DNA of 64,000 bases, taken from NCBI GenBank assembly GCA_009780825.1, contig WQZH01000007.1, positions 52,696 through 116,695 on the forward strand, in the 5' to 3' direction. The notes under the pieces are model-generated. The model did not search any database. It was not told where the DNA came from and saw only the letters and a program-made list of their open reading frames with translations. Position 1 is the first letter of the stretch; each line of letters opens with the position of its first letter. Position numbers and translations under genes: made by a program. Shown here piece after piece: positions 1-64,000 of the stretch. This DNA is from Desulfobulbus sp. (GTDB lineage Bacteria > Desulfobacterota > Desulfobulbia > Desulfobulbales > Desulfobulbaceae).

Positions 1-1
1 T

Positions 2-826
2 GCGGCCTCGCGCGGCTGCTACTGGAACAGGTGCGGTTTCTGTCCGGAAACGGCGGAGCAGAGCCGCTACCACCCGGTTTCACCGCCCACGGTTCTTGAT
101 CACCTGCACGAATTGCGCGGCCGACTCCAGCCAGTGCTACTCCATCTGCTCGACAACGCAGTCAGCCCCGCAGTGCTGCGCGCGTTCTGCGCACAACCGC
201 CCGGCATCCCCTGGTACGGTTTTGTCCGTTTCCACGAACAACTGGCCGACATCGACTTCTGCCGGCAATTACGCGCCTCCGGCTGCGTGCTGCTCAAACT
301 CGGCCTGGAATCGGGCAGCCAGGCGGTGCTCGATGTGATGGACAAGGGCATCCACCTGGAGATGGCAACGCGGGTACTCCACGCCCTGCGCCAAGCCGGC
401 ATTGCCACCTACGTCTACCTGCTCTTCGGCACACCCACAGAATCACTTGCCGAGGCGCGCCAAACCATGGAGTTCGTCCTGCGCCATCACCAGACCGTCA
501 CCTTCCTCAATCTGGCCATCTTCAATATGCCGATCACCAGTAACGAGGCTCAACAACTGCCGGGCATCGGATTCTCCCCCGGCGACCTGTCGCTCTACCT
601 GGATTTCATCCATCCCCGGGGTTGGGACCGGCGGGCGGTGCGGACCTTCCTTGACCGTGAATTCAGGCGCCAGCCGCGGATTGCCGCCATCCTGCGCCGC
701 GATCCGCCATTTTTTACCTCCAACCATGCTCCGTTCTTTGCCGACTTTCAACCCGATCAATCGTATGGACAGGGGGGAAAGAAGGGCATCCCACCCCACT
801 TTGGAGCGGAAAAAAATCCTCTTTAA
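2..826 (+). CDS. Radical SAM protein, 5'-truncated by the window edge
   Basis: The frame is open from base 2 and reads AASRGCYWNRCGFCPE (CxxxCxxC radical SAM motif), then LKLGLESGSQAVL and YLLFGTP. It continues into the 113..826 ORF. Confidence 0.85.
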   Translation, partial: AASRGCYWNRCGFCPETAEQSRYHPVSPPTVLDHLHELRGRLQPVLLHLLDNAVSPAVLRAFCAQPPGIPWYGFVRFHEQLADIDFCRQLRASGCVLLKLGLESGSQAVLDVMDKGIHLEMATRVLHALRQAGIATYVYLLFGTPTESLAEARQTMEFVLRHHQTVTFLNLAIFNMPITSNEAQQLPGIGFSPGDLSLYLDFIHPRGWDRRAVRTFLDREFRRQPRIAAILRRDPPFFTSNHAPFFADFQPDQSYGQGGKKGIPPHFGAEKNPL

Positions 827-922
827 TGCTAGGTTGACGACAATAGAAAGCCTTGCCGGCTCACTGTCCCGGCCCATCGAATGCCTGCTGCCGCAGGCTT
901 TGCCCTTTTGAAAGGAAACCTC

Positions 923-3900
923 ATGGCTGCACTCGTCGTCCACCTCCATCGCCAGATCAAGCCCGATTTCGCCTACTGTTTCAACATCGAATCCGGCCGC
1001 GCGCTCACACCGGGTGAGACCGAGCGGTTGCGCCTGATCCTGGCCGACGGTTTCCTCATCGACACCGTCACCTTCGAGCCCACTCTGACCGGTGAACGGG
1101 TCGTCGAAATCGGTCCCCGGCTCAACTTCGCCACTGCCTGGTCATCGAACATGGTGTCCATCTGCCGGGCAGTCGGCCTGGACATGGTCACCCGAGTGGA
1201 GCGCTCCCGCCGCTATCTGGCGCCCGAAGGCGAAGATCTCGCGGCCTTTGCCGCCAAACATCACGACCGGATGACCGAATGCGTCTACCCGGCGCCGCTG
1301 ACCAGCTTCGAAACCGGCATCAAACCCGAGCCGGTCTACGAAGTCGATCTGAAAAGCAAGGGGCCGGACGGCCTGCTCGATCTTCCCGGCATCTCCATGG
1401 ACCAGTGGGACCGGGAGCTGTACCACGACTATTTCGTCACGCGCTGTGGCCGCAACCCGACCATTGTCGAGATCATGGACCTCAACAACGCCAACTCCGA
1501 GCATTCGCGCCACGGTTTTTTCCGGGGTAAGCAGGTGATTGACGGCCAGAACTACGACAAGCCGCTGTTCAAGGTGGTCACCGATACCCTGGCCGCCAAT
1601 CCCAAGGGCAGCAAGGTGGCCTTCAAGGACAATTCCAGCGTGATCGAGGGCTCCACCCTGACCACACTCCTGCCCGAGCAACCGGGACAGCCCTCCCCGC
1701 TGCGCGAGGCCACGGTCTGCTACCATCCCCTGCTCACCGCCGAGACCCACAACTTCCCCACCGGCGTCGCCCCCTTTCCCGGCGCCGAAACCGGCACCGG
1801 CGGCCGCATCCGCGACGTGCAAGGGACCGGGCGGGGCGGATTGGTCATGGCCGGAACCGCTGGTTACTGCGTGGCCAGCCTCCACATCCCCGACTATCCG
1901 CTCCCCTGGGAACACGACTACGCCTGTCCAGACACCCTGGCCCCGGCCCTGGAAATCGAAATCGAGGCCAGCAACGGCGCCTCGGACTACGGCAACAAAT
2001 TCGGCGAGCCGCTGGTGCAAGGTTTTACCCGCAGCTTCGACCTGCGCCTGGAGAACGGCGAGCGTTGGGGGTTTCTCAAACCGATCATGTTCACCGGCGG
2101 CATCGGTCAGATCGACGACCGGCATACCGAAAAGAAGCAGGCCAGCAAGGGGATGCTGATCGTCCAGGTGGGCGGCCCGGCCTACCGGGTCGGTTTCGGC
2201 GGCGGCGCGGCCTCGTCGATGATGCAGGGCGAAAACGAATCCACGCTCGATTTCGACGCGGTCCAACGGGGCGACGCCGAGATGGAGCAGAAGATGAACC
2301 GGGTGATCCGCGCCTGCAACGAGATGGGCGACATGAGTCTGATCGACGTCATCCACGACCAGGGCGCCGGCGGCCCGGCCAACGTGCTCAAGGAACTGGT
2401 CGAACACGCCGGCGGCCGGGTGGCAATCCGCAATATCCGGGTGGGCGATCCGACCATGTCGGTTTTGGAAATCTACGTGGCCGAATATCAGGAGCGGGTG
2501 GGTCTGCTGATCAGTCCCGAGAACATCGAGCACTTCCAGCGCATCTGCGAGCGGGAGAAGGTGGCCTGCGAGATCCTGGGCGAAGTCACCGGCGATCTGC
2601 GCTTTGTTGTCCATGACAGCCAGGACAACTCCACCCCGGTGGACATCGAGATTCCTGAGCTGCTCGGCAAGATTCCACAAAAAACCTTCACCGACAACCG
2701 TACCTGTCTTCCTTTGTCCCCCTTTGTCTTCCCCAAGGATCTGGACGTGCGGGAGGCCCTGCACCGGGTGCTGCGACTGGTGTCGGTGGGTTCTAAACGT
2801 TTTCTCACCAACAAGGTCGACCGGGCGGTCACCGGCCTGATCGCCCAGCAGCAGTGTTGCGGCCCGTTACAGTTGCCCGTCGGCGATGTGGCGGTGGTGG
2901 CCCAAAGCCATTTCGGCCACACCGGCATCGCCACGGCCATTGGTGAGCAGCCGATCAAGATGCTGGCGCATCCTGCGGCCGGGGCGCGGATGGCGGTGGG
3001 CGAGGCGCTGACCAATTTGGTCTGGGCCCGGATCAGGGATCTGGAGCAGGTCAAGTGCTCGGCCAACTGGATGTGGGCGCCGAAGCTGCCCGGCGAGGGA
3101 GCGGCCCTCCGCGACGCCGCCGAGGCCATGGCCGCGGCGATGATCGAGGTGGGCATCGCGGTGGACGGCGGCAAGGACAGCCTATCCATGGCGGCCAAGG
3201 TGGGCGACGAAGTGGTCAAGTCGCCGCGCGAACTGGTGATTTCTTTGTATGCGGCCATGGCCGACATCCGCAAAAAGGTCACCCCGGAGATCAAGGAGCC
3301 CGATTCTGCCCTGCTGCTGGTCGATCTCTCCGGCGGCAAAAATCGCCTGGGCGGCAGCGCCCTGGCCCAGATCTGCGGCCAGATCGGCGACGAGGTGCCG
3401 GACATGGACGATCCGCTCCTGGTCAAGCGGGCCTTTGGCGCTGTGCAGTACCTGATCGAAAACAGCCTGATCCGCTCCGGTCACGACCGCAGCGACGGCG
3501 GTCTGATCACCACCTTGCTGGAGATGGCCTTTGCCGGCAACTGCGGCCTCAATCTGGCGCTCAGCAGCCAGAGTTCGGCGCTGGAGGCCCTGTTTGCCGA
3601 GGAGCTTGGTCTGGTGATCGAATGCGGCTGGGACCATCTGGCCGAAGTCAAGCAGCGGTTCGAACAGGCCAAGGTCCCCTGTGTGGTGATTGGCTCCAGT
3701 ACCGCGAAAAAGGCCGTTACTATCCAGTACAACGGACATCTGGTCCTAGACGACGCCATGGTCCTGCTCCGTCAGTGGTGGGAGGAGACCAGCTACCAAC
3801 TGGAACGGCTGCAGGTTGCCCCTGAGTGCGCTGATGCGGAAAAATACCACATCTTCGACCGCCAGGGTCCGGAGTACGCCTTAAGATTCAAGCCCGAGGC

Positions 3901-4723
3901 CACCGCGCCGGCCATCCTGCGGCAAAAAGACAAGCCCATGGTGGCTATCCTCCGCGACGAGGGATCCAACTCCGACCGCGAGATGAGCTCCGCCTTTTAC
4001 GCCGCCGGATTCGAGCCCTGGGACGTGACCATGACCGACCTGTTGGCTGGCCGGATCGATCTGGTCCGCTTCCGGGGCATCGCGGCAGTGGGCGGTTTTT
4101 CCTACGCCGACGTGCCGGAAAGCGCCAAGGGATGGGCCGCGACCATCCGCTTCAACCAGCGGCTCCAGGCCCAGTTCCACGCGTTCTACAACCGCCCGGA
4201 CACCTTTACCCTGGGCATCTGCAACGGTTGCCAGCTGTTCGGCCTGCTCGGTTGGGTACCTTGGCAGGGCATCGAGGCCGAACAACAGCCCCGCTTCATC
4301 CATAACCTCAGCGGCCGATTCGAATCCCGCTGGTCCACAGTCAAAGTCCTGCCTAGCAGGGCGATCATGCTCCAAGGCATGGAGGGGCTGGTCTTCGGGA
4401 TCCATGTCGATCATGGCGAGGGCTTTCTGCACTTTCCGGATACAACCATCCGGGAACGGGTCTGGAACGAGCAGATGGCCGCCGTGGTATTCGTCGACGA
4501 CAGCGGCCAGCCCACCGAGGCCTATCCGTTCAACCCCAACGGCTCACCCGGCGGCCTCACCGGTCTCTGTTCACCCGACGGCCGCCACCTGGCGATGATG
4601 CCGCATCCCGAACGGGCCTTCCTTCCCTGGCAGTGCCACTGGCTGCCCCAATCAATGCACGAACTGCCGGTCAGCCCCTGGCTGCGGATGTTCCAGAACG
4701 CCTACACCTGGTGCATGGGTTGA
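923..4723 (+). CDS. purL: Phosphoribosylformylglycinamidine synthase, large single-chain type with fused glutaminase domain
   Basis: Motifs NSEHSRH, ETHNFPT..GTGGRIRD, IHDQGAGG, DGGKDSLSM, GHDRSDGG, GGFSYAD, LGICNGCQ and MMPHPER. RBS aaagga at 911-916 before ATG 923. Confidence 0.97.
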   Translation: MAALVVHLHRQIKPDFAYCFNIESGRALTPGETERLRLILADGFLIDTVTFEPTLTGERVVEIGPRLNFATAWSSNMVSICRAVGLDMVTRVERSRRYLAPEGEDLAAFAAKHHDRMTECVYPAPLTSFETGIKPEPVYEVDLKSKGPDGLLDLPGISMDQWDRELYHDYFVTRCGRNPTIVEIMDLNNANSEHSRHGFFRGKQVIDGQNYDKPLFKVVTDTLAANPKGSKVAFKDNSSVIEGSTLTTLLPEQPGQPSPLREATVCYHPLLTAETHNFPTGVAPFPGAETGTGGRIRDVQGTGRGGLVMAGTAGYCVASLHIPDYPLPWEHDYACPDTLAPALEIEIEASNGASDYGNKFGEPLVQGFTRSFDLRLENGERWGFLKPIMFTGGIGQIDDRHTEKKQASKGMLIVQVGGPAYRVGFGGGAASSMMQGENESTLDFDAVQRGDAEMEQKMNRVIRACNEMGDMSLIDVIHDQGAGGPANVLKELVEHAGGRVAIRNIRVGDPTMSVLEIYVAEYQERVGLLISPENIEHFQRICEREKVACEILGEVTGDLRFVVHDSQDNSTPVDIEIPELLGKIPQKTFTDNRTCLPLSPFVFPKDLDVREALHRVLRLVSVGSKRFLTNKVDRAVTGLIAQQQCCGPLQLPVGDVAVVAQSHFGHTGIATAIGEQPIKMLAHPAAGARMAVGEALTNLVWARIRDLEQVKCSANWMWAPKLPGEGAALRDAAEAMAAAMIEVGIAVDGGKDSLSMAAKVGDEVVKSPRELVISLYAAMADIRKKVTPEIKEPDSALLLVDLSGGKNRLGGSALAQICGQIGDEVPDMDDPLLVKRAFGAVQYLIENSLIRSGHDRSDGGLITTLLEMAFAGNCGLNLALSSQSSALEALFAEELGLVIECGWDHLAEVKQRFEQAKVPCVVIGSSTAKKAVTIQYNGHLVLDDAMVLLRQWWEETSYQLERLQVAPECADAEKYHIFDRQGPEYALRFKPEATAPAILRQKDKPMVAILRDEGSNSDREMSSAFYAAGFEPWDVTMTDLLAGRIDLVRFRGIAAVGGFSYADVPESAKGWAATIRFNQRLQAQFHAFYNRPDTFTLGICNGCQLFGLLGWVPWQGIEAEQQPRFIHNLSGRFESRWSTVKVLPSRAIMLQGMEGLVFGIHVDHGEGFLHFPDTTIRERVWNEQMAAVVFVDDSGQPTEAYPFNPNGSPGGLTGLCSPDGRHLAMMPHPERAFLPWQCHWLPQSMHELPVSPWLRMFQNAYTWCMG

Positions 4724-4752
4724 GCGGATTGGGGGAGGAGGGAGGTGTGCCT

Positions 4753-4768
4753 GTCGGCTTGCGCCGAC
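4753..4768. terminator. Hairpin between convergent purL and the polysaccharide locus
   Basis: gtcggc-ttgc-gccgac perfect stem; no clear U-tract. Confidence 0.3.
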
Positions 4769-4819
4769 CTCCTGTGAAGTGATGCAAGGGTAAAAACAAC
4801 TGCCGATACGACTTCAGGA

Positions 4820-5100
4820 TCAGTGGGCGACTCCGTCGCGGCGGCTGACCCGCACCAGGGTCAGCCAGAGGATAGCAATATCGAACCAAAAGGATTGGCG
4901 GCGCAGCCACTCCATCCAGTTCGACTTTTCTCGGGATAAAGAGTCCGTCGCGGCCATTGATCTGCGCCCAACCCGGCATGCTCGAAACCAGCGCATGCGC
5001 CTCCTGTTCGGTCACGCAGGGCGATCCCCCGCAGGGAACGGCCAGGGGAACGAGGATGATCTCACGGACACAGTCAGAGGTCAAAGCAGCGCTTCAACAC
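4820..5100 (-). pseudogene. Remnant of an undecaprenyl-phosphate sugar transferase (Bac_transf family)
   Basis: Begins VLKRCFDL* overlapping the epimerase stop. After a large internal deletion, frame-switching segments read IALR / EQEAHALV..PGWAQINGRDGLFIPRKVELD / EWLRRQSFWFDIAILWLTLVRVSRRDGVAH*, matching the family C-terminus (GWAQxNGRD, RRDGVxH). Confidence 0.8.
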
Positions 5101-6044
5101 CCGAACATCTCCCGCAGCCCTTCGCGCAGAGAAACCGCTGCCTGCCAGCCCAATTCCCGCTCGATCCGCGCCGAAGAATACCAGGCCGAGCCCAGCAGAC
5201 GGGCCACGGCCTCACTGTCGAGCGGCACGCGCCGTTGGCGCAGAATTGCGAGCCTATCGCCGCATCGGGCAGCGCCGCGCAAAACAATTGCAGGAATACT
5301 CCACCGGCAAGGCGGCAACCCCAGCACCTCACGCAGGGCATCATACAACTGCCGCCCGGATGGCGCCTCCGATCCCGCGACAATATAGGTCCTGCCGTTG
5401 GCCCGGTCGTCTTCCGCCACCCGCAGCATGGCGGCAACCACATCATCGACATGAACCAGCGAACGGCGATTGCCTGTCTCAGGCAAAGGCGGGAACAAAC
5501 CACGCCCCACCAGCCGTCCCATGCGTTCGAGATTGCCCTGGCCACCGGAGCCGTAGACCATGGGCAAGCGCAAATTGACCACGTGCATGCCGTGCCGCCG
5601 GCCAGCTTCCAGCACTGCCTCCTCGGCTGCCCGCTTGGATTGTCCATAGGCTGTTTCCGGCTTTCCCGGAAAATCTTCATCGGCGCACATATCCCCTGGT
5701 TCGGCCATGGCCTCGACGCTCGAAAGAAAAACGAAGCGCTGAACACCGACCTGTCCAGCCGCCTCGATCAGGTTGCTTGTCCCCTCGAAGTTGACCAGCC
5801 AATGCTGCCCGGCATCGCGCCGCGACAAAGCGGCAAGGGCATGGTCATGGCCGGCGCAGTGGAAGACCGTTTGCGCCCCCTGGCAGGCGACGCTCAGTGC
5901 CGCGGGATCGTCCAAAGACGCGATGCAGGTTGCCATGCCTGGGACAAGGCGTTTGCCCAAGGCCATGCACACTACGCCCCGATGGCCCAGCGCCCGCGCC
6001 AGACGGCTGCCGATGAACCCAGTCGCTCCGGAAATCAATGGCAT
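5094..6044 (-). CDS. NAD-dependent epimerase/dehydratase
   Basis: GATGFIG Rossmann motif, FVFLSS, YGQSK (YxxxK), NLRLPMVYG; GGAGG RBS. Confidence 0.92.
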   Translation of the reverse strand: MPLISGATGFIGSRLARALGHRGVVCMALGKRLVPGMATCIASLDDPAALSVACQGAQTVFHCAGHDHALAALSRRDAGQHWLVNFEGTSNLIEAAGQVGVQRFVFLSSVEAMAEPGDMCADEDFPGKPETAYGQSKRAAEEAVLEAGRRHGMHVVNLRLPMVYGSGGQGNLERMGRLVGRGLFPPLPETGNRRSLVHVDDVVAAMLRVAEDDRANGRTYIVAGSEAPSGRQLYDALREVLGLPPCRWSIPAIVLRGAARCGDRLAILRQRRVPLDSEAVARLLGSAWYSSARIERELGWQAAVSLREGLREMFGC

Positions 6045-6046
6045 CC

Positions 6047-6141
6047 ATCACCTCCTGGACAAAATCGGCATACGCCCGCCCCAAGGCTGGACCAGCAAAC
6101 AACCGCTCATAGCGTACCCGCCCATCTCGCACCAGCCCCAA
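6047..6141 (-). pseudogene. Probable C-terminal remnant of a GT4 glycosyltransferase
   Basis: The fragment RVRYERLFAGPALGRAYADFVQEV resembles the terminal helices of GT4 (WbpZ-like) enzymes. Only about 250 nt separate manB from the epimerase, and upstream frames contain stops. Confidence 0.45.
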
Positions 6142-6296
6142 TACCCTCCGGCATCACAATGTTGCCCGCCAAGTCCGCCGCCACCAGCGGCTCAGCGAAA
6201 ATTCTCCCATGGTTATGAGGCAGCGCTGCCCCGCCTTCTCATGCAATCCCAAGGACATTCTCGGCAAGGTCCACAGGGCACTGAGCATGGGCGCCA

Positions 6297-7664
6297 TCAG
6301 CTACTCTCCACAACAATCCGTTCGATCTCGCCAACACGGTCGCCAACCGGCGCGGCATTGCCTCTGGCCTCGACATTGAGCCGCAGCAAGGGCTCGGTGT
6401 TGGAGGAGCGCAGGTTGAACCGCCAGTCGGCAAACTCAAGGCCGATGCCATCGGTGCGGTCCACTACCAGTGGGTTCTGACCAACAAAATGCGCCTCCAC
6501 CCGCTGCATCGCCGCCTGGGCGTCGCCCACTCGGTAGTTGATCTCGCCGCTACAGGGGAAGGCGGCCTCTCGGTCTCCGACCAGGATGGAAAGCGGTTTG
6601 CCGGTGGCGCTCATCAATCCGGCCACCAGCAGCCAGGGGATCATGCCGCTGTCGCAGTAGGCGAACTCGCGAAAATAATGGTGTGCGCTCATCTCGCCGC
6701 CATAAATGGCGTTCTCGGCGCGCATCCGCTCTTTAATGAAGGCGTGCCCTGTCTTGCTCTGAACGGCAATGCCGCCAGCATGCCGCACGATGTCGATGGT
6801 GTTCCAGGTCAGGCGAGGATCGTGAATGATTTTCTCCCCGGGATGGCGGGCGAGAAAGGCCGCCGCCAGCAGACCGACGATATAGTAGCCTTCGATGAAT
6901 TTGCCGGTTTCGTCGAAGAGGAAGCATCGATCAAAATCGCCGTCCCAGGCGATGCCCATGTCCGCCCGGTGCGCTCTCACGGCTGCGGCGGTAGCGGCCC
7001 TGTTTTCAGGAAGCAGCGGGTTGGGAATGCCGTTGGGAAAGGTTGGGTCTGGTTCGTGGTGCATTTTGATGCATTCGATCGGGACCGCCAGGTCGCGAAA
7101 CCGCGCCTCCAGGGCATCGATCACATGCCCGGCCACGCCGTTGCCGGCATTAGCGACCAGCCGCAGGGGACGCAGCCGCGCTGGTTCGATATAGCCCAGC
7201 AGATGGTCGATGTACGGAGCGAGTATGGAGCCGTGGTGCAGTGTTCCGCGCTTGGCCGCATGCACGAAGGCGTTGGCGCTGGCCAAACGCTCGATCTCCC
7301 GGAGACCGGAATCGCCGCTGATTGGTTGCGCCCCTTGGCGGACCAGCTTCATCCCGTTGTAATCCATGGGATTGTGGCTGGCGGTAACCGCGATCCCGCC
7401 GTCGACATCCAGGTGAAAAGCGGCGAAATAAACCTCTTCGGTTCCAGTCTGGCCGATATCGACGACATCCACGCCGACATCCATCAACCCTTCGGCCACG
7501 GCCTGTTTGAGCGCCGGGCTGGTGAGGCGGGCATCGCAGCCGACAACCACTCTCCGGGGATGAAAATATTCGCCATACGCCCTACCGATGCGGCGAGCGA
7601 TCTCTTCGTCAAGGTCCACACCCAGCCGACCGCGAATATCATACGCCTTGCAACAGGAAAGCAT
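6297..7664 (-). CDS. manB: Phosphomannomutase
   Basis: KAYDIRG, VTASHNP phosphoserine loop, [18 protein letters not shown]; start overlaps the manC stop (TAATG). Confidence 0.95.
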
Positions 7665-9097
7665 TATTGACACCGTCCGTATTGATCGAGCAGACGGACA
7701 ATATCGTCCTCTCCCAGGTATTCGCCGCTCTGTACCTCGATCATGACCAGATTGAGTATGCCGGGATTTTCTAGTCGATGGGCGCAGCCGGCGGGAATGT
7801 AAGTGGATTCGTTGGCGCCGACCAGCATCTCCTTGTCGCCGTTGACCACCTTAGCCATGCCGCTGACCACGATCCAGTGCTCGCTGCGATGATGGTGCAT
7901 CTGCAGGCTGAGACTGGCCCCTGGCTTGACTTCGATCCGCTTGATCTTGAACCGAGACCCCTCCTCGAGCACAGTATAGGTGCCCCAAGGTCGAACAACC
8001 GTGCGGTGCAGCCTGTAGGCATCGTGGTTCTGCTGTTTGAGCCGGTCCACCACCTTTCTTACATCCTGAACCTTGTCCGGATGCACGATGAGCAGGGCGT
8101 CGGCCGTATCAATGACAATCAAATTCTCAATGCCGACCGTGGCAACGAGACGATCTTCATTATGGACATAGACATTCCGGCTGTTGCAGAAAATCGTCTC
8201 TCCCGTACTCCGGTTATTGTCGGCATCGCCGTCGACGAGTTGACTGACGGCGTTCCAGGAACCGATATCGCTCCATCCCATGTCCACCGGCACCACGGCG
8301 ATGTCGGCCGAGCGCTCCATCAGGGCATAATCGATCGAAATATCGGGAAAACGCTTGAAGTCGTCCTGCGGGATTTCCTGCATTGCCGCATGCGGCTGGC
8401 CGGATGCGTTCATGGTATCCCAGCATGCCCGCGCCGCCTCGAAAACATCCGGGGCGTGCCTGGCCATCTGGTCCAGCACCGTTCCGGCGGCAAAGCAGAA
8501 CATGCCCGCGTTCCAGAAGTAATTTCCTGCCGCCAGGTACTGTTTGGCAATATCGGAGTCAGGCTTTTCCACGAACCGGTTGACGGTCTTCCCCGCAGCC
8601 AGATCCCCGCCGGCTTCTATATAGCCAAAGCCTGTTTCCGGTGCATTCGGAACGATCCCGAAGGTCACCATCAGTCCTTGTCCGGCAAGCGTCCGCGCAT
8701 CGGCGACCGCACGGACAAAGGCGGAATGATCCCGCACCAGGTGATCGGCAGGCAAGACCAGCAAACAGGCCGAGGGCCCGAATGCGTCCCTGATGTGCAA
8801 GGCAGCCATGGCAACCGCAGCGGCGGTATTGCGGCCAAAAGGCTCAAGCAGAAAATGCGCCTGCACCGCCTCGCCAATTCCCGCTCTGGCCAATTCGTCC
8901 TTGCTGGTGAAATAGTAGTCCCGGTTGGTGACGGTGAAAACATGTCCGCCTTCGGCGACCGAAGCGGCTCTTTGATATGTTTTGCACAACAGGCTTTGGC
9001 CATCGGCCATTTTCATGAACGGTTTGGGGTGTCCTTCGCGGGAAACCGGCCACAGGCGGGTCCCCGAACCTCCTGAGAGAATGACAGGGATAAGCAT
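7664..9097 (-). CDS. manC: Mannose-1-phosphate guanylyltransferase / mannose-6-phosphate isomerase
   Basis: [41 protein letters not shown], and a C-terminal cupin ([18 protein letters not shown]). Confidence 0.96.
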
Positions 9098-9166
9098 AAT
9101 CAGTCCTCGATACCAATTGATAATAAGTTATAAACTCTTCCAAGAACGTTGACCGCCGCCGTGCGG

Positions 9167-9715
9167 CTATGCAAACAGTTCGCCTTGGCCAAGAGTCTTG
9201 CCCGCCGTATCTTTCGCGGCTAACCGCGGCTTGCCGTGGATGGGCCAGGCAATCGCCAATTGCGGATCGGACCAGAGGAGACTCCGCTCACTCTCCGGGG
9301 CGTAATAATCCGTGGTTTTGTAAAGGAACTCGGCGGATTCGCTGATCACTAAAAAACCATGGGCACAACCTGCGGGAATCCAGAGCTGCTTCTTGTTCTC
9401 GGCGCTGAGATATTCCCCTGCCCATTGGCCGAAGGTCGGAGAGCTTCGGCGAATATCGACGGCCACATCAAATACCTCTCCAGCCACGCAACGCACCAGT
9501 TTGCCCTGAGCGGCTGGCGGCAGTTGATAATGAAGCCCCCGAAGCACCCCCTTGACCGATCGGGAGTGATTATCCTGGACAAAACGGACATCAAGCCCAG
9601 TTATTTGCCGGAAAAGGCGCTCGTTAAAGCTTTCGTAAAAAAAACCGCGTTCATCCGTATACACTTTTGGCTCAATGAGCAACACATCAAAAATCGCCGT
9701 AGCCGTCACCCGCAT
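9167..9715 (-). CDS. rmlC: dTDP-4-dehydrorhamnose 3,5-epimerase
   Basis: DERGFFYESF, VQDNHSRS, LRGLHYQ, AVDIRRSSPTFG, AHGF. Confidence 0.96.
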   Translation of the reverse strand: MRVTATAIFDVLLIEPKVYTDERGFFYESFNERLFRQITGLDVRFVQDNHSRSVKGVLRGLHYQLPPAAQGKLVRCVAGEVFDVAVDIRRSSPTFGQWAGEYLSAENKKQLWIPAGCAHGFLVISESAEFLYKTTDYYAPESERSLLWSDPQLAIAWPIHGKPRLAAKDTAGKTLGQGELFA

Positions 9716-10593
9716 CAGAACACCTTTTCCTTCAAGATTGCCGACAGGTACTGACCATAGCCGTTTTGGGACAGTTCCCGGGCCAAATCCGCCAGATGCC
9801 CGGCGTCAATCCAACCTTGACGATAGGCGATTTCTTCCGGACACGCCACCTTTAATCCCTGCCGTTTTTCAATAGTCCGGACGAATTGCCCGGCCTCCAG
9901 CATGGATTCATGAGTGCCGGTATCGAGCCAGGCATAGCCGCGACCCATGATTGCCACATGCAGACGGTTTTGCTCAAGGTACACCCTGTTGACATCGGTG
10001 ATCTCCAATTCCCCCCGCGCCGACGGCTTGATGGTCTTGGCGATATCGATCACCTCGTTGTCATAAAAATACAACCCGGTCACCGCGTAGTTGCTTATGG
10101 TCGACTTGGGCTTCTCTTCAATACTGGTTGCCTGTCCATGGTGGTCGAAGGCTACCACGCCGTAGCGTTCCGGATCATTCACCCGGTAGGCGAAAATGCT
10201 TGCGCCTGTCGCCCGCCCGCTGGCGTCAGCCAATAGTTTGTACAGGTTATGCCCATAAAAGATATTGTCACCCAGAATGAGGGCGACCATATCCTTGCCG
10301 ATAAACTGTTCACCGATGAGAAAGGCTTGCGCCAACCCGCCTGGATTGGGTTGGACAGCGTAGCAGAGGTTGAGTCCCCATCGGCGGCCATCGCCGAGCA
10401 GTTGCTCGAAACGAGGGGTATCCTGTGGGGTAGAGATGACCAAAATATCCCGGATATTCGCCAGCATGAGCGTAGACAGGGGATAGTAGATCATCGGTTT
10501 GTCAAAAATAGGCAACAGCTGTTTGGAAACAGCCAGCGTGGCCGGATACAGCCGAGTGCCGCTGCCCCCGGCTAGAATGATTCCCTTGCGCAT
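9715..10593 (-). CDS. rmlA: Glucose-1-phosphate thymidylyltransferase
   Basis: [49 protein letters not shown]. Confidence 0.97.
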
Positions 10594-10599
10594 AATCAA

Positions 10600-11496
10600 C
10601 TAGTTCCGATGGAGTTGCTGCAAAACATGCTCCAATCCCTCTTGCCAGGGCGGCAGCCGCAGATTGAAGGTCTGCCGGAGCAGATCGATCGCCAACCGGG
10701 AGTTGGCCGGCCGGGCCGCCAGCGCTGGATACTCGGCCGTGGCGATCGGGTGGATGTTTTCCGAACGCAACGGCAAAACATGGCCAGAGCCACGGGCGAT
10801 GTCAACAACGGCTTTCGCATAGCCGAGCCACGTCGTTTCGCCGGCGGCAGTAAGGTTGTACAGGCCATAAGGAAATTCGCCCCGGCATGGACATCGCCGA
10901 TACTGTCCGAGGATCTGCGCGGTCACATCCGCCAGCAAGGCTGCCGAAGCAGGGGCCCCAAACTGGTCGTCGACCACCTTGAGTTCCTCGCGTTCCCTGG
11001 CTAGGCGCAGGATGGTTTTGACAAAATTGCCGCCCTGTGCGCCAAACACCCAACTCGTCCTGAAAATAAGATGTTGCGCCGTCTTCCGGACCAGCGCCTG
11101 CGTCCCCGCCGCCTTGCTTTTCCCGTAAACATTTAAAGGGCAAGGGCTGTCAGCCTCGGTATAGGCCTCTGATTTACGACCGTCAAACACATAATCGGTG
11201 CAATAGTGCACGACCAGGGCACCGAGCTTGACGGCCTCCTCGCCGATGATCTCAGGCGCGAGGCCGTTGACGGCAAAAGCCGCGTCCGGCTCCGATTCCG
11301 CTCGATCGACCGCCGTATAGGCGGCGGCATTGACTATGATCTCCGGCCGGCATTCCCGGATCAGGCCACGAATGGCCCGCTCATCAGCCAGATCGCATTC
11401 GGCATGTCCGACGGCATATATGTCGCCGAGCGGCGCTAGCGCCCGCTGCAACTCGAAACCGACTTGCCCGTTTCTGCCTGTTAAGAGGATCCGCAC
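10600..11496 (-). CDS. rmlD: dTDP-4-dehydrorhamnose reductase
   Basis: GTG start 2 nt after the rmlB stop; ILLTGRNGQVG, NAAAYTAVDRAE, TDYVFDG, YGKSK, VVDDQFG. Confidence 0.95.
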   Translation of the reverse strand: MRILLTGRNGQVGFELQRALAPLGDIYAVGHAECDLADERAIRGLIRECRPEIIVNAAAYTAVDRAESEPDAAFAVNGLAPEIIGEEAVKLGALVVHYCTDYVFDGRKSEAYTEADSPCPLNVYGKSKAAGTQALVRKTAQHLIFRTSWVFGAQGGNFVKTILRLAREREELKVVDDQFGAPASAALLADVTAQILGQYRRCPCRGEFPYGLYNLTAAGETTWLGYAKAVVDIARGSGHVLPLRSENIHPIATAEYPALAARPANSRLAIDLLRQTFNLRLPPWQEGLEHVLQQLHRN

Positions 11497-11498
11497 GG

Positions 11499-12560
11499 TC
11501 AGGGTCCGTAGTGTTGGGCCAGCCAGTTGCGGTAACTGCCGCTGGTCACGTTGCGCATCCATTGCTGATGGTCGAGATACCAACGCACGGTCCGCAGGAT
11601 GCCGGTTGCGAATGTTTCCGCCGGTTGCCAGCCCAATTCCCGTTCGATATGGCGCGCATCGATCGCATACCGCCGGTCATGGCCGGGCCGGTCCTGCACA
11701 AAGACGATCTGTTCCGCATAGAGGCGGCCATCATCCCTGGGGCGGAGTTCGTCCAGGATGCCGCAGAGCGTGGCGATGACCTCATGGTTGTTTTTCTCGC
11801 TCCAACCGCCGATATTGTACACCTCGCCCACCGTGCCGCCTTCCAGAACGCGCCGGATGGCGCTGCAGTGATCCCCGACATACAGCCAGTCGCGAATCTG
11901 CCGGCCGTCGCCATAGAGCGGCAGGGGCTTGCCGGCCAAGGCATGGTGCATGCACAGCGGAATCAGCTTTTCCGGAAACTGGTACGGCCCGTAGTTGTTG
12001 GAGCAATTGGTGGTCAATACCGGTAGGCCATAGGTATGGTGGTAGGCGCGCACCAAGTGGTCACTCGCCGCCTTGCTCGCCGAGTAGGGACTGTTGGGGG
12101 CATACCGGCTTGTCTCGGTGAAGGCCGGGGCATCGGCTGCCAGAGACCCGTACACCTCGTCTGTGGAGACATGCAGCAGGCGAAAACGTTCCCTGCCCCC
12201 TGCCGCAAGGCCGTTCCAATAGGTCCGCGCCGCCTCGAGCAGGCGGAAGGTGCCCACGATATTGGTCTGAATGAAGCCGTCCGGTCCGTGAATGCTGCGA
12301 TCGACATGCGTTTCCGCGGCGAAGTGGACAAGCGCCCGCGGTTGGTGGCTGGTCAACAGATGGGCGACGAGATCGAAATCGGCGATATCGCCCTTGACGA
12401 AAACATGCCGGCCGTCGCCCGCAAGCGAGGCGAGGTTTTCAAGATTGCCCGCATAGGTGAGGGCATCGAGGTTGATGACTGGTTCATCGGTGTGGTCAAA
12501 CCAGTCGAGAATGAAATTGCTGCCGATGAAGCCGGCTCCGCCGGTGACGAGTATGGACAT
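11499..12560 (-). CDS. rmlB: dTDP-glucose 4,6-dehydratase
   Basis: LVTGGAGFIGS, HFAAETHVDRSI, HVSTDEVYG, PNSPYSASK, SNNYGPYQFPEK, DRPGHD.RY. Confidence 0.97.
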   Translation of the reverse strand: MSILVTGGAGFIGSNFILDWFDHTDEPVINLDALTYAGNLENLASLAGDGRHVFVKGDIADFDLVAHLLTSHQPRALVHFAAETHVDRSIHGPDGFIQTNIVGTFRLLEAARTYWNGLAAGGRERFRLLHVSTDEVYGSLAADAPAFTETSRYAPNSPYSASKAASDHLVRAYHHTYGLPVLTTNCSNNYGPYQFPEKLIPLCMHHALAGKPLPLYGDGRQIRDWLYVGDHCSAIRRVLEGGTVGEVYNIGGWSEKNNHEVIATLCGILDELRPRDDGRLYAEQIVFVQDRPGHDRRYAIDARHIERELGWQPAETFATGILRTVRWYLDHQQWMRNVTSGSYRNWLAQHYGP

Positions 12561-13004
12561 GAGTGAGGCAAAGGTTGTGGGTATTTTTCCATCAAAAACA
12601 AACAAGACATTCTACAAACCTGGAGATCGTAGCGTCCTGGTCCCAAAAATCAAGCCCGACTTCTCGCTTTTTCTTTCCGCAGGATGCCGGTCACACCGGA
12701 AAATCGGGCTGGTATTCCGGAACAGTCGCCAGTGGGTCAAAATGTTGCTCGCCACGGTGACAACCACTCTCCTTGGTCAAAAATACGGCAATCGGTTCGA
12801 TTGTGCAGTACTTGCAAAAGAACAGGAATCGCCCGCGCCAATGTATGTCCCTGAAGAATACCAGCGCCCTCCTTACAGCCCATTCATGGGATACCGCCCA
12901 TTATATAATAGGAGGAAGCAGGAAAAAGCCTGGCAGGAAGCAGCGACATCGGACGGTGACGACCGTTTCAACGTCATGCCCCATGGGCGGGCCTAGGGCG
13001 GCGA

Positions 13005-13283
13005 TTACGTCCGCAGATCGGCATACTCCTTGTTCCGATCCATGAAGACAGCCACGTAGGAGCACTGCGGCACCACCTTTTTTCCCTGACGGCTGGCATC
13101 TTCCAGCGCATACCTGGTCAGGATCGCGGCAATATTTCTGCCCCGCAGCTCTGAGGGGACAAAGGTATGGGTGAAGACCAGCACGGAGTCGCCCTGTTCC
13201 ACATAGTCCAACACCGCGGTGTTTCCCTCGACGCTCAACTCGAAGCGCTTCATCAGCTCATTCTTTTTCGGCTCGTTTTCCAT
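13005..13283 (-). CDS. Small GNAT-family acetyltransferase (YjdJ-like)
   Basis: RFEL..G..A.LDY, FTHTFVP.ELRG..IA, and VVPQCSYV are typical of this family; purine-rich RBS before ATG 13283. Confidence 0.85.
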   Translation of the reverse strand: MENEPKKNELMKRFELSVEGNTAVLDYVEQGDSVLVFTHTFVPSELRGRNIAAILTRYALEDASRQGKKVVPQCSYVAVFMDRNKEYADLRT

Positions 13284-13474
13284 ATCGCCACCCCCTCGTG
13301 CGCTCAATATTCGCCACCACCCCAGAATCGGCTGGCAAGTGCCGCCGCAGATCGATTCGGGCGCGGAACATATCTGCCGGCTGCTCAGGTTTCCTTCCCG
13401 ACCGATCCATGGTACACTGGCACAACCAACGCAACCACCTGAAAACAGCCTCTCTTCCTGCACATTGACGGACA

Positions 13475-14652
13475 ATGCAATCTCTCCGGCGCACAGTAAG
13501 AAACCGCTTTCCCCTGCCCAGACGCATATCTTTCCTCAAGAGACTCTCCGGCGTTGCCTGCCTGCACCATAACAAAGTTACCCTTCTTCCGCACGGAGGG
13601 GATTTTTTCCCCGCCCTCTTTCAGGCCGTAGCCAAGGCTGTCACGGCCATCTGCGCGGAATTCTACATCATCCGAGCCGACAAGACCGGCGAGGCCTTTG
13701 CTCAGGCCCTTCAGGAGGCGGCCGTGCGTGGGGTCGAGGTCTCTCTTGTCTACGACGCTATCGGCTGTTTCGACACCCCTGTCTCCTATTTTCAGCGGCT
13801 GCAGGCCGCCGGCGTCCACTGTCTGCCGTCCAACAAACCGGCTCTCTCCCGGCTGCGTTGGCTCGATCTCCGCAATCACCGCAAGATGGTCATCGTCGAT
13901 GGCACCACAGCCTTTCTCGGCGGGCTCAACATCGGCGACGAATACGCGGGATATGGGGACAGTTACGAGCATTGGCGCGATGTCGGCATCCGGCTCAATG
14001 GACCGGTGGCCGGAGAATTGCAACGACTATTCCGCCATGGCTGGCTCCAGGAGGGCGGTGCCGGCACTCCGGGACAGCACGTCCCCCAACCCTGGTCCGC
14101 AGGTGACAGCGATGTGATCATCATCAATGGCTCTCCCCATTACAACCGGTCATTGATCCATAATGCCTTCCGGTTGGCCATGGCTGGCACCTCCCACCGC
14201 ATCCAGATCATCACCCCCTATTTCCTTCCTGGCCCAAAGGTGATCCGTTCCCTGTTGCGGGCCGTCGAACGCGGCACCCAAGTCCAGATGATCCTGCCTT
14301 CAATCAGTGCGCGCCTATCGTTCAAATGATGAGCCGCGCCTATCTCAAACCGCTGATGGCCGCCGGCGTGGAGGTCTATGCCCGCCTGGGCACCATTCTC
14401 CATGCCAAAATGATGCTCATTGACAGCTGCTGGGTGACACTGGGGTCGGCCAATTTTGATTTCCGCAGTTTCCACCGCAACTTCGAAACCAACGTCATCA
14501 TCGACACCCATGCCTTTGGTCTCCAAATGGAGGCACTGTTCAATGAGGAATTGGCGCTGTCAAAACGGCTGTCCTTGACCGACCACCTGGCCGCCACTTG
14601 GTTGGGACGACTTTGGGAATGGCTGCTGACCCCCTTGAACCGCTTCCTCTGA
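13475..14652 (+). pseudogene. clsB: Cardiolipin synthase (ClsB-like, two HKD motifs), split by a 1-nt deletion at about 14309
   Basis: First HKD (RNHRKMVIVDG) in 13475..14329 and second (LHAKMMLID..GSANFD.RS) in 14326..14652. Adding one base after 14309 restores PSISxAPIVQMMSRAYL. Confidence 0.85.
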
Positions 14653-14841
14653 CCCACATCCCGGATTGCCAGGCAGTTCGGGAAATCCACCCCATGCAGG
14701 GCTTGATTTTAGGCTCGTCTAGTGGTATCCATTATTTTTTGTACCTGTTGACTCGCCCATGGATGCGCCCTTGGGCGCTCCTCTTATACCCGGCATCTCG
14801 CGGTCGCTTCATCTCAGCAGAGCCCGCACGACAATCTCATC

Positions 14842-16470
14842 ATGGCAACCTACTGCATTGGTATCGACACCGGCGGCACCTACACCGACGCCGTTCTTCT
14901 GGACATTTCTTCCGGCCAAGTGGTCAGCTGGCGCAAGGAGCGGACCACTCCCCATGACCTCAGCCTCGGTGTGGGCCGGGCCTTGCGAGGTTTACTCCGG
15001 CAATCCGTTCCTGCGCATGAGGTGGCGGGATTGGCTGTTTCCACCACCCTGGCCACCAACGCGGTGGTCGAGGGACGGGGCGCCAGGGTGGGTTTGTTCG
15101 TGCTCGGTTATGTCCGGCATTTCAAGCTGCCGGTGGTGGCCAACATCTTTCTCAAAGGCGGCCACACCATTACCGGCGAGGAAGACGAGTCCCTGGACAT
15201 CGAAGGGCTGGTCGATACCTTGCCGGCGCTGGCCAGCGAAGTGGACAGCTATGCCGTCTGCGGGGCCATGTCGATCAAAAATCCCACCCATGAGCTGGTG
15301 GCCCGCGAAGCCATCCGGCTGATTGATCCGAAACCGGTTTTCTGTTCCCATCTGGTGTCCAGCCATCCGGGCATGCTCGAACGCTCGGCTACCGCCTGCC
15401 TCCATGCCAGGATGATGCCGTTGATGACCGATTTCCTTGCCTCGATTCAACGCTCCATGCTGGCCACAGGGCTCGATTGCCCGGTCACGATCATCTGCGG
15501 CAACGGCCGCGGCGAGGCGCTGGACCGGATAGCCGACCAAGCAGCCGTCACCATGGCCAGCGGACCAGCGGCCACCGCCCGTTTCGGCGCCGCCTGCGGT
15601 TTCGACTCGGCCCTGGTGGTCGATGTCGGCGGCACCACCACCGATGTGTGCCTGATTAAAGACGGCGGGCCACTACTCAATCGTAAGGGATGCAGCATCG
15701 GCGAATGGCGCACCCATATCGAAGCAGTGGACATGTACACCGCCGGTGCCGGTGGCGACAGCCATGTCATCTGCCAACGGGATGGCCGCATCACTCTGGG
15801 CAGCACCCGCGTCCAGCCGCTGGCCATGACCCAGGATCTTCCAGACCCGCGTCTATGGCTCAACCGGGACACCGATACCTATTTGGCCCTGCCGGTTGCA
15901 GACCTGGATCCAGAGGTGATTCGCGACGACAGTCTCTTGCGCTACCTGGCGCAGCACGGACCAACACCGCCCAGTGTCCTCGCGGCTCAGATGGGCACCA
16001 GCACGCTCCTCTTGGAAAAAAGGCTGGAACGGCTGATGGTGCTCCAGCGGGTCGTCCTGGCGGGCTTCACTCCCACCGACGCCCTGCACGCGCTGGGGCG
16101 TCTCGACATCGGCCATGGATCGTCGAGCCGCAGCGGCACCGAGATGCTGGCCACGCAAACAGGATTGACCACCGAGGCTTTCTGCCGACAGGTTGTTACC
16201 GAGACTGAAACAGCCATCGAAACCATCCTCCTCTCCTACTTGGCCCGAACGGTCTGGCAGGACAGCCTGAGCGCGCCACTGCTCGACCGGCGCGACAACA
16301 GTCTGTTCTCCGTGCGGTTCACCCTGAAATTGCCGATCATCGGCATAGGAGCGGCTGCGCGATGCTTTCTCCCTGGTGTAGCCGAGCGGCTGGGCACCGC
16401 CGCTGTCTTTCCCGAGCACTGCGAAGTGGGCAATGCCGTCGGCGCAGCCTTGATCGCCATGCACGGTTGA
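14842..16470 (+). CDS. Hydantoinase/oxoprolinase family protein
   Basis: IGIDTGGTYTDAV, STTLATNAVVEG, SGPAA, VDVGGTTTD, GAGGDS, GNAVGA. Confidence 0.88.
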   Translation: MATYCIGIDTGGTYTDAVLLDISSGQVVSWRKERTTPHDLSLGVGRALRGLLRQSVPAHEVAGLAVSTTLATNAVVEGRGARVGLFVLGYVRHFKLPVVANIFLKGGHTITGEEDESLDIEGLVDTLPALASEVDSYAVCGAMSIKNPTHELVAREAIRLIDPKPVFCSHLVSSHPGMLERSATACLHARMMPLMTDFLASIQRSMLATGLDCPVTIICGNGRGEALDRIADQAAVTMASGPAATARFGAACGFDSALVVDVGGTTTDVCLIKDGGPLLNRKGCSIGEWRTHIEAVDMYTAGAGGDSHVICQRDGRITLGSTRVQPLAMTQDLPDPRLWLNRDTDTYLALPVADLDPEVIRDDSLLRYLAQHGPTPPSVLAAQMGTSTLLLEKRLERLMVLQRVVLAGFTPTDALHALGRLDIGHGSSSRSGTEMLATQTGLTTEAFCRQVVTETETAIETILLSYLARTVWQDSLSAPLLDRRDNSLFSVRFTLKLPIIGIGAAARCFLPGVAERLGTAAVFPEHCEVGNAVGAALIAMHG

Positions 16471-16571
16471 ATACAGCGGCACCGCCCGGCCGGGCCGATC
16501 TTTTTTCTTTACATCTACCCTATTCTGGTTCTTGCTGAGGGGGAATATCAGCTATCAAGGGATGAATCCGC

Positions 16572-17270
16572 ATGGATATTCTGCTCAGCCAACTCGATAT
16601 CTATTTGCAGTCCTCGCTGTTCGTCTCGCTGCTCATCGCCTTTCTCGGAGGCGTCCTCTCCAGCCTGACCCCCTGTGTCTATCCGATGATTCCCATCACC
16701 GTCGGCGTCATCGGCCACGCCAATATCGGCGGATCCAGGTGGCGGGGTTTTTCTCTGTCCCTGATTTATGTGGCAGGCATGGCGTGCACCTACACCGCCC
16801 TCGGGATTTTTGCCGCCGCGACCGGCCGCCTTTTTGGGACCATCAGCAGCAACCCCTGGACTTTTCTGGCGGTCGGCAATGTTGTGCTCCTCTTCGGCCT
16901 GACCATGCTTGATGCGGTGCCGATGCCCGCCTTTTCCAACCGCCTGGCCACCGCCCGCCTGGATTTGAGCGGCATCTTCCTGGCCGGCATCGTCTCGGGT
17001 CTGGTGGCCGGCCCCTGTACCACGCCGGTCTTGGGCAGCCTGCTGGCCTATACCGCCACTGCCCAAAGCCTGGTCGCGGGCGGGCTGCTGCTGTTCGTCT
17101 TTTCCCTAGGCATGGGAATGCTCCTCCTCGGAGTGGGGACCTTTTCCAGCTTGCTGGCCGCCCTGCCCCGTTCCGGCCCCTGGATGGTGCTGATCAAAAA
17201 AACCATGGGGATATTCATGCTGCTCATTGCTCAATATTTCTTTGTCAAGGCCGGTTCGCTCTTCCTCTGA
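16572..17270 (+). CDS. ccdA: Cytochrome c biogenesis / disulfide-exchange membrane protein (CcdA/DsbD TM domain)
   Basis: GGVLSSLTPCVYPMIP and AGPCTTPVLG carry the two conserved Cys; hydrophobic helices. Confidence 0.88.
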   Translation: MDILLSQLDIYLQSSLFVSLLIAFLGGVLSSLTPCVYPMIPITVGVIGHANIGGSRWRGFSLSLIYVAGMACTYTALGIFAAATGRLFGTISSNPWTFLAVGNVVLLFGLTMLDAVPMPAFSNRLATARLDLSGIFLAGIVSGLVAGPCTTPVLGSLLAYTATAQSLVAGGLLLFVFSLGMGMLLLGVGTFSSLLAALPRSGPWMVLIKKTMGIFMLLIAQYFFVKAGSLFL

Positions 17271-17319
17271 AACATGCCGACGCCTTTTTTTCATTCCATC
17301 GAAACCTTGGATAGATCCC

Positions 17320-17817
17320 ATGCGCCATCCCTTGATGAACAGTTTGCTGCTCCTGGCACTCCTGCTCCTGCTGCCCAACGCCACGGCAGCGGCCCAACTC
17401 GGCCAACCTCTGATCCCATTCCGGGGGGTCGATCTGAACGGCCAGCCCTATGATGTCCAGGCATTCATCGGCAACAAGCCGATCGTCCTTGTTTTCTGGG
17501 CTTCTTGGTGCCCGGTCTGCAGGGATGAGGTGCCCAAGGTCAACCAGCTGGCAGCAAAATATCAGGCCCGGGGCATGGAATTTTTGTCAGTGAACATCGG
17601 CGCCAACGATTCGGTCGAACGCGCCCAGGCCTTTGTCCGCAAGACCGGCATGACCTACCCCACCTATTTCGACGGTTCAGGCGTTATTTCCCAAAAGTAT
17701 CGGATACAGGGCGTACCGACGGTCATCGTTTCCGACAGACACGGGATCATCCGCTTCCGCAACTTCGCCACTCCCAATATTTCCGAAGCGAACTTTGCCG
17801 CGCTGATGGCGGATTGA
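17320..17817 (+). CDS. TlpA-family thiol-disulfide oxidoreductase, exported
   Basis: Signal-like N-terminus, FWASWCPVC (CxxC), YRIQGVPT. Confidence 0.9.
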   Translation: MRHPLMNSLLLLALLLLLPNATAAAQLGQPLIPFRGVDLNGQPYDVQAFIGNKPIVLVFWASWCPVCRDEVPKVNQLAAKYQARGMEFLSVNIGANDSVERAQAFVRKTGMTYPTYFDGSGVISQKYRIQGVPTVIVSDRHGIIRFRNFATPNISEANFAALMAD

Positions 17818-17823
17818 AAAAAC

Positions 17824-18249
17824 TCAGGGTTCGTTGGTTGGATCGACCACTGGATAGGCATCCCGGACTTCCGGCGGGATGGTCATCGGTTTGCCGGTGA
17901 GCAGGTCGCAAAAGATAAACAGGGTTTCGGCGGTGGCCAGCACAACCCCGTCGCCTGAGCGGATGAACTTGTACTTGCGCAGAGAGCGGAATTTGCGGAA
18001 ATCCGTGACCCAGGTCAGAATCACAATGGGTTCCCCGAGATAGGCCGAGTGGTGATATTCAATGGCATGCGAGCGGATGATCCATGTCCTGCCGATGGCG
18101 GCGTACCGTTCCTGGGGCCAGCCCTGTGCGGCTGAATGCGCCATGGCCGCGTCCTGCATCCACTGAACGTACTGGACGTTGTTGACGTGGCCGTTGATAT
18201 CGATAGCCGTTGCCGGCACCACCATCTCTATCCTGCCGATACCTGCCAT
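17824..18249 (-). CDS. Acyl-CoA thioesterase (4HBT/hotdog fold)
   Basis: IDINGHVNNVQY motif. Confidence 0.88.
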   Translation of the reverse strand: MAGIGRIEMVVPATAIDINGHVNNVQYVQWMQDAAMAHSAAQGWPQERYAAIGRTWIIRSHAIEYHHSAYLGEPIVILTWVTDFRKFRSLRKYKFIRSGDGVVLATAETLFIFCDLLTGKPMTIPPEVRDAYPVVDPTNEP

Positions 18250-18250
18250 A

Positions 18251-19642
18251 TCATTTCACCGCAGCCGGCTGATCGAATCCGGCGAGATTCCGCCCTGTGG
18301 CGGCAAGCAGCCGCTGCTGGGCAAGATGATAGCCGACCAGCGCCTGGGCCAGCCGGCCATTGGTGGCGACAAGGTCTCGTTGCGCCTCGTTGAGCCTGAT
18401 GAGCGGAGCCTCGCCCGCCGCATACTCGTTTTGGGCCAGATCGCGGTTCTCCGCCACCAATTTGACCGTCTCCCGTTGCAGGCGAACTTGCTCCTGGGCG
18501 GCGGCCAGGAGCGCGAGAGCCTGACGGATCTCGGCGGCCGCACTGTTCCGCAGCCCGGCCAAGGTAAATATCGCCTCCCGTCTGGTCTGCTCGGCCTCGA
18601 TGAGCCTGGCCTTGTCGGCGCCGCCGGCGTACAGGTTCCAGCTCATGTTCACCCCCACCGTGTTCCCGAAGTCGTCATGGGTCAGATGCGCATTCCCTTC
18701 GCGTAAACCCCCGACAGCGCCGCCCAGTTGGAGCTTGGGGTAAAATGGCGCCTTGGCCATGCCGGTTCCGGCCTCCGCCTGTTTGACCACCATCTCCAAT
18801 TGGCGGATATCGGGGCGGGTTGCACAGGCCCCTTTGATCAAGGCTTCTGGCTCTTCCTTCAGTTCGGCCATGACGATATCCTTATCCAGGGAGGCCAGCC
18901 GCGTGTGGGATGGAAGCGCTGCGTCGGGCAGGCCCAGCAGGGCCGCCAATCCGTAGCCCGCCGCCTCAAATTCCTGCTGCGACTGGATCAAACCGGCCTT
19001 GGCCGAATTGACCTGGACCCTGATATTGAGGACATCTCCCCAAGGACCGGCCCCGATCTTGAACCGGTTCTGCGCTTCTTTGAGTTGTTGTTGGTAAAAT
19101 GTTTCATCGACTTGGTTGATGTCGATATAGGTTTGGGACAGTTGGGCGTTGAGGAAGGCCTCGGCCACCGCGTTGGCCAACAGCCGGCGGCTGTCTGCCA
19201 GCCCAGCATCTGCCGCCTGCTCGCCGTACATGGCCTGCTGCTCCTTGAAGTTGCGGTAGAAGCCGTCGAACAGGAGCCACGTGGCCTGAATGCCGGAGGA
19301 GTAGACAATTGGGTTCCGATCCACGCTCCCCCCCATCCGCTCGGCCAGGCCATGGAGGAGCTGGTAGCCGTTCTCGGAAAGGTGCAGCCGGGTTCCGGAG
19401 CCGTTGACATCCAGGCTCGGCCACCACGTAGCCGCCGCCTGCCGTACCCTGGCCCGCGCCTGTTCGATGCGCGCCTGGGCCGCCGCCATGTTGGGATTGC
19501 CGCCCAGGGCGATCGACTGCGCGGTCCTGAGATCCAGCACCTTGACCTTGTCCAGATCAGGAACTGGCGGCTGTTCCATGGCATGGGCGGCGACCTCCAG
19601 GCAAGAGATCAGCGCCACTATCCCCACCAATATCCGTCGCAT
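18251..19642 (-). CDS. TolC-family outer membrane efflux protein
   Basis: Signal peptide; ALGGNPNM, WWPSLD, PFYPKL, MSWNLYAGG and NEYAAG repeats typical of OEP; GGAGG RBS. Confidence 0.9.
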   Translation of the reverse strand: MRRILVGIVALISCLEVAAHAMEQPPVPDLDKVKVLDLRTAQSIALGGNPNMAAAQARIEQARARVRQAAATWWPSLDVNGSGTRLHLSENGYQLLHGLAERMGGSVDRNPIVYSSGIQATWLLFDGFYRNFKEQQAMYGEQAADAGLADSRRLLANAVAEAFLNAQLSQTYIDINQVDETFYQQQLKEAQNRFKIGAGPWGDVLNIRVQVNSAKAGLIQSQQEFEAAGYGLAALLGLPDAALPSHTRLASLDKDIVMAELKEEPEALIKGACATRPDIRQLEMVVKQAEAGTGMAKAPFYPKLQLGGAVGGLREGNAHLTHDDFGNTVGVNMSWNLYAGGADKARLIEAEQTRREAIFTLAGLRNSAAAEIRQALALLAAAQEQVRLQRETVKLVAENRDLAQNEYAAGEAPLIRLNEAQRDLVATNGRLAQALVGYHLAQQRLLAATGRNLAGFDQPAAVK

Positions 19643-19779
19643 GTTTCCTCCGGTGCAGCGGGAGCGCCGCCCCCCGTCATTGCTCCTCAAATCCCCGTGC
19701 CATCTTCATCTGCCCGCCGTTCCGGTTCAGGCCGCAGCAGATTCGGCACTATAAACCACTTTCCCCGAGAGAGGATACA

Positions 19780-19805
19780 AGAAAAAAAGCCCTCCGGAAG
19801 GGTGT
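19780..19805 (-). terminator. Intrinsic terminator upstream of tolC
   Basis: Minus strand accctt-ccgg-agggc followed by T7. Confidence 0.55.
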
Positions 19806-20099
19806 CTGTTGCGACTTGTCTTACGGATGGTTGGGATGGAAGACGGGTTGAGGGAGGAAGGGCATTTGGCCGATCTGTTGCCGCACCGGGAAACAATCGA
19901 GGGCCGGTCGACCCAAAGACACGGCAGGTCTTGGAGAAATGGAGCTTCGGACTTGCAATGCCCCAGCATCTTAGCGATGACTGGGGCAGGACTTATACGC
20001 TGGGCATTGCCCGCGCCGGGTTCCAGGTTGATCAGATCACCAAAGGCCGCCTGCCGACCTTTGGCGCCCATACCGGCGGCTGCCGGCAAAGAACAGGAA

Positions 20100-20133
20100 A
20101 AAGATGTGCGGCTCGAATAGAGGCCGCTTCTCG
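20100..20133 (-). terminator. Probable terminator of the cyd operon
   Basis: gcggc(c)tc-tattc-gagccgc stem followed by acatcttttt, directly after the small ORF. Confidence 0.45.
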
Positions 20134-20134
20134 C

Positions 20135-20230
20135 TCAGTACAGTTCCAGTTTCCGCAGTAACTGAATAGCGACGCAATAGCTTACCGCCAGCACGGCCAC
20201 CCAGGCAATCAATGAGAAAGTGGTCATCAT
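20135..20230 (-). CDS. 31-aa single-helix membrane protein after cydB (candidate cytochrome bd small subunit)
   Basis: AAGGAG RBS, then MMTTFSLIAWVAVLAVSYCVAIQLLRKLELY*. Below the ORF-track cutoff. Confidence 0.7.
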   Translation of the reverse strand: MMTTFSLIAWVAVLAVSYCVAIQLLRKLELY

Positions 20231-20258
20231 AGGTGTTGCTCCTTCGAATTATTTGACA

Positions 20259-20289
20259 TCTGGAAGAGGCGCTTTTCGCCTCTTCCAGA
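20259..20289. other. Perfect 13-bp hairpin between cydB and the small ORF
   Basis: tctggaagaggcg-ctttt-cgcctcttccaga, with no U-tract on the minus strand. Confidence 0.7.
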
Positions 20290-20308
20290 AAGAGTGGACA
20301 GATCCCTC

Positions 20309-21460
20309 TCAGTAAGCGGCCTCGTCGGTAGTATCCTCGATCCTGGTCTTTCCCCGGTCCATCGCCCACCAGACATACGCGATGTAGGCGAGGACAAAGG
20401 GAATGGCCAAGGCCACATAGGTCATCACCTGCAAGGTATAGAGGCTTGACGACGCGTTATAGATGGTCAGGCTCGATTGCAGGTCGGTCTTGGAGGGATA
20501 AAAGGCGGTATTGTTGTAGGCCGGCAGCAACAGAACTGTCAGGCCGATCAACACCGTGCCGATACCACCGAACCAGATGCCACATGTCGCCTTGGTTCTG
20601 GCGGTTTTCCACACTCCGAAAATCAACAGCCCCAGCCCGACGAGCAAGAGCCCCAGCAACCAGGGGTTGGCCAGCAGATTGAGCAGAAACTTGAAGCTGA
20701 CAATCTCAATCGTTCCCTTGGCGTCGACAATGCCGTAGCCGCGCATGAACAACAGCGACCCGACAATCAGCAGGCAGAACGGCAGGGAAAGCAACAGGTT
20801 CTGCCAGCAGGCGGACCGCAGACGGGTCTCCATCTCCGGCACCTCGCCCAGTTCCAGGTTGTTGACCAGGTACATGGCGCCCAAGGTGCGGGCGTTGAAC
20901 ACTAAAAACACACCGAGGACGATGTTGAAGATCGATGACAGCGAAGGACTCAAAGCCGCTTCCAGGCCACGAAGAGGGTGAGTCCAGGTGACGAAGTTGC
21001 TGTCGCTGATCTGAAAATTGGAGCCGGTGTAAAAGGTGCCGACCGCAGCGCCGATCAACAGGATACCGACCACTCCGTTCAGAAACAGAAAACCCTCGTA
21101 GACCAGACTACCGAGGATATTCCACGGCTTTCTGCGAAATTCATAGCTGACCGCCTGGACGACGAAAGTAAACAGGATCGCGATCCACACCCAATAGGCG
21201 CCGCCGAAGGAGGTGGAATAGAACTTGGGGAACGAGGCGAACAGGGCGCCGCCAAACAGCACCAGGGTGGTGAAGGTCAACTCCCACTTGCGGCCCAGGG
21301 AATTGACGACCATATCTTTTTCGGTCTGGTTCTTGGCCACCTGCCACAGCAGACTCTGGCCGCCCTGCACAAAGGTCATAGCCAGGAACAGGGCACCGAC
21401 GACCGAGCAAAGCAGCCACCAGAGATGCTGCAGAGTTGCGTAATCGAGACGTTCTAGCAT
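20309..21460 (-). CDS. cydB: Cytochrome bd ubiquinol oxidase subunit II
   Basis: SLGRKWE..FTTLVLFGGALFASFP..Y and SSLTIYNASSS.YTL..M; follows cydA. Confidence 0.93.
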   Translation of the reverse strand: MLERLDYATLQHLWWLLCSVVGALFLAMTFVQGGQSLLWQVAKNQTEKDMVVNSLGRKWELTFTTLVLFGGALFASFPKFYSTSFGGAYWVWIAILFTFVVQAVSYEFRRKPWNILGSLVYEGFLFLNGVVGILLIGAAVGTFYTGSNFQISDSNFVTWTHPLRGLEAALSPSLSSIFNIVLGVFLVFNARTLGAMYLVNNLELGEVPEMETRLRSACWQNLLLSLPFCLLIVGSLLFMRGYGIVDAKGTIEIVSFKFLLNLLANPWLLGLLLVGLGLLIFGVWKTARTKATCGIWFGGIGTVLIGLTVLLLPAYNNTAFYPSKTDLQSSLTIYNASSSLYTLQVMTYVALAIPFVLAYIAYVWWAMDRGKTRIEDTTDEAAY

Positions 21461-21461
21461 G

Positions 21462-23000
21462 TCAGTTTTCCTCCGGTCCGATATTGATCTGTTTGACCAT
21501 GATGCTGATCTCGGCGATCAGCAGCAGGGTGAAGAGGACAAGGAACATAAAAAAGGTGGTCTGCACCGCGCCCGCGGTCAGATTGGTCCGGGCGATGGTC
21601 ACCGGCAGCAGCCCCTGGATGGCCCAAGGCTGTCGTCCCACTTCAGCCACGATCCATCCTGCCTGGGAAGCGATCATGGCCAGGACGTAGGTGATGGTGC
21701 CCAGCCCCAACAGCCATTTCTTGCGCTCTAGGGTCTTCCTGGCAGAGAAGTAGAGGTAGGCGATGAAAATCAGGAAGAACAGTATGCCCAGAACAATCAT
21801 GACACGAAACGCGATAAAGGACAGGGTCACAGGCGGCACCGTCTCTTCGGGTTTATCCAAATAGCCGTACCCGAGGAACTCCTTGTTCTCGTTGAATGCG
21901 GCGAGATGTTTTTCGGTGCCGGCCTTGTCATCGGCCTTTTTGGCCTGTCTGTAGGCATCGAGATCCGCCACCGCCTTTTTGCCGCGCTCCATCTTCTGGG
22001 CTGCCCCCACAATATTATGCTCGATGTTGCCGTAGACCAGATCGTGCATGCCCGGCACAAAGGTGCCGAAGGCCCGGTTGGCCATCAACGACAGCAGTCC
22101 GGGTATCTGGATCTTGGGACCGTGGAAGGCCGGCTGAGTGTCGTAGACCTTCTTCTCCGGATTGACGATGCCAAAGGCCACCAGTCCGGCATTGGTCTGA
22201 CCTTCATAGAGTCCTTCGAGGGCGGCCAGTTTCATCGGCTGCACCTGAGCGACCTGATAGCTCGACTCGTCACCGTTGTAAAAGGTAAAAATGGATGCCA
22301 CCAAACCCAAGGTCGCGGCAACGACGATCGAACGCTTGGCCAGGAGCACATGACGGCCGCGCAGCAGGTACCAGGAGGCGATCGAGATGATGAACAACGC
22401 GCTCACCATCATGGATGAACTGGTGGTATGGATGAATTTGTTGACCGCGAAGGGTGAAAGCGCGACGTCAAAGAAATTCTGCATCTCGAACCGGGCGGTG
22501 TCGGGATTGAAAGCCTGCCCCACCGGATACTGCATCCAGGCATTGGCTACCAGGATCCACACCGCCGACAGGTTGGAGCCCACCGCCACCATCCAGGTGG
22601 CGAACAGGTGAAACCCCTTGGAAACCCGATTCCAGCCAAAGAACATCACCGCGAAGAAGGTGGCCTCGATGAAAAAGGCGACAATCCCCTCAACCGCCAG
22701 CGGCGCGCCGAAGATGTCGCCGACCATCCAGGAATAGTTCGACCAGTTGGTGCCGAATTCGAACTCCATGATGATGCCCGTGGCCACACCGACCGCGAAA
22801 TTGATGCCAAAGAGCCGTATCCAGAACTTGGTCAGCCGTTTCCACTCTTCACTGCCGGTGCGCACATAAATGGTGTGGAAAAAGGCAATAATCCAGCTCA
22901 AGCCCAGGGTGAGCGGCACAAAAATCCAGTGATACATGGCGGTCAGGGCAAATTGCGCCCTGGCCCAGTTGACCATGCTAAGATCCAAGTTTTCAATCAT
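21462..23000 (-). CDS. cydA: Cytochrome bd ubiquinol oxidase subunit I
   Basis: QFALTAMYHWIFVPLT, TGIIMEFEFGTNW, QPMKLAALEG (Q-loop), EVGRQPW. Confidence 0.97.
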   Translation of the reverse strand: MIENLDLSMVNWARAQFALTAMYHWIFVPLTLGLSWIIAFFHTIYVRTGSEEWKRLTKFWIRLFGINFAVGVATGIIMEFEFGTNWSNYSWMVGDIFGAPLAVEGIVAFFIEATFFAVMFFGWNRVSKGFHLFATWMVAVGSNLSAVWILVANAWMQYPVGQAFNPDTARFEMQNFFDVALSPFAVNKFIHTTSSSMMVSALFIISIASWYLLRGRHVLLAKRSIVVAATLGLVASIFTFYNGDESSYQVAQVQPMKLAALEGLYEGQTNAGLVAFGIVNPEKKVYDTQPAFHGPKIQIPGLLSLMANRAFGTFVPGMHDLVYGNIEHNIVGAAQKMERGKKAVADLDAYRQAKKADDKAGTEKHLAAFNENKEFLGYGYLDKPEETVPPVTLSFIAFRVMIVLGILFFLIFIAYLYFSARKTLERKKWLLGLGTITYVLAMIASQAGWIVAEVGRQPWAIQGLLPVTIARTNLTAGAVQTTFFMFLVLFTLLLIAEISIMVKQINIGPEEN

Positions 23001-23269
23001 GGTGATTCTCCTTTAACGGGTTGAACAGAACCTGGGGCGGACTGTGTCAGTTGCTCAATCACATAATTGGCCCGTTGCGCATCGGTGGCGAACTGAGTGG
23101 CCAGAAAATTAGGAAAGAAGAAAGGCTTCAGCACCGCAAACATAATAAATAGCTTAATAAGAATTATCTTCCACAAAGTACGGCCCACGGTCATTTGGCG
23201 GAAACCGTCGCGATACAAACGGTAGATCTGGGTCGCCAGCCATGGGCGGGAAAGACTCTGGTCACTCAT
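22997..23269 (-). CDS. DUF4492-like small membrane protein
   Basis: IYRLYRDGFRQMTVGRTLWKIILIKLFIMFAVLKPFFFPNFL, a family usually found before cydA. ATGA overlaps at both ends. Confidence 0.8.
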   Translation of the reverse strand: MSDQSLSRPWLATQIYRLYRDGFRQMTVGRTLWKIILIKLFIMFAVLKPFFFPNFLATQFATDAQRANYVIEQLTQSAPGSVQPVKGESP

Positions 23270-23745
23270 TGCCCTTCGCTGCAGTTGGAGGTGGTCATTT
23301 CGGGGGCTTCCGGCGCTGGCGGAACCACAGAGGGGGACAGGCAGGATGTTCCTGTCAACTGTTCGAAGTTGACTTGGCGCAGAGAGGCGCGCAGTTGATC
23401 GCGGGCCTGCAGCCAAACCTGATGCACGGCACAGTTAGAGCTGTCCTTGCATCCCAACGGCCGGACAACGCAGTCGTTGAGGTAAATCTCGCCGATCATG
23501 GTTTCCACCACCTCAAGCAGGTTGATGGCAGCCGGGTGCCTGTTAAGGACAAATCCGCCACGTACGCCCTGGCGGATCTCAATCACCCCCGCCTTGGCGA
23601 GATCCTGGGCTATCTTGGCCAAAAAATGGGGCGGGATGTCCGCTTGCCTGGCGATTTCCTGCCGGCTGACCAGAGCCCCTCTGGCCTGCTGCGACAGGTA
23701 GAGCACACAACGAATGGCATATTCAGCAGCACGAGTCAAACGCAT
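23266..23745 (-). CDS. Rrf2-family transcriptional regulator with three Cys (Fe-S type)
   Basis: MRLTRAAEYAIR, IPPHFLAKI, RQGVRGGF, NDCVVRPLGC...NCAVH. Confidence 0.92.
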   Translation of the reverse strand: MRLTRAAEYAIRCVLYLSQQARGALVSRQEIARQADIPPHFLAKIAQDLAKAGVIEIRQGVRGGFVLNRHPAAINLLEVVETMIGEIYLNDCVVRPLGCKDSSNCAVHQVWLQARDQLRASLRQVNFEQLTGTSCLSPSVVPPAPEAPEMTTSNCSEGQ

Positions 23746-23760
23746 GATCCGATCCAAAGA

Positions 23761-23814
23761 AAGACAAAGAGGACTTATTTTGTCTTAAATATACAATTCT
23801 CACGACGATGTCAA
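23761..23814 (-). promoter_or_regulatory. Sigma70-like promoter with an adjacent inverted-repeat operator for the rrf2-cyd operon
   Basis: TTGACA (23814-23809) and TATATT (23793-23788, 15-nt spacer; TATTTA gives 17). Inverted repeat AAGACAAA-N10-TTTGTCTT at 23761-23786. Confidence 0.6.
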
Positions 23815-23907
23815 CAATAACTCTCGAAATTCGGTGGGAACCAAGGCATCTTCCACGCCGGTTCCCCCAAAGGCCGGCACCTACTCCTGCCGATGGTGCC
23901 GGGAAGG

Positions 23908-23936
23908 TTGACATCCCCCGCAGGCTCGAATAAAAA
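23908..23936 (+). promoter_or_regulatory. Sigma70-like promoter of the methyltransferase gene
   Basis: TTGACA-N17-TAAAAA. Confidence 0.5.
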
Positions 23937-23942
23937 AACGGC

Positions 23943-24794
23943 ATGCATGTCGACTGTCCAAGCATAACTGCCCGGCGCGTGGCTGTCCGCCGCGCGACCC
24001 ATCAGGTGCTCGATGATCCCAAGATCTTCGACGATCCGCTGGCCCTGCGCATCCTGGGCCTGGATCTCGGCTCAAGCCGTGACCGGAATTGGCTGGAAGA
24101 CACCCCGCTTGCCCGGGTGCTCCGGGGCTCCATGGCCGCGCGCAGCCGCCACGCCGAAAACATGCTCAAGGAGGCGCGGCAGCGGGGGGTTGACCAATAT
24201 GTCGTCCTCGGGGCTGGTCTCGACACGTTTGCCTGCCGCCATGCCGCGGTTGACAACGGCGGTCTGCGCATTTTCGAGGTCGATCACCCGGACACCCAGG
24301 CATGGAAACGGCAGAGCCTGCGCCTGGCCGGCATCGCGGTTCCGAATCACTGTACCTTTGTGCCGATGGATTTCGAGCATCAGACTCTGGCGGAAGGGTT
24401 GCGGCAATCCGGATTCGACCTCAGCCGTCCCGCCTTTTTTTCCTGGCTGGGAGTCGTCATGTACCTGACAGCCGATGCGATCGACGCCACTCTGCTCACT
24501 GTCGCCGCGCTGCCAACCGGCAGCGGCATTGTCTTTGACTACATGGTTGTGCCGGAACTGTTGTCTCCCGCGGCCCGCGCCGTCTTTGACAGATTGGCAA
24601 GCCAAGTCGCCACGGCCGGTGAGCCATTTCAAACCTTTTTCACTCCCCCCCTTCTCGCCAGTCATCTGCGGGAACTGGGCTTTGGACGTATCGACGACAT
24701 GTCTCCCACGGCACTGGATGCCCGCTATTTCCAAAACCGGGCCGACAATCTGCGCGCCGGCAAACTCGCCCACCTCATAACGGCCTGGGTCTAG
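23943..24794 (+). CDS. Class I SAM-dependent methyltransferase (LCM/YktD-like)
   Basis: TARRVAVRRA, QYVVLGAGLDTF, IFEVDHPDTQAWK, FSWLGVVMYL. Confidence 0.9.
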   Translation: MHVDCPSITARRVAVRRATHQVLDDPKIFDDPLALRILGLDLGSSRDRNWLEDTPLARVLRGSMAARSRHAENMLKEARQRGVDQYVVLGAGLDTFACRHAAVDNGGLRIFEVDHPDTQAWKRQSLRLAGIAVPNHCTFVPMDFEHQTLAEGLRQSGFDLSRPAFFSWLGVVMYLTADAIDATLLTVAALPTGSGIVFDYMVVPELLSPAARAVFDRLASQVATAGEPFQTFFTPPLLASHLRELGFGRIDDMSPTALDARYFQNRADNLRAGKLAHLITAWV

Positions 24795-24830
24795 ACCGCC
24801 GTTCGCCCCGCATCGAGGAACAACAGCACC

Positions 24831-25343
24831 ATGCTCATCAACCGTACCGACCTGCAACCGATCGTCAATCTGGAAGGACAAACCTGCTTCGGTTGCGGCG
24901 CCGACAATCCCGCAGGGCTGCACATGGCCTTCCACACCGACGGGCAACGGCTCTACTCCTTTGTCTCCGTGCCCCCAAGCATGGTCGGCTGGGACCGGAT
25001 AGCGCACGGCGGCATTCTCTCGACGATTCTCGACGAAATCATGGGCTGGTCGGTGATCTACCTGCTGGGCAAGATCGGGGTGACCAAATCAATGACCGTG
25101 GAATTCAAAAAACCGGTCCAGGTGGAACAGCCCCTGACCGCGATCGGCGCCATCGGCGAGGCGGTTTCCGATCGGCAGATCGTGGTGGCCGGAGAAATAT
25201 ACAACGCCGAGAACACTCTCTGCGCCAGGGCCACGGGCACGTTTGCCGTCATGCCTGCGCATACGGCTATCCGGCTCGGGGTCATGAGCGCCGATTACAT
25301 GGAGCGGTTCCTGCCGATTCTGCGGCAACGCGAAGGCGCCTGA
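24831..25343 (+). CDS. PaaI-family thioesterase
   Basis: CFGCGADNPAGL, AHGGILSTILDEIMG. Confidence 0.9.
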   Translation: MLINRTDLQPIVNLEGQTCFGCGADNPAGLHMAFHTDGQRLYSFVSVPPSMVGWDRIAHGGILSTILDEIMGWSVIYLLGKIGVTKSMTVEFKKPVQVEQPLTAIGAIGEAVSDRQIVVAGEIYNAENTLCARATGTFAVMPAHTAIRLGVMSADYMERFLPILRQREGA

Positions 25344-25732
25344 GCACTGTCTCATTCCTGGTCATACGATTGTTCCTCGCTGCGTGGCCATATCCGGACC
25401 GGCAAATGCCGTTTAAGCAGGGTTGCAATGGCATTGACCGCCCGCCACCCGCCGTGACCCATATCCGTATCCTTAAAAAACCTCCAACATCCCCATTGGC
25501 AGCCGTTTCGAGTACGTCAGAAGGCGAAAAGCGAAGAGATGCGCATGCCCTCGCGGCGTGACCCGGCCAGCGACAAAGTCGCTGATATTTCCCTGGCAAA
25601 ATCCCGGTGTTGTTCGTAGTATGTCCCGCAACCGGATCGCTCTGGTTTTGCGGTTGTAGCCGGATCTCGGCACCGAGTCGCCTCCGGGCCACGGCGGCTT
25701 TGGCCGCAAACTGGCACGGTCCGGGCAACGGT

Positions 25733-26197
25733 TCACCGCAAGCCGGTTTGCCCGAGAAGATCCCGGTACACAGCATCGCCCACGGCCAGCACCTCTGCGC
25801 CGTAGCGGGCAAAACCGCACAATTTTTCCCGTTGCGGTGGAAAGGCCGCCAGGGGAAGATGCCCTTGGGCGCACAGGGCGAGCATGAGCATCAGGGTGTT
25901 GTAATATTTGAGATCAAGCCGATGGGCGCACCGAAGCACCTGCCTGTCCTCGGACAGGACCGGCTGGTTGAGGAGCTGCGCCGTCTGGCAGATCAATTCG
26001 TCGGTGCGTCCGCTTCCGGGCACAGGCACCAGGATGGCCCCTTCCGGCTGGCTGCCGTATTCGGCAATCACCGAGGGAATGAGCAGCAGGTCAAAAACCC
26101 GGAGCGCAAGTGGCAGCAATGCCAGCCGTTCAAGATAAATCAAAGTCGAGGTGTCGGCTACCCCGACCTGAAACGCGTGCAAGTGCTGTATGATCAT
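25733..26197 (-). CDS. PIN-domain-like protein
   Basis: VADTSTLIYL, VIAE, TDE, VLSED: the spaced acidic residues of PIN-like (DUF3368-type) folds. Confidence 0.55.
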   Translation of the reverse strand: MIIQHLHAFQVGVADTSTLIYLERLALLPLALRVFDLLLIPSVIAEYGSQPEGAILVPVPGSGRTDELICQTAQLLNQPVLSEDRQVLRCAHRLDLKYYNTLMLMLALCAQGHLPLAAFPPQREKLCGFARYGAEVLAVGDAVYRDLLGQTGLR

Positions 26198-26367
26198 GGC
26201 CCGTGGCCTTTCTCCCCCATACAAACCGACAGCCTTGGATTGCCCGGCACCCCCGTCCCGCCAGGCAGCGAGGCACGGCAGGCGCCCTGTCGGCAGACAC
26301 CCCGCCGAGGATGGCCTCCGGGCGACGGTATCCCGCTATGCCCAACTCCCACACCATGAGGAACTTT

Positions 26368-27198
26368 ATGGACATGCGCTTCACCGTTAACCAGGAACTG
26401 TGTAGTCAGTGCGGGGCCTGTATCGACGACTGCCCCTTTCATATCATCGAAATGGCCCCGGATTTCCCGGCGCTCAACCCCACCCGGGCGCACCACTGTA
26501 TCGGTTGCCAGCACTGCCTGGCTGTCTGCCCGACCGGCGCCTTGTCGATCCTGGGCCGCAGACCGGAAGATTCCCTGCCCCTGCCGCAGAGCCTGCCCAG
26601 CAGCGCCCAGATGACGGCGCTCATCAAAGGGCGGCGCTCGATACGCCGGTTCCTGCCGGAGCCGCTGCCAGCCGAGGTGATCGACACCATGATCGCCACC
26701 GTGGCCAACGGCCCCACCGGCAAAAACAACCGGCAGTGCCTGTTCACGGTCATCGAGCACCCAGCCTCCATGGAGGTGTTCCGCCGCGAAACCATCGAAG
26801 GGCTGCGCCGAGCGGTGGCGGAAAAACGCCTCCACGAGGAGTTGAGTTATTTCCGCCATGTGGTCTCGGCCTGGGACAAGGGGCAGGACATCATCTTTCG
26901 CAATGCCCCCCACCTGCTCATGGTCTCGGTGCCGCCCGCAATCACCACTCCCGACGCCGACAGCATCATCGCCATGAGCTACTTTGAACTGCTGGCTGTC
27001 TCCATGGGCATCGGCACCCTGTGGAACGCCATGATCCGCTGGGCTCTTGCCACCATCGATGTCAACCTGTACCAGCGGCTGGGTATTCCCGATGACCATG
27101 TCAGGGGATACGCCCTCCTCTTCGGCTGGCCGGCGGTGCAATACCACCGGAGTGTCCAGCGCGACGAAGCCCTGATCAACCGGGTTCGGCTGGCGTGA
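26368..27198 (+). CDS. Nitroreductase with N-terminal 2x[4Fe-4S] ferredoxin domain
   Basis: CSQCGACIDDCP, CIGCQHCLAVCP, RRSIRRF, PTGKN, IFRNAPH. Confidence 0.92.
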   Translation: MDMRFTVNQELCSQCGACIDDCPFHIIEMAPDFPALNPTRAHHCIGCQHCLAVCPTGALSILGRRPEDSLPLPQSLPSSAQMTALIKGRRSIRRFLPEPLPAEVIDTMIATVANGPTGKNNRQCLFTVIEHPASMEVFRRETIEGLRRAVAEKRLHEELSYFRHVVSAWDKGQDIIFRNAPHLLMVSVPPAITTPDADSIIAMSYFELLAVSMGIGTLWNAMIRWALATIDVNLYQRLGIPDDHVRGYALLFGWPAVQYHRSVQRDEALINRVRLA

Positions 27199-27236
27199 GC
27201 ATCCTGTCCTGTTTTACCGCCGCGACGGACAACCGT

Positions 27237-28343
27237 ATGCCGTCCCAGCCCCCTCTCATCGTCCATACCGAATCAAGCCGGGCCTGGGGTGGACAGGAAA
27301 TACGCACCCTGACCGAACTCAGAGAGATGCGCCGTCGTGGCTTCCGCGTCGGCTTGATCGTCCCGTCCGACTCTGAACTGGCGCGGCGGGCGGCCGCCGA
27401 AGGTTTGCCTGTCCATGGCCTTGCCTTGATCTCCAAGCTCTCCCTCCGGTCGTGGCTCGCACTGTTTCGCCTCCTCAGGGCACTCAGACCGACGGTCGTC
27501 AACACCCACTCCTCCGAAGATTCCTGGATGGCTGGAACTCTTGCCCGGCTCTGCCGCGTGCCGCTGGTCATCCGCACCCGTCATGTCCTGACTCCGATTT
27601 CGTCGACCCTGAACTACACCCTTCTTCCCCATGTCATTTTCACCTGCAGCGAGGCCATTGCCGAACAACTGACGGCCTGCGGCGTCCCGGCGACCAAGAT
27701 GGTGGTTCTTTCGACCGGCAACGACGAAACGCGTTTTCTGTTCTCGCCGGCAGACCGGCAAGCTGTCCGGCAACGCTACCACATCGACGAGCAGGAGATC
27801 CTGGTGGGGAATGTCGGCTGTCTCCGGCATTACAAGGGTCACCCGTTCATCCTCAAAACAGCGGCAACGATGCCGGCCCGCTACCGGTTCATGATCGTGG
27901 GAGGTGGGGAAGCCCTGACCGGACTACGAGCCCTGGCCCGGAACCTGGGGGTGGAAGAGCGGGTGATCTTTGCCGGGCACCAGGAAAACCCGGAACATTT
28001 TTTCAGCGCCTTTGACCTCTGTTTCTTCTCCTCGTATGCGACCGAAGGTGTTTCCCAGTCTCTCATCCAGAGCCTGCTCAACGGGTTGCCCGTGCTGGCC
28101 TGCCGAATACCATCGACCATGGAGCCGCTGAGCCTGGTTGATGACTATCGTCTCGTCGATTACGACGATGTCCAGGCAGCCTGCCGGGGATTGGCGGAAT
28201 TGACCGACCTGCCACGGCGGGAACCAGAGCGGATGGCACGGCAGCATCAGCGTGTCGCCGATCGGTACGGTCTTGAGAACATGGTGCGGATCCTGCTGGC
28301 CACCTATGCCCGCTCCGGCATCTATCCTCCGTCTCCGGAATAA
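27237..28343 (+). CDS. GT4 glycosyltransferase
   Basis: HTESSRAWGGQEIR, VNTHSSEDSW, LRHYKGH, EGVSQSLIQSL. Confidence 0.9.
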   Translation: MPSQPPLIVHTESSRAWGGQEIRTLTELREMRRRGFRVGLIVPSDSELARRAAAEGLPVHGLALISKLSLRSWLALFRLLRALRPTVVNTHSSEDSWMAGTLARLCRVPLVIRTRHVLTPISSTLNYTLLPHVIFTCSEAIAEQLTACGVPATKMVVLSTGNDETRFLFSPADRQAVRQRYHIDEQEILVGNVGCLRHYKGHPFILKTAATMPARYRFMIVGGGEALTGLRALARNLGVEERVIFAGHQENPEHFFSAFDLCFFSSYATEGVSQSLIQSLLNGLPVLACRIPSTMEPLSLVDDYRLVDYDDVQAACRGLAELTDLPRREPERMARQHQRVADRYGLENMVRILLATYARSGIYPPSPE

Positions 28344-28433
28344 GCCTTCCTTGCCGCCGCCTACTCACCCGGGCAACGATCGTTCCACCGCCCCTACACC
28401 TGCTCAAGTCGGCATACGCCAAGATACCGGCGA

Positions 28434-31400
28434 TCAGGCAGTGGCCAGCAGGCCATACTTTCTCCGGTACTGCTCCCGGAACCGGCCCATTGCCACCATA
28501 TCGCGCAGATAGGCATCGGAGCGGTCGAGATAGAAGGCAAGGGCCTTGGCAAAATTCCGTCCCACCATGCCATCGACGAACATCTGACTAATTTCGCGAT
28601 GCCGCTTGAGCACAAGCTGGGAACGGTAAAAGATCAACCATTCCTCGGCGGACATCGTCACCACGATCTGCTGCAGGGCCTTGCGCGCCCTGGGCTTGTA
28701 CATCCAGATGTACATCAGATCCAGCGCGTTGACGATGAACACCTTGTCCAGATCGTGCGCCTCTTGGTGAATGGCGGCGATCAGGGCCTTCGGCGACTGG
28801 AGCAGGTCAAGCACATCCTCTTCCGGAAACAACACGTCCAGACGGGCATAGGTCGAGAACATCTGACTGAGCTTGTCCCGGTAGTCGGCCAGCCGAACGT
28901 TGACATTGGTTTGCCGGTCGGCCAATCCTTCAATCACCGCGGCCACGCAGTCCGAAGCGAGTTTGGAGATCACCGCGGCCCATTTCTGCAACCCCTCCTC
29001 GACCTGCGGCACCATGGCCCAATTCAACGCTAAGCCCAAGATGTCATTGAAGAAAATGGCCAGGGGGATGGATACGATCGACCGGAAAAAATTACCGATG
29101 ATCGCACTGGGAGGCAGGCCGCGCAGGATATTGTGGGTGGAAATGTAGATCCCATTGGCCAGGGCTATCACCGAATAGAGCAGCAGGGGGCTGGTGGAAG
29201 TGGTGACCCCCAGCAGCCGTTGCAACAACAGGGTCTTGACCAGATAATCGAGTAACGGCACCGAAAAGCCGGTATAAAGGAGGGAGTCGGAGATCCGGCT
29301 CCAGCTCAACAGGGAGTTCAACGACAACAGGGGTGAGCGCTTGAGCCCACCGCCGCCGAGGATCGACTGGATAATGTTGCGGACGCCGGTGATGCCGAAC
29401 CAGATAAAGGCCCCGAAGTACGCCAGCACCCACCAGTCCTTGGTCAGGGCAAAGGTCAGAAAGGCCGGCACAAACCCGATCGCGATTTTGAGGATGTTGC
29501 ACAGGTGCGACTGGAGGTAACGTAGCGAGAGCCTCTTGCTCCTGCCGCTCTTCCGCCCAAGGTGAATATCGAGTGCGGGTATGTTGCGGATGCCGCCCAA
29601 GGTGGCGATGTTGCCGTCGACGCCAGGATGGACCTCGAATCGGTCCAGGCTCCAATCGCTCCACCTCTGCGGGACAACGCCGTGTCCCCGGCCCTGGATT
29701 CCCTGTCCCAACTTGCGGTACCAGGGCAGGGAGGCCGGTGCTTCCCCTAGCCGATGGTGGTGATGAATCATCCGGGCGCTAACCGGGATGAGCCTGCGCC
29801 ACCCGCCCCTGTGCTCATGCATAACTTGGCGCAAAGCCCGTTTCGGCAGGGTCTCCACCACCACCAGCCCCATGCCGTGCTGGAGCTGCGACTGCCCGGT
29901 CGATCCCGTTCCAATGCGAGAACCGAGGTAGCGTTTGTTGTAATGGTTGTGAAACGACTCGATATTAATCAGGATATCGAGCAGGTTGTCCCGGCGCTGG
30001 TTCATCTCCGCCAATTCGGCCTGCGATGCGGCCAGGGTTCCCGGTGACAACAACTGCGCATTCTCTTCTCCGCACCGTTTTTCAACAGCCAGACGAAGCC
30101 GCTCAAAATCCCATATAATGGCTCTGATCGCCCGTTTCAGGGCGATGACGTTATCCTCATTCAGGGCTTTTTGCAGAAAGTTGACCAGTTGGTAGTTCTG
30201 GCCCAAGCTGTTGGTCTCCGCCATCTCGTCGGCAGCGCCGCTTCCCTTGCCAGAAGCCAGCACAGCCATGCCATGACCTGCATCCTTGAGGTTGAAGGCC
30301 TCGATATGAGTGATCCGCCCCTGGCAGATGTACAACAGCTCAAGGGTATCATGAATCGACAGATTGCTCAGATTCAGAGTGAAGCGCGATCCCGAATGCA
30401 TGGAGACGAGCCGGCCCAGCAGTTCATGCGGCGCCAGGTGCATCAACGGCGGCTGGCCTTCGTCGTGGGGCACGGTGGGATCGTGCAGGCCAGGATTGCG
30501 GGCAGGCTGGAGATACTGATTGATGATCCTCCCGAAATCGAGCCAAGCCATCTTGCGCGCACAGGCCGCCAACAATTTTTCCCGGGCATTGCTGTCTTGA
30601 TGAGCGGTTTGGTGGATCCGCCGTACCTCGGCGTCGAGCAAGGCATGGTAATGGTTCTGGATGAATTTGGCGAGGTGCAGGAGTGACGGCTGACCGGTGC
30701 CGACAAAACGAAGGAATTGATCCCGGTCCAGCGGCAGGCTCTCCACTTCCAGTTCCTGGTCCAACAACGGTCGATGGATGTCGTTGAAAACAGCGATCAC
30801 GTCGAGGACGTACTGCTGTTGGTAACGGGAAACCTGCCGGCCCTGGTCAAGCATTTCTTTGACCGCCTCTTCCTGCAGAAAGTGCTGCAGGCTGCGACGG
30901 TCGAAAAAGCCCTCCAGCTCCCAGATGAAGCGGACGAACTTATTGCGGAAGCGCGAAGAAAATTCGATGCCGATGCGGACATGGATGTCAAGGATCGCCC
31001 CAGCCTCGAGCAACTCCTCCACCACTTCCTGTTCGACATGGTTATAGTATACCACGGTCAGCTTGCGGATTCCCTTGATCCAGGCATCCATCAGCAGATG
31101 GGTGGGCGATTTCCTCCCCTTGGTGTTGGCGTCGTGCACATGGTCATCGAAGGCGAACTGGTTCCATTCCTCGGGCATCTCCAGGAGGTGATACTTGGCC
31201 AGTTCCTTGCGCACCAAACGCGGTCTGCCGGTGTAGACCATGCGGAAATCGTGCGCCAGTTTCAGCTGCCGTCTTTCATCGCCCTCGTGCCGTACCAATT
31301 CCTTGATGATCTGCATCAGTACCCGGGCGGTGTTCTTGGAATAGAACGAGGTGGCGGAGCTGAAGACCTCATCGCGCAGACTGCGCAGGGCGATGATCCG

Positions 31401-31628
31401 GTCTTGGACCTTGCCCGCCTCAAGCGAGTCGAGCAGGCTGACGATAGCGTAGGCGATCCGCAATCCGCTGGGGGCGGCCATCTCCTTGATGCCATGAGGG
31501 TGCATGTTGGAGATCATCAACGATCCCACCGATTGCGGCCGGGAACGCCGCTTGAGCACATCGTTGACGATACTGAGCAGCTTGTAGTCGTTGGCGTCGA
31601 AAAAGAGCCGGGAAGGCCGATTTTTCAT
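28434..31628 (-). CDS. Large uncharacterised protein: PHP-like N-terminal domain plus a multi-pass membrane region
   Basis: 1064-aa ORF with host-like codon usage. DDHVHD..TKG..SP resembles the PHP start; hydrophobic helices lie around residues 715-880. Confidence 0.7.
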   Translation of the reverse strand: MKNRPSRLFFDANDYKLLSIVNDVLKRRSRPQSVGSLMISNMHPHGIKEMAAPSGLRIAYAIVSLLDSLEAGKVQDRIIALRSLRDEVFSSATSFYSKNTARVLMQIIKELVRHEGDERRQLKLAHDFRMVYTGRPRLVRKELAKYHLLEMPEEWNQFAFDDHVHDANTKGRKSPTHLLMDAWIKGIRKLTVVYYNHVEQEVVEELLEAGAILDIHVRIGIEFSSRFRNKFVRFIWELEGFFDRRSLQHFLQEEAVKEMLDQGRQVSRYQQQYVLDVIAVFNDIHRPLLDQELEVESLPLDRDQFLRFVGTGQPSLLHLAKFIQNHYHALLDAEVRRIHQTAHQDSNAREKLLAACARKMAWLDFGRIINQYLQPARNPGLHDPTVPHDEGQPPLMHLAPHELLGRLVSMHSGSRFTLNLSNLSIHDTLELLYICQGRITHIEAFNLKDAGHGMAVLASGKGSGAADEMAETNSLGQNYQLVNFLQKALNEDNVIALKRAIRAIIWDFERLRLAVEKRCGEENAQLLSPGTLAASQAELAEMNQRRDNLLDILINIESFHNHYNKRYLGSRIGTGSTGQSQLQHGMGLVVVETLPKRALRQVMHEHRGGWRRLIPVSARMIHHHHRLGEAPASLPWYRKLGQGIQGRGHGVVPQRWSDWSLDRFEVHPGVDGNIATLGGIRNIPALDIHLGRKSGRSKRLSLRYLQSHLCNILKIAIGFVPAFLTFALTKDWWVLAYFGAFIWFGITGVRNIIQSILGGGGLKRSPLLSLNSLLSWSRISDSLLYTGFSVPLLDYLVKTLLLQRLLGVTTSTSPLLLYSVIALANGIYISTHNILRGLPPSAIIGNFFRSIVSIPLAIFFNDILGLALNWAMVPQVEEGLQKWAAVISKLASDCVAAVIEGLADRQTNVNVRLADYRDKLSQMFSTYARLDVLFPEEDVLDLLQSPKALIAAIHQEAHDLDKVFIVNALDLMYIWMYKPRARKALQQIVVTMSAEEWLIFYRSQLVLKRHREISQMFVDGMVGRNFAKALAFYLDRSDAYLRDMVAMGRFREQYRRKYGLLATA

Positions 31629-31770
31629 GGGATCACGTCTTCGTCAATGGAAAGGATGAACCACCGGGCCGGCGCCTTCGACGGTAAGCTCGTTGAGGGG
31701 CGCCGCCGACAATCTTCCCGATCGAGTTGTCCTCCAGGTTTTCCTGTACACATGGCCGCTTCCCGTACCA

Positions 31771-33879
31771 TCAGGCGGCGCCAATCCGCAGCCGGGCATC
31801 CAGGGCCAGTCCTCCGCCCTGCTCCAGGAGGCGGAACGGGTTGACATCCAACTCGACGATCTGCGGAAACTCGGCCAACAGGCGGGCAACAGCGAGGATG
31901 GATCGGGCAAAGGGGGCCGGATCGAGCGGTCGTCGTCCTCGCGCGCCGGCAAAGAGCGGAGCCGACCGCAGTCGTCCTATTTTCCCTGTTATTTCGGCGA
32001 GCGACGAGGGCGCGAGCACCCGTTGCACATCCTGAAAGACCTCGATGAAAATGCCGCCATAGCCAAACAGGACCACCGGACCGAAGGCCGGATCCCGGAG
32101 ACCGCCGATGAACAGGTCATGCCCTGCCGGAGCCATGGCCACCACCCGCACTCCATCAAACCGGGCGCCAGGACGATGGCGTTCCAGATTGTCCCGGATG
32201 CGATCAAATCCCCTGGCCGCTTCCTCGGGCGAACCGATACCGGTGAGCACCCCGCCCACCTCGGTCTTGTGCACCGCCTCCGGCGAGACCACCTTGAGCA
32301 CCACCGGCAGGCCGATGCCTTCCGCTAACTGCCCGGCTTCCTCAGCGGTCCGGGCCATTGCCGACAACGGGCTGGCGATGCCGCAGCAGGCAAGCAGCTC
32401 CAGTCCCTCCTCACCGACCACATCGCTGTGGTCGCGCAGCCAGGCCCGAATCTGTCCGGAGTCGAATGCGTCATCCTGCGGATCCGGCCGGAAAGGACCG
32501 GCAGCTTTACAGGCATGAAAGCGCATCTGCCGGTGCAGGGCGGCAATCGCGTCCTCCGGGCCGTCGAACACCGGGATCGACGACTGATCTTTCATGGCCG
32601 CCACGGTGTGATCTTCACCGTACATGACCAGGGCCATAGGCTTGCCGGCGGAACGGACCGCTCCGGCCATCGCCATGGTCGGGTCGGCGGTGAACATGTC
32701 AAAATACGCATTCTCTCTGCTCGCAGGCATCCGCGGCCGCTGGCTGGCAAAGACGGCGCCGTCGATCTGGTCGCTGGCGAGGATGTGGCTGAAAATCAGC
32801 GGATATTTGTCGACCTGATACATATCTCCCAGGTCGAGGGGATTTTGCAGGCGGATAATGCTGGCATTGGTCAGCCCGGCCAGCTCCTCGTAAAAGGTCG
32901 GCCCGGGATCGGCGCAGGTGAATCCCTGGCGCTCGCAGAGATCGGCCATGGCCACCCCCATCCCGCCGGCCGGACTCATGAGCATGAGCCGGTTGCCGCG
33001 CATGGGCGGCAGATCAAATGCCTTGGTCGTGGTGACGAAGCCGCGGAGATGATTGATACGAAGGACACCGGCCCGCTCCAAAGCGGCATCGAGGATGGCG
33101 TCATCCGTGCTGAGGGCGGCGGTATGGCTCATGGCCGCCCGGCTGCCGGCCTGGGTGGTATTGGCCTTGTAGACCAGCACCGGTTTGTCTATCCGCTCAG
33201 CCAACTCCACCACCCGCCGGCCGTTGTCGATGCTCTCCAGATACATCCCGATCACCTTGGTTTCTGGATCGGTGCCCAGATATTCGAGCAGGTCGCACTC
33301 ATCGAGGTCGAGCTTATTGCCGATGCTGGCGAATTTCGCCAGTCCCACCCGTTCGGCTTCAAGCAGGTTCCAAAGAAAAAGCCCCATGCCGCCGCTCTGG
33401 GTGATCAGGGAAAAGCCACCCCGCCGCACCGGGAAGGAAGGAACAAAGGGAAGGCAGAGGCCGCTGGCGGTATCGGCGAGGGTCAACCCGTTGGGACCGA
33501 CGAAGCGAATGCCGTGGCGGCGGGTGAGATCCAGCAGCCGGGCGGCCAGGGTCCTGCCCTCCTCGCTCGATTCATTGAAGCCGCCCGATTGGATCGCCAG
33601 TTGTTTGATACCCGCCTTCCCGCAATCCTCCACCGCATCCAGAATAAAACGGGCCGGAATAAGCAGCACCGCCACATCGGGAACAAGAGGCAACTCGGCG
33701 GCGCTCCGGTACATTCGGATACTGCCGACATTGGTTTCATCGGTCGCCGGATTGATGCCGAAGATCCGGCCACGATATCCCCAGCGCAGGCAGTTATCGA
33801 CAATGACGCGGGGCGCGTTGCGGGCTTTGGAGGAAAGGCCGTACACAGCCAGGGATGCGGGGGAAAAAAAAGTATCCAT
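31771..33879 (-). CDS. Acetate/acyl-CoA ligase (ADP-forming), CoA-binding plus ATP-grasp domains
   Basis: FFSPASLAVYG, QSGGF.E, FVGPNG, TQSGG, SIGNK.DLDE, YLES, VLKVVSP..VHKTEVGGV, ELDVNP. Confidence 0.9.
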   Translation of the reverse strand: MDTFFSPASLAVYGLSSKARNAPRVIVDNCLRWGYRGRIFGINPATDETNVGSIRMYRSAAELPLVPDVAVLLIPARFILDAVEDCGKAGIKQLAIQSGGFNESSEEGRTLAARLLDLTRRHGIRFVGPNGLTLADTASGLCLPFVPSFPVRRGGFSLITQSGGMGLFLWNLLEAERVGLAKFASIGNKLDLDECDLLEYLGTDPETKVIGMYLESIDNGRRVVELAERIDKPVLVYKANTTQAGSRAAMSHTAALSTDDAILDAALERAGVLRINHLRGFVTTTKAFDLPPMRGNRLMLMSPAGGMGVAMADLCERQGFTCADPGPTFYEELAGLTNASIIRLQNPLDLGDMYQVDKYPLIFSHILASDQIDGAVFASQRPRMPASRENAYFDMFTADPTMAMAGAVRSAGKPMALVMYGEDHTVAAMKDQSSIPVFDGPEDAIAALHRQMRFHACKAAGPFRPDPQDDAFDSGQIRAWLRDHSDVVGEEGLELLACCGIASPLSAMARTAEEAGQLAEGIGLPVVLKVVSPEAVHKTEVGGVLTGIGSPEEAARGFDRIRDNLERHRPGARFDGVRVVAMAPAGHDLFIGGLRDPAFGPVVLFGYGGIFIEVFQDVQRVLAPSSLAEITGKIGRLRSAPLFAGARGRRPLDPAPFARSILAVARLLAEFPQIVELDVNPFRLLEQGGGLALDARLRIGAA

Positions 33880-33971
33880 GCGCGTAGGTCCAAAAATGGG
33901 ACACGAAGATGGCAGGTTCTCGCACAGCCAAAGTTTTGTTGTGTCCACAGTGTGGGTAACCGAAACAACGC

Positions 33972-34838
33972 TCAGGCCAACCTCTCGCGGCTCCGGGCTG
34001 CCGCCGCCATACTGAGCGCGAACCAGCCGCAGGCCACCAGGATGATGGTGGCGCCGGTGGTGGTCCGGGCCCAGTCCTGGGCCGAGAGCAGCAGACCTGC
34101 CACCGCCGAGCTCAAACTGATCATCAGGGTCCACCAAAACATCGCTCCCGCCGATCGGGCGAAATTGCGGGCCGCCGCCGCCGGCACGATCAACAGGGCG
34201 GTGACCAGCAACACGCCGACCGCCTGGACGGCAAACATGACGATCAAGGCGAGCAGGCCGGCAAACAAGTATTGCAGCACCGCCACCCGAACCCGATGCA
34301 CCTGGGCCAAGGTCGGGTTGAAGCCAATGTAGAGCAGACGGTTGTAGTTGCACGCCTGGAAGATCATCAGCGCCGCAAACAGCCCCATGAGTGCGGCGAC
34401 CTGGCCATCGCTGATCGTGAGGATATCGCCGTAGAGAAACCGTTGCAGATCGCGGGCGAGCGACCGGTCCCTGCTGATGATGGCCAAACCGAAGGCGACC
34501 ATGGCCGAGAAAAAGACCCCGATCACCGTATCCGAAGAGAGGCTGGATGTACGCTGCATCAACATGATCGCCAGCCCCACCAGCACCCCGAAGACCGGCA
34601 TGGTCCAACCGGGATCTAGGGCAAGGAGCAACCCCAGAGCCACTCCGGCAAAGGCGGAATGGCTGATGGCATCGGCAAAAAACGACATGCGGAAATTGAT
34701 CACCTGAATGCCCATGGCAGCGGTCATCGGCGCCAGCAACAGCAGGCCGGCCAGGGCCTGTTGCATGAACCGGTCCTGAAGGCAGTCGAAGGGCAACAGG
34801 TGGGCGAGCAGGCCGTAGAGCGGCGATAAATCAGGCAT
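33972..34838 (-). CDS. Metal ABC transporter permease (ZnuB/MntB family)
   Basis: DAISHSAFAGVALG, YGDILTI, VGVLLVTALLIVPAAAAR. Confidence 0.92.
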   Translation of the reverse strand: MPDLSPLYGLLAHLLPFDCLQDRFMQQALAGLLLLAPMTAAMGIQVINFRMSFFADAISHSAFAGVALGLLLALDPGWTMPVFGVLVGLAIMLMQRTSSLSSDTVIGVFFSAMVAFGLAIISRDRSLARDLQRFLYGDILTISDGQVAALMGLFAALMIFQACNYNRLLYIGFNPTLAQVHRVRVAVLQYLFAGLLALIVMFAVQAVGVLLVTALLIVPAAAARNFARSAGAMFWWTLMISLSSAVAGLLLSAQDWARTTTGATIILVACGWFALSMAAAARSRERLA

Positions 34839-35646
34839 CGGACTGTTCCTGACAGCAGGGAGCCGAGCAGGCCGCCTGGTTACTGGGCATGGAGCGGGAA
34901 TTGACCAGGCCCATGTGCATACCGAAAATGGCGGTGAGATTTTCAGCGGTCAGGGCCTGCCGGGGAGGACCTTCGGCCGCTACCCTTCGGTTGAGGCAGA
35001 TCACGTGGGTGGCGTGGTGGGTGACGGTTGCCAAGTCGTGGCTGACCACCAACTGGGTAAATCCCCGCTTCCGGCGCAGGTCCTCAAGCAGTTCGCAGAA
35101 GATCAGTTCCCCTTGAAAATCGACTCCGGCCGAAGGCTCGTCCAAGACCAACAGGTCGGGCTCCTGTTGCAGGGCCAGGGCCAGCAACACTCGCTGCAAC
35201 TCGCCGCCGGACAGGGCGCCGACAGTTCGATCCGCAAGATGGTCCGCCTGGACCAGGGCCAGCGACTCCCTGGCCTGGCGGCGCAGGCCGGTATTGAGGC
35301 CAAACCACAACGGTCTTTTCTGGAAGCCCATGACCAGGAACTCGCTGACGGTCAGGGGCATGCCCCGGTCAAAGACCAGCCGCTGAGGCATATAGCCGAC
35401 ACGGGGCGGATGGCCCTCAGCGCCGAGGACGATGCGCCCCTGGTAGTCGATCTCGCCCAGCAGGGCCAGCAACAAAGTGGTCTTCCCTGCCCCGTTGGGA
35501 CCGATGATCGCCGTACAGCTTCCTTGAGGCGCGACGGCGCTCACCTTGTCGAGAATGGAAATGCCGCCGCGCTCGACCGTGACCTCGTCGAAGCGGACGG
35601 CTGGTTCCAGGAGCCCATTCAGGGGCAAAAGATCAACGGCGGCCAA
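34831..35646 (-). CDS. Metal ABC transporter ATP-binding protein
   Basis: GPNGAGKTT, LSGGELQR, LLVLDEP, VSHD; Cys-containing tail CSAPCC. Confidence 0.93.
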   Translation of the reverse strand: MAAVDLLPLNGLLEPAVRFDEVTVERGGISILDKVSAVAPQGSCTAIIGPNGAGKTTLLLALLGEIDYQGRIVLGAEGHPPRVGYMPQRLVFDRGMPLTVSEFLVMGFQKRPLWFGLNTGLRRQARESLALVQADHLADRTVGALSGGELQRVLLALALQQEPDLLVLDEPSAGVDFQGELIFCELLEDLRRKRGFTQLVVSHDLATVTHHATHVICLNRRVAAEGPPRQALTAENLTAIFGMHMGLVNSRSMPSNQAACSAPCCQEQSDA

Positions 35647-36586
35647 GGGTCTGTTCCAACACGGTCATATTGCGGCGCATCGCCTGTTCGTAATAGTCGA
35701 GCGGCGCCTGCTCCAGGCCGCTAGCCACCGGATCGAGACGGGCGGCGACAATACCGGCTTCCCTGGCGATGGTCGTGCCGACCGCTTCCGGATACTGCGG
35801 TTCGGTGAACAGTGCGCCTGCCTTCTGGGCCTTGATGGCTGCCACCAAGTCCAGAATTTCGGCGGCGGATGGATTCTGGCCGGGATGGGCCTGGACCACG
35901 GCCACCACCTCCAGCCCCATATCCCGCGCCAGGTAATCGAACACCCCATGCTGGGTCACTATCCGGTTGTTCGGCAGCCTCGCGCCCAAGGCGGCCATCT
36001 CGTCGGCCAGCCGGTTCAGCCGCTGCCCGTACGCCCGCGCGTTGGCAACATAGCGGTCAGCGCCGGCGGGATGTATCCCGGCCAAGCCCTTGGCGATGTT
36101 GGCAGCCAGAAGCGCCACCATGCGCGGACTGGCGAAAAGATGCGGATTCGCTCCATGCTCATGCGCAGACGGCCTATGCCCGTGACCGGCCTCATCGTGC
36201 TCCCCGCCGGAATATTGGAGGATCTGGTCGATCCCCCGGGAACTGTCGATGATCTGCAGCCGCGGGTTGGCCTTGTTGATCGGCACCCCGAGGAATTCCT
36301 CCATCCCGAGGCCATTGACGATGAGCACGTCGGCATGGGCCAGCTTGTGCATGTCCTGCGGCGTCAGGGCGTAATCGTGCGGGCAGCCCATCTCGGCCGG
36401 GATCATCAGCTCGACCTCGATGCCATCGTCCCCTTGGCTGATGTTGCGGGCGATCTGATACATCGGAAAGGTGGTGGCCAGAATCCGCATCTTTTTGTCC
36501 ATTGCCCGGGCATGCGGCTGATGCAGCAAAAGAGCGAGGCAACAGCAAAACAACGGGAACAGGAGTCGGGGGCGCAATGTCGGCAT
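35633..36586 (-). CDS. Metal ABC transporter substrate-binding protein (ZnuA/cluster A-I)
   Basis: Signal peptide, GCPHDYALTP, NGLGME, His-rich loop, NPHLF, HGVFDYLA. Confidence 0.9.
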   Translation of the reverse strand: MPTLRPRLLFPLFCCCLALLLHQPHARAMDKKMRILATTFPMYQIARNISQGDDGIEVELMIPAEMGCPHDYALTPQDMHKLAHADVLIVNGLGMEEFLGVPINKANPRLQIIDSSRGIDQILQYSGGEHDEAGHGHRPSAHEHGANPHLFASPRMVALLAANIAKGLAGIHPAGADRYVANARAYGQRLNRLADEMAALGARLPNNRIVTQHGVFDYLARDMGLEVVAVVQAHPGQNPSAAEILDLVAAIKAQKAGALFTEPQYPEAVGTTIAREAGIVAARLDPVASGLEQAPLDYYEQAMRRNMTVLEQTLGRR

Positions 36587-36624
36587 GGTCTGTTTTCTTT
36601 ACTTGATGCGCGGTTGACGCTTCA

Positions 36625-36677
36625 CGCACATATATATGGAAATGTGCGCATTATAATTTCCCGGCACCTGCCGTCAA
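36625..36677 (-). promoter_or_regulatory. Sigma70 promoter and downstream inverted repeat of the metal ABC operon
   Basis: TTGACG-N16-TATAAT (36677-36650); CGCACAT-N10-ATGTGCG at 36625-36648. Confidence 0.65.
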
Positions 36678-36835
36678 TCGATATTGCGAACCCTTTTGCA
36701 TCAGTAGCCGGAACCAGCTTGCTCGGAACGAGTGTTCGGTACCGACCACGCCTTTGCCGCGCAGGAAGGCGGCATTGGCCTGGTGCCCCGCGTCGGCAGC
36801 AATCGATGGATAGATACGCAATCAAGCCAAGATGT

Positions 36836-38104
36836 CTAACTGAAGGCGCTGAGCAGCAGGATGATGTTCAAGACGGCGACAATGACGGTCAAAAAAATCA
36901 GCAAGGCCCTGGTGCCGGGGCTGTTGGCGTAGTTGCCCATCACTTTCGGCGAAGAGGTCAAATACACCTGGACGATCATGGTGACGGGCAACTGTACGGA
37001 AAGGGCCATCTGCGAGACCAGAAGTCCCTGGAAGGGATTGCTGATGCAGCAGATGAGCATCAGGCCGACGATGAGCGACCCGGCTGTCCCCATCAGGCTG
37101 TGCTTGTCGCGGATATTGTACGGCTCGCCAGCGATGCCGGCGGTGATGATGCCGCCGGCCATGCCGGAGGTCATCGACGAGGCCACCCCGGCCAGCAGCA
37201 GAGCGACGGCGAAGATATTGCTGGCGTTGCTGCCCAGCAGAGGACGCAGCAGTTCCTGGGCCTGCTCCAGCTCAGCCACCTCCTTGCCTATGGTGAAAAA
37301 GGTGGCAGCGGCCAGGATGATCATAGCGCTGTTGATCGCCCAGCCGATCAGCATCGACAACAGGGTATCGAAAAATTCCAGATCGAGCTGTTTTTCGATG
37401 ATCTTTTTGTCTGCCAGATGCCACTGGCGGCTCTGGATGATTTCCGAATGCAGGAACAGATTGTGCGGCATCACCACTGCGCCCAACACGCTCATGATCA
37501 CCAGGATCGAGCCGGCCGGGAAGGCGGGCGTTACCCAGCCCTTGGCGCTGGCCATCCAGTCCACTGGAGCCAGGAAGAGTTCATAGAGAAAGGACAGGCC
37601 GATGAGTGACACGAAGCCGATGATCCATCGCTCGATTTTGCGATAGGAATGGCTGAGCAGCATGGCCAGGACCAAGAACGTCACCAGACAGGCGCCAGGG
37701 ACGATTGGCAGGCCGAAAAGCATCTTGAGGGCGATGGCGCCGCCGAGAATTTCGGCCATACTGGTCATGCACGAGGCGGCAAAAGCGGAGTAGAGCACTG
37801 GCGTGCCGAGCCATCTCGGCAGGTGCTCGCGGGTTGATTCAGCCAGGCATTTGCCGGTGACAATGCCCAGATGGGCGGCGTTGTGCTGCAAGACGATCAG
37901 CATGAATGTCGAAAGCGTCACCATCCACAGGAGCGAGTAGCCGTATTCCGCCCCGGCGGCCAGATTGGCGGCCCAGTTGCCGGGATCGATGAATCCCACC
38001 GCCACCAGCAGGCCCGGCCCGATGTATTTGAATATCTCCAGCCCGCCGGCGTGGAGGTGACGAATGTCCTCGCATTTTTTGATGAGCAGAGCAAAAAGGC
38101 GCAT
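36836..38104 (-). CDS. mntH: Nramp-family divalent metal transporter
   Basis: GFIDPGNW (TM1), VMPHNLFLHS (TM6), SQMALSVQLP. Confidence 0.93.
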   Translation of the reverse strand: MRLFALLIKKCEDIRHLHAGGLEIFKYIGPGLLVAVGFIDPGNWAANLAAGAEYGYSLLWMVTLSTFMLIVLQHNAAHLGIVTGKCLAESTREHLPRWLGTPVLYSAFAASCMTSMAEILGGAIALKMLFGLPIVPGACLVTFLVLAMLLSHSYRKIERWIIGFVSLIGLSFLYELFLAPVDWMASAKGWVTPAFPAGSILVIMSVLGAVVMPHNLFLHSEIIQSRQWHLADKKIIEKQLDLEFFDTLLSMLIGWAINSAMIILAAATFFTIGKEVAELEQAQELLRPLLGSNASNIFAVALLLAGVASSMTSGMAGGIITAGIAGEPYNIRDKHSLMGTAGSLIVGLMLICCISNPFQGLLVSQMALSVQLPVTMIVQVYLTSSPKVMGNYANSPGTRALLIFLTVIVAVLNIILLLSAFS

Positions 38105-38222
38105 GGTTGCGGTATGTTCTGACCTGGTCAAGGCCGCCGTTGCAAGTCCTCGTTAAACAGTTTGGTTGTCTCTGCCAAGTCTGGCCGGCTCCTCCAGGGA
38201 AGGACGGAACAATCCGTTCCAG

Positions 38223-38552
38223 TTATCGACTGGAAGGCTTCTCCTCCAACCGATACCCTTGGGCGAACATGCACTGTTCAAAGATTTTCTCCTGCGCCAC
38301 CGACTGCTCCAATCCCTGCTCCTGGCCGGAAGCGTAGGCAAACGGTTCTCGATAGGTCGCCTTGGCGGCTTTCCGCCGACAGCGGGCGGCATCCTGGTCG
38401 AACGCGGTCTGGGTGACCCCGTTTCTGGCCCATTGCCGCTGCGGAGCGCATCCGCAGAGGATCGAGGGCGTCAGCAGCGCCAGCCAACCCAGAACAACGA
38501 CCGCGGCGCGTACCCTTGTCCAGATCGGGCTGTGCATCATCGTGGCATCCAT
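38223..38552 (-). CDS. Small putative lipoprotein
   Basis: Hydrophobic signal ending LCGC (lipobox-like); FDQDAARC...QCMFAQGY. Confidence 0.65.
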   Translation of the reverse strand: MDATMMHSPIWTRVRAAVVVLGWLALLTPSILCGCAPQRQWARNGVTQTAFDQDAARCRRKAAKATYREPFAYASGQEQGLEQSVAQEKIFEQCMFAQGYRLEEKPSSR

Positions 38553-38571
38553 ATTCCGTCGGCATCCTGTT

Positions 38572-39405
38572 TCATGGGGCAAAACCCTGTCCGTCGCCCG
38601 GCTCAACAGCCGGCATCCCCAGCAGGCGGCGGGCGTTGACGCTGACGATCTGCTCGAACAGGGCATCGGGCAGGCCGAGCTTGGCCAGCATCCCGAGCGT
38701 GGCGCCTTGGTCGGTCCAGGGGGAATCGGTTCCGAACAGCAGATATTCGGGCGGGTGGGCAAGCAGGATTTCCTTGATCCGCTGCTGAGCGAGAAACTCG
38801 AAGGCAAAAGAAAGTTCCATGTAGATTGGCTTGCCGGCGAGCAGATCGCGCACGTCGTCCCATTCGCCCCAGCCTCCCAAATGGGTGGCGATCAATTTGA
38901 GGCCGGGGAATTGACGGCAAACATCGACTATCCGTTGGGGGTCGGCCCTGCGGACGCTGAGGAAGGCGATATCGTAGCCGGCATGGATCACCAGAATCAT
39001 CCCCAGCTCGCTCATCCGCTCATACAGCGGGAACAGCCGCTCATCGTCGAAGAAATAGTCCTGATAATAGGAATGCATCTTGACCCCCTTGAACCCTTCG
39101 GCGTGGATCGTCTCAAGGTGGGGCAGCAGGTCGGGATCAGCGGGATGCAGCGAGGGAAAGGGCTCGATCCGGTCGGAACGGATCTCTTTGGACCATTCGA
39201 GGATCGGGCCGAACTGTTCCGGCCGGGTCGCAATGGAACAGAGCACCGACCGCTCGACGCCGTTGCGGTCCATGGACTTGAGCAGGTCCGTGATGGTGCC
39301 GTCGAGATAGGCCTTGATCCCGCCTTTCTTCTCCAAAAACGGGATGGCCTGGTGGGCGATATTGTCGGGAAAGGCGTGGGTATGGATGTCAATGACGGAG
39401 GTCAT
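38572..39405 (-). CDS. Amidohydrolase family protein (amidohydro_2)
   Basis: VIDIHTH, GVKMHSYYQ, HAGYD, ATHLGG, LFGTDSPW; AAGGAG RBS. Confidence 0.9.
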   Translation of the reverse strand: MTSVIDIHTHAFPDNIAHQAIPFLEKKGGIKAYLDGTITDLLKSMDRNGVERSVLCSIATRPEQFGPILEWSKEIRSDRIEPFPSLHPADPDLLPHLETIHAEGFKGVKMHSYYQDYFFDDERLFPLYERMSELGMILVIHAGYDIAFLSVRRADPQRIVDVCRQFPGLKLIATHLGGWGEWDDVRDLLAGKPIYMELSFAFEFLAQQRIKEILLAHPPEYLLFGTDSPWTDQGATLGMLAKLGLPDALFEQIVSVNARRLLGMPAVEPGDGQGFAP

Positions 39406-39446
39406 GGCAACTCCTTGCGGGAAAAACAACGACCGGTCGGCCGCGG

Positions 39447-39905
39447 TCACAGCATCTTGATCAGCCAGTGGCCGAGATGCAGCACCAGCAGGGCATAGAG
39501 CCCGGCAGCGACATCGTCGAGCATGATGCCCAGACCGCCGTGCAGATGGCGGTCGATCCAGCCCACGGGAAACGGTTTGAGTATATCAAAGAAACGGAAA
39601 AGGAGGAAACCGGCCAGCAGGGCGGCAGGGTGCGCGGGCGCGAAACTGAGGGCAATCAGTTGGCCGACGATCTCGTCGATGACCACGATGGAGGGATCAG
39701 GCCGGTCGAGGATCTTCTCCGCCGCCCCGGCCCCAAAGACGCCGAGGGCGAAGAGAACCGCCACCACAGCGAGATAGGGGGCCGCTTCCAACCGGGAGAG
39801 CGGCAGCCAGAGCAGGACCCCGACCGCCGAACCCCATGTGCCCGGAGCCTTGGGCAAATACCCGCTGCCGGCTCCGGTGGCGATGAACATCAGTACACGG
39901 TCCAT
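39447..39905 (-). CDS. pgpA: Phosphatidylglycerophosphatase A
   Basis: PKAPGTWGS, VVIDEIVG, FRFFDILKPFP, GIMLDD..AG. Confidence 0.95.
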   Translation of the reverse strand: MDRVLMFIATGAGSGYLPKAPGTWGSAVGVLLWLPLSRLEAAPYLAVVAVLFALGVFGAGAAEKILDRPDPSIVVIDEIVGQLIALSFAPAHPAALLAGFLLFRFFDILKPFPVGWIDRHLHGGLGIMLDDVAAGLYALLVLHLGHWLIKML

Positions 39906-40024
39906 GGATCGACAGCCCCGGCGTTATGCGGCATCAAGGTTTCTTGCCCCTGGCGGCAAAAGGAACAGCATCGCCTTGTCCCATCCGTTGTCTTGGCCCA
40001 CAGTACCCTTTCCTTGACAGGTTT

Positions 40025-41224
40025 TCATGATCTGGTTTTTTGGTGTAACTGATGGCGGCTGACAGCGGCATACACCGCCTGCAGCGGCACGCCGTGACAT
40101 TCGGCCACCCGGCGGCACACTTCGTATTCCGGAGCGATGATTTCCCCGGCTGGGGTGGCGATCTGCTTGGCCGCCAACTCGCCCCAGGGAGTGCCCACGG
40201 TGACTGTTTTCCGGGGCAGGGTCATCCGCTCCTCCCGCCGCAACCGCAGGCCGATGGTGCTGGTCTCGCTGAACAGCACCGCGGCGACGGCCAGCCGGAC
40301 GGCAGGCTCCACGATCACCCGCACCAGAAAACCGGGCCGTCCTTTTTTCATCTGGATCGGAATCAGACAGACATCCAGGGCCCCGGCGGCCAGCAGCCGT
40401 TCGCTGACATGGGGCCAGAATTCGGGGTTCCAATCGTCGAGATGGGTTTCGATCACCTCCACCATCTGGGCTTCGGTCACCTCCTCGGCCTGACCGAGCA
40501 TCAGGCGGAGCAGGTTGGGGCGGCCGTCGTTCCGCACCAGGGAACCCGCGCCATAGCCGGTCCGGGCAAGGCGCATCGGCGGCATTGGTCCGAAATCGCA
40601 CGCCAGCTCCCGGACCAGGGCCGCGCCGGTGGGCGTGACCAGTTCCTGGTCAAGATTCTCGCCTTGCACCGGCACTCCTGCCAGCAGTTGGCAAACCGCC
40701 GGTCCGGGCAGGGGGATTTCGCCATGGTCGCAGGTGACCCATCCCCGCGCCAGGGGCAGGGGCGAGCAGATCAACCGGTCGATGTCGAGGAAGGCGAACC
40801 CAGCCACTGTGCCGACAATATCGACAATGGCATCCACTGCGCCGACTTCGTGAAAATGGATGCTGTCGGCGGTGGTGCCGTGGGCCGCCGCCTCGGCCTC
40901 GGCCAGGCGCGTAAAGACAGCCAGGGCCGTGTCCCGGACCTGTGGCGGAATGGCGGCGGCCGCAAGCAGGCCGGCGATGTCGGCCAGGTGGCGATGTTCA
41001 TGGCCATGCGCGCCATGGTGGTGCGAATGGCCGCACGCCACCGTGACCTTGGTGGCGGCGAAACCCTGCACCACCTTGCGCTCCACCGCAAGACCGACCC
41101 CAGGGATCGATAATTTACTCAAAATGTCACGAAGATAGCTTTCGGAAACACCAACATCGAGCAGCGCCCCGAGCAGCATGTCGCCGCTGACGCCGGAAAA
41201 ACAATCGAGATAAGCCGTTTGCAT
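40025..41224 (-). CDS. larC: Nickel-pincer cofactor biosynthesis protein LarC
   Basis: YLDCFSGVSGDM, His-rich loop HSHHHGAHGHEHRH, HFHEVGAVD, TPTGAAL, MKKGRPG, PEYE. Confidence 0.93.
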   Translation of the reverse strand: MQTAYLDCFSGVSGDMLLGALLDVGVSESYLRDILSKLSIPGVGLAVERKVVQGFAATKVTVACGHSHHHGAHGHEHRHLADIAGLLAAAAIPPQVRDTALAVFTRLAEAEAAAHGTTADSIHFHEVGAVDAIVDIVGTVAGFAFLDIDRLICSPLPLARGWVTCDHGEIPLPGPAVCQLLAGVPVQGENLDQELVTPTGAALVRELACDFGPMPPMRLARTGYGAGSLVRNDGRPNLLRLMLGQAEEVTEAQMVEVIETHLDDWNPEFWPHVSERLLAAGALDVCLIPIQMKKGRPGFLVRVIVEPAVRLAVAAVLFSETSTIGLRLRREERMTLPRKTVTVGTPWGELAAKQIATPAGEIIAPEYEVCRRVAECHGVPLQAVYAAVSRHQLHQKTRS

Positions 41225-42165
41225 CAGACGATCCTGGCACCGGGAAGAATGGGGAGACCGCGCAGACAGGCTCCCGCGCCCATCCGCTTCTTGCCCTCCG
41301 GCTGCATTTCCCGGATAAGCAGGCAGTCGGCACCGGTGGCCACCAGCAGGCCTTGGCTGTCGGCCCGGCAGATGGCGCCGGGTGGGTCGCTGGCGCGGAC
41401 TGGCACGATTTCAGGGGAGAAAAAACGAAAACGCCTGCCGTCGATGAACCCGTAGGCCGAAGGCCAAGGATCAAGCCCCCGGATCAGGCTATGAAGGCGG
41501 CAGGCCGGCAGGGTCCAGTCGAGATGACCCATCTCTTTCTTGAGCATCGGCGCATAACTGGCCAGAGCATGCTCCTGCGGCCCTGCTGCCAGACATCCCG
41601 CTTGCAGGAGGGCAACGGCATCAACCAAAGTTGCCCCGCCCAGCAGGGCCAACCGGTCGAACAGTTCGCCCGCCGTATCCTGCTGCCCGATAGGGGCAGC
41701 GGCGGACAGCAGGATATCGCCGGTGTCCAGTCCCGCGTCCATCTGCATGATGGTGATGCCGGTTTCGCTCTCGCCGTTGATCACCGCCCATTGGATCGGA
41801 GCGGCGCCCCGGTATTTGGGCAGGAGCGAGCCGTGGACATTGATCGCGCCCAGGCGCGGCAGATCGAGCAGTGTCTGGGGCAGGATTTTGCCGTAGGCGG
41901 TCACCACCAACAGATCCGGGGTTAACGCCTGGATCTGTGCCAAAAAGGCTTCGGCGCGCACCGACTCGGGCTGCAGCACCAGAATATGGTGGCGTTCGGC
42001 CAGAACCTTGACCGGCGACGGACTCACTTTTTTGCCCCGGCCCCGTTCCCGGTCAGGCTGGCAAACCACGGCCACCACCTGGTCTGGACCGTTCAGCAGG
42101 GCCTGGAGCGAAGGCACGGCAAAATCCGGCGTACCCATGAAGATAATCCGCAAGGATGCGCTCAT
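41224..42165 (-). CDS. fmt: Methionyl-tRNA formyltransferase
   Basis: IFMGTPDFA, CQPDR..GRG, NVHGSLLP.YRGAAPI, MDAGLDTG. Confidence 0.97.
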   Translation of the reverse strand: MSASLRIIFMGTPDFAVPSLQALLNGPDQVVAVVCQPDRERGRGKKVSPSPVKVLAERHHILVLQPESVRAEAFLAQIQALTPDLLVVTAYGKILPQTLLDLPRLGAINVHGSLLPKYRGAAPIQWAVINGESETGITIMQMDAGLDTGDILLSAAAPIGQQDTAGELFDRLALLGGATLVDAVALLQAGCLAAGPQEHALASYAPMLKKEMGHLDWTLPACRLHSLIRGLDPWPSAYGFIDGRRFRFFSPEIVPVRASDPPGAICRADSQGLLVATGADCLLIREMQPEGKKRMGAGACLRGLPILPGARIV

Positions 42166-42671
42166 TCCCGTTCCTGGAGGATCTTTTTCAGTTTCTTTTT
42201 ATACAGGGCGCGTTTGAGCAAACTCAGCCGATCAATGAACAGGGTGCCGCGCAGATGATCGACCTCATGCTGGATGATGCGGGCGTAACGGTCTTCGGCA
42301 TCGAATTCGAGCGGATTGCCCTCCACATCCTGGGCGGTGACGTGAATTTTGCGAAACCGCTCAACCTTGGAGTAGCACTCGGCCACGCTCAGGCAGCCCT
42401 CTTCGTCAACGACGCGACCCTCGCCCGCGCTGATGACCGGATTGATCAAGGTGATGTAGGTGTGTTCGTTCTTCGCAACGGAGCGGTCGACCACCACCAC
42501 CTGCCGGGCAATGCCGATCTGGTTGGCCGCCAGGCCGACGCCAGGGGCGTGGTACATGGTTGCCGCCATGTCCGCGACCAGGTTTTTCAGCTCCTGATCA
42601 AAGATGGTTATGGGCTCCGCCTCTTGCCGGAGGACCGGATGCGGGTAGGTGATGATCGTTCGTAGGGGCAT
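42162..42671 (-). CDS. def: Peptide deformylase
   Basis: GVGLAANQ, EGCLS, QHEVDH. Confidence 0.97.
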   Translation of the reverse strand: MPLRTIITYPHPVLRQEAEPITIFDQELKNLVADMAATMYHAPGVGLAANQIGIARQVVVVDRSVAKNEHTYITLINPVISAGEGRVVDEEGCLSVAECYSKVERFRKIHVTAQDVEGNPLEFDAEDRYARIIQHEVDHLRGTLFIDRLSLLKRALYKKKLKKILQERE

Positions 42672-42839
42672 ACGTATCGGTTAGAGCTGCGTGAAGGCGC
42701 CGTCATTCTACCAAAGGCATCGTGTATGTAATAAGTTTACGGGTCAAAGTAAAGGTATCTGCGATGGATTCCGCGCGGGGGTCGCTTGTTTTTCGACTTT
42801 TTTTTGTGTAGGGTGCGAACCATTGTGAATGGATGCGAG

Positions 42840-43706
42840 ATGATCGAACAAGAAGCGCTGGCGCCTGGTCTGGCCCTGCTGCGGCAGCCTGTCCTACCCC
42901 TGGTGACCATTGTCCAGTTCCTGTATCTGACCGGCGACTTTGGCTCGGCGGCCGCAGTGATCGGCCAATTGACCGAAGAGATCGAAACCCCCTTCGCCCG
43001 GTACCCGAACCCGGCCGCCACCCTGACGCCCTACGCCGATCTGCTTCAACCTCTGGAGGCATTGAAGGCGGAAGCCCAGCCAGCGGAACAGGTGATTGAC
43101 GCCAGCGGCCAGCCGGTGGATCCCATGACCGCGGCCACGGCCCTGGTGGCCCAGCGCGTTCTCACCCGCGAACTGGAGCGGATCAACAGCCTGCTGTGCG
43201 CGCCCTGCGGCTGCGCGCTCTGCTGCGTTGGCCCGGATGCGGCCATGACGCACAGGTATTTTGAAATTCCGCTGCGGCCCGAAGAAACCGGGCTGTTTCC
43301 GGTGGAACGGATCGAATCCGCCCCGGCGAAAACGCGACGGCCGGACGACGAACCACCACTGCGGGTGCATGGCCGGGAATTCTTCGACCGCGCCGATCCG
43401 GTGCTGATCCGCTGGCAGCCCGGCTGGAGCCTGATTCTGCCCGAGGAAAGCCGCTGCCCCAACCTGGAGCCATCATCGGGCTGCTGCCGGATCTATGACA
43501 ACCGGCCGCAGGTCTGCCGCAGGCCGCAGATCTTTCCCTACGTAGTGGAGCCGGTGCCCGCCGCTGCGGGCCAACCGGTTTTCCGCCTGCGCCGGACGTT
43601 GCTGGCCGTAATGGACTGCCCTTATGTGCGCCAGCTTCAGGAGGCCATCGCGGCCTTTGCCGCCGCCAGCGAACTGGACATGATAGTGCGGCACAACAAG
43701 GCCTGA
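42840..43706 (+). CDS. YkgJ-family cysteine-cluster protein
   Basis: CAPCGCALCC and CPNL....CCRIYDNRPQVCR. Confidence 0.8.
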   Translation: MIEQEALAPGLALLRQPVLPLVTIVQFLYLTGDFGSAAAVIGQLTEEIETPFARYPNPAATLTPYADLLQPLEALKAEAQPAEQVIDASGQPVDPMTAATALVAQRVLTRELERINSLLCAPCGCALCCVGPDAAMTHRYFEIPLRPEETGLFPVERIESAPAKTRRPDDEPPLRVHGREFFDRADPVLIRWQPGWSLILPEESRCPNLEPSSGCCRIYDNRPQVCRRPQIFPYVVEPVPAAAGQPVFRLRRTLLAVMDCPYVRQLQEAIAAFAAASELDMIVRHNKA

Positions 43707-43745
43707 TTGTATACCAACCACTGCCGCCCAACCAAGGGAACGCTT

Positions 43746-44366
43746 ATGTTGTTTCTATTGTTCACCGCACTTCCGTGCATCCTCGGATCGTATCTCATCG
43801 GCGCCATCCCCTTTGGCCTGCTGTTGTCCCGAGGCAGCGGCATCGACATCCGTACCCAGGGCAGCAGGAACATCGGCGCCACCAACGTGACCCGCCTGCT
43901 CGGCAAGAAAATAGGCGTCCTGACCCTGTGTTGCGATATGCTCAAGGGATACCTGCCGATGTTTGTCGTCTCCCTGCTGCTGCGCACCGATCCCAACCAC
44001 GATCTGGTGGTCGCCCTCTGCGGCGCGGCCACGGTGCTTGGCCACATCTTCCCGGTCTATCTGCGATTCAAAGGGGGCAAAGGTGTGGCCACCGCCCTCG
44101 GCGCCTTTCTCTATCTTGCCCCGCTGGCGACCTTGGGCTGCCTGCTGATCTTTGCGATCACCGTTGTCCTCTCCGGTTATGTCTCGCTCGGCTCGCTTCT
44201 TGGTTCAGCCTCGATTCTGGTCATGTTGCTGGTGCTCCGGGTCCCGGTATGGAAATTCTGGCTGGCAGCCGGCATCGTCTTGTTGATCTGGCTCAAGCAT
44301 CACCAGAACATCAAACGCCTGCTCAGCGGCACTGAAAAGAGCTGGCAGAAAAAGGACAACGGATGA
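43746..44366 (+). CDS. plsY: Glycerol-3-phosphate 1-O-acyltransferase
   Basis: GSRNIGATNV.R, DMLKG, GHIFPVYL.FKGGKGVAT, KHHQNI.RL. Confidence 0.96.
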   Translation: MLFLLFTALPCILGSYLIGAIPFGLLLSRGSGIDIRTQGSRNIGATNVTRLLGKKIGVLTLCCDMLKGYLPMFVVSLLLRTDPNHDLVVALCGAATVLGHIFPVYLRFKGGKGVATALGAFLYLAPLATLGCLLIFAITVVLSGYVSLGSLLGSASILVMLLVLRVPVWKFWLAAGIVLLIWLKHHQNIKRLLSGTEKSWQKKDNG

Positions 44367-44704
44367 ACGCCGGAGAGTGGCAGGCCATCGAACGGGCCAG
44401 AGAGGTGCTGCGGCTCCCCGAGCGAGCGAGCGTGACCGAGATCAAGCGCAACTACCGCCGCCTGTGCAAGCAACACCATCCGGATACCGCCGCAACAAGC
44501 GGCCAGGAGGCCGTCAGCGAACAGATGTACCGGATCACAGCGGCCTACGAGTTGTTGATGCGGCATTGCAACGAGTACCGTTTCCCCCTGACGAGGGAAG
44601 AAGCGGGGGAGGCCGGACCCGATATATACGATCCCGAAGACTGGTGGCAGGTCCGGTTTGGACAAGATCCACTGTGGAGCGGCCGCAAGACCCGGAGGCG
44701 GTGA
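44363..44704 (+). CDS. J-domain protein
   Basis: IKRNYRRLCKQHHPD (HPD motif). Confidence 0.88.
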   Translation: MNAGEWQAIERAREVLRLPERASVTEIKRNYRRLCKQHHPDTAATSGQEAVSEQMYRITAAYELLMRHCNEYRFPLTREEAGEAGPDIYDPEDWWQVRFGQDPLWSGRKTRRR

Positions 44705-44760
44705 CAGAACGCCATACGCCGCTGAATCGTCCCCACCCGGTCATACATAAGGAGCATGGA

Positions 44761-45633
44761 ATGCAGATTCCTCAATTGATCAAGCAGCGAAGCCCGTTTG
44801 TTTCCCTGGAATTCTTTCCCCCAAAAAAGCAGGAGGAATGGCCTGGTTTCCTGGAAACGGCCAACGAACTTGGCCGGCTGCGGCCGCTGTTTGCATCGGT
44901 GACCTATGGCGCCGGCGGCTCCACCCAGTCCAACACCCTGGAGATCTGCGGGCGGCTGATCGACTCCTGTGGCTTCGAGGTCATGCCGCATCTCACCGGG
45001 GTCACGGCCAGCAGGGAAAAAATCGACGGATTCATCAAGGCGATCCGCACACTGGGGATCGACAATGTCCTTGCCCTGCGCGGCGACCGCCCCGCCGGCT
45101 ACACCGGCACCGATGCCGAGCTGTTCGCCGCCTTCCCCCATGCCGCAGACCTGGTGACCTACATCCGCCAGCACCATCCGGACCTGGCCATCGGCGTGGC
45201 CGGATTTCCTGAAGCCCATGCCGAAGCGCCCTCCTTTGCCGCCGACTTGGCGGTGATGCAACGCAAGGCGGCATGCGGGGCCGATTTCGTCATCACTCAA
45301 CTGTATTTCGACAACCGGGTCTATTTCGATTACGTGGACCGGCTGCGGGCCCTTGGCGTGACCGTGCCGATCCTGCCGGGCATTCTGCCGATCCGCAACC
45401 TGGCCTCCCTGCGCTTTGTCCTGGAAATGTGCAACGCCCGCATCCCCGGCCGCCTGGTCAATGCCCTGACCAAGGCCCATGAGCAGGGCGGAGCCGCGGC
45501 GGTGTACGAAATCGGCGTGGCCTATGCCCGGGAGCAGATCAGGGGACTGCTCGCAGGCGGCGCCCCGGGCATTCATCTCTACACCCTCAACAAGGCGGAC
45601 ATGTGCCTGGCGGTCACGGACGGTCTGCTCTGA
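44761..45633 (+). CDS. metF: 5,10-methylenetetrahydrofolate reductase
   Basis: SLEFFPPK, SVTYGAGGS, LALRGD, GADFVITQLYFD, HLYTLN; AAGGAG RBS. Confidence 0.95.
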   Translation: MQIPQLIKQRSPFVSLEFFPPKKQEEWPGFLETANELGRLRPLFASVTYGAGGSTQSNTLEICGRLIDSCGFEVMPHLTGVTASREKIDGFIKAIRTLGIDNVLALRGDRPAGYTGTDAELFAAFPHAADLVTYIRQHHPDLAIGVAGFPEAHAEAPSFAADLAVMQRKAACGADFVITQLYFDNRVYFDYVDRLRALGVTVPILPGILPIRNLASLRFVLEMCNARIPGRLVNALTKAHEQGGAAAVYEIGVAYAREQIRGLLAGGAPGIHLYTLNKADMCLAVTDGLL

Positions 45634-45780
45634 TCCGGGTTACAGGCTATGGGCTATTGCCAGGGTTCGCAGGCTCGCCTCAACCCATGAGCTTTTTACG
45701 GCACAAAAAACGCTCCCTTGCGTTCTACGCTGGCCTGCAGTCGTGAACCGCACAACAGTAACTTTTGCCAGGAGATGAAC

Positions 45781-46809
45781 ATGAACCCTTTCGACCGCCT
45801 CCGACGTGAAATGTCGGGCTACATGCAGGTGAGCATCCTCGCGGCGCTGGCTGAACTCGATTTCGGCACTGTTATTCTGGCAAACGGCAACAGCCGCAGT
45901 GCCGTCGAACTCGCCGACCATTGCTCGTGTGACCGGCATGGCACCGAAGTGCTGCTCGACGCCCTCTCGGCCATGGGTTACCTGCTCAAATCAGGCGCAG
46001 GCGGCAACGCCCGCTATTCGGTAGCCGAGGAGTACACGCCATATCTGGACAGCCGCCATCCTTCGACCTTCATCCCCATGATGCGCCACATGGCCTGCGG
46101 ACAGCGCACTTGGGCGCGGCTTACCTGGTCGGTAAAGGACGGTAAACCGCAGGAAGGGCAATCCAGCATTCTGGGCGAAGAACAGGACAGGATATCGTTC
46201 ATCATGGGCATGCACTCCATCGCGGCCAAGCTGGTGGATGGCGTCATGCAGTCATTGCGCAAGGCCGGAGTGCTGCCTTGCGGCAAGCCAAACCCACGTA
46301 TTCTGGATATAGGCGGCGCGTCCGGCACGTACACCGAAGCGTTTCTCAAGGAACTGCCGGGAAGCTCGGCGACGATATTCGATCTGCCCGTGGGCATCGC
46401 CCAGGCGAGAACCCGTTTCAGGGGTTCGGCTATGGAAGCGCGGGTTACGCTGGTGGAAGGAGACTTCACCAAAGTCTCCCTGCCGACAGGCTTCGATTTC
46501 GCGTGGATAAGCGCCATCATCCACCAGATGAACCGGAGCGGGAGCCGCATGCTCTACGCCAAGGCGCTGGATGCGCTGAATCCCGGCGGCCTGGTGGGCG
46601 TGCGCGACTATGTGATGAGCGAGAACCGTCTCTCCCCGATGGATGGTGCTCTTTTCGGGATCAACATGTTTGTCAATACCCCAAACGGCATGGTGTACAC
46701 CTACGGGGAAATCAAAGAAGACCTGGAACAGGCGGGATTCGTCAACGTGACGCACGCCGTGGATGTGCCCACCATGGCCGCCGTGGTCACTGCGAACAAG
46801 CCGGAATAG
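45781..46809 (+). CDS. O-methyltransferase (dimerisation domain plus Methyltransf_2)
   Basis: ILDIGGASGT, IFDLP, VEGDF, ISAIIHQ, LNPGG. Confidence 0.88.
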   Translation: MNPFDRLRREMSGYMQVSILAALAELDFGTVILANGNSRSAVELADHCSCDRHGTEVLLDALSAMGYLLKSGAGGNARYSVAEEYTPYLDSRHPSTFIPMMRHMACGQRTWARLTWSVKDGKPQEGQSSILGEEQDRISFIMGMHSIAAKLVDGVMQSLRKAGVLPCGKPNPRILDIGGASGTYTEAFLKELPGSSATIFDLPVGIAQARTRFRGSAMEARVTLVEGDFTKVSLPTGFDFAWISAIIHQMNRSGSRMLYAKALDALNPGGLVGVRDYVMSENRLSPMDGALFGINMFVNTPNGMVYTYGEIKEDLEQAGFVNVTHAVDVPTMAAVVTANKPE

Positions 46810-47009
46810 CACGACCCTCCGAGCGCCTGGTGGTTCCTTGATCTGATCCGCCCTGACAGGTAGGGCACAAAATAGTCAAGTCCCGGCAATGGAGTTGCTG
46901 TGGATCTCGGGTGACGAAGCCATCAGGGTTTCAATGCTCTATTTTTGGGTGCGGCTCAAAGACAAGAAGAAACCGCTGTTACCGGTCCAAACTAAGGGGA
47001 CCACATTCT

Positions 47010-49154
47010 ATGAATGACCTGTCTTGTATTCCTTTGTGGTTACTAAACGCCTCGACGCATCAGTTGATTGTTGGCGGAGTGCTCTTTGTTTTGCTGACCT
47101 TATTTGTTTGTCGCTTTCTTCCGCCTGCCTGCTGGCATATCTTCCGGCTGTGGCGGATAGCAAAAGAGCTGCAAAAGATTCCAAAAGAACTCACCCCGGA
47201 AGAAACTCTTGCCGCCATCGAAACGATATTTTCGCGGCACCATAGACGCCTCCGTCATCTGTGGAACGAGTATCAGGAAACCTTACACCGGCAGTGTGAA
47301 GAACGCGACGGCGAGCTGCACACCAAGGCAGTGCGGGCCACGGTTCCGGCGGAACTCTATTTCAACGGCCAGGCGCTGGTGGAAGACTGGTTGGACACTG
47401 AGTTGTATAAGCACTTACCCGGCATTTTTACTGGATTGGGGATCATCGGCACTTTTTCCGGACTAATCATCGGCCTGGCAGCCTTTCATGTCAGTGAAAA
47501 TCCCGGCAAAGCCCGGGAAAGCTTGCAAGCTCTGATGCATACGGTCAGCGAAGCCTTTCTGGTGTCCGCCGGAGCGATCATTACCGCCATGGTGGTGACC
47601 TTTCTGGAAAAATCCCTGGTCGCTATTTTACTGCGCAAAGCCGAAGCCATCGCTCGCGCCCTTGATGAACGCTTTGATAGTGGCGTGGGAGAGGAATATC
47701 TGTCGCGGCTGGTCAAGGCTTCGGAGGAATCGGCCAGCCAGGCGAGAATCCTCAAGGATGCCCTGGTGGGAGAACTGAAGGTGATGTTGACGAATCTGAC
47801 GGATTCGCAGATTCAGAGCAACCAGCAACTCCATCACGCGCTCGTCCGGGAATTGAACAGTAATTTTCAGGGACAGGCCAACAGCATCAGCGAAAGCATC
47901 AGAGAGAGTTTGCAGCAACCACTGCAAGACATCGCCAAGACGGTGCAATCCGCCAGCGGTGAGCAGGGCGAGGCCGCCGTGCTCATGTTGCAGTGGGTGA
48001 TGGAGCGATTCGGCGCCGACCTGCAAACATTGCTGGGCGGACAGATCAATGGTTTGCAGGGGTTGAATGACCAGGCCGCCCAAGCCATGGAAAACGCGGT
48101 GACTTCCCTTAACACGCTGGTGAATGCGCTGACGGCCAGCGGCCAGCAATCCGCCAAAGACATGGCGGCGCGAATGGCCTCGGCGGTCGCGGATATGAAA
48201 ACCGAACTCTCCGGTATCAGCGGTGCGATGCGGCAGGCGGTGGAGGCGATTACCGCGCAGGTGGGCGCATCACAGGAAGAGACGGACCGGAAGCTCCAGG
48301 AAACCTTGGGTAAAATTGATGTGACCCTCTCCGCCTTGCTGGAAAAGATTCAGGTTTCCCAGGCTGGCATGATGCAGGAGATGGAAAAGTCGCAAGGCGA
48401 AATGGCCCAAACGCTGCACAATGCCGCCACCGGCATCACCGGCGGCATGGACAATATGCTGGGCAAGCTGGATGCCACCATGCGCGGCATGGAAACCAGC
48501 GTGGACCGACTCGGCGGCGCAGTCACGGATGCCATCAACAAGATGGATGCCGGGGCAGCGGCGTTGAATACCGCCGCTGGCCGTTTCGCTCAAGCCGGAG
48601 AAAGCGTCAGCCGGGCCATGGCGCAGAGCGAAACAGTCAGCGCCCATTTTGGCAAGGCATCCGATGACGTGCTGACAGCCACGCACATGCTGGATAACGT
48701 GTCGGCGCAACTCGGCCAGACATCCCAATCGGTGGCCGCCTCGCTCGCCGACTACCAGAACCAACGCAACCTGGTCGTTCAGGTCCTGGAAGATTTGAAA
48801 ACCACCATCGGCCAGGCGAAACAAGAGGCCAGCCTGACAGAAAACATCTTGCGCCGCATGGAAGGTTCCGCCGCAAAACTTGCCACCGCCCAGAAAAATA
48901 TGGACGAATATCTCGAAAAAGTGAGTGCTGTGTTGTCAACGTCCTCCAACGCCTTCCGAACCTCTGTCACCGATACGCTGAAACAGGTCAATCATGAATT
49001 TCTCAACCACCTGGAGACGGCCGTCAAGATGCTCAATACCTCCATCCAGGAATTGGAGGTGACTGTAGTCGGCGCCCAGGCAGGACGCAGCCCGTCAACA
49101 ACATCCCCTGTTTCATCATCGGCTGTGACCAGCACCGGGATGAGGCGTAGATAA
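47010..49154 (+). CDS. zorA: Zorya type I ZorA (MotA-like, with long helical tail)
   Basis: KHLPGIFTGLGIIGTF.GL and DSGVGEEYL..LVK.SEES..QAR.LK match ZorA as I recall it. Long coiled-coil C-terminal tail; AAGGGG RBS. Confidence 0.92.
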   Translation: MNDLSCIPLWLLNASTHQLIVGGVLFVLLTLFVCRFLPPACWHIFRLWRIAKELQKIPKELTPEETLAAIETIFSRHHRRLRHLWNEYQETLHRQCEERDGELHTKAVRATVPAELYFNGQALVEDWLDTELYKHLPGIFTGLGIIGTFSGLIIGLAAFHVSENPGKARESLQALMHTVSEAFLVSAGAIITAMVVTFLEKSLVAILLRKAEAIARALDERFDSGVGEEYLSRLVKASEESASQARILKDALVGELKVMLTNLTDSQIQSNQQLHHALVRELNSNFQGQANSISESIRESLQQPLQDIAKTVQSASGEQGEAAVLMLQWVMERFGADLQTLLGGQINGLQGLNDQAAQAMENAVTSLNTLVNALTASGQQSAKDMAARMASAVADMKTELSGISGAMRQAVEAITAQVGASQEETDRKLQETLGKIDVTLSALLEKIQVSQAGMMQEMEKSQGEMAQTLHNAATGITGGMDNMLGKLDATMRGMETSVDRLGGAVTDAINKMDAGAAALNTAAGRFAQAGESVSRAMAQSETVSAHFGKASDDVLTATHMLDNVSAQLGQTSQSVAASLADYQNQRNLVVQVLEDLKTTIGQAKQEASLTENILRRMEGSAAKLATAQKNMDEYLEKVSAVLSTSSNAFRTSVTDTLKQVNHEFLNHLETAVKMLNTSIQELEVTVVGAQAGRSPSTTSPVSSSAVTSTGMRRR

Positions 49155-49927
49155 TGAAAGGCGCGAGATTCATCCTGGCAAAAAAGCGGACGGACGAGGA
49201 AGAAAAGCCCTTCTGGATTTCCTTCGCCGATCTGATGACCGCCTTGATGGTGCTGTTTCTCGTGGCCATGGCGGTGGCGCTGTTGGCTGTCACCAAGACC
49301 GCGAGCGAGCGGGAGCAAAAGGAGGCGGCGCACCGACAAGACATCAAACAGGTGATGGAGCGTTTTGCCGAAGCCGCTGAAAAATTTGAGGGGATTCATG
49401 TCAATGTCGATGAGGCTAAGGAGCGTTGCGTCATCTACTTCGACAAGGAACTCCTTTTCTCTGACAACAGTTGTAACCTGACAAAAGACCAAGAACGGGA
49501 GTTACGCGTCTTTGTGCCGGAGATGCTCGATCGGGCGAACCGGGACGCGGTAGGCAAACGGGTGATCAAGCGCTTTGTCCTCGAAGGCTACACCGACAAT
49601 AATGGCTCCTATCTGTTCAACGTCAATCTGAGCCTGCTACGTAGCCAACGGGTACTCTGTGCCCTGTTCGCTACCACGGGAACGGAACTGTTATCGGATG
49701 AGCAAAAGAAAGAAGTGCGTGATCTGTTTTTGGTCGGCGGCTATTCGTTCAATGCCGCCAAATCGACTGAAGAGGAAAGCCGCCGCGTGGAAATGCGTGT
49801 GGAATTTTTGGGGATTGATGAAAAACGACCAGAACCGCCGAAAAGCGACAAATTCGGCGAATGCGTCATCCTAACTGAGTGCAAATCGCGAAAAAAAAGC
49901 CATCAGAGCAGAGATGAAGGCAATTGA
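49154..49927 (+). CDS. zorB: Zorya ZorB (MotB/OmpA-like)
   Basis: EEKPFWISFADLMTALMVLFLV (channel Asp), EGYTD, NLSLLRSQRV, SRRVE; TAATG overlap with zorA. Confidence 0.93.
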   Translation: MKGARFILAKKRTDEEEKPFWISFADLMTALMVLFLVAMAVALLAVTKTASEREQKEAAHRQDIKQVMERFAEAAEKFEGIHVNVDEAKERCVIYFDKELLFSDNSCNLTKDQERELRVFVPEMLDRANRDAVGKRVIKRFVLEGYTDNNGSYLFNVNLSLLRSQRVLCALFATTGTELLSDEQKKEVRDLFLVGGYSFNAAKSTEEESRRVEMRVEFLGIDEKRPEPPKSDKFGECVILTECKSRKKSHQSRDEGN

Positions 49928-51626
49928 CCGCTTGCAAGACATGCTCTCCGGGAGAGAAGTCCTTCCTCAACCAGACCTATCCGTCATCCGAACCGCCTGC
50001 GCCGAGCCGCTACGTGCGATACAACAGCTCAACCAGGCGATGGAAAAACATATCTGGAGCGCGGGCACGGCAAGTATCCCCGAAGATCAGATACTGGAAG
50101 CCCTGCGCCGCTTTTGGCATTCTTTGACCTTGGATACGTTTCGGGACGCGGTGCGGGTCTGCGCTGGCCTAGCCCTGCCACTGGAACAATCCGGCCCAAG
50201 CCTTATGGATGACAGCAAACGGTTTCAGGCGGCACTGGACGGGCTTGAACCTTGGCGGCAATCGCCCTGCCTGTTCCGGCGCTGTTTTTTCGGCCTGATG
50301 CACAGCTATTTTACCTGTGATCCCGAAACAGAGCCGCACAACACGGTCAAGAGGGAAAACTGGCGGCGCTTGCGTGACTATCTGCGGGGCAACAGCGGCC
50401 GGCTGCTGGAAACGGGAAAAATCAACCCGGATTGGGCGCATTGCCTGCAAGAGCACGTCCGCCTGTTTGGCCCTGAACCTTGCGCGTTCTATGCTCAAGC
50501 TATTCTCAATGGCGATGAGTCCGATGCTGTTTTAAAACCACTGCGCGAGCAATTGCATATCACCGCCTCATCCTGGTTCCACCGTGAACTGGTGCTGGGA
50601 CAGGTGAAAGCGGCGGTGGCCGAAGTGGACGCTGGATTCAGGCCGCTTCTCGGCAGATTGCTGAGGCTGCTTGAAGACAATACGCTGTTGCGTAGTCCCG
50701 GCCTGACCCTATTGCTGGAGCGTTACGCCCGAATCCCCGGTCAGCCATTGCATTCGGAATTGCGTGACGCCGCGGTCAGGTGGTGGCAAAATCCCTGGTT
50801 GCCTTCGACGGCGGCGCAGTGGGGTGGAATGAGCCATGCGGCGAAGGATATGGTGGCGGGCTGGCTGAAGCGCGAATTCATTGAAAGTTTTTTTCAAAAA
50901 CTTGCCCAAGATGGCAACAACGACTCACGACGGGCCAAATTCTGGCTGCGTTATGTCAAATCCATGGGCGATGTGCGCTTTGCCCTTGGTTATAACTGGG
51001 AATATTCACGTGACCGCGATGTACGGGTTTTGCTGGAAAAAATGAAAGGGTTGTACAAATCCATGGATAGGGCCGACGGCAGCGCCTTCATTATGACCTT
51101 GGGCGATGTGGTGGCGGTGGAATTCGGCAAACAAGACAATAGATTGTATGTCTACAGCAGGGACAAATTACCATTTGATCCGGGAAAACACATGGCAACC
51201 TATGTTGACGTACACAATTCACTGAAAAACAATGCAAATTTATTCAAGTTTACCCACTATGGTAATTGGGAACCGAATTTGGAAGGACGATTACGGCAAT
51301 ACGGTATCAGCCCGGATGATGCCGCTACCGTCAGACGCAGACAACCGCCCGTCAATACCATATCGGTCGGAAGGGTAGGTGCTGCCACGGATGCCGTTGC
51401 CGCCGGACAATCGTCCGGCAACACCCTGCCGCGCCCTGCCGTCGCCGGAAGCTACAGCTTCGATAAGCTGCGTCAACTTGCCAAGGATTACAATTTCCGC
51501 ATTGAAGACCGCACCGCCCAAGGTGGTTGTGTTTGGGCGTACACCTCTCATCCTGAAGCCCGGCGCCGGCTGACGTCATGGGGCTTTCGATATAAAGATA
51601 GCAAAGGCTGGTGGCTGAAGCCGTGA
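49914..51626 (+). CDS. zorC: Zorya ZorC (EH-signature domain protein)
   Basis: Follows zorB; RAKFWLRY, VAVEFG...RLYVY, and C-terminal GGCVW...WGFRYK..KGWW. Confidence 0.85.
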   Translation: MKAIDRLQDMLSGREVLPQPDLSVIRTACAEPLRAIQQLNQAMEKHIWSAGTASIPEDQILEALRRFWHSLTLDTFRDAVRVCAGLALPLEQSGPSLMDDSKRFQAALDGLEPWRQSPCLFRRCFFGLMHSYFTCDPETEPHNTVKRENWRRLRDYLRGNSGRLLETGKINPDWAHCLQEHVRLFGPEPCAFYAQAILNGDESDAVLKPLREQLHITASSWFHRELVLGQVKAAVAEVDAGFRPLLGRLLRLLEDNTLLRSPGLTLLLERYARIPGQPLHSELRDAAVRWWQNPWLPSTAAQWGGMSHAAKDMVAGWLKREFIESFFQKLAQDGNNDSRRAKFWLRYVKSMGDVRFALGYNWEYSRDRDVRVLLEKMKGLYKSMDRADGSAFIMTLGDVVAVEFGKQDNRLYVYSRDKLPFDPGKHMATYVDVHNSLKNNANLFKFTHYGNWEPNLEGRLRQYGISPDDAATVRRRQPPVNTISVGRVGAATDAVAAGQSSGNTLPRPAVAGSYSFDKLRQLAKDYNFRIEDRTAQGGCVWAYTSHPEARRRLTSWGFRYKDSKGWWLKP

Positions 51627-51647
51627 AGCTCTGACCGCAAAGACCTG

Positions 51648-51911
51648 TCAATAGTGGTACCGGCAGGAGATGATGGTGATTGCCGCTTCATCCGCCGCAT
51701 AGACCAGACGGTTGCTTGCATCTATCCGCCGCGACCAGAACCCCGACAGATTTTCCCGCAACGGCTCTGGCTTGCCAATACCGGTAAATGGCTGCCGCAA
51801 CGCGGCGATGATGAGCGTATTGATGCGTTTCAATGTCTTCTTATCCTGTCCCTGCCAGTACAGATAGTCGTTCCAGGCTTCATCGGTCCAGGAGAGCAAG
51901 CGTTTAGTCAT
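51648..51911 (-). CDS. yoeB: Txe/YoeB-family toxin
   Basis: WTDEAWNDYLYWQ..DKK..KRIN.LI, PFTGIGKPEPL...LSGFWSRRI...RLVY, CRYHY. Confidence 0.95.
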   Translation of the reverse strand: MTKRLLSWTDEAWNDYLYWQGQDKKTLKRINTLIIAALRQPFTGIGKPEPLRENLSGFWSRRIDASNRLVYAADEAAITIISCRYHY

Positions 51912-52158
51912 CGAGCAAATTCCGCCGCTGGATTTGCCCGGCCTGATACTGGGCGATGGATTTGCCCAGATGTTCTGCATTGGCCGGTGAGCGCAGCAGA
52001 TGCACGGTCTCCATCAGGCTGTTGTAGAAGTCCAGCGACATGACCACCGCGTCCTGGGCGTCCCGGCGGGTGATGACGGTGGCTTCCGCATCTTGAACCA
52101 CGGCATCCAGGATGGCTTTCAGGCTGTTCCGCGCGGTGGTGAACGATACGACTTTCAT
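51904..52158 (-). CDS. yefM: YefM/Phd-family antitoxin
   Basis: SFTTARNSLK, VITRR...DAVVMSL..YNSLMET.HLLRSPANA.HL..SI; GGAGG RBS. Confidence 0.95.
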   Translation of the reverse strand: MKVVSFTTARNSLKAILDAVVQDAEATVITRRDAQDAVVMSLDFYNSLMETVHLLRSPANAEHLGKSIAQYQAGQIQRRNLLDD

Positions 52159-52169
52159 AATGGCCTCCA

Positions 52170-52218
52170 CTTGTACAGAAAACAAGACAAGTATAGGCGC
52201 CACAATGAGACAGAGCAA
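52170..52218 (-). promoter_or_regulatory. yefM-yoeB promoter and operator
   Basis: TTGCTC-N17-TATACT (52218-52190). TGTACA core at 52172-52177 within CTTGT...ACAAG; TGTACA is the core of the E. coli yefM-yoeB operator. Confidence 0.65.
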
Positions 52219-52245
52219 CATATTTCATCCGTATCAAAAGGGAAA

Positions 52246-55200
52246 ATGATGGGTATTTTCAGTAAAAAGACACAATCCCTCTGGCGGCGGCGCTGGACGG
52301 AAGAAGGCGTCATTCTTGACCGTGGCGGTGCCGGGGTGCAACTCGACGCGCCGCTTTTGCCCGCTTTTCTGGAGCAACTTCAGGATGACGGGCACGCTGT
52401 GGAATGGGGCGACGACCTGATCATTTCCTGGGATGAACTCTATGATGCCCTGGCAAAAGAAGGCTATGAGGAGTTGGCCCAGGCGTTGAAGCTGCCACCG
52501 GAGACGCCGCATCATCCCCGGTTGGGAAGTAGCGGGGCCTTGACCGACCTGGATTTTTCCATCGTTCTTTCCTGGAAAAAATTTGGTGTTACAGCCAATC
52601 TCAAGCGCTGCGGCGCGGTGCTTACCGACGGAAACGGTGAAGAATTGATGACGGTCGCCCAGTGGCGGCTGGCGCGGGAGGTTGTCGCTTTTGCGAAACG
52701 GCAAGACCACGATGAACTGTATCAGCGGCAAAGTTGGGGCCGCATTCGCAAACTGGCACAAATGACGGGAGCGGGGCTTGATGATTTCCTCGGGCGCACC
52801 GTGGTGCTGACCCCGGATAAACTGCAACTCGGTTTGAACAAGATGGAGGATGCGGGCGAGGCCATTGTGGAAATCGTCCCAACATTCGAGGATGCGCCTC
52901 CCGGCTGGCTCCTCTCTTTCGATGCGGCGAATAGCGTCCGTGACCGCTATGACATCGTCACTGAAGAAGGCATTGTGCAGGTGCTGGTGACCCCGGAAGT
53001 TAAAACGGTGTTGCGGGAAATCAAACGGTTGCCGAAACGCCGGGCAACCGGGGCGCGGGCCAAAGCCATTTTACTCAACCCTGTCGCCGCCCTGGGCGAT
53101 GAAGCTGGAACAGTCATTGATCCAGAACAGATCGAAACGGCGCGGGAACAGGCCGGTATTGTTCACGAATATCTTTATCCACTAATAGAACGCGACAACT
53201 ACGGTTTCCCGGCCTGCGTCGGCTTGCGCGTCGAAACGCTGACGGGTGGCGGCGTCTCTTCGTCGAAAACAGAATGGTTGACCGATGACGAAGACGACCA
53301 TGCCCTAGACGAATTTGTGCGGCAACTGAACGTAGCTCTGGTGCAGCATTTCCCGTTGCTGGGCTGGCAGGGCTATGAATTTGAGCTGCGGAGCGACGCG
53401 GCGGAACATCTGCGGCACTTGCAAAAGGCGCTTGACGAACGAAGGACGCCGCATATCCGCATCCGCTATGAGGACATCCATAACCTGGCGAACTACAGCG
53501 ACCGCATTGAGGGTATCGGCGAGGAAAAAGCCTATGTTTCTGTTTATATCAAAAAAGACGGCAAACCGTGGTTTCCCGTTGATCCGATTGACCTCACCAT
53601 TATTTCCATTCCGCCACTGTCCGAAGGCGGCGATGGCACGCTGCTGCCGGTCACGCCAAAGCAGATTGAAGAATTAAAAACAGCGGTCAATGACGCGAAA
53701 GAGCGAGAAGAGACAGAGATCAACCTGCCTTGGCTGCCACGCCCTCTTGCGGTCGATGAGGCGGATGAAATCACTAAAGATTTTCCCGGTGCTGAAGCTC
53801 AAAAACCTCCTGTTGGTGGCGGTAACCCTCCCAAACCGCCACCAACACCTGGCAAGCCGAACACCCTCATCCTCAAATCCAATATCAATACCTTGGACTA
53901 TGCGCAACTTCGCCGGGAGGCGGCGGAGAAAGCGCTTTTGGCCCCTCCGCGCCCGCCGCAAAGCCTGCGGAAAAATATCAGTCTTCTTGACCATCAAAAA
54001 GTCGGTCTGGCCTGGTTGCAGGGAATGCACCGGGAGCGAGAGCGCATTAACGCTGGCGGCGTCATCCTCGCCGATGACATGGGTCTTGGCAAGACCCTGC
54101 AAATCCTCGCTTTCATGGCTGGTCTTCTCGAAGAAAGCCCAGAGACCAATCCCATGCTGGTGGTGGCGCCGGTGTCGCTTCTCGACAACTGGCGGGAGGA
54201 GATGGCAAGGTTTTTCATCCTCAAGGCACTGCCCACGCTTACCGCCTATGGCGATGGCCTGGCCCATCTGCGCCTGCCACGGGACCAGGTGGATGAGCGT
54301 CTGCGTCAAGAAGACGGCTTGGTGAGTTTTCTTAAACCCGGTTGGGTTGGCAATCACAAAATTGTTCTTACCACCTACGAGACGTTACGCAACCTGGAGT
54401 TTTCCTTCGCCTTGCAGCCCTGGTCGGTGATGGTCTGCGACGAGGCACAGAAGATCAAAAACCCGGCAGCCATGGTCACACGGGCGGCGAAAAAACAGAA
54501 AGCCGCCTTCAAGATCGCCTGCACCGGCACGCCGGTGGAGAATACGCTGGCTGACCTGTGGTGCCTCTTTGATTTCATCCAGCCTGGTCTTCTCGACGCT
54601 TTGGATGAATTCGGCAAACGCTACCGCAAACCGATCGAGGCCAGAACCGAGGAAGAGAAAGCGAAGGTGGAGGAACTGCGGCAAAAAATTGCCCCGCAGG
54701 TGCTGCGCCGCCTCAAGGCGGATGTGGCAAAGGATTTGAAAGAAAAGCGAGTTGACGCGGACTGCCGCAAGCTGCCCCTGTCCGACGAGCAACGGCGCTT
54801 GTATGCTGGGGCCATCAAGTTGTTTAGAAGGCGCGACCAGCCGGGCGCGGCCACGCCTTTCAAAAATCACCTGGGCCTGTTGCACTACCTGCGCCTGGTC
54901 TGCACCGATCCGAAACGCCACGGACTCACCAGCTTCACGCCGGAACCACTCAGCCAATATCGCGCCAAAGCGCCGAAACTGGACTGGTTGCTGGATCGAT
55001 TGCACGGCATCAAAAAACAAAAGGAAAAAGCCATTATCTTCTGCGAATTCCGGGAAATGCAGCGGCTATTGCAGCATTACATTCATGAATCCATCGGGTT
55101 GCGACCGCAGATTATCAACGGCGAGACCGCCACGTCGGCAGGCAGCGCCACCAGCCGCCAAAAACAAATCAGGAAATTTCAGGAGGAGAAAGGCTTTGGT

Positions 55201-55957
55201 GTGCTCATCCTGTCACCCCTGGCGGTTGGATTCGGCGTCAACATCCAGGCGGCCAACCATGTCATTCATTACACGCGAACTTGGAATCCGGCCAAGGAGG
55301 ATCAGGCCACCGACCGCGCCTACCGCATCGGCCAGGAAAAGGATGTCTTTGTCTATCTATCCCACGGTATGCGCCGATGATTTCGTCACCTTCGATGTCC
55401 GGCTTGATGAACTGCTGGAAAAAAAGCGCGGTCTCGCCGGTGATATGCTCAATGGCACCGGGGATGTGGATTGGAGCGACGCCCTGACGGGCATGACGCC
55501 AGATGGCGGCGGGACGCTCGATGAACGGATTACCATGGAAAAAATCGGGGCCATAGATCCCCGCTACTTCGAGGCGCTGACGGTGGCGATCTGGGGTAAA
55601 CGCGGATTTACCTGTGTCCTCACACCGCCAAGCGGTGATCAGGGCATTGATGTCGTTGCCATACAAGGCGAAGAGGGCGTTTTGATTCAGGTAAAAAAGG
55701 CGTCTGAGGACAGGGCTCTGGGCTGGGACGCCGTGAAGGAGGTTGTGGCTGGAGAGGCATATTATCGTCAACAGCACCCAGGAATCAACTTTCAGAAGAT
55801 TGCCTTGACCAATCAATTGTTCAACGATGCGGCCAGGGAACAGGCGCGGCTCAATGACGTGGAATTGCTGGAGCAGGCGTGGCTTGAACAATCTCTTGGA
55901 GAGTATGCCATCATGATGTCCGAACTTGAGCGGATACTGTTTCGGAGCGAATCGTGA
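52246..55957 (+). pseudogene. zorD: Zorya ZorD (SNF2 helicase plus C-terminal Mrr-like nuclease), interrupted by a +1 insertion at about 55357
   Basis: N-terminus LEQL...SWDELY...GALTDLDF; ADDMGLGKT, CDEAQKIKN, TGTPVEN, WNPAKEDQATDRAYRIGQ. Next frame gives YPTVCADDFVTFD...FEAL...DQGIDVV...LIQVK (Mrr-type). Confidence 0.88.
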
Positions 55958-56341
55958 TGCAAGGCCACAAGATGTGGATGCGTCAGCGCGCGGGAAAACT
56001 CATGCCGCCAAAAGAACCGGCGCCTGTCGCTCACCTTTGATTTGCATTCCCTCTGCAACCAGGCGGTGTTCCCCTCTTTTTCGGGCAATAAATTTCTTGT
56101 GATTCTTGACCAGCGAACTATATTGCCCGCAGCCAACATGCCTGCGGCGCATATATCTGCGCCAGGCTGACAGTCCATTACCAAAAAAGGAACGATGAAC
56201 GACTCAGACGGCAGTCACAGTTGCTGGTCAACGGACCAGGGACACGAACAGTTGCAACAACCTGAACACCCTAGATCGCGGTGCTTGAGCCGCGCGGCAG
56301 GCACATTGGACAGTCGGCGCTCGTTTCACGTTTAGCCCTCA

Positions 56342-56389
56342 GTTCACTTCCGGCCGCCCCTCGACCACCGCGGCCGCAAGGAGGTGAAC
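56342..56389 (+). promoter_or_regulatory. Hairpin sequestering a strong Shine-Dalgarno in the mgtA leader
   Basis: GTTCACTTCC (56342-51) pairs with GGAGGTGAAC (56380-89); inner GGCCGC/GCGGCC stem. Confidence 0.55.
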
Positions 56390-56390
56390 C

Positions 56391-56534
56391 TTGGCGTCTC
56401 CATCTTTCTTGGCATTCTCCCCACCCATCAGCCCTTCTTCCGGCAACGATGGTGCTACTCACCCATCCTTCCATCCCGTCTATCGCTTTCTTTTCGTCAT
56501 CAACGTTGCGAGTTGCGAGAGGACGCGGCCATGA
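56391..56534 (+). CDS. Candidate Pro-rich leader peptide of mgtA (47 aa)
   Basis: AAGGAGGT 5 nt before TTG; MASPSFLAFSPPISPSSGNDGATHPSFHPVYRFLFVINVASCERTRP*; stop overlaps the mgtA ATG (ATGA). Confidence 0.45.
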   Translation: MASPSFLAFSPPISPSSGNDGATHPSFHPVYRFLFVINVASCERTRP

Positions 56535-59182
56535 GCAACGCTCCCTCTTTCCGCTCTGCCGCATCGCCGACAAAAAATAAGTTTCAGCAGCAAAATGACA
56601 ACGAACAGCGCCTGCTGTCCAATTGCATTGGCTCGCCGGAGGAAATGGCGGCCAGCCTTGACGTCAGCCTGCACGGCTTGAGCGCCCAGGAAGCCGAGAA
56701 GCGCCTGAGCCATTTCGGTCCGAACGAGTTGACCAGTACGCAACGGCTGAGTGTGGTCGTGGACATCTACCACCGGCTGAAAAGTCCGCTGGTGGTGCAA
56801 TTGCTGGTGATTGCCCTGCTCTCGGCCGCGATGGGCGAGATGGCGTCATCCATCATCGTCGGGGCGATGATCGTGCTCAGTGTCGGCCTCTCCTTTGTTC
56901 TTGATCGGAAATCCGGCAATGCGGTCGAAACCTTGGGCAAACGTGTCCAGTCAAGGACCTATGTCATCCGGGATGGAGAAGAGGTTGAAATCAAGATGTC
57001 GGATGTCGTGCCTGGCGACATCGTGCTGCTCCAGGCAGGCTCCATCGTGCCGGCGGACCTGCGCCTGATCGCGGCCAAGGATTTTTTTGTCAGCGAATCC
57101 GCGCTGACCGGCGAATCCATGCCAGTGGAAAAAACGAGCCAGATGCCGGCAACACCTCCTACCACGGCGCTGGAACTGGTCAACGCCTGTTTTCTCGGCA
57201 CCTCGGTCATCAGCGGCACGGCCCGCGGCATGGTGATCAACACCGGCCCCAGCACACTGTTTGGCGCCATTGCGGAACGATTGGCGGACACAAGCCAGAA
57301 GACCAGCTTTGACCTCGGCGTCCGCTCGTTCACCTGGCTGATGATCCGTTTCATGCTCATCATGGTCTGCGCGGTGTTTTGTATCGTCGGGCTGACCAAG
57401 GGTGACTGGCTCGAAGCCCTGTTGTTCGGCCTGTCGGTGGCGGTGGGACTGACCCCGGAGATGCTGCCGATGATCGTGACCGTCAATCTCGCCAAGGGGG
57501 CCCTGACGATGGCCAAGAAAAAGGTCATTGTCAAACGCCTGCCGTCGATCCAGAATTTTGGCGCCATCGACATCCTCTGCACCGACAAGACGGGGACCCT
57601 CACCCAGGACAAGGTCGTGCTGGAGCGCCATGTGGACATCGTGGGCCATCCCAGCGAGGAGGTGCTCAATTACGCCTTCCTCAACAGTTATTTCCAGACT
57701 GGGCTGCGCAATCTAATCGATCGGGCCGTGATCGAATTTGCCGGTCTTGCGGTCGATTCCAACTGCCGCCTGGTGGATGAGTTGCCCTTTGATTTCCAGC
57801 GCCGCCGCATGTCGGTGGTGGTGGAATATGAAGGTGACCACGTCTTGATCTGCAAGGGCGCGGTCGAGGAAATCTATTCCTGCTGCAGCCACTACCAGAT
57901 CAACGAGGAGATTTACCCCCTGATCGACCTGATTCGTGCCGATCTGTTCGAGGAAGTCGACAAGCTCAACTCCGAGGGCTTTCGGGTGCTCGGCATTGCC
58001 TACCGCGAATTTTCCGCAGCAAGATCAGTCTTTACGGTTGAAGATGAAAGTCGGATGATTCTCCTGGGATATATCGCCTTCTTCGATCCGCCCAAGGTTT
58101 CAGCCACCGAAGCCCTGAAAATTTTACCCGACGTCGGCGTGACGGTGAAAGTTCTCACCGGGGACAATGGCCTGATTACCCAAACGGTCTGCCGACACGT
58201 GGGCTTGCATGTGCGGCAGATGATCAGCGGCGCGGAACTGGCCAGGCTTGACCAGGCGCATTTTTCTCAAGCCGTGCAGACCTGCGACGTGTTTGTCAAG
58301 CTCACCCCCACCCAGAAGGAGCAGATTGTCCGCGAACTTCGCCGCTGCGGGCACGTCGTCGGATTCATGGGTGACGGCATCAACGATGCCCCGGCCCTGA
58401 AAGCGGCCGACGTCGGCATCTCGGTGGACTCCGGGGTCGATGTTGCCAAGGAGGCAGCCGATATTGTCCTGCTGGAGAAGAGCCTCCTGGTCCTGGAAGA
58501 GGGCATCATGGAGGGACGCCGCGTTTTTGCCAATATCATCAAATACATCCGCATGGGATCAAGTTCAAATTTCGGCAACATGTTCAGCGTGGTCGGCGCC
58601 AGTTATCTGCTGCCTTTTCTGCCGATGCTGCCGGTGCAGATCCTGGTCAACAATCTGCTCTACGATTTTTCCCAGACCGGCATCCCAGCCGATACGGTCG
58701 ATGAGGAGCAAATCGCCCATCCCCGTAAATGGAATATCGACAATATCAAGCGGTTCATGGTGTATATCGGACCGATCAGTTCTTTGTTCGATTACGCCAC
58801 CTTTGCCTTGATGTGGTTTGTATTCCACTGTTCAGAGTATCTTGCCCCCGGCATCTCTCCAGAGCAGCAGGAGCAATGGGCGCGGCTTTTCCAGACCGGA
58901 TGGTTTGTCGAGTCGCTCCTGACCCAAACCCTGATCGTCCACATCATCCGCACCCGCCGTATCCCTTTCTTCCAAAGCAGCGCCTCGCTGCCCATGACCA
59001 TGACCACCTTGGCGGTGATGGCCGTCGGGGTGTGGCTCCCCTATTCACCTTTTGCCGGCGCTCTTGGCCTGGTGGCCCTGCCCCCGATGTACTGGGCCTG
59101 GATAGCCGTCTTTCTGGCCACCTACTGTATCTTGACTCATGGAGTCAAAACCTGGTTCTTTCATCGGTACGGAGGTAATTGA
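56531..59182 (+). CDS. mgtA: Magnesium-translocating P-type ATPase
   Basis: LTGES, VGLTPEMLPMIV, CTDKTGTLT, LPFDFQRRRMSV, TGDN, GDGIND, SSNFGNMFS, TGWFVES. Confidence 0.96.
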   Translation: MSNAPSFRSAASPTKNKFQQQNDNEQRLLSNCIGSPEEMAASLDVSLHGLSAQEAEKRLSHFGPNELTSTQRLSVVVDIYHRLKSPLVVQLLVIALLSAAMGEMASSIIVGAMIVLSVGLSFVLDRKSGNAVETLGKRVQSRTYVIRDGEEVEIKMSDVVPGDIVLLQAGSIVPADLRLIAAKDFFVSESALTGESMPVEKTSQMPATPPTTALELVNACFLGTSVISGTARGMVINTGPSTLFGAIAERLADTSQKTSFDLGVRSFTWLMIRFMLIMVCAVFCIVGLTKGDWLEALLFGLSVAVGLTPEMLPMIVTVNLAKGALTMAKKKVIVKRLPSIQNFGAIDILCTDKTGTLTQDKVVLERHVDIVGHPSEEVLNYAFLNSYFQTGLRNLIDRAVIEFAGLAVDSNCRLVDELPFDFQRRRMSVVVEYEGDHVLICKGAVEEIYSCCSHYQINEEIYPLIDLIRADLFEEVDKLNSEGFRVLGIAYREFSAARSVFTVEDESRMILLGYIAFFDPPKVSATEALKILPDVGVTVKVLTGDNGLITQTVCRHVGLHVRQMISGAELARLDQAHFSQAVQTCDVFVKLTPTQKEQIVRELRRCGHVVGFMGDGINDAPALKAADVGISVDSGVDVAKEAADIVLLEKSLLVLEEGIMEGRRVFANIIKYIRMGSSSNFGNMFSVVGASYLLPFLPMLPVQILVNNLLYDFSQTGIPADTVDEEQIAHPRKWNIDNIKRFMVYIGPISSLFDYATFALMWFVFHCSEYLAPGISPEQQEQWARLFQTGWFVESLLTQTLIVHIIRTRRIPFFQSSASLPMTMTTLAVMAVGVWLPYSPFAGALGLVALPPMYWAWIAVFLATYCILTHGVKTWFFHRYGGN

Positions 59183-59184
59183 CC

Positions 59185-59985
59185 ATGGAAACCCTGCTTG
59201 ATGCCTTACAGGAAGGGCGGCTGTTCGAACTGCCCGAAAATGACAAAACCCATGCCTTGCAGTTCCTGGCGCACATCATCGAGGCATTTCCCGAGATTCC
59301 GGCCGGCACGGAAATCGTCGAACTGGTCATGGCCCGGGAACAGGCCACCAATACCGGCATCGGCAAAGGCTGGTCCTGTCCGCATGCGGGCGTTCCCTTT
59401 GACGGCGATCTGGTCTGCGTGGTCGGCTGGAGTCCGTCCGGGATTAACTACGGAACCAAAGACCAGCAACCGGTCCAGTTGGTGGTGATGTACCTGGTGC
59501 CGACCAACCAACGGAGCCATTATTTACGCGAAGTTTCCATCATGGCCAAGGCGGTGGAGGGTTTTCCCGATAACGGCAGGCTGGAGTCGGCGCAGGATCT
59601 GAATGATGTCCGCAACTATCTGCTCGATCTCATAGCGGCGTCCAAGGAGACCGCTGTCCCGGATATCAGGACGAGAATGATCCGGCTGCAGGCCAAACCG
59701 GCCATTGAGCCCCCAGCCTTGAAAGATCTTTCCAACCTCGTCGTTGAACCGGTTTCTTTGGTCAGCGGCTTGGGACTGCGCCAGATCACCTTGAGTCAAA
59801 ACGCCGAGCTGACCGAAATGCTCGACCGGGCCGATGGGTTAATCGAAAAACTCGAGGCGGATGGAGTCTATCAGATCAAAGATTGGCGGGTCCTGCGCCG
59901 CATCACCTCGGCCTACGAAGGAGGGCGGATCGTGCATAAATGCCTGGCCATCCGAATTATGCCGGAGCGTACAGCGAAATCGTGA
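59185..59985 (+). CDS. PTS EIIA-domain protein with C-terminal extension
   Basis: REQATNTGIGKGWSCPHA (EIIA type-2 fold, conserved His); GGAGGT RBS inside the end of mgtA. Confidence 0.8.
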   Translation: METLLDALQEGRLFELPENDKTHALQFLAHIIEAFPEIPAGTEIVELVMAREQATNTGIGKGWSCPHAGVPFDGDLVCVVGWSPSGINYGTKDQQPVQLVVMYLVPTNQRSHYLREVSIMAKAVEGFPDNGRLESAQDLNDVRNYLLDLIAASKETAVPDIRTRMIRLQAKPAIEPPALKDLSNLVVEPVSLVSGLGLRQITLSQNAELTEMLDRADGLIEKLEADGVYQIKDWRVLRRITSAYEGGRIVHKCLAIRIMPERTAKS

Positions 59986-60203
59986 TATTTAAGCAATAAG
60001 TGGCCATTTATGAAAAATTGCGCGTTCCTGGACAGGGTCTTGAGAGGTGAAACATCGGGTCGGGATAGGGCGGTGCCGGCGGAGGTGGCAGGCACGGCAA
60101 TGATCAAATCGCCCGCGCACCGTTCGCCGCTTTTCATGGCACGTAAGCGAGCTGAGCCCGATAACCGATAATGCCTCCCGGTCAAACGCAAACACCTGCA
60201 AAG

Positions 60204-61241
60204 ATGAAACGCATCGCGCGCGTCATTTGGAAATTCGTGGTCGGGTTGATCGTGATCGGCGCCGTTTGGGTGTTGTTCACCAAGCTGCGGACGGAGATCG
60301 CGTGCGATCCGGCCACCAAGGCCTTGCTGGACAGTGGCGGCCTCTGGAACGACGTCAAAGTGATCATCGCGGTCATCGCCGAGTATCTCATCGATGTTCC
60401 ACTAAAATCCCATCTCTACGCTTGCCTGTCCGCCTTGGCCGCCTATTCGGCGCTGGCATGGTACGACCGGATAGCGTTGCTGCATCTTGGCCGGCTCAAA
60501 GGCATCTCCTGGCCCTATGTCGCCGTGTGCTCATTCGTGACGTATGCGTTTGGCCACAATCTGGGGGCATCGGTCCTTTCCGGAGGCCTGGTGCGACTGC
60601 GCGCCTATTGCGCCAAAGGGCTCAAAGCCACCGAAGTCGCCGCGCTGGTCGCCATGTGCTCGTTCACCTTCCTGTTCGGCTGCTTACTGCTCCTTGGTGT
60701 GGTGCTGGTGTTCGAACCGGAGATCATCCTCGCGCTCTCCGCACTCATTCCCCGCATGGTCCTGCCTATCTGGTTCGTCCAGGCCGCGGGCATCTTCCTC
60801 CTGGCGCTGTGCTTCCTGTATGTTTTGGGCTCGTGGCGGACCTTCAAGCCATTCCGGCTGGGGGCGCTGGATATCGTCTACCCTCGCCTCGGCATAGTGG
60901 GCCGGCAACTGCTCGCGGCTCCGCTGGAGATCATGTCGGCGGCCGGCATTATCTACTTTGTCCTGCCGGAGGCCAACAACCCAGGCTACTTTGTCGTGCT
61001 GGGGGCGTTCATTCTGTCCTTTTCCGCCGGTCTTATTTCCCAGGCGCCAGGCGGTCTCGGCGTCATGGAAGCCATCTTTCTGGCCATAATCGACACCGTC
61101 CCGCCAACGAGCGTGATCGCGGCGTTGCTCATCTGGCGCCTGCTCTATCTCATGCTGCCGCTCGCCTTGTCCATCCCGGTCATTCTGGTATTTGAACGCT
61201 CGCAGGCCGCCAAACAGTGCTCGCTTCAACAAGACGAATGA
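60204..61241 (+). CDS. UPF0104 / LPG-synthase TM-like (MprF N-terminal-like) membrane protein
   Basis: YAFGHNLG..VLSGG.VR.RAY, SQAPGGLGVME, WRLLYL.LP. Confidence 0.85.
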   Translation: MKRIARVIWKFVVGLIVIGAVWVLFTKLRTEIACDPATKALLDSGGLWNDVKVIIAVIAEYLIDVPLKSHLYACLSALAAYSALAWYDRIALLHLGRLKGISWPYVAVCSFVTYAFGHNLGASVLSGGLVRLRAYCAKGLKATEVAALVAMCSFTFLFGCLLLLGVVLVFEPEIILALSALIPRMVLPIWFVQAAGIFLLALCFLYVLGSWRTFKPFRLGALDIVYPRLGIVGRQLLAAPLEIMSAAGIIYFVLPEANNPGYFVVLGAFILSFSAGLISQAPGGLGVMEAIFLAIIDTVPPTSVIAALLIWRLLYLMLPLALSIPVILVFERSQAAKQCSLQQDE

Positions 61242-61449
61242 CATTCGCCTCTCTGCCCATGGCGACCTGGCGCCGGCGCAGTGCAAGGAGCAATTTTCCG
61301 TACGCCAGCACTCCCCGCGATTGGCGATCCAGTTTTTGAGTGAGGTTCACTCAGAGGGCTTACAGTGCCCGCCCCAGTGGGGTTGCCAGAGACCCTTATA
61401 AGAACTTTCCGCACCTTATCGACCAAAACAGACGCTACACTATATTCCC

Positions 61450-62385
61450 ATGCCTATTAAAATACCCGCTGATCTGCCTGCCAGAGCCGCTCTTGAACAG
61501 GAAAACATCTTTGTCATGACCGAGGACAGGGCCGCAAGCCAGGACATACGGCCCATACGCATGGCCATAGTCAACCTGATGCCCACGATGCTCACGACAG
61601 AAATCCAGCTGTTGCGCCTTTTAGGCAATACCCCGCTGCAGATCGACATCGTCCTGTTACGGGCCGAAAACCATGTGGCGCGCAACACTTCGCGCGAACA
61701 TTTGAACAAGTTCTACACCACCTTTTCCCAGGTCAAAGACCAAAAGTTCGACGGCATGCTCGTCACCGGCGCGCCAGTGGAACTGCTGCCTTTTGAGCGA
61801 GTGGATTATTGGGAAGAACTCAAGAGTATTATGGACTACAGCGCGGAAAACGTTTTTTCCACCATGTACATCTGCTGGGCTGCCCAGGCGGGGCTGTACC
61901 ACCGCTACGGGATTCCCAACTATCCGCTGGCGGAGAAGAAATTCGGGGTCTTTGACCACACCCTGCTCCAGCCAGGGGAAACCCTGTTCCGCGGCTTTGA
62001 CGATATGTTCCGGGTGCCCCATTCCCGGCACACGGAAGTACGGAGGGAAGACATCGAAAAAATTCCGAGCCTGGAGCTGCTCGCCATGTCGGAAGAAGCC
62101 GGGGTCTGCGTGGTAAAAGCGCACGGGACAGGGGAAATCTTCGTCACCGGCCACTTTGAATACGAAGCGGAGACCTTGCGTTTGGAATACTTCCGGGACA
62201 AAAACAAGAACCTGCCCATCAAGGTTCCGGCCCACTATTTTCCGGACGATGACCCGGCCCAGCCTCCGCTCAACACCTGGCGGTCGCACGCCCACCTGTT
62301 TTTTTCCAACTGGCTTAACTACCATGTGTATCAGGAAACGCCCTACGATCTGACCACGATCAATGGAGGATGCCACCATGACTGA
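61450..62385 (+). CDS. metA: Homoserine O-acyltransferase, MetA family, probably acetyl-specific
   Basis: MPIKIP, QDIRP, NLMP, TGAPVE (Glu here indicates acetyl-CoA; Gly indicates succinyl), ICWAAQA, PHSRH, GHFEY. Confidence 0.95.
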
Positions 62386-63670
62386 CGCGCGTTTTGAAAC
62401 ATTGGCCATACACGGCAGCCAGGAACCGGATCCGGTGACCTTGTCGCGGGCGCTTCCCATACACCGCACCACCGCGTACTCGTTCCGCAACTCGGCGCAC
62501 GCGGCCGACCTTTTCGCCCTGAAAGAAGCGGGCAATATCTATACACGTCTGGGCAATCCCACCCAGGACGTCCTGGAAAAACGCCTGGCCATGCTGGAAG
62601 GGGGCAAAGGCGCGCTGGCTTTAGCCTCCGGCACGTCCGCCATTTTTTATGCGGTCATCAACCTCGCCCAACAGGGGGATGAGATTATCGCTGCCAGCAA
62701 TCTCTATGGCGGCACCTATGTGATGTTCACCAACATCCTACCCCAGTTCGGCGTCAACGTCCGCCTTGTTCCCCCCAATGACGTTGCTGCCGTGGAGGCG
62801 GCCGTCAATGCGAATACAAAGGCTATCTACGCGGAATCGATCGGCAACCCATCCCTGGACGTGGCCGACCTGGAGGCGCTCAGCACGATCGCCCGCAAGC
62901 ACGGCCTGCCCCTGATCATCGACGCCACCTTTGCCACCCCCTTCCTCTGCCGCCCCATAGAACACGGGGCCGACATCGTGGTGCATTCCTTATCCAAGTG
63001 GCTGGGCGGTCACGGAACGGCCATCGGCGGCATCGTCACAGATTCCGGTCGGTTTGACTGGAAAAACCCCCGCTTTGCCCTGTACAACGAAGCGGACGAC
63101 AGCTACCACGGCATCCGCTGGGCCCACGACCTGGGAGATTTGCCGCCTTATATCGTGCGCATGCGTACCGTTCCCCTGCGTAACCTCGGGGCCTGCATCA
63201 GCCCAGACAATGTCTGGATATTTCTGCAGGGTCTTGAAACCCTGGCTTTGCGTATGGAACGCCATTGCGAGAACGCCATGACCGTTGCCCGCCATCTTGC
63301 CCGGCACCCCAAAGTGGCCTGGGTGCGCTACCCAGGGCTTGAGGCCGACCCGACCCATGCCCTGGCGAAAAAATACCTGCGCAACGGATTCGGGGGCATG
63401 GTGGTCTTCGGGATGACATCCGGCCTGCCGGGAGGAGCCAAAGAAGCCGGACAGCGCTGCATTGAAGCATTGCGCCTCTTTTCCCTGGTCTCCAACGTGG
63501 GGGACGCCAAAAGTCTTGCCCTGCATCCCGGCAGCACGACCCATGCCCAGCTCTCGGAAAGCCAGCAACGCGAGGCAGGCCTTTCTCCGGAAATGATCCG
63601 GCTGTCCATCGGCATAGAACACATCGACGACATCATAGCCGACCTCGACCAAGCCTTGGCCGTGGCATAA
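62378..63670 (+). CDS. metY: O-acetylhomoserine aminocarboxypropyltransferase (sulfhydrylase)
   Basis: [26 protein letters not shown] (PLP Lys), [22 protein letters not shown]. Confidence 0.93.
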
Positions 63671-63729
63671 AGGGTCTGCTGGATATTAACTGAGCCAATA
63701 TTTTTTTATACCCGACGATTCGGACGGAT

Positions 63730-63765
63730 AAAAAAAGCCTCCCCGACAACGGGAAGGCTTTTTTT
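63730..63765. terminator. Bidirectional intrinsic terminator between metY and pyrF
   Basis: A7-gcctcccg-acaa-cgggaaggc-T7. Confidence 0.88.
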
Positions 63766-63838
63766 GTGCCCAAGAAAATGGGCGGCGAACAGATCAAAAG
63801 GAGGGAAAAGATCTCCTCGCACCAGCGGCCGAATCCAC

Positions 63839-64000
63839 TTACTGCGCGGCTTTTTCAGCAAGGGCTTCCTGGATCTCGCGCTGAATCTCTTCAATTTTGG
63901 CCAGGGGATCGGCGGCCTTGCTGATCGGCCGGCCTATCACCACATAATCGGCTCCATTGCGGATGGCTTCTTTGGCGGTGGCGATCCGTTTTTGGTCGTC
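63839..64000 (-). CDS. pyrF: Orotidine-5'-phosphate decarboxylase, C-terminal part (truncated by the window edge)
   Basis: DDQKRIAT...AIRNGADYVVIGRPI..AADP. Confidence 0.9.
   Translation of the reverse strand, partial: DDQKRIATAKEAIRNGADYVVIGRPISKAADPLAKIEEIQREIQEALAEKAAQ

What the first reader, a model, noticed from the sequence alone, without database searches (positions are those of the whole stretch)
47010..55957. Type I Zorya with an autonomous YefM-YoeB module nested antisense between zorC and zorD
Seen: zorABC are tightly coupled, then yoeB-yefM run on the opposite strand. Only 21 nt with no visible terminator separate the zorC and yoeB stops. yefM and zorD diverge across 87 nt that contain the TA promoter and a TGTACA operator. 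Knowledge: canonical type I Zorya is a contiguous zorABCD. Inference: a composite system in which zor read-through is antisense to the TA, the TA operator could also gate zorD, and YoeB could act as an abortive-infection effector or stabilise the island.
Basis: partly seen in the sequence, partly recalled or inferred. Interest (0 to 1): 0.78.

Follow-up and report, generated by a model that had tools for sequence, protein, structure and literature searches.

The report
Toxin-antitoxin cassette inserted inside Zorya operon
A small, self-contained YefM-YoeB toxin-antitoxin cassette sits backwards between two genes of a Zorya anti-phage operon; the nesting is real and inherited in a few related uncultured bacteria, but it looks like a selfish insertion into a decaying defence system, not a new composite one.

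Summary
zorA, zorB and zorC are intact and coupled. yoeB-yefM lie on the opposite strand, 21 nt from the zorC stop and 87 nt from the zorD start. zorD carries a +1 frameshift at 55357.

In 104 other type I Zorya loci the zorC-zorD spacer has a median of 9 nt (maximum 103); here it is 619 nt. None of 108 Zorya loci has a YefM or YoeB gene nearby.

The nesting is not unique to this strain. Two further lineages, with cassettes 92% and 85% identical in DNA, carry it in the same place and orientation.

The same roughly 580-bp cassette (promoter, operator, yefM, yoeB) also occurs in at least three non-Zorya contexts in related metagenomic bacteria. It is under strong purifying selection (dN/dS 0.07-0.24).

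The Zorya around it is damaged in two of the three lineages. A fourth, syntenic locus appears to keep only a broken yefM and a short zorD-like stretch.

The yefM-zorD spacer varies (87, about 265 and about 330 nt), which argues against operator control of zorD.

Best reading: an autonomous addiction cassette inserted once and was tolerated, and it is outliving the defence operon. Interest is modest.

The parts
47010..49154 (+). zorA (714 aa), MotA-like subunit with a long tail; appears intact
   Evidence: PADLOC ZorA1 E 2e-197, covering 8-658 of 663 profile positions. Gene callers in two other assemblies use the same start.
49154..49927 (+). zorB (257 aa), MotB-like; appears intact; Asp26 present in the sequence SFAD26LM
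   Evidence: PADLOC ZorB1 E 7e-89 over 1-238 of 240; Pfam MotB_plug; translation.
49914..51626 (+). zorC (570 aa), EH-signature protein; appears intact
   Evidence: PADLOC ZorC1 E 2e-162; Pfam EH_Signature E 2e-47. E403 and H448 are invariant in a 26-sequence alignment.
51627..51647 (.). 21-nt convergent junction between the zorC stop and the yoeB stop; no terminator detected
   Evidence: Sequence; terminator scan; folds no better than shuffles on either strand.
51648..51911 (-). yoeB (87 aa), ribosome-dependent mRNA endonuclease toxin; full length
   Evidence: Pfam YoeB_toxin E 8e-39. End-to-end alignment to E. coli YoeB 2A6Q, E 8e-31. The residues I recall as Glu46, Arg65, His83 and Tyr84 are identical.
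51904..52158 (-). yefM (84 aa), Phd/YefM antitoxin; overlaps yoeB by 8 nt
   Evidence: Pfam PhdYeFM_antitox E 1.5e-21; 3418 homologues at E<=1e-10.
52159..52225 (-). Predicted TA promoter and operator, read on the minus strand: -35 TTGCTC (52213-52218), 17-nt spacer, -10 TATACT (52190-52195), inverted repeat ACTTGT-N12-ACAAGT (52169-52174 and 52187-52192) containing TGTACA (52172-52177), SD GGAGG (52164-52168)
   Evidence: Read from the sequence. Conserved in every intact copy of the cassette in Zorya and non-Zorya contexts. In the decayed copy L127 both arms changed together (CTGGT / ACCAG). Function is predicted only.
52226..52245 (+). 20-nt leader directly upstream of the zorD ATG (purine-rich AAAAGGGAAA)
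   Evidence: It resembles the zorD leader of the TA-free relative L003.
52246..55380 (+). zorD 5' part (1043/1044 aa): SNF2 ATPase with DEAQ box and Helicase_C; cut short by a +1 C insertion at 55357, stop at 55378-55380
   Evidence: PADLOC ZorD1 1332 bits; Pfam SNF2-rel_dom and Helicase_C. Frameshift located against 8 homologues. All relatives read straight through this point.
55343..55957 (+). zorD 3' part (204 aa) in the +1 frame: the last ~50 residues of the ZorD core plus the Mrr-type nuclease domain. It has its own ATG (55343) after AGGA, so separate translation is possible.
   Evidence: Pfam Mrr_cat E 1.3e-12; PADLOC ZorD1 C-terminal positions. Called as a separate gene in two other assemblies.

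Best explanation
An autonomous yefM-yoeB addiction cassette of about 580 bp (own promoter, operator, ribosome-binding site and two overlapping genes) was inserted antisense into the normally tiny zorC-zorD junction of a type I Zorya operon. This happened in an ancestor of a small clade of uncultured bacteria.

The insertion uncoupled zorD from zorC. It was nevertheless tolerated and inherited.

The cassette most likely behaves as ordinary YefM-YoeB does. YefM, helped by YoeB, represses its own promoter at the inverted repeat. If the labile antitoxin is lost, YoeB cleaves ribosome-bound mRNA. The DNA that carries it is therefore hard to lose.

The Zorya genes around it are now decaying lineage by lineage, while the cassette stays under purifying selection.

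Shown: the anatomy, the rarity among Zorya loci, the presence of the cassette in other contexts, the selection on the TA genes and the lesions in Zorya.

Inferred: a single ancestral insertion, the TA mechanism (by homology to E. coli YefM-YoeB), addiction as the reason for persistence, and the loss of Zorya function.
For: 1. Both modules are bona fide.
2. In 104 related loci the zorC stop to zorD start spacer has a median of 9 nt. The range is -16 to 31 nt, with one locus at 103 nt. Here it is 619 nt.
3. No YefM or YoeB hit (E<=1e-3) lies within 6-10 kb of any of the 122 related ZorC loci fetched; 108 of these show both zorC and zorD. No Zorya gene lies near 51 YoeB loci on viral contigs.
4. 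The same cassette occurs at 81-85% DNA identity, with sharp homology ends at about 51647 and 52200-52225. It is found between ychF and an OB-HD gene (L130-133, L137, L138) and beside an AAA_14/DUF4143 gene (L141).
5. Lineages B (L134-136) and C (L193) carry it in the same gap and orientation. A and B also share recognisable junction sequence.
6. TA dN/dS is 0.07-0.24 in all comparisons.
7. Lesions: the zorD +1 frameshift in A, and zorC homology broken upstream of codon ~391 in B.
8. At the same chromosomal position after MTHFR (84% identical flank), L127 has no zor gene. It keeps a yefM with CAG->TAG at codon 78. yoeB is replaced, and a ~30-nt stretch matches the zorD leader and first codons of L193.
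9. All four Zorya proteins are needed for defence in E. coli (PMC11946911).
Against: - The zorD and zorC flanks of A versus B still show dN/dS of about 0.25 (83 and 54 codons). Zorya therefore stayed under selection for much of the time after the insertion. The nesting did not kill the system at once and might even be useful.
- The arrangement has persisted, or arisen twice, over TA dS of 0.5-1.0.
- The cassette of lineage C is closer to the ychF-context copies (90%) than to A and B (83-85%). Two independent insertions at the same site cannot be excluded.
- The zorD frameshift leaves the whole SNF2 core and a translatable Mrr ORF, so Zorya may still work in the window's organism.
- Contigs of lineages B and C are only 1-1.8 kb, so most of their Zorya genes are unseen.
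- No expression or phenotype data exist.
Confidence: 0.7

Rival explanations
1. The nesting is a functional composite. The TA is a second-line abortive-infection or regulatory partner of Zorya. Convergent read-through from zorABC would modulate the TA, the YefM operator would co-regulate zorD, and YoeB would fire when phage shuts down host expression.
For: - No terminator separates the convergent units.
- The arrangement and orientation are kept in three lineages whose TA differs by up to 17% in DNA.
- The Zorya flanks have dN/dS of about 0.25 after the insertion.
- Auxiliary effectors embedded in other defence loci (BREX) are described (PMC12839542).
- Toxin-antitoxin modules are reported in defence islands and implicated in phage defence (PMC11980606; a review on this topic is cited in PMC11890865).
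Against: - None of 108 other type I Zorya loci has a TA.
- The cassette is complete and conserved outside Zorya.
- The operator-to-zorD distance varies: 87, about 265 and about 330 nt.
- Zorya is damaged in two of the three lineages and gone in a fourth locus that appears to derive from the same arrangement, while yefM remains.
- PADLOC has no defence model matching this YefM or YoeB.
Confidence: 0.12
2. The zorC-zorD gap is a preferred landing site. Related cassettes entered it independently at least twice (the A/B clade and the C clade), implying site preference or repeated selection.
For: - The cassette of lineage C groups with the ychF-context copies (90%), not with A and B (83-85%).
- The 18-nt yoeB-zorC spacer of C is no more like A's than an unrelated context is.
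Against: - Same orientation and near-identical placement.
- Zorya flank divergence (about 80-85%) is of the same order as TA divergence. Co-divergence, with the ychF copy derived from a C-like lineage, is equally simple.
- No target-site duplication, terminal repeats or recombinase were seen.
- None of 108 other loci has an insertion.
Confidence: 0.13
3. Assembly artefact: the TA was joined to Zorya by mis-assembly of a repeated cassette in a metagenome.
For: The Logan assembly breaks inside yefM (window 51920-51949, 30-nt overlap between L001 and L050). The cassette is multi-copy in these communities.
Against: - An ENA contig and the window both span the two junctions.
- Independent contigs from other samples and lineages also span zorC 3' - TA - zorD 5' (L134, L135, L193; L136 covers zorD 5' and the TA up to the junction).
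- The Logan break is explained by identical k-mers shared between lineages at the 3' end of yefM.
Confidence: 0.02

Closest known systems
Type I Zorya (zorABCD), as characterised in E. coli (Nature 2024, PMC11946911) and modelled in PADLOC as ZorA1/B1/C1/D1
   Same: All four components give top hits to type I models. Gene order is A-B-C-D. zorA/zorB and zorB/zorC overlap. ZorB Asp26, the ZorC E/H pair and the ZorD DEAQ box are present. ZorD is of the long, Mrr-bearing kind (about 1250 aa), as in most relatives found.
   Different: zorC and zorD are separated by 619 nt carrying two antisense genes, against a median of 9 nt elsewhere. zorD is split by a +1 frameshift into a 1043-aa SNF2 part and a 204-aa Mrr part. 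The closest relative is only 50% (ZorC) and 67% (ZorD) identical (Desulfobulbaceae MAG, L003).
E. coli YefM-YoeB type II toxin-antitoxin (PDB 2A6Q; operator described in PMC1802561)
   Same: Antitoxin first and toxin second, with overlapping genes. YoeB aligns end to end with identical active-site positions. A TGTACA hexamer lies between the predicted -10 and the SD, where the E. coli operator sits.
   Different: Only one perfect TGTACA is present. The position 12 bp upstream reads TGTCTT (3 of 6). The conserved element is instead a longer inverted repeat, ACTTGT-N12-ACAAGT. The genomic context is inside a defence operon.
Auxiliary effectors embedded within core defence loci, e.g. BREX (NAR 2026, PMC12839542)
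   Same: An extra nuclease-type module sits between core genes of a multi-gene defence system.
   Different: In BREX those associations recur across thousands of taxa. Here the association is confined to one small clade, and the module is a complete selfish TA that also lives elsewhere.

Membership tests
Type I Zorya | ZorA (MotA-like with long tail) and ZorB (MotB-like) present | tested here: met
   PADLOC ZorA1 E 2e-197 and ZorB1 E 7e-89, near full-length.
Type I Zorya | ZorC with EH-signature domain | tested here: met
   PADLOC ZorC1 E 2e-162; Pfam PF15611 E 2e-47.
Type I Zorya | Intact ZorD (SNF2 helicase/nuclease, here with Mrr domain) as a single protein | tested here: not met
   A +1 insertion at 55357 splits the gene. 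Relatives are continuous at this point across the loci where both parts could be aligned. No intact allele above 67% identity is in the protein database.
Type I Zorya | Contiguous zorABCD operon | tested here: not met
   The zorC-zorD interval is 619 nt with two antisense genes. The median is 9 nt in 104 loci.
Type I Zorya | Confers phage defence that requires all four genes | not testable with these tools
   Needs plating assays. The requirement is shown for E. coli in PMC11946911.
YefM-YoeB type II TA | Phd/YefM antitoxin immediately upstream of, and overlapping, a YoeB toxin gene | tested here: met
   Pfam hits E 1.5e-21 and 8e-39; 8-nt overlap.
YefM-YoeB type II TA | YoeB catalytic residues conserved | tested here: met
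   In the full-length alignment to 2A6Q, the KPEPL, SRRI and C-terminal RYHY motifs are identical. Which residues are catalytic is from my own knowledge of E. coli YoeB.
YefM-YoeB type II TA | Operator with paired TGTACA motifs 12 bp centre to centre | tested here: not met
   One perfect hexamer (52172-52177); the partner position reads TGTCTT (paradigm from PMC1802561). That paper notes that many homologues lack the pair. A conserved inverted repeat, ACTTGT-N12-ACAAGT, is present instead.
YefM-YoeB type II TA | Toxicity neutralised by the antitoxin; autorepression | not testable with these tools
   Needs expression assays.
Composite or embedded defence system (core system plus conserved embedded effector) | Association recurs across diverse, independently evolving loci | tested here: not met
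   None of 108 other Zorya I loci and none of 51 viral YoeB loci shows it. It is found only in three related lineages.

The most novel reading that the evidence does not exclude
In this clade the yefM-yoeB cassette has been co-opted as a working part of Zorya. It would act either as an abortive-infection back-up released when phage blocks host transcription, or as a switch in which convergent zorABC read-through and the YefM operator set the level of zorD. This would explain why the nesting and its orientation have survived species-level divergence, possibly through two independent insertions at the same junction.
Probability: 0.1. Interest if true: 0.65.

Novelty: new member of a known kind. 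Interest (0 to 1): 0.33.

Why it matters
If the best reading holds, this is a clear natural example of an addiction cassette landing inside a multi-gene defence operon. It splits a translationally coupled gene pair and then outlives the operon. The stages seen are: intact apart from one frameshift, zorC broken, and all of Zorya gone with a stub of yefM left.

That is useful for three things:
- How defence islands turn over.
- Annotation pipelines, which expect contiguous systems.
- Interpreting 'orphan' antitoxins.

It does not reveal a new defence mechanism. If the minority reading were right, it would be the first case of a TA integrated into Zorya signalling. I found no paper in the library linking Zorya with YefM or YoeB.

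Tried and rejected
- The first genome scan, with the single ZorC protein, found nothing. The scan with an alignment worked.
- A viral-contig scan for ZorC found nothing.
- Exact look-ups of ZorD from ATG 52246 and of YefM returned nothing. ZorD from ATG 52249 did.
- I looked for target-site duplications or terminal repeats around the cassette and found none convincing.
- I looked for a terminator or hairpin at the 21-nt junction and found none.
- I looked for a zorD promoter in the 87-nt region with the consensus scan and found none. The scan also misses my proposed TA promoter, so this is weak.
- A striking pair of TGTACA motifs 12 bp apart at 28697/28709 looked like a second YefM operator. 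It lies inside a 1064-aa ORF and encodes two Met-Tyr dipeptides, so it is a coincidence.
- An integron-cassette origin was considered, because many YefM relatives are from Vibrio. It was rejected because homology ends 1 nt after the yoeB stop, leaving no room for an attC site.
- Programmed frameshifting in zorD was considered. There is no slippery motif at GTCTATCTATCCC.
- I could not name the organism. The nearest Zorya is from a Desulfobulbaceae MAG.
- The 255-nt extra segment of lineage B matches nothing else fetched.
Full report
**What is in the window**

- zorA (47010-49154), zorB (49154-49927) and zorC (49914-51626) are on the plus strand. They overlap one another. They match PADLOC type I Zorya models nearly end to end (E 2e-197, 7e-89 and 2e-162).
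- On the minus strand lie yoeB (51648-51911; Pfam YoeB_toxin, 8e-39) and yefM (51904-52158; PhdYeFM_antitox, 1.5e-21). They overlap by 8 nt.
- zorD starts at 52246/52249 on the plus strand (ZorD1, 1332 bits; SNF2 and Helicase_C).
- The zorC and yoeB stops are 21 nt apart. The yefM and zorD start codons are 87 nt apart. TGTACA sits at 52172-52177.
- No terminator-like site or better-than-random hairpin exists at the convergent junction.

YoeB aligns over its whole length to E. coli YoeB (2A6Q, E 8e-31), with the active-site positions identical.

Upstream of yefM I read the following on the minus strand: a plausible promoter (TTGCTC, 17 nt, TATACT), an inverted repeat ACTTGT-N12-ACAAGT that contains the TGTACA, and a GGAGG ribosome-binding site. 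The E. coli operator is a pair of TGTACA cores 12 bp apart (PMC1802561). Here only one is perfect.

**zorD is broken**

A single extra C at 55357 shifts the frame (GTC TAT [C] TAT CCC). Eight relatives read DV(Y/H)VYY(P/L) there. In the loci where both parts could be aligned, relatives run straight from the SNF2 part into the Mrr part.

The result is a 1043-aa SNF2 protein and a 204-aa ORF with the Mrr_cat domain. That ORF has its own ATG (55343) after AGGA, and gene callers treat it as a separate gene.

The same sequence at 100% identity is in an ENA contig (21.7 kb of overlap) and in two Logan contigs. The nesting and the frameshift are therefore not quirks of one assembler. The read sets may not be independent.

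No intact allele above 67% identity is in the protein collection.

**How unusual is the nesting?**

I collected 46 genomic and 76 metagenomic loci encoding ZorC relatives.
- In 108 loci with both genes, zorC and zorD are adjacent.
- No YefM or YoeB hit (E<=1e-3) occurs anywhere in the 6-10 kb flanks of any of the 122 loci.
- Measured from stop to start in 104 loci, the spacer has a median of 9 nt, a range of -16 to 31 nt, and one outlier of 103 nt. The outlier is L003, the closest relative.

The window's 619 nt is therefore an insertion into a normally coupled junction. Conversely, none of 51 YoeB loci on viral contigs has a Zorya gene nearby.

**The cassette is a discrete unit found in several places**

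The closest YefM proteins (83-92% identical) come from short metagenomic contigs. Their contexts fall into four groups.
1. zorC 3' end | yoeB-yefM | zorD 5' end. This is seen in lineage B (L134, L135 and L136, from three samples; cassette 91.8% identical to the window) and in lineage C (L193; 84.7%).
2. ychF | yefM-yoeB | an OB-fold/HD gene (L130-133, L137, L138).
3. Divergent from an AAA_14/DUF4143 gene (L141).
4. PDZ gene | yefM' | DUF1016_N | MTHFR (L127-129, L139, L140).

Homology to the window always stops 1 nt after the yoeB stop (about 51647). On the other side it stops just beyond the -35 box (BLAST 52200; alignment about 52225). The unit is therefore about 580 bp.

The inverted-repeat operator is present in every intact copy. 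In the decayed copy both arms changed together (CTGGT / ACCAG).

dN/dS of yefM and yoeB is 0.07-0.24 in every comparison.

**The arrangement is inherited, and Zorya is decaying around the cassette**

- Lineages A (the window) and B share alignable junction sequence on both sides. This points to one insertion event.
- In B, the zorC reading frame loses all similarity upstream of codon ~391 and runs into stop codons. In addition, 255 AT-rich nt separate the cassette from zorD.
- In C, about 200 nt containing a DUF1016_N-like fragment sit between the cassette and zorD. Direct repeats of about 22 nt flank this insert. The small C-terminal domain of ZorC is duplicated.
- Group 4 lies at the same chromosomal position as the window's Zorya: directly after MTHFR, with 5.7 kb of 84% identical housekeeping flank. 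It has no zor gene.
- It keeps yefM with a CAG->TAG stop at codon 78, yoeB is replaced exactly at the gene junction, and about 30 nt match the zorD leader and first codons of lineage C (35 of 36 positions). I read it as a ghost of the same nested locus. The zorD-specific part of that match is only about 10 nt, so this is suggestive, not proven.

**Points that cut the other way**

- The short zorD (83 codons) and zorC (54 codons) flanks shared by A and B have dN/dS of about 0.25. Zorya was therefore still under selection for much of the time after the insertion.
- The cassette of lineage C is nearer to the ychF-context copies (90%) than to A and B. Two insertions at the same site cannot be excluded.
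- In the window, zorABC, the ZorB Asp26, the ZorC E/H pair and the ZorD DEAQ box are all intact. The only visible lesion is one recent-looking frameshift.

**Mechanism**

The most likely account has four steps.
1. The cassette works as ordinary YefM-YoeB. It represses itself at the inverted repeat, and it cleaves ribosome-bound mRNA when the antitoxin is lost. This rests on homology only.
2. Its insertion broke zorC-zorD coupling. zorD now depends on read-through across 619 nt of antisense TA DNA, or on an unidentified promoter.
3. Convergent transcription without a terminator probably gives mutual antisense RNA. Nothing suggests this is used.
4. The yefM-zorD distance differs among lineages (87, about 265 and about 330 nt). 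Control of zorD by the YefM operator is therefore unlikely to be a conserved feature.

In E. coli all Zorya components are required for defence, and ZorD is the nuclease (PMC11946911). A split ZorD may therefore weaken or abolish defence here.

**Comparison and novelty**

- Both modules are ordinary members of well-known families.
- Extra effectors embedded in defence loci are known for BREX (PMC12839542).
- TA modules are common in defence islands (PMC11980606).
- I found no paper in the library that links Zorya with YefM or YoeB.

The nesting itself appears to be undescribed. It is confined to one small clade and is best explained as a selfish insertion.

**Verdict**

- Observation: confirmed.
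- Interpretation: partly supported.
- Novelty: a new member of known kinds in an unusual arrangement.
- Interest: modest (0.33).
- Probability that the TA has been co-opted by Zorya: about 10%.

Noticed in passing
window 55343-55380: The +1 frameshift in zorD creates a 38-nt overlap between the SNF2 ORF and an Mrr_cat ORF. The Mrr ORF has its own ATG after AGGA, so a naturally 'split' ZorD could be made. ZorD relatives without any Mrr domain (about 1075 aa) also exist.
   Followed up: partly
L127 1-1211 (also L128, L129, L139, L140): A related organism has the same MTHFR flank and no Zorya. It carries a PDZ gene with a strong terminator, a ~30-nt zorD-start-like relic, yefM with a premature TAG, then a 162-aa DUF1016_N gene exactly where yoeB should begin.
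   Followed up: partly
L193 73-199 and about 50-75 / 225-250: In lineage C a roughly 200-nt insert lies between zorD and the TA promoter. It contains a fragment 80% identical to the DUF1016_N gene of L127 and is flanked by direct repeats of about 22 nt (TTTTCTCYYGATCCYTAT). DUF1016 sequence thus turns up next to this cassette in two different arrangements.
   Followed up: no
L193 845-1375: The small C-terminal domain of ZorC (DKLRQLA...GGxVWA...WGFxYK..GWW) is tandemly duplicated in lineage C.
   Followed up: no
L134 252-506 and 1643-1779; L136 223-387: Lineage B has a 255-nt, 43.5% GC segment with a 54-aa ORF (no Pfam hit) between the cassette and zorD. It also has AT-rich unrelated sequence replacing zorC upstream of codon ~391.
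   Followed up: partly
window 51920-51949 (ends of L001 and L050): The Logan assembly breaks inside yefM with a 30-nt overlap. Lineages A and B are identical over a long stretch at the 3' end of yefM. The break is likely a graph branch between co-occurring lineages.
   Followed up: partly
L003 3639-3741: The closest TA-free relative (Desulfobulbaceae MAG) has an unusually long 103-nt zorC-zorD spacer. It contains a GC-rich inverted repeat (GCGCGGGCCGAGACCG ... CGGTCTCGCGC) and a T-run, against a median of 9 nt elsewhere.
   Followed up: no
window 28697-28714: Two TGTACA motifs exactly 12 bp apart mimic the E. coli YefM operator. They lie inside a 1064-aa ORF on the minus strand and encode Met-Tyr twice, so this is a coincidence.
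   Followed up: yes
window 45634-56400 versus flanks: G+C falls from about 0.62 in the upstream housekeeping genes to about 0.55 across zorABC, the cassette and zorD. Synteny with L127 ends exactly at the MTHFR stop (45633). Both suggest a horizontally acquired island at a variable spot.
   Followed up: partly
L142-L192: YoeB relatives up to 78% identical occur on 51 predicted viral or prophage contigs. Two of them (L147, L158) carry the same ACTTGT-N12-ACAAGT repeat.
   Followed up: partly

Follow-up and report, generated by a model that had tools for sequence, protein, structure and literature searches.

In the genome of Desulfobulbus sp. (GCA_009780825.1), a gene for the magnesium transporter MgtA is preceded by a long hairpin and by a small reading frame which stops on the mgtA start codon, and this arrangement raises the question of whether, and through which element, such a leader governs the synthesis of the transporter. 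The stretch analysed (WQZH01000007.1:52696-116695), referred to as the window, comprises 64,000 nucleotides. Outside enterobacteria the M-box is the standard magnesium leader, and leader-peptide control of magnesium transport is, to our knowledge, known almost exclusively from enterobacteria (mgtL, corL, mgtP, mgtQ), corA/corL being similar to the mgtA leader with mgtL. A preliminary description of the window had proposed the small frame next to mgtA as a possible proline-rich sensor of the MgtL kind, placed behind the hairpin and combined with a rut-like tract. Comparison with related loci leads to another answer: the region 56097-56534 is probably a conserved translational attenuator of the ermC/mgtL type, read through a frame located further upstream, ORF1, and passed on to mgtA by translational coupling.

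The start of mgtA and the layout of its leader

The product of the gene scored 1071.8 bits against the equivalog TIGR01524 in an NCBIfam profile search (cut-off 610.75), residues 23-881 of the protein begun at the ATG being aligned with profile positions 7-865, and also carries the Pfam E1-E2_ATPase and related domains; it is thus identified as MgtA. The position of its start decides whether there is a leader at all. The mgtA frame is open back to the TAG at 56333 and a frame of 932 aa can be read from the GTG at 56384, in which case the hairpin and ORF2 would lie within or overlap the coding region and play no leader role. Such a start is hardly credible, since most of the closest MgtA homologues have their frame closed just upstream of the site matching ATG 56531 and begin some 30-40 residues ahead of a conserved C..P..EA motif, and the TIGR01524 profile is matched only from residue 23 of the protein read from the ATG. 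Moreover, the GTG is embedded in the GGAGGTG motif, without Shine-Dalgarno spacing, and the 49 additional residues are not conserved, even in the closest relative, locus L127. By sequence comparison, then, the true start is ATG 56531 and GTG 56384, which the preliminary description had named as the start that would undo its proposal, is excluded. The junction AGG(A/G)NYGCGCC-ATGA at the mgtA start is also kept among the relatives. The coordinates of the gene and of the leader features are collected in Table 1.

Table 1. Features of the mgtA locus, numbered from the first nucleotide of the window
Feature	Coordinates	Strand	Description	Basis
Sigma-70-like promoter	56097..56124	+	TTGTGA, 16 nt, TATATT; predicted transcript start near 56131	Consensus scan
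5' UTR hairpin	56146..56163	+	GGCGCA, loop TATATC, TGCGCC	Inverted repeat
ORF1, putative leader peptide gene	56195..56335	+	46 codons, MNDSDGSHSCWSTDQGHEQLQQPEHPRSRCLSRAAGTLDSRRSFHV, stop TAG	Conservation, pN/pS
ORF1 N-terminal motif	56201..56224	+	DSDGSHSC, codons 3-10	Most conserved peptide stretch
ORF1 acidic and proline stretch	56246..56281	+	EQLQQPEHPRSR, proposed pause site	Alignment, codon-position entropies
Segment 2, candidate anti-sequestor	56293..56311	+	ORF1 codons 33-39, CGCGGCAGGCACATTGGAC	Complementary to 5' half of hairpin
Alternative (ON) stem-loop	56293..56358	+	Segment 2 with GTTCA...GCCGC of the hairpin 5' half	
OFF hairpin sequestering the Shine-Dalgarno	56342..56389	+	SD2, GGAGG, at 56380-56384 in the 3' arm	Folding and conservation
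ORF2	56391..56534	+	TTG frame, 47 codons, starting 6 nt after GGAGG; TGA overlaps the mgtA ATG	
C-rich, G-poor tract inside ORF2	56401..56500	+	C 40, G 12, T 34, A 14	
Shine-Dalgarno-like sequence of mgtA	56517..56523	+	GAGAGGA, 7 nt 5' of the ATG	Read from sequence
mgtA	56531..59182	+	Magnesium-translocating P-type ATPase, 883 aa	NCBIfam TIGR01524, Pfam; start set from homologues

ORF1 of the window lies in frame with mgtA, with the TAG at 56333 as the single stop between them. Read-through of this stop, or an ORF1-MgtA fusion, was considered and set aside as coincidence, the relation between the two frames in the relatives being distributed 13, 13 and 8 over the three frames.

A leader family upstream of mgtE and mgtA

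The order promoter, ORF1, hairpin, start codon is found in the window and in 38 related loci, which were reached in three independent ways (MgtA homology, a DNA pattern and ORF1 peptide homology), so the earlier idea that mgtA is preceded by a regulatory leader is borne out. The unit can be written as a frame M-(S/N)-D-(S/P)-D-G-S-H-S-C, followed by the hairpin GGTTCRCCTCC...GGAGGYGAACC and then by a start codon. Among the ten closest MgtA loci, the whole unit is recognisable in five (L001, L002, L004, L006 and L007) and diverged in three (L003, L005 and L020); it is absent from the other two (L012 and L013) and from the remaining 70 more distant MgtA loci. A metagenome scan with the leader pattern returned 46 stretches, 33 of them true members, and the contigs of three ORF1 protein homologues (L127-L129) carry the unit as well, L127 being close to the window locus. 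No second copy of the leader was found in the window or in any of the loci.

Three kinds of downstream arrangement occur. In 13 loci the Shine-Dalgarno of the hairpin directly starts a protein of ~460 aa beginning with MKNKNPLLVPELRE, in which an MgtE_N domain is recognised (E = 2.4e-23); in L006, L083 and L020 it directly starts mgtA; and in the other mgtA loci it starts ORF2. Only mgtE and mgtA, which encode unrelated magnesium transporters, are associated with the leader, and its hosts, anaerobes from the environment, carry the labels Desulfobacterota, Spirochaetota and Aminicenantes. The window has diverged furthest within the family, with 11 of the 18 alternative pairs described below, a weak version of the acidic motif (PEHPRSR) and a poor ORF1 Shine-Dalgarno. 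Searches against Rfam gave no match, Mg_sensor and M-box (RF00380) included, either at E <= 10 for positions 55500-57000 of the window or at E <= 1 for eight related loci, in agreement with the preliminary view that the sequence corresponds neither to the enterobacterial mgtL leader nor to the M-box. No description of the family was found in Rfam, Pfam, NCBIfam or the literature searched, and it is apparently undescribed so far.

As regards transcription, a similar promoter with an upstream A-tract is located ~60-70 nt before ORF1 in nearly all related loci, and the 5' UTR hairpin recurs in relatives with other paired letters (GCGTA/TACGC, GTGCGC/GCGCGC, CCATGG/CCATGG), as judged by eye. Four activated-sludge metatranscriptomes contain contigs of one mgtE locus, L100; these begin at 7941-7948, 47-54 nt ahead of the ORF1 ATG, and the preceding 200 nt are not covered. 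As the contigs continue across the hairpin and reach mgtE, this site holds no terminator. The window locus had no match in RNA runs. An intrinsic terminator flagged at 56380-56401 was discarded, its stem being weak and not conserved.

The frame between the hairpin and mgtA was the centre of the preliminary description, and what had been read there in the window is all present: a TTG frame of 47 codons (LASPSFLAFSPPISPSS...RTRP) with 7 Pro and one PP pair, whose TGA (56532-56534) overlaps the ATG (56531-56533), and a tract whose count of C and G is correct. This tract is among the ~10 most C-over-G-skewed of ~6400 100-nt windows, several stretches elsewhere within the 64,000 nt being equally skewed. 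From these features, ORF2 could be taken for an MgtL-like sensor and the tract for a rut site, with regulation exerted mainly by Rho-dependent termination before mgtA. Its closest relative keeps a C-rich ORF2 (52 C, 25 G and 6 Pro in L127), and untranslated ORF2 RNA would be bare, which would suit Rho loading. The family as a whole argues against this reading, which we regard as improbable. Neither the sequence of ORF2 nor its length (18-115 codons), start codon (ATG, GTG, TTG, ATT or ATA) or Pro content is conserved, and between the window and L127 no other part of the leader has evolved as fast: its identity is 61%, as against 85% in ORF1, 93% in the spacer plus hairpin and 79% at the mgtA start. 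The C-over-G skew is ~2:1 in the window, L127, L002 and L007, weaker in L128, L129, L001 and L117, and C:G is near 1 in most other mgtA-type loci. Furthermore, loci in which the hairpin acts on mgtE or mgtA without an intermediate frame have no ORF2; the mgtE-type loci and L006, L083 and L020 are of this kind, and yet ORF1 and the hairpin are kept.

The origin of ORF2 can be traced in the relatives, where it begins with MKNKNPLLVPELRE, the N-terminus of MgtE; in L092 it matches Pfam MgtE_N (PF03448) at E = 1.3e-16, and in L001, L002, L096 and L097 it matches mgtE 5' DNA at z = 4-17. Judged by sequence, then, ORF2 is in these relatives recognisably a decayed 5' fragment of mgtE. Compared with the 5' ends of the seven intact mgtE genes and with most of the relic ORF2s, ORF2 of the window gave z ~0, and it matched no Pfam or NCBIfam family; it has one match to the relic ORF2 of L092 (z = 3.8), which is short, at 25 columns. 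An mgtE origin of the window's own ORF2 is suggested by position only. What is conserved is where the frame ends: in 12 other loci, with 10 different ORF2 sequences, its stop coincides with the mgtA start, as ATGA or, in L007, as an overlap of 1 nt, and the remaining ORF2-bearing mgtA loci have its end within ~25 nt upstream of the mgtA start. Because its sequence, Pro content and length are unconserved, and because it is in relatives a relic of mgtE and the least conserved part with respect to L127, ORF2 appears to be a positional device, a translational coupler, and not a sensor peptide. Of the preliminary proposal there remains a small frame which ends, at a conserved position, on or close to the mgtA start, whereas its role as a proline-rich sensor is not supported. 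The rut-like composition holds for the window and is strong in only a few loci; a contribution of Rho is possible in the window and is not a feature of the family.

These loci would illustrate how a regulatory leader can move between unrelated genes, the mgtA loci having kept the leader of mgtE together with a decaying mgtE stub, which persists only as a frame ending on the mgtA start. This would explain how selection can hold small upstream frames in place even though they are unconserved in sequence.

ORF1 and two competing helices

The OFF hairpin of the window consists of an outer stem, GTTCACTTCC (56342-56351) paired with GGAGGTGAAC (56380-56389), and an inner stem, GGCCGC (56352-56357) paired with GCGGCC (56370-56375), with a 12-nt loop and a GCAA bulge. 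Taken alone, it is only mildly unusual (-25.8 kcal/mol, z = -2.2, 6 of 200 shuffles folding equally well), and the wider 281-nt region shows no greater stability than its shuffles (z = -0.27). It is its conservation in 27 related leaders, and not its fold energy, which places it beyond chance: 91.9% of the cells of the 18-pair hairpin are paired, a value reached by none of 500 shuffles, although this statistic is inflated by the interrelatedness of many of the sequences, and the search pattern, from which most of them derive, had fixed GGCAGTCA and the outer (lower-stem) parts of both arms. Six pairs are changed on both sides, and controls in which the pairing was slid reach at most 50%. The upper stem, segment 2, the rest of ORF1 and ORF2 were left free by the pattern. 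The long hairpin burying a Shine-Dalgarno, as first described, is thereby confirmed, and the Shine-Dalgarno of the regulated frame lies in a conserved stem, as in attenuators of the ermC or mgtQ type. The alignment of leaders that had been suggested as a check gave a divided outcome, the stem being conserved with covariation and the sequence of the 47-codon frame not.

Upstream of the hairpin lies ORF1, of ~45 codons across the family, which is intact, with its own Shine-Dalgarno, start codon and open frame, in the window and the 38 related loci. In the window its peptide reads MNDSDGSHSC...PEHPRSR..., and the Shine-Dalgarno ahead of the frame, AAGGA (56187-56191), is weak. For aligned codons 1-33, pN/pS amounts to 0.58 in frame and to 1.41 and 0.74 in the shifted frames, and variation at conserved residues falls mostly on third codon positions; the last third has pN/pS ~0.9 in every frame and no coding signature. 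On these substitution patterns, ORF1 is a translated, coding sequence over two thirds of its length. The N-terminal consensus is M-S/N-D-S/P-D-G-S-H-S-C, with synonymous swaps among TCA/TCG/TCT/AGT and between GAC and GAT, the codons GGC AGT CA being fixed by the search pattern in the metagenome set and free in the genome set and in L127-L129. In the middle of the frame, immediately ahead of segment 2, lies a conserved acidic and proline stretch, with the consensus E-E-P-E-D-P-G-P-R-R. An exhaustive search of 1.84 billion proteins with the ORF1 of the window found three called homologues, 57-80% identical, whereas a word-indexed protein search gave no match. A hairpin within GGCAGUCAUAGUUGCC was considered as an explanation of the N-terminal motif; it is possible, but one of its arms was fixed by the search pattern. 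Both ORF1 and the alternative pairing within it had been overlooked in the preliminary description.

Selection on the peptide over ~30 residues, longer than most leader peptides, with conserved Asp, His and Cys in DSDGSHSC, an N-terminal motif to which attenuation assigns no role, might speak for a small protein acting in trans, as a partner or regulator of the transporter or as a metal-binding peptide, and gene callers do sometimes predict ORF1 as a protein; the hairpin would then only set a low basal translation or couple the genes. We consider this doubtful, given that the final third of ORF1 shows no coding signature and also takes part in a covarying RNA helix, that no Pfam or NCBIfam family was matched, and that in the loci collected ORF1 is never found alone and always lies directly upstream of the hairpin. 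A function in trans would be compatible with the attenuator model.

The last third of ORF1 holds a near copy of the 3' half of the hairpin (CGCGRC...GUGAAC GG), through which segment 2 can pair with the 5' half. In 27 sequences 77.1% of the cells of this 18-pair alternative are paired, which none of 500 shuffles reaches, and 10 pairs are changed on both sides (2 of 500 shuffles), although both figures are inflated, many sequences being interrelated and the structure having been derived from the same sequences; slid controls give 24-44%. Of the 18 aligned pairs, only 11 can form in the window. The ON and OFF stem-loops, which are mutually exclusive, are both supported by covariation; folded alone, they have energies of -22.8 vs -25.8 kcal/mol in the window and of -24.3 vs -27.7 kcal/mol as family means, and are about equally stable. 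With SD2 forced open, the 5' arm finds its best other partner in segment 2 in at least nine lineages, window included. A helix tying up the anti-Shine-Dalgarno strand, with a leader frame overlapping it, is thus found as expected of an attenuator, in a structure derived from the same sequences. The ORF1 stop lies within the ON stem-loop in the window, and in or 3' of segment 2 in every lineage; therefore ribosomes completing ORF1 always cross segment 2. The extended form of the alternative, adding CGCGRC with GYCGCG, is the only one that beats the shuffles; a short pairing restricted to GUGAACGGU with ACCGGUUCGC scores no better than they do.

Two mutually exclusive helices are also typical of riboswitch expression platforms, and the weight of direct Mg2+ binding vs mgtL translation is still unsettled for the mgtA leader of Salmonella (PMC11552253), so that the sensor could be the RNA itself, a riboswitch for magnesium or another ligand to which ORF1 is incidental. 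The related leaders make this improbable: consensus folding yields only the hairpin and short local stems, with no conserved multi-helix aptamer; conservation upstream of segment 2 tracks codon periodicity, the start codon and Shine-Dalgarno of ORF1 being conserved; and no Rfam family is matched. ORF1 and its internal alternative pairing are the likely sensing parts.

Other structural elements were sought in the related leaders. No conserved segment 1, as partner of segment 2 in ribosome-free RNA, could be established, and long-range helices (AGUUGC/GCGACU, and the ORF1 start with the 5' arm) were discarded for lack of consistent covariation. Unmasking of the Shine-Dalgarno by a ribosome terminating on ORF1 was also discarded, since a stop of the core type, 6 nt before the stem, would allow at most 1-3 bp to be opened, and four lineages have their stop further away still, 27-40 nt ahead of the stem.

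At equilibrium, folding favours the OFF hairpin in most sequences, and when ribosomes were modelled by masking, the hidden Shine-Dalgarno remained paired at every ribosome position in the window and ~15 others. The alternative fold is stronger in 5-7 sequences, the only ones in which the equilibrium model opens the Shine-Dalgarno, and there masking ORF1 codons from ~22 onwards abolishes the open state. As equilibrium keeps SD2 paired in most sequences, the attenuator model needs co-transcriptional kinetics.

The proposed switch and its relation to known systems

According to the model, a constitutive-looking promoter would produce an mRNA in which ORF1 is the first frame. Segment 2, the 3' third of ORF1, is complementary to segment 3, the 5' half of the hairpin, and segment 4, the 3' half, holds the GGAGG. 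When ORF1 is translated smoothly, segment 2 would remain covered by ribosomes up to the completion of segment 4, 3:4 pairing would ensue and the Shine-Dalgarno would be hidden (OFF). A ribosome lingering at the acidic and proline stretch in the middle of ORF1 would leave segment 2 free ahead of it; segments 2 and 3 could then pair, and the Shine-Dalgarno would be open (ON). If the P site is occupied by the final Pro of the motif, the distance to the beginning of segment 2 is ~17 nt in the consensus and 23 nt for the window, so a paused ribosome should leave this segment just outside the usual footprint. The position of the ribosome would select the fold.

The gene started by the opened site would be mgtE in the ancestral arrangement; at mgtA loci such as that of the window, ORF2 would take its place, and as this frame stops on the mgtA start, the decision would be relayed by translational coupling. 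In the window, untranslated C-rich ORF2 RNA may add Rho-dependent polarity. The signal would be magnesium, because the leader occurs only with mgtE and mgtA and because mgtL and mgtQ provide a precedent. Judging from MgtL and MgtQ, a low magnesium level would be expected to render translation of the acidic and proline stretch inefficient, and these residues of ORF1 may be the sensor.

The MgtL peptide has the sequence MEPDPTPLPRRRL, which the ORF1 consensus EEPEDPGPRRL resembles. In Salmonella, elongation of mgtL is inefficient at Pro and acidic codons under low Mg2+, which switches mgtA on, and efficient translation keeps it off (PMC11552253). The mgtL leader (Rfam Mg_sensor) thus shares with the new one an acidic, proline-containing upstream frame before a magnesium transporter and two exclusive folds, which are set by translation in mgtL (PMC11552253) and would be so in the new leader. 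However, neither a sequence nor a covariance-model match relates the two, ORF1 is longer (~45 codons vs 17) and has an additional conserved N-terminal motif, and its output would be Shine-Dalgarno sequestration whereas that of mgtL is a Rho-dependent terminator. Furthermore, no PhoP-type promoter is evident in the new leader, whose hosts are anaerobic environmental bacteria.

In the Salmonella mgtQ frame, located between mgtC and mgtB, acidic codons free the mgtB ribosome-binding site from an inhibitory stem-loop; as proposed for the new leader, a small acidic frame acts on a P-type magnesium ATPase by way of a 2:3 helix and at the level of translation (PMC8092293). It differs in having 8 codons, in lying between two genes of an operon and in showing no homology, and in the new leader the anti-sequestor is inside the small frame, which must be crossed for the OFF state. 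The ermC and cat leaders have the same succession of a leader frame and segments 2, 3 and 4, with the Shine-Dalgarno in 4 and a pause which frees 2 for 3; unlike them, the new leader would respond to a signal other than an antibiotic, no conserved segment 1 was found in it, and a relic frame would carry the decision over to mgtA as a second gene.

The M-box (ykoK) is likewise a magnesium-linked leader placed before mgtE or mgtA-type genes, and in M. tuberculosis the pe20 M-box controls the translation of a small upstream frame in combination with Rho termination (PMC12810186); the new leader lacks the M-box aptamer, and sensing is assigned to the translated frame. Finally, the 'mgtE motif' of Thioalkalivibrio is also found upstream of mgtE, with a Shine-Dalgarno and AUG at the base of a long stem, but it is described as a multi-stem RNA restricted to Thioalkalivibrio for which no upstream frame was reported (PMC11109978), and it is set apart here on that description.

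Thus, the working principle is already known from mgtL, mgtQ and ermC-type attenuation, and the leader does not belong to any of the known families. It would represent a third, seemingly independent solution to magnesium control, in anaerobic environmental bacteria, and the combination of a long conserved peptide with a readable two-helix switch, whose output would be access to a Shine-Dalgarno, makes it directly testable.

DSDGSHSC, the most conserved stretch of the peptide, has no role in the attenuation model. It would lie ~15-20 residues behind the DPGP pause site, and its Asp, His and Cys residues could act as ligands. A more speculative and rather unlikely version of the switch can be built on this, in which ORF1 would be a dedicated magnesium-sensing arrest peptide whose DSDGSHSC motif, in the lower exit tunnel, reads free Mg2+ or ribosome integrity directly. 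If so, it would constitute a nascent-chain ion sensor distinct from the simple acidic and proline destabilisation of MgtL, moved between mgtE and mgtA through leader capture.

Genes flanking the leader and mgtA

The gene directly after mgtA encodes a protein with a PTS EIIA-2 / PtsN-like domain and is found at this position in all close relatives, with identities of 54-64%. The mgtA genes of Verrucomicrobiota and Opitutae are likewise trailed by such a gene (33-38% identity), and this recurrence, together with that in the close relatives, suggests that mgtA and an EIIA(Ntr)-like gene form a conserved operon. On the other side, L127, the related locus closest to that of the window, carries a FUR-family regulator gene immediately 5' of the leader, a position occupied in the window by a gene whose product has a restriction endonuclease domain of the Mrr type.

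Features in the window and in L127
Feature	Locus	Position	Strand	Remark
Mrr-type restriction endonuclease domain gene	window	54752-55957		
Apical loop of main hairpin	window	56358-56369		pyrimidine-rich, as at the equivalent site in relatives
Small local hairpin GGAGGTGAACCTTGGCGTCTCC, then T-rich tail	window	56380-56401		terminator-like in scan
268-aa protein, PTS EIIA-2 / PtsN-like domain	window	59179-59985	+	starts at the mgtA stop codon
FUR-family regulator gene	L127	372-872		

Reading frames of the leader

In the window, mgtA lies in the same reading frame as ORF1, the conserved leader peptide gene, and the sole stop intervening (across 56333-56384) is the TAG at 56333; hence the 932-aa GTG frame of the ORF list. 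When compared in the relatives, this frame relation was not conserved. ORF2, the TTG frame that in the window ends on the mgtA start, is a chimera in the lineage of L085 (268-511), L101 and L126: its first ~20 residues are MgtE-like (MNNKNPSFVLDLRRVLGGG) and the remainder is unrelated, its stop lies 25 nt upstream of mgtA, and mgtA has its own AAGGA.

Leader RNA and hairpin details

In L100 (7941-8462), an mgtE-type relative, word depth in the metatranscriptome contigs is 5-8 over the leader as against 2-3 for the mgtE body, and the contigs end 50-270 nt inside mgtE; contig depth being a poor measure, this is only a hint that leader RNA is commoner than the body. Once the main hairpin, which hides the ORF2 Shine-Dalgarno sequence, opens, the small local hairpin could pair that sequence with a CUCC of ORF2; it is weak, and none was seen in relatives. 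The apical loop of many relatives contains a second CCUCC-like tract, e.g. GUCCGCCCUCC, which could pair with either Shine-Dalgarno sequence.
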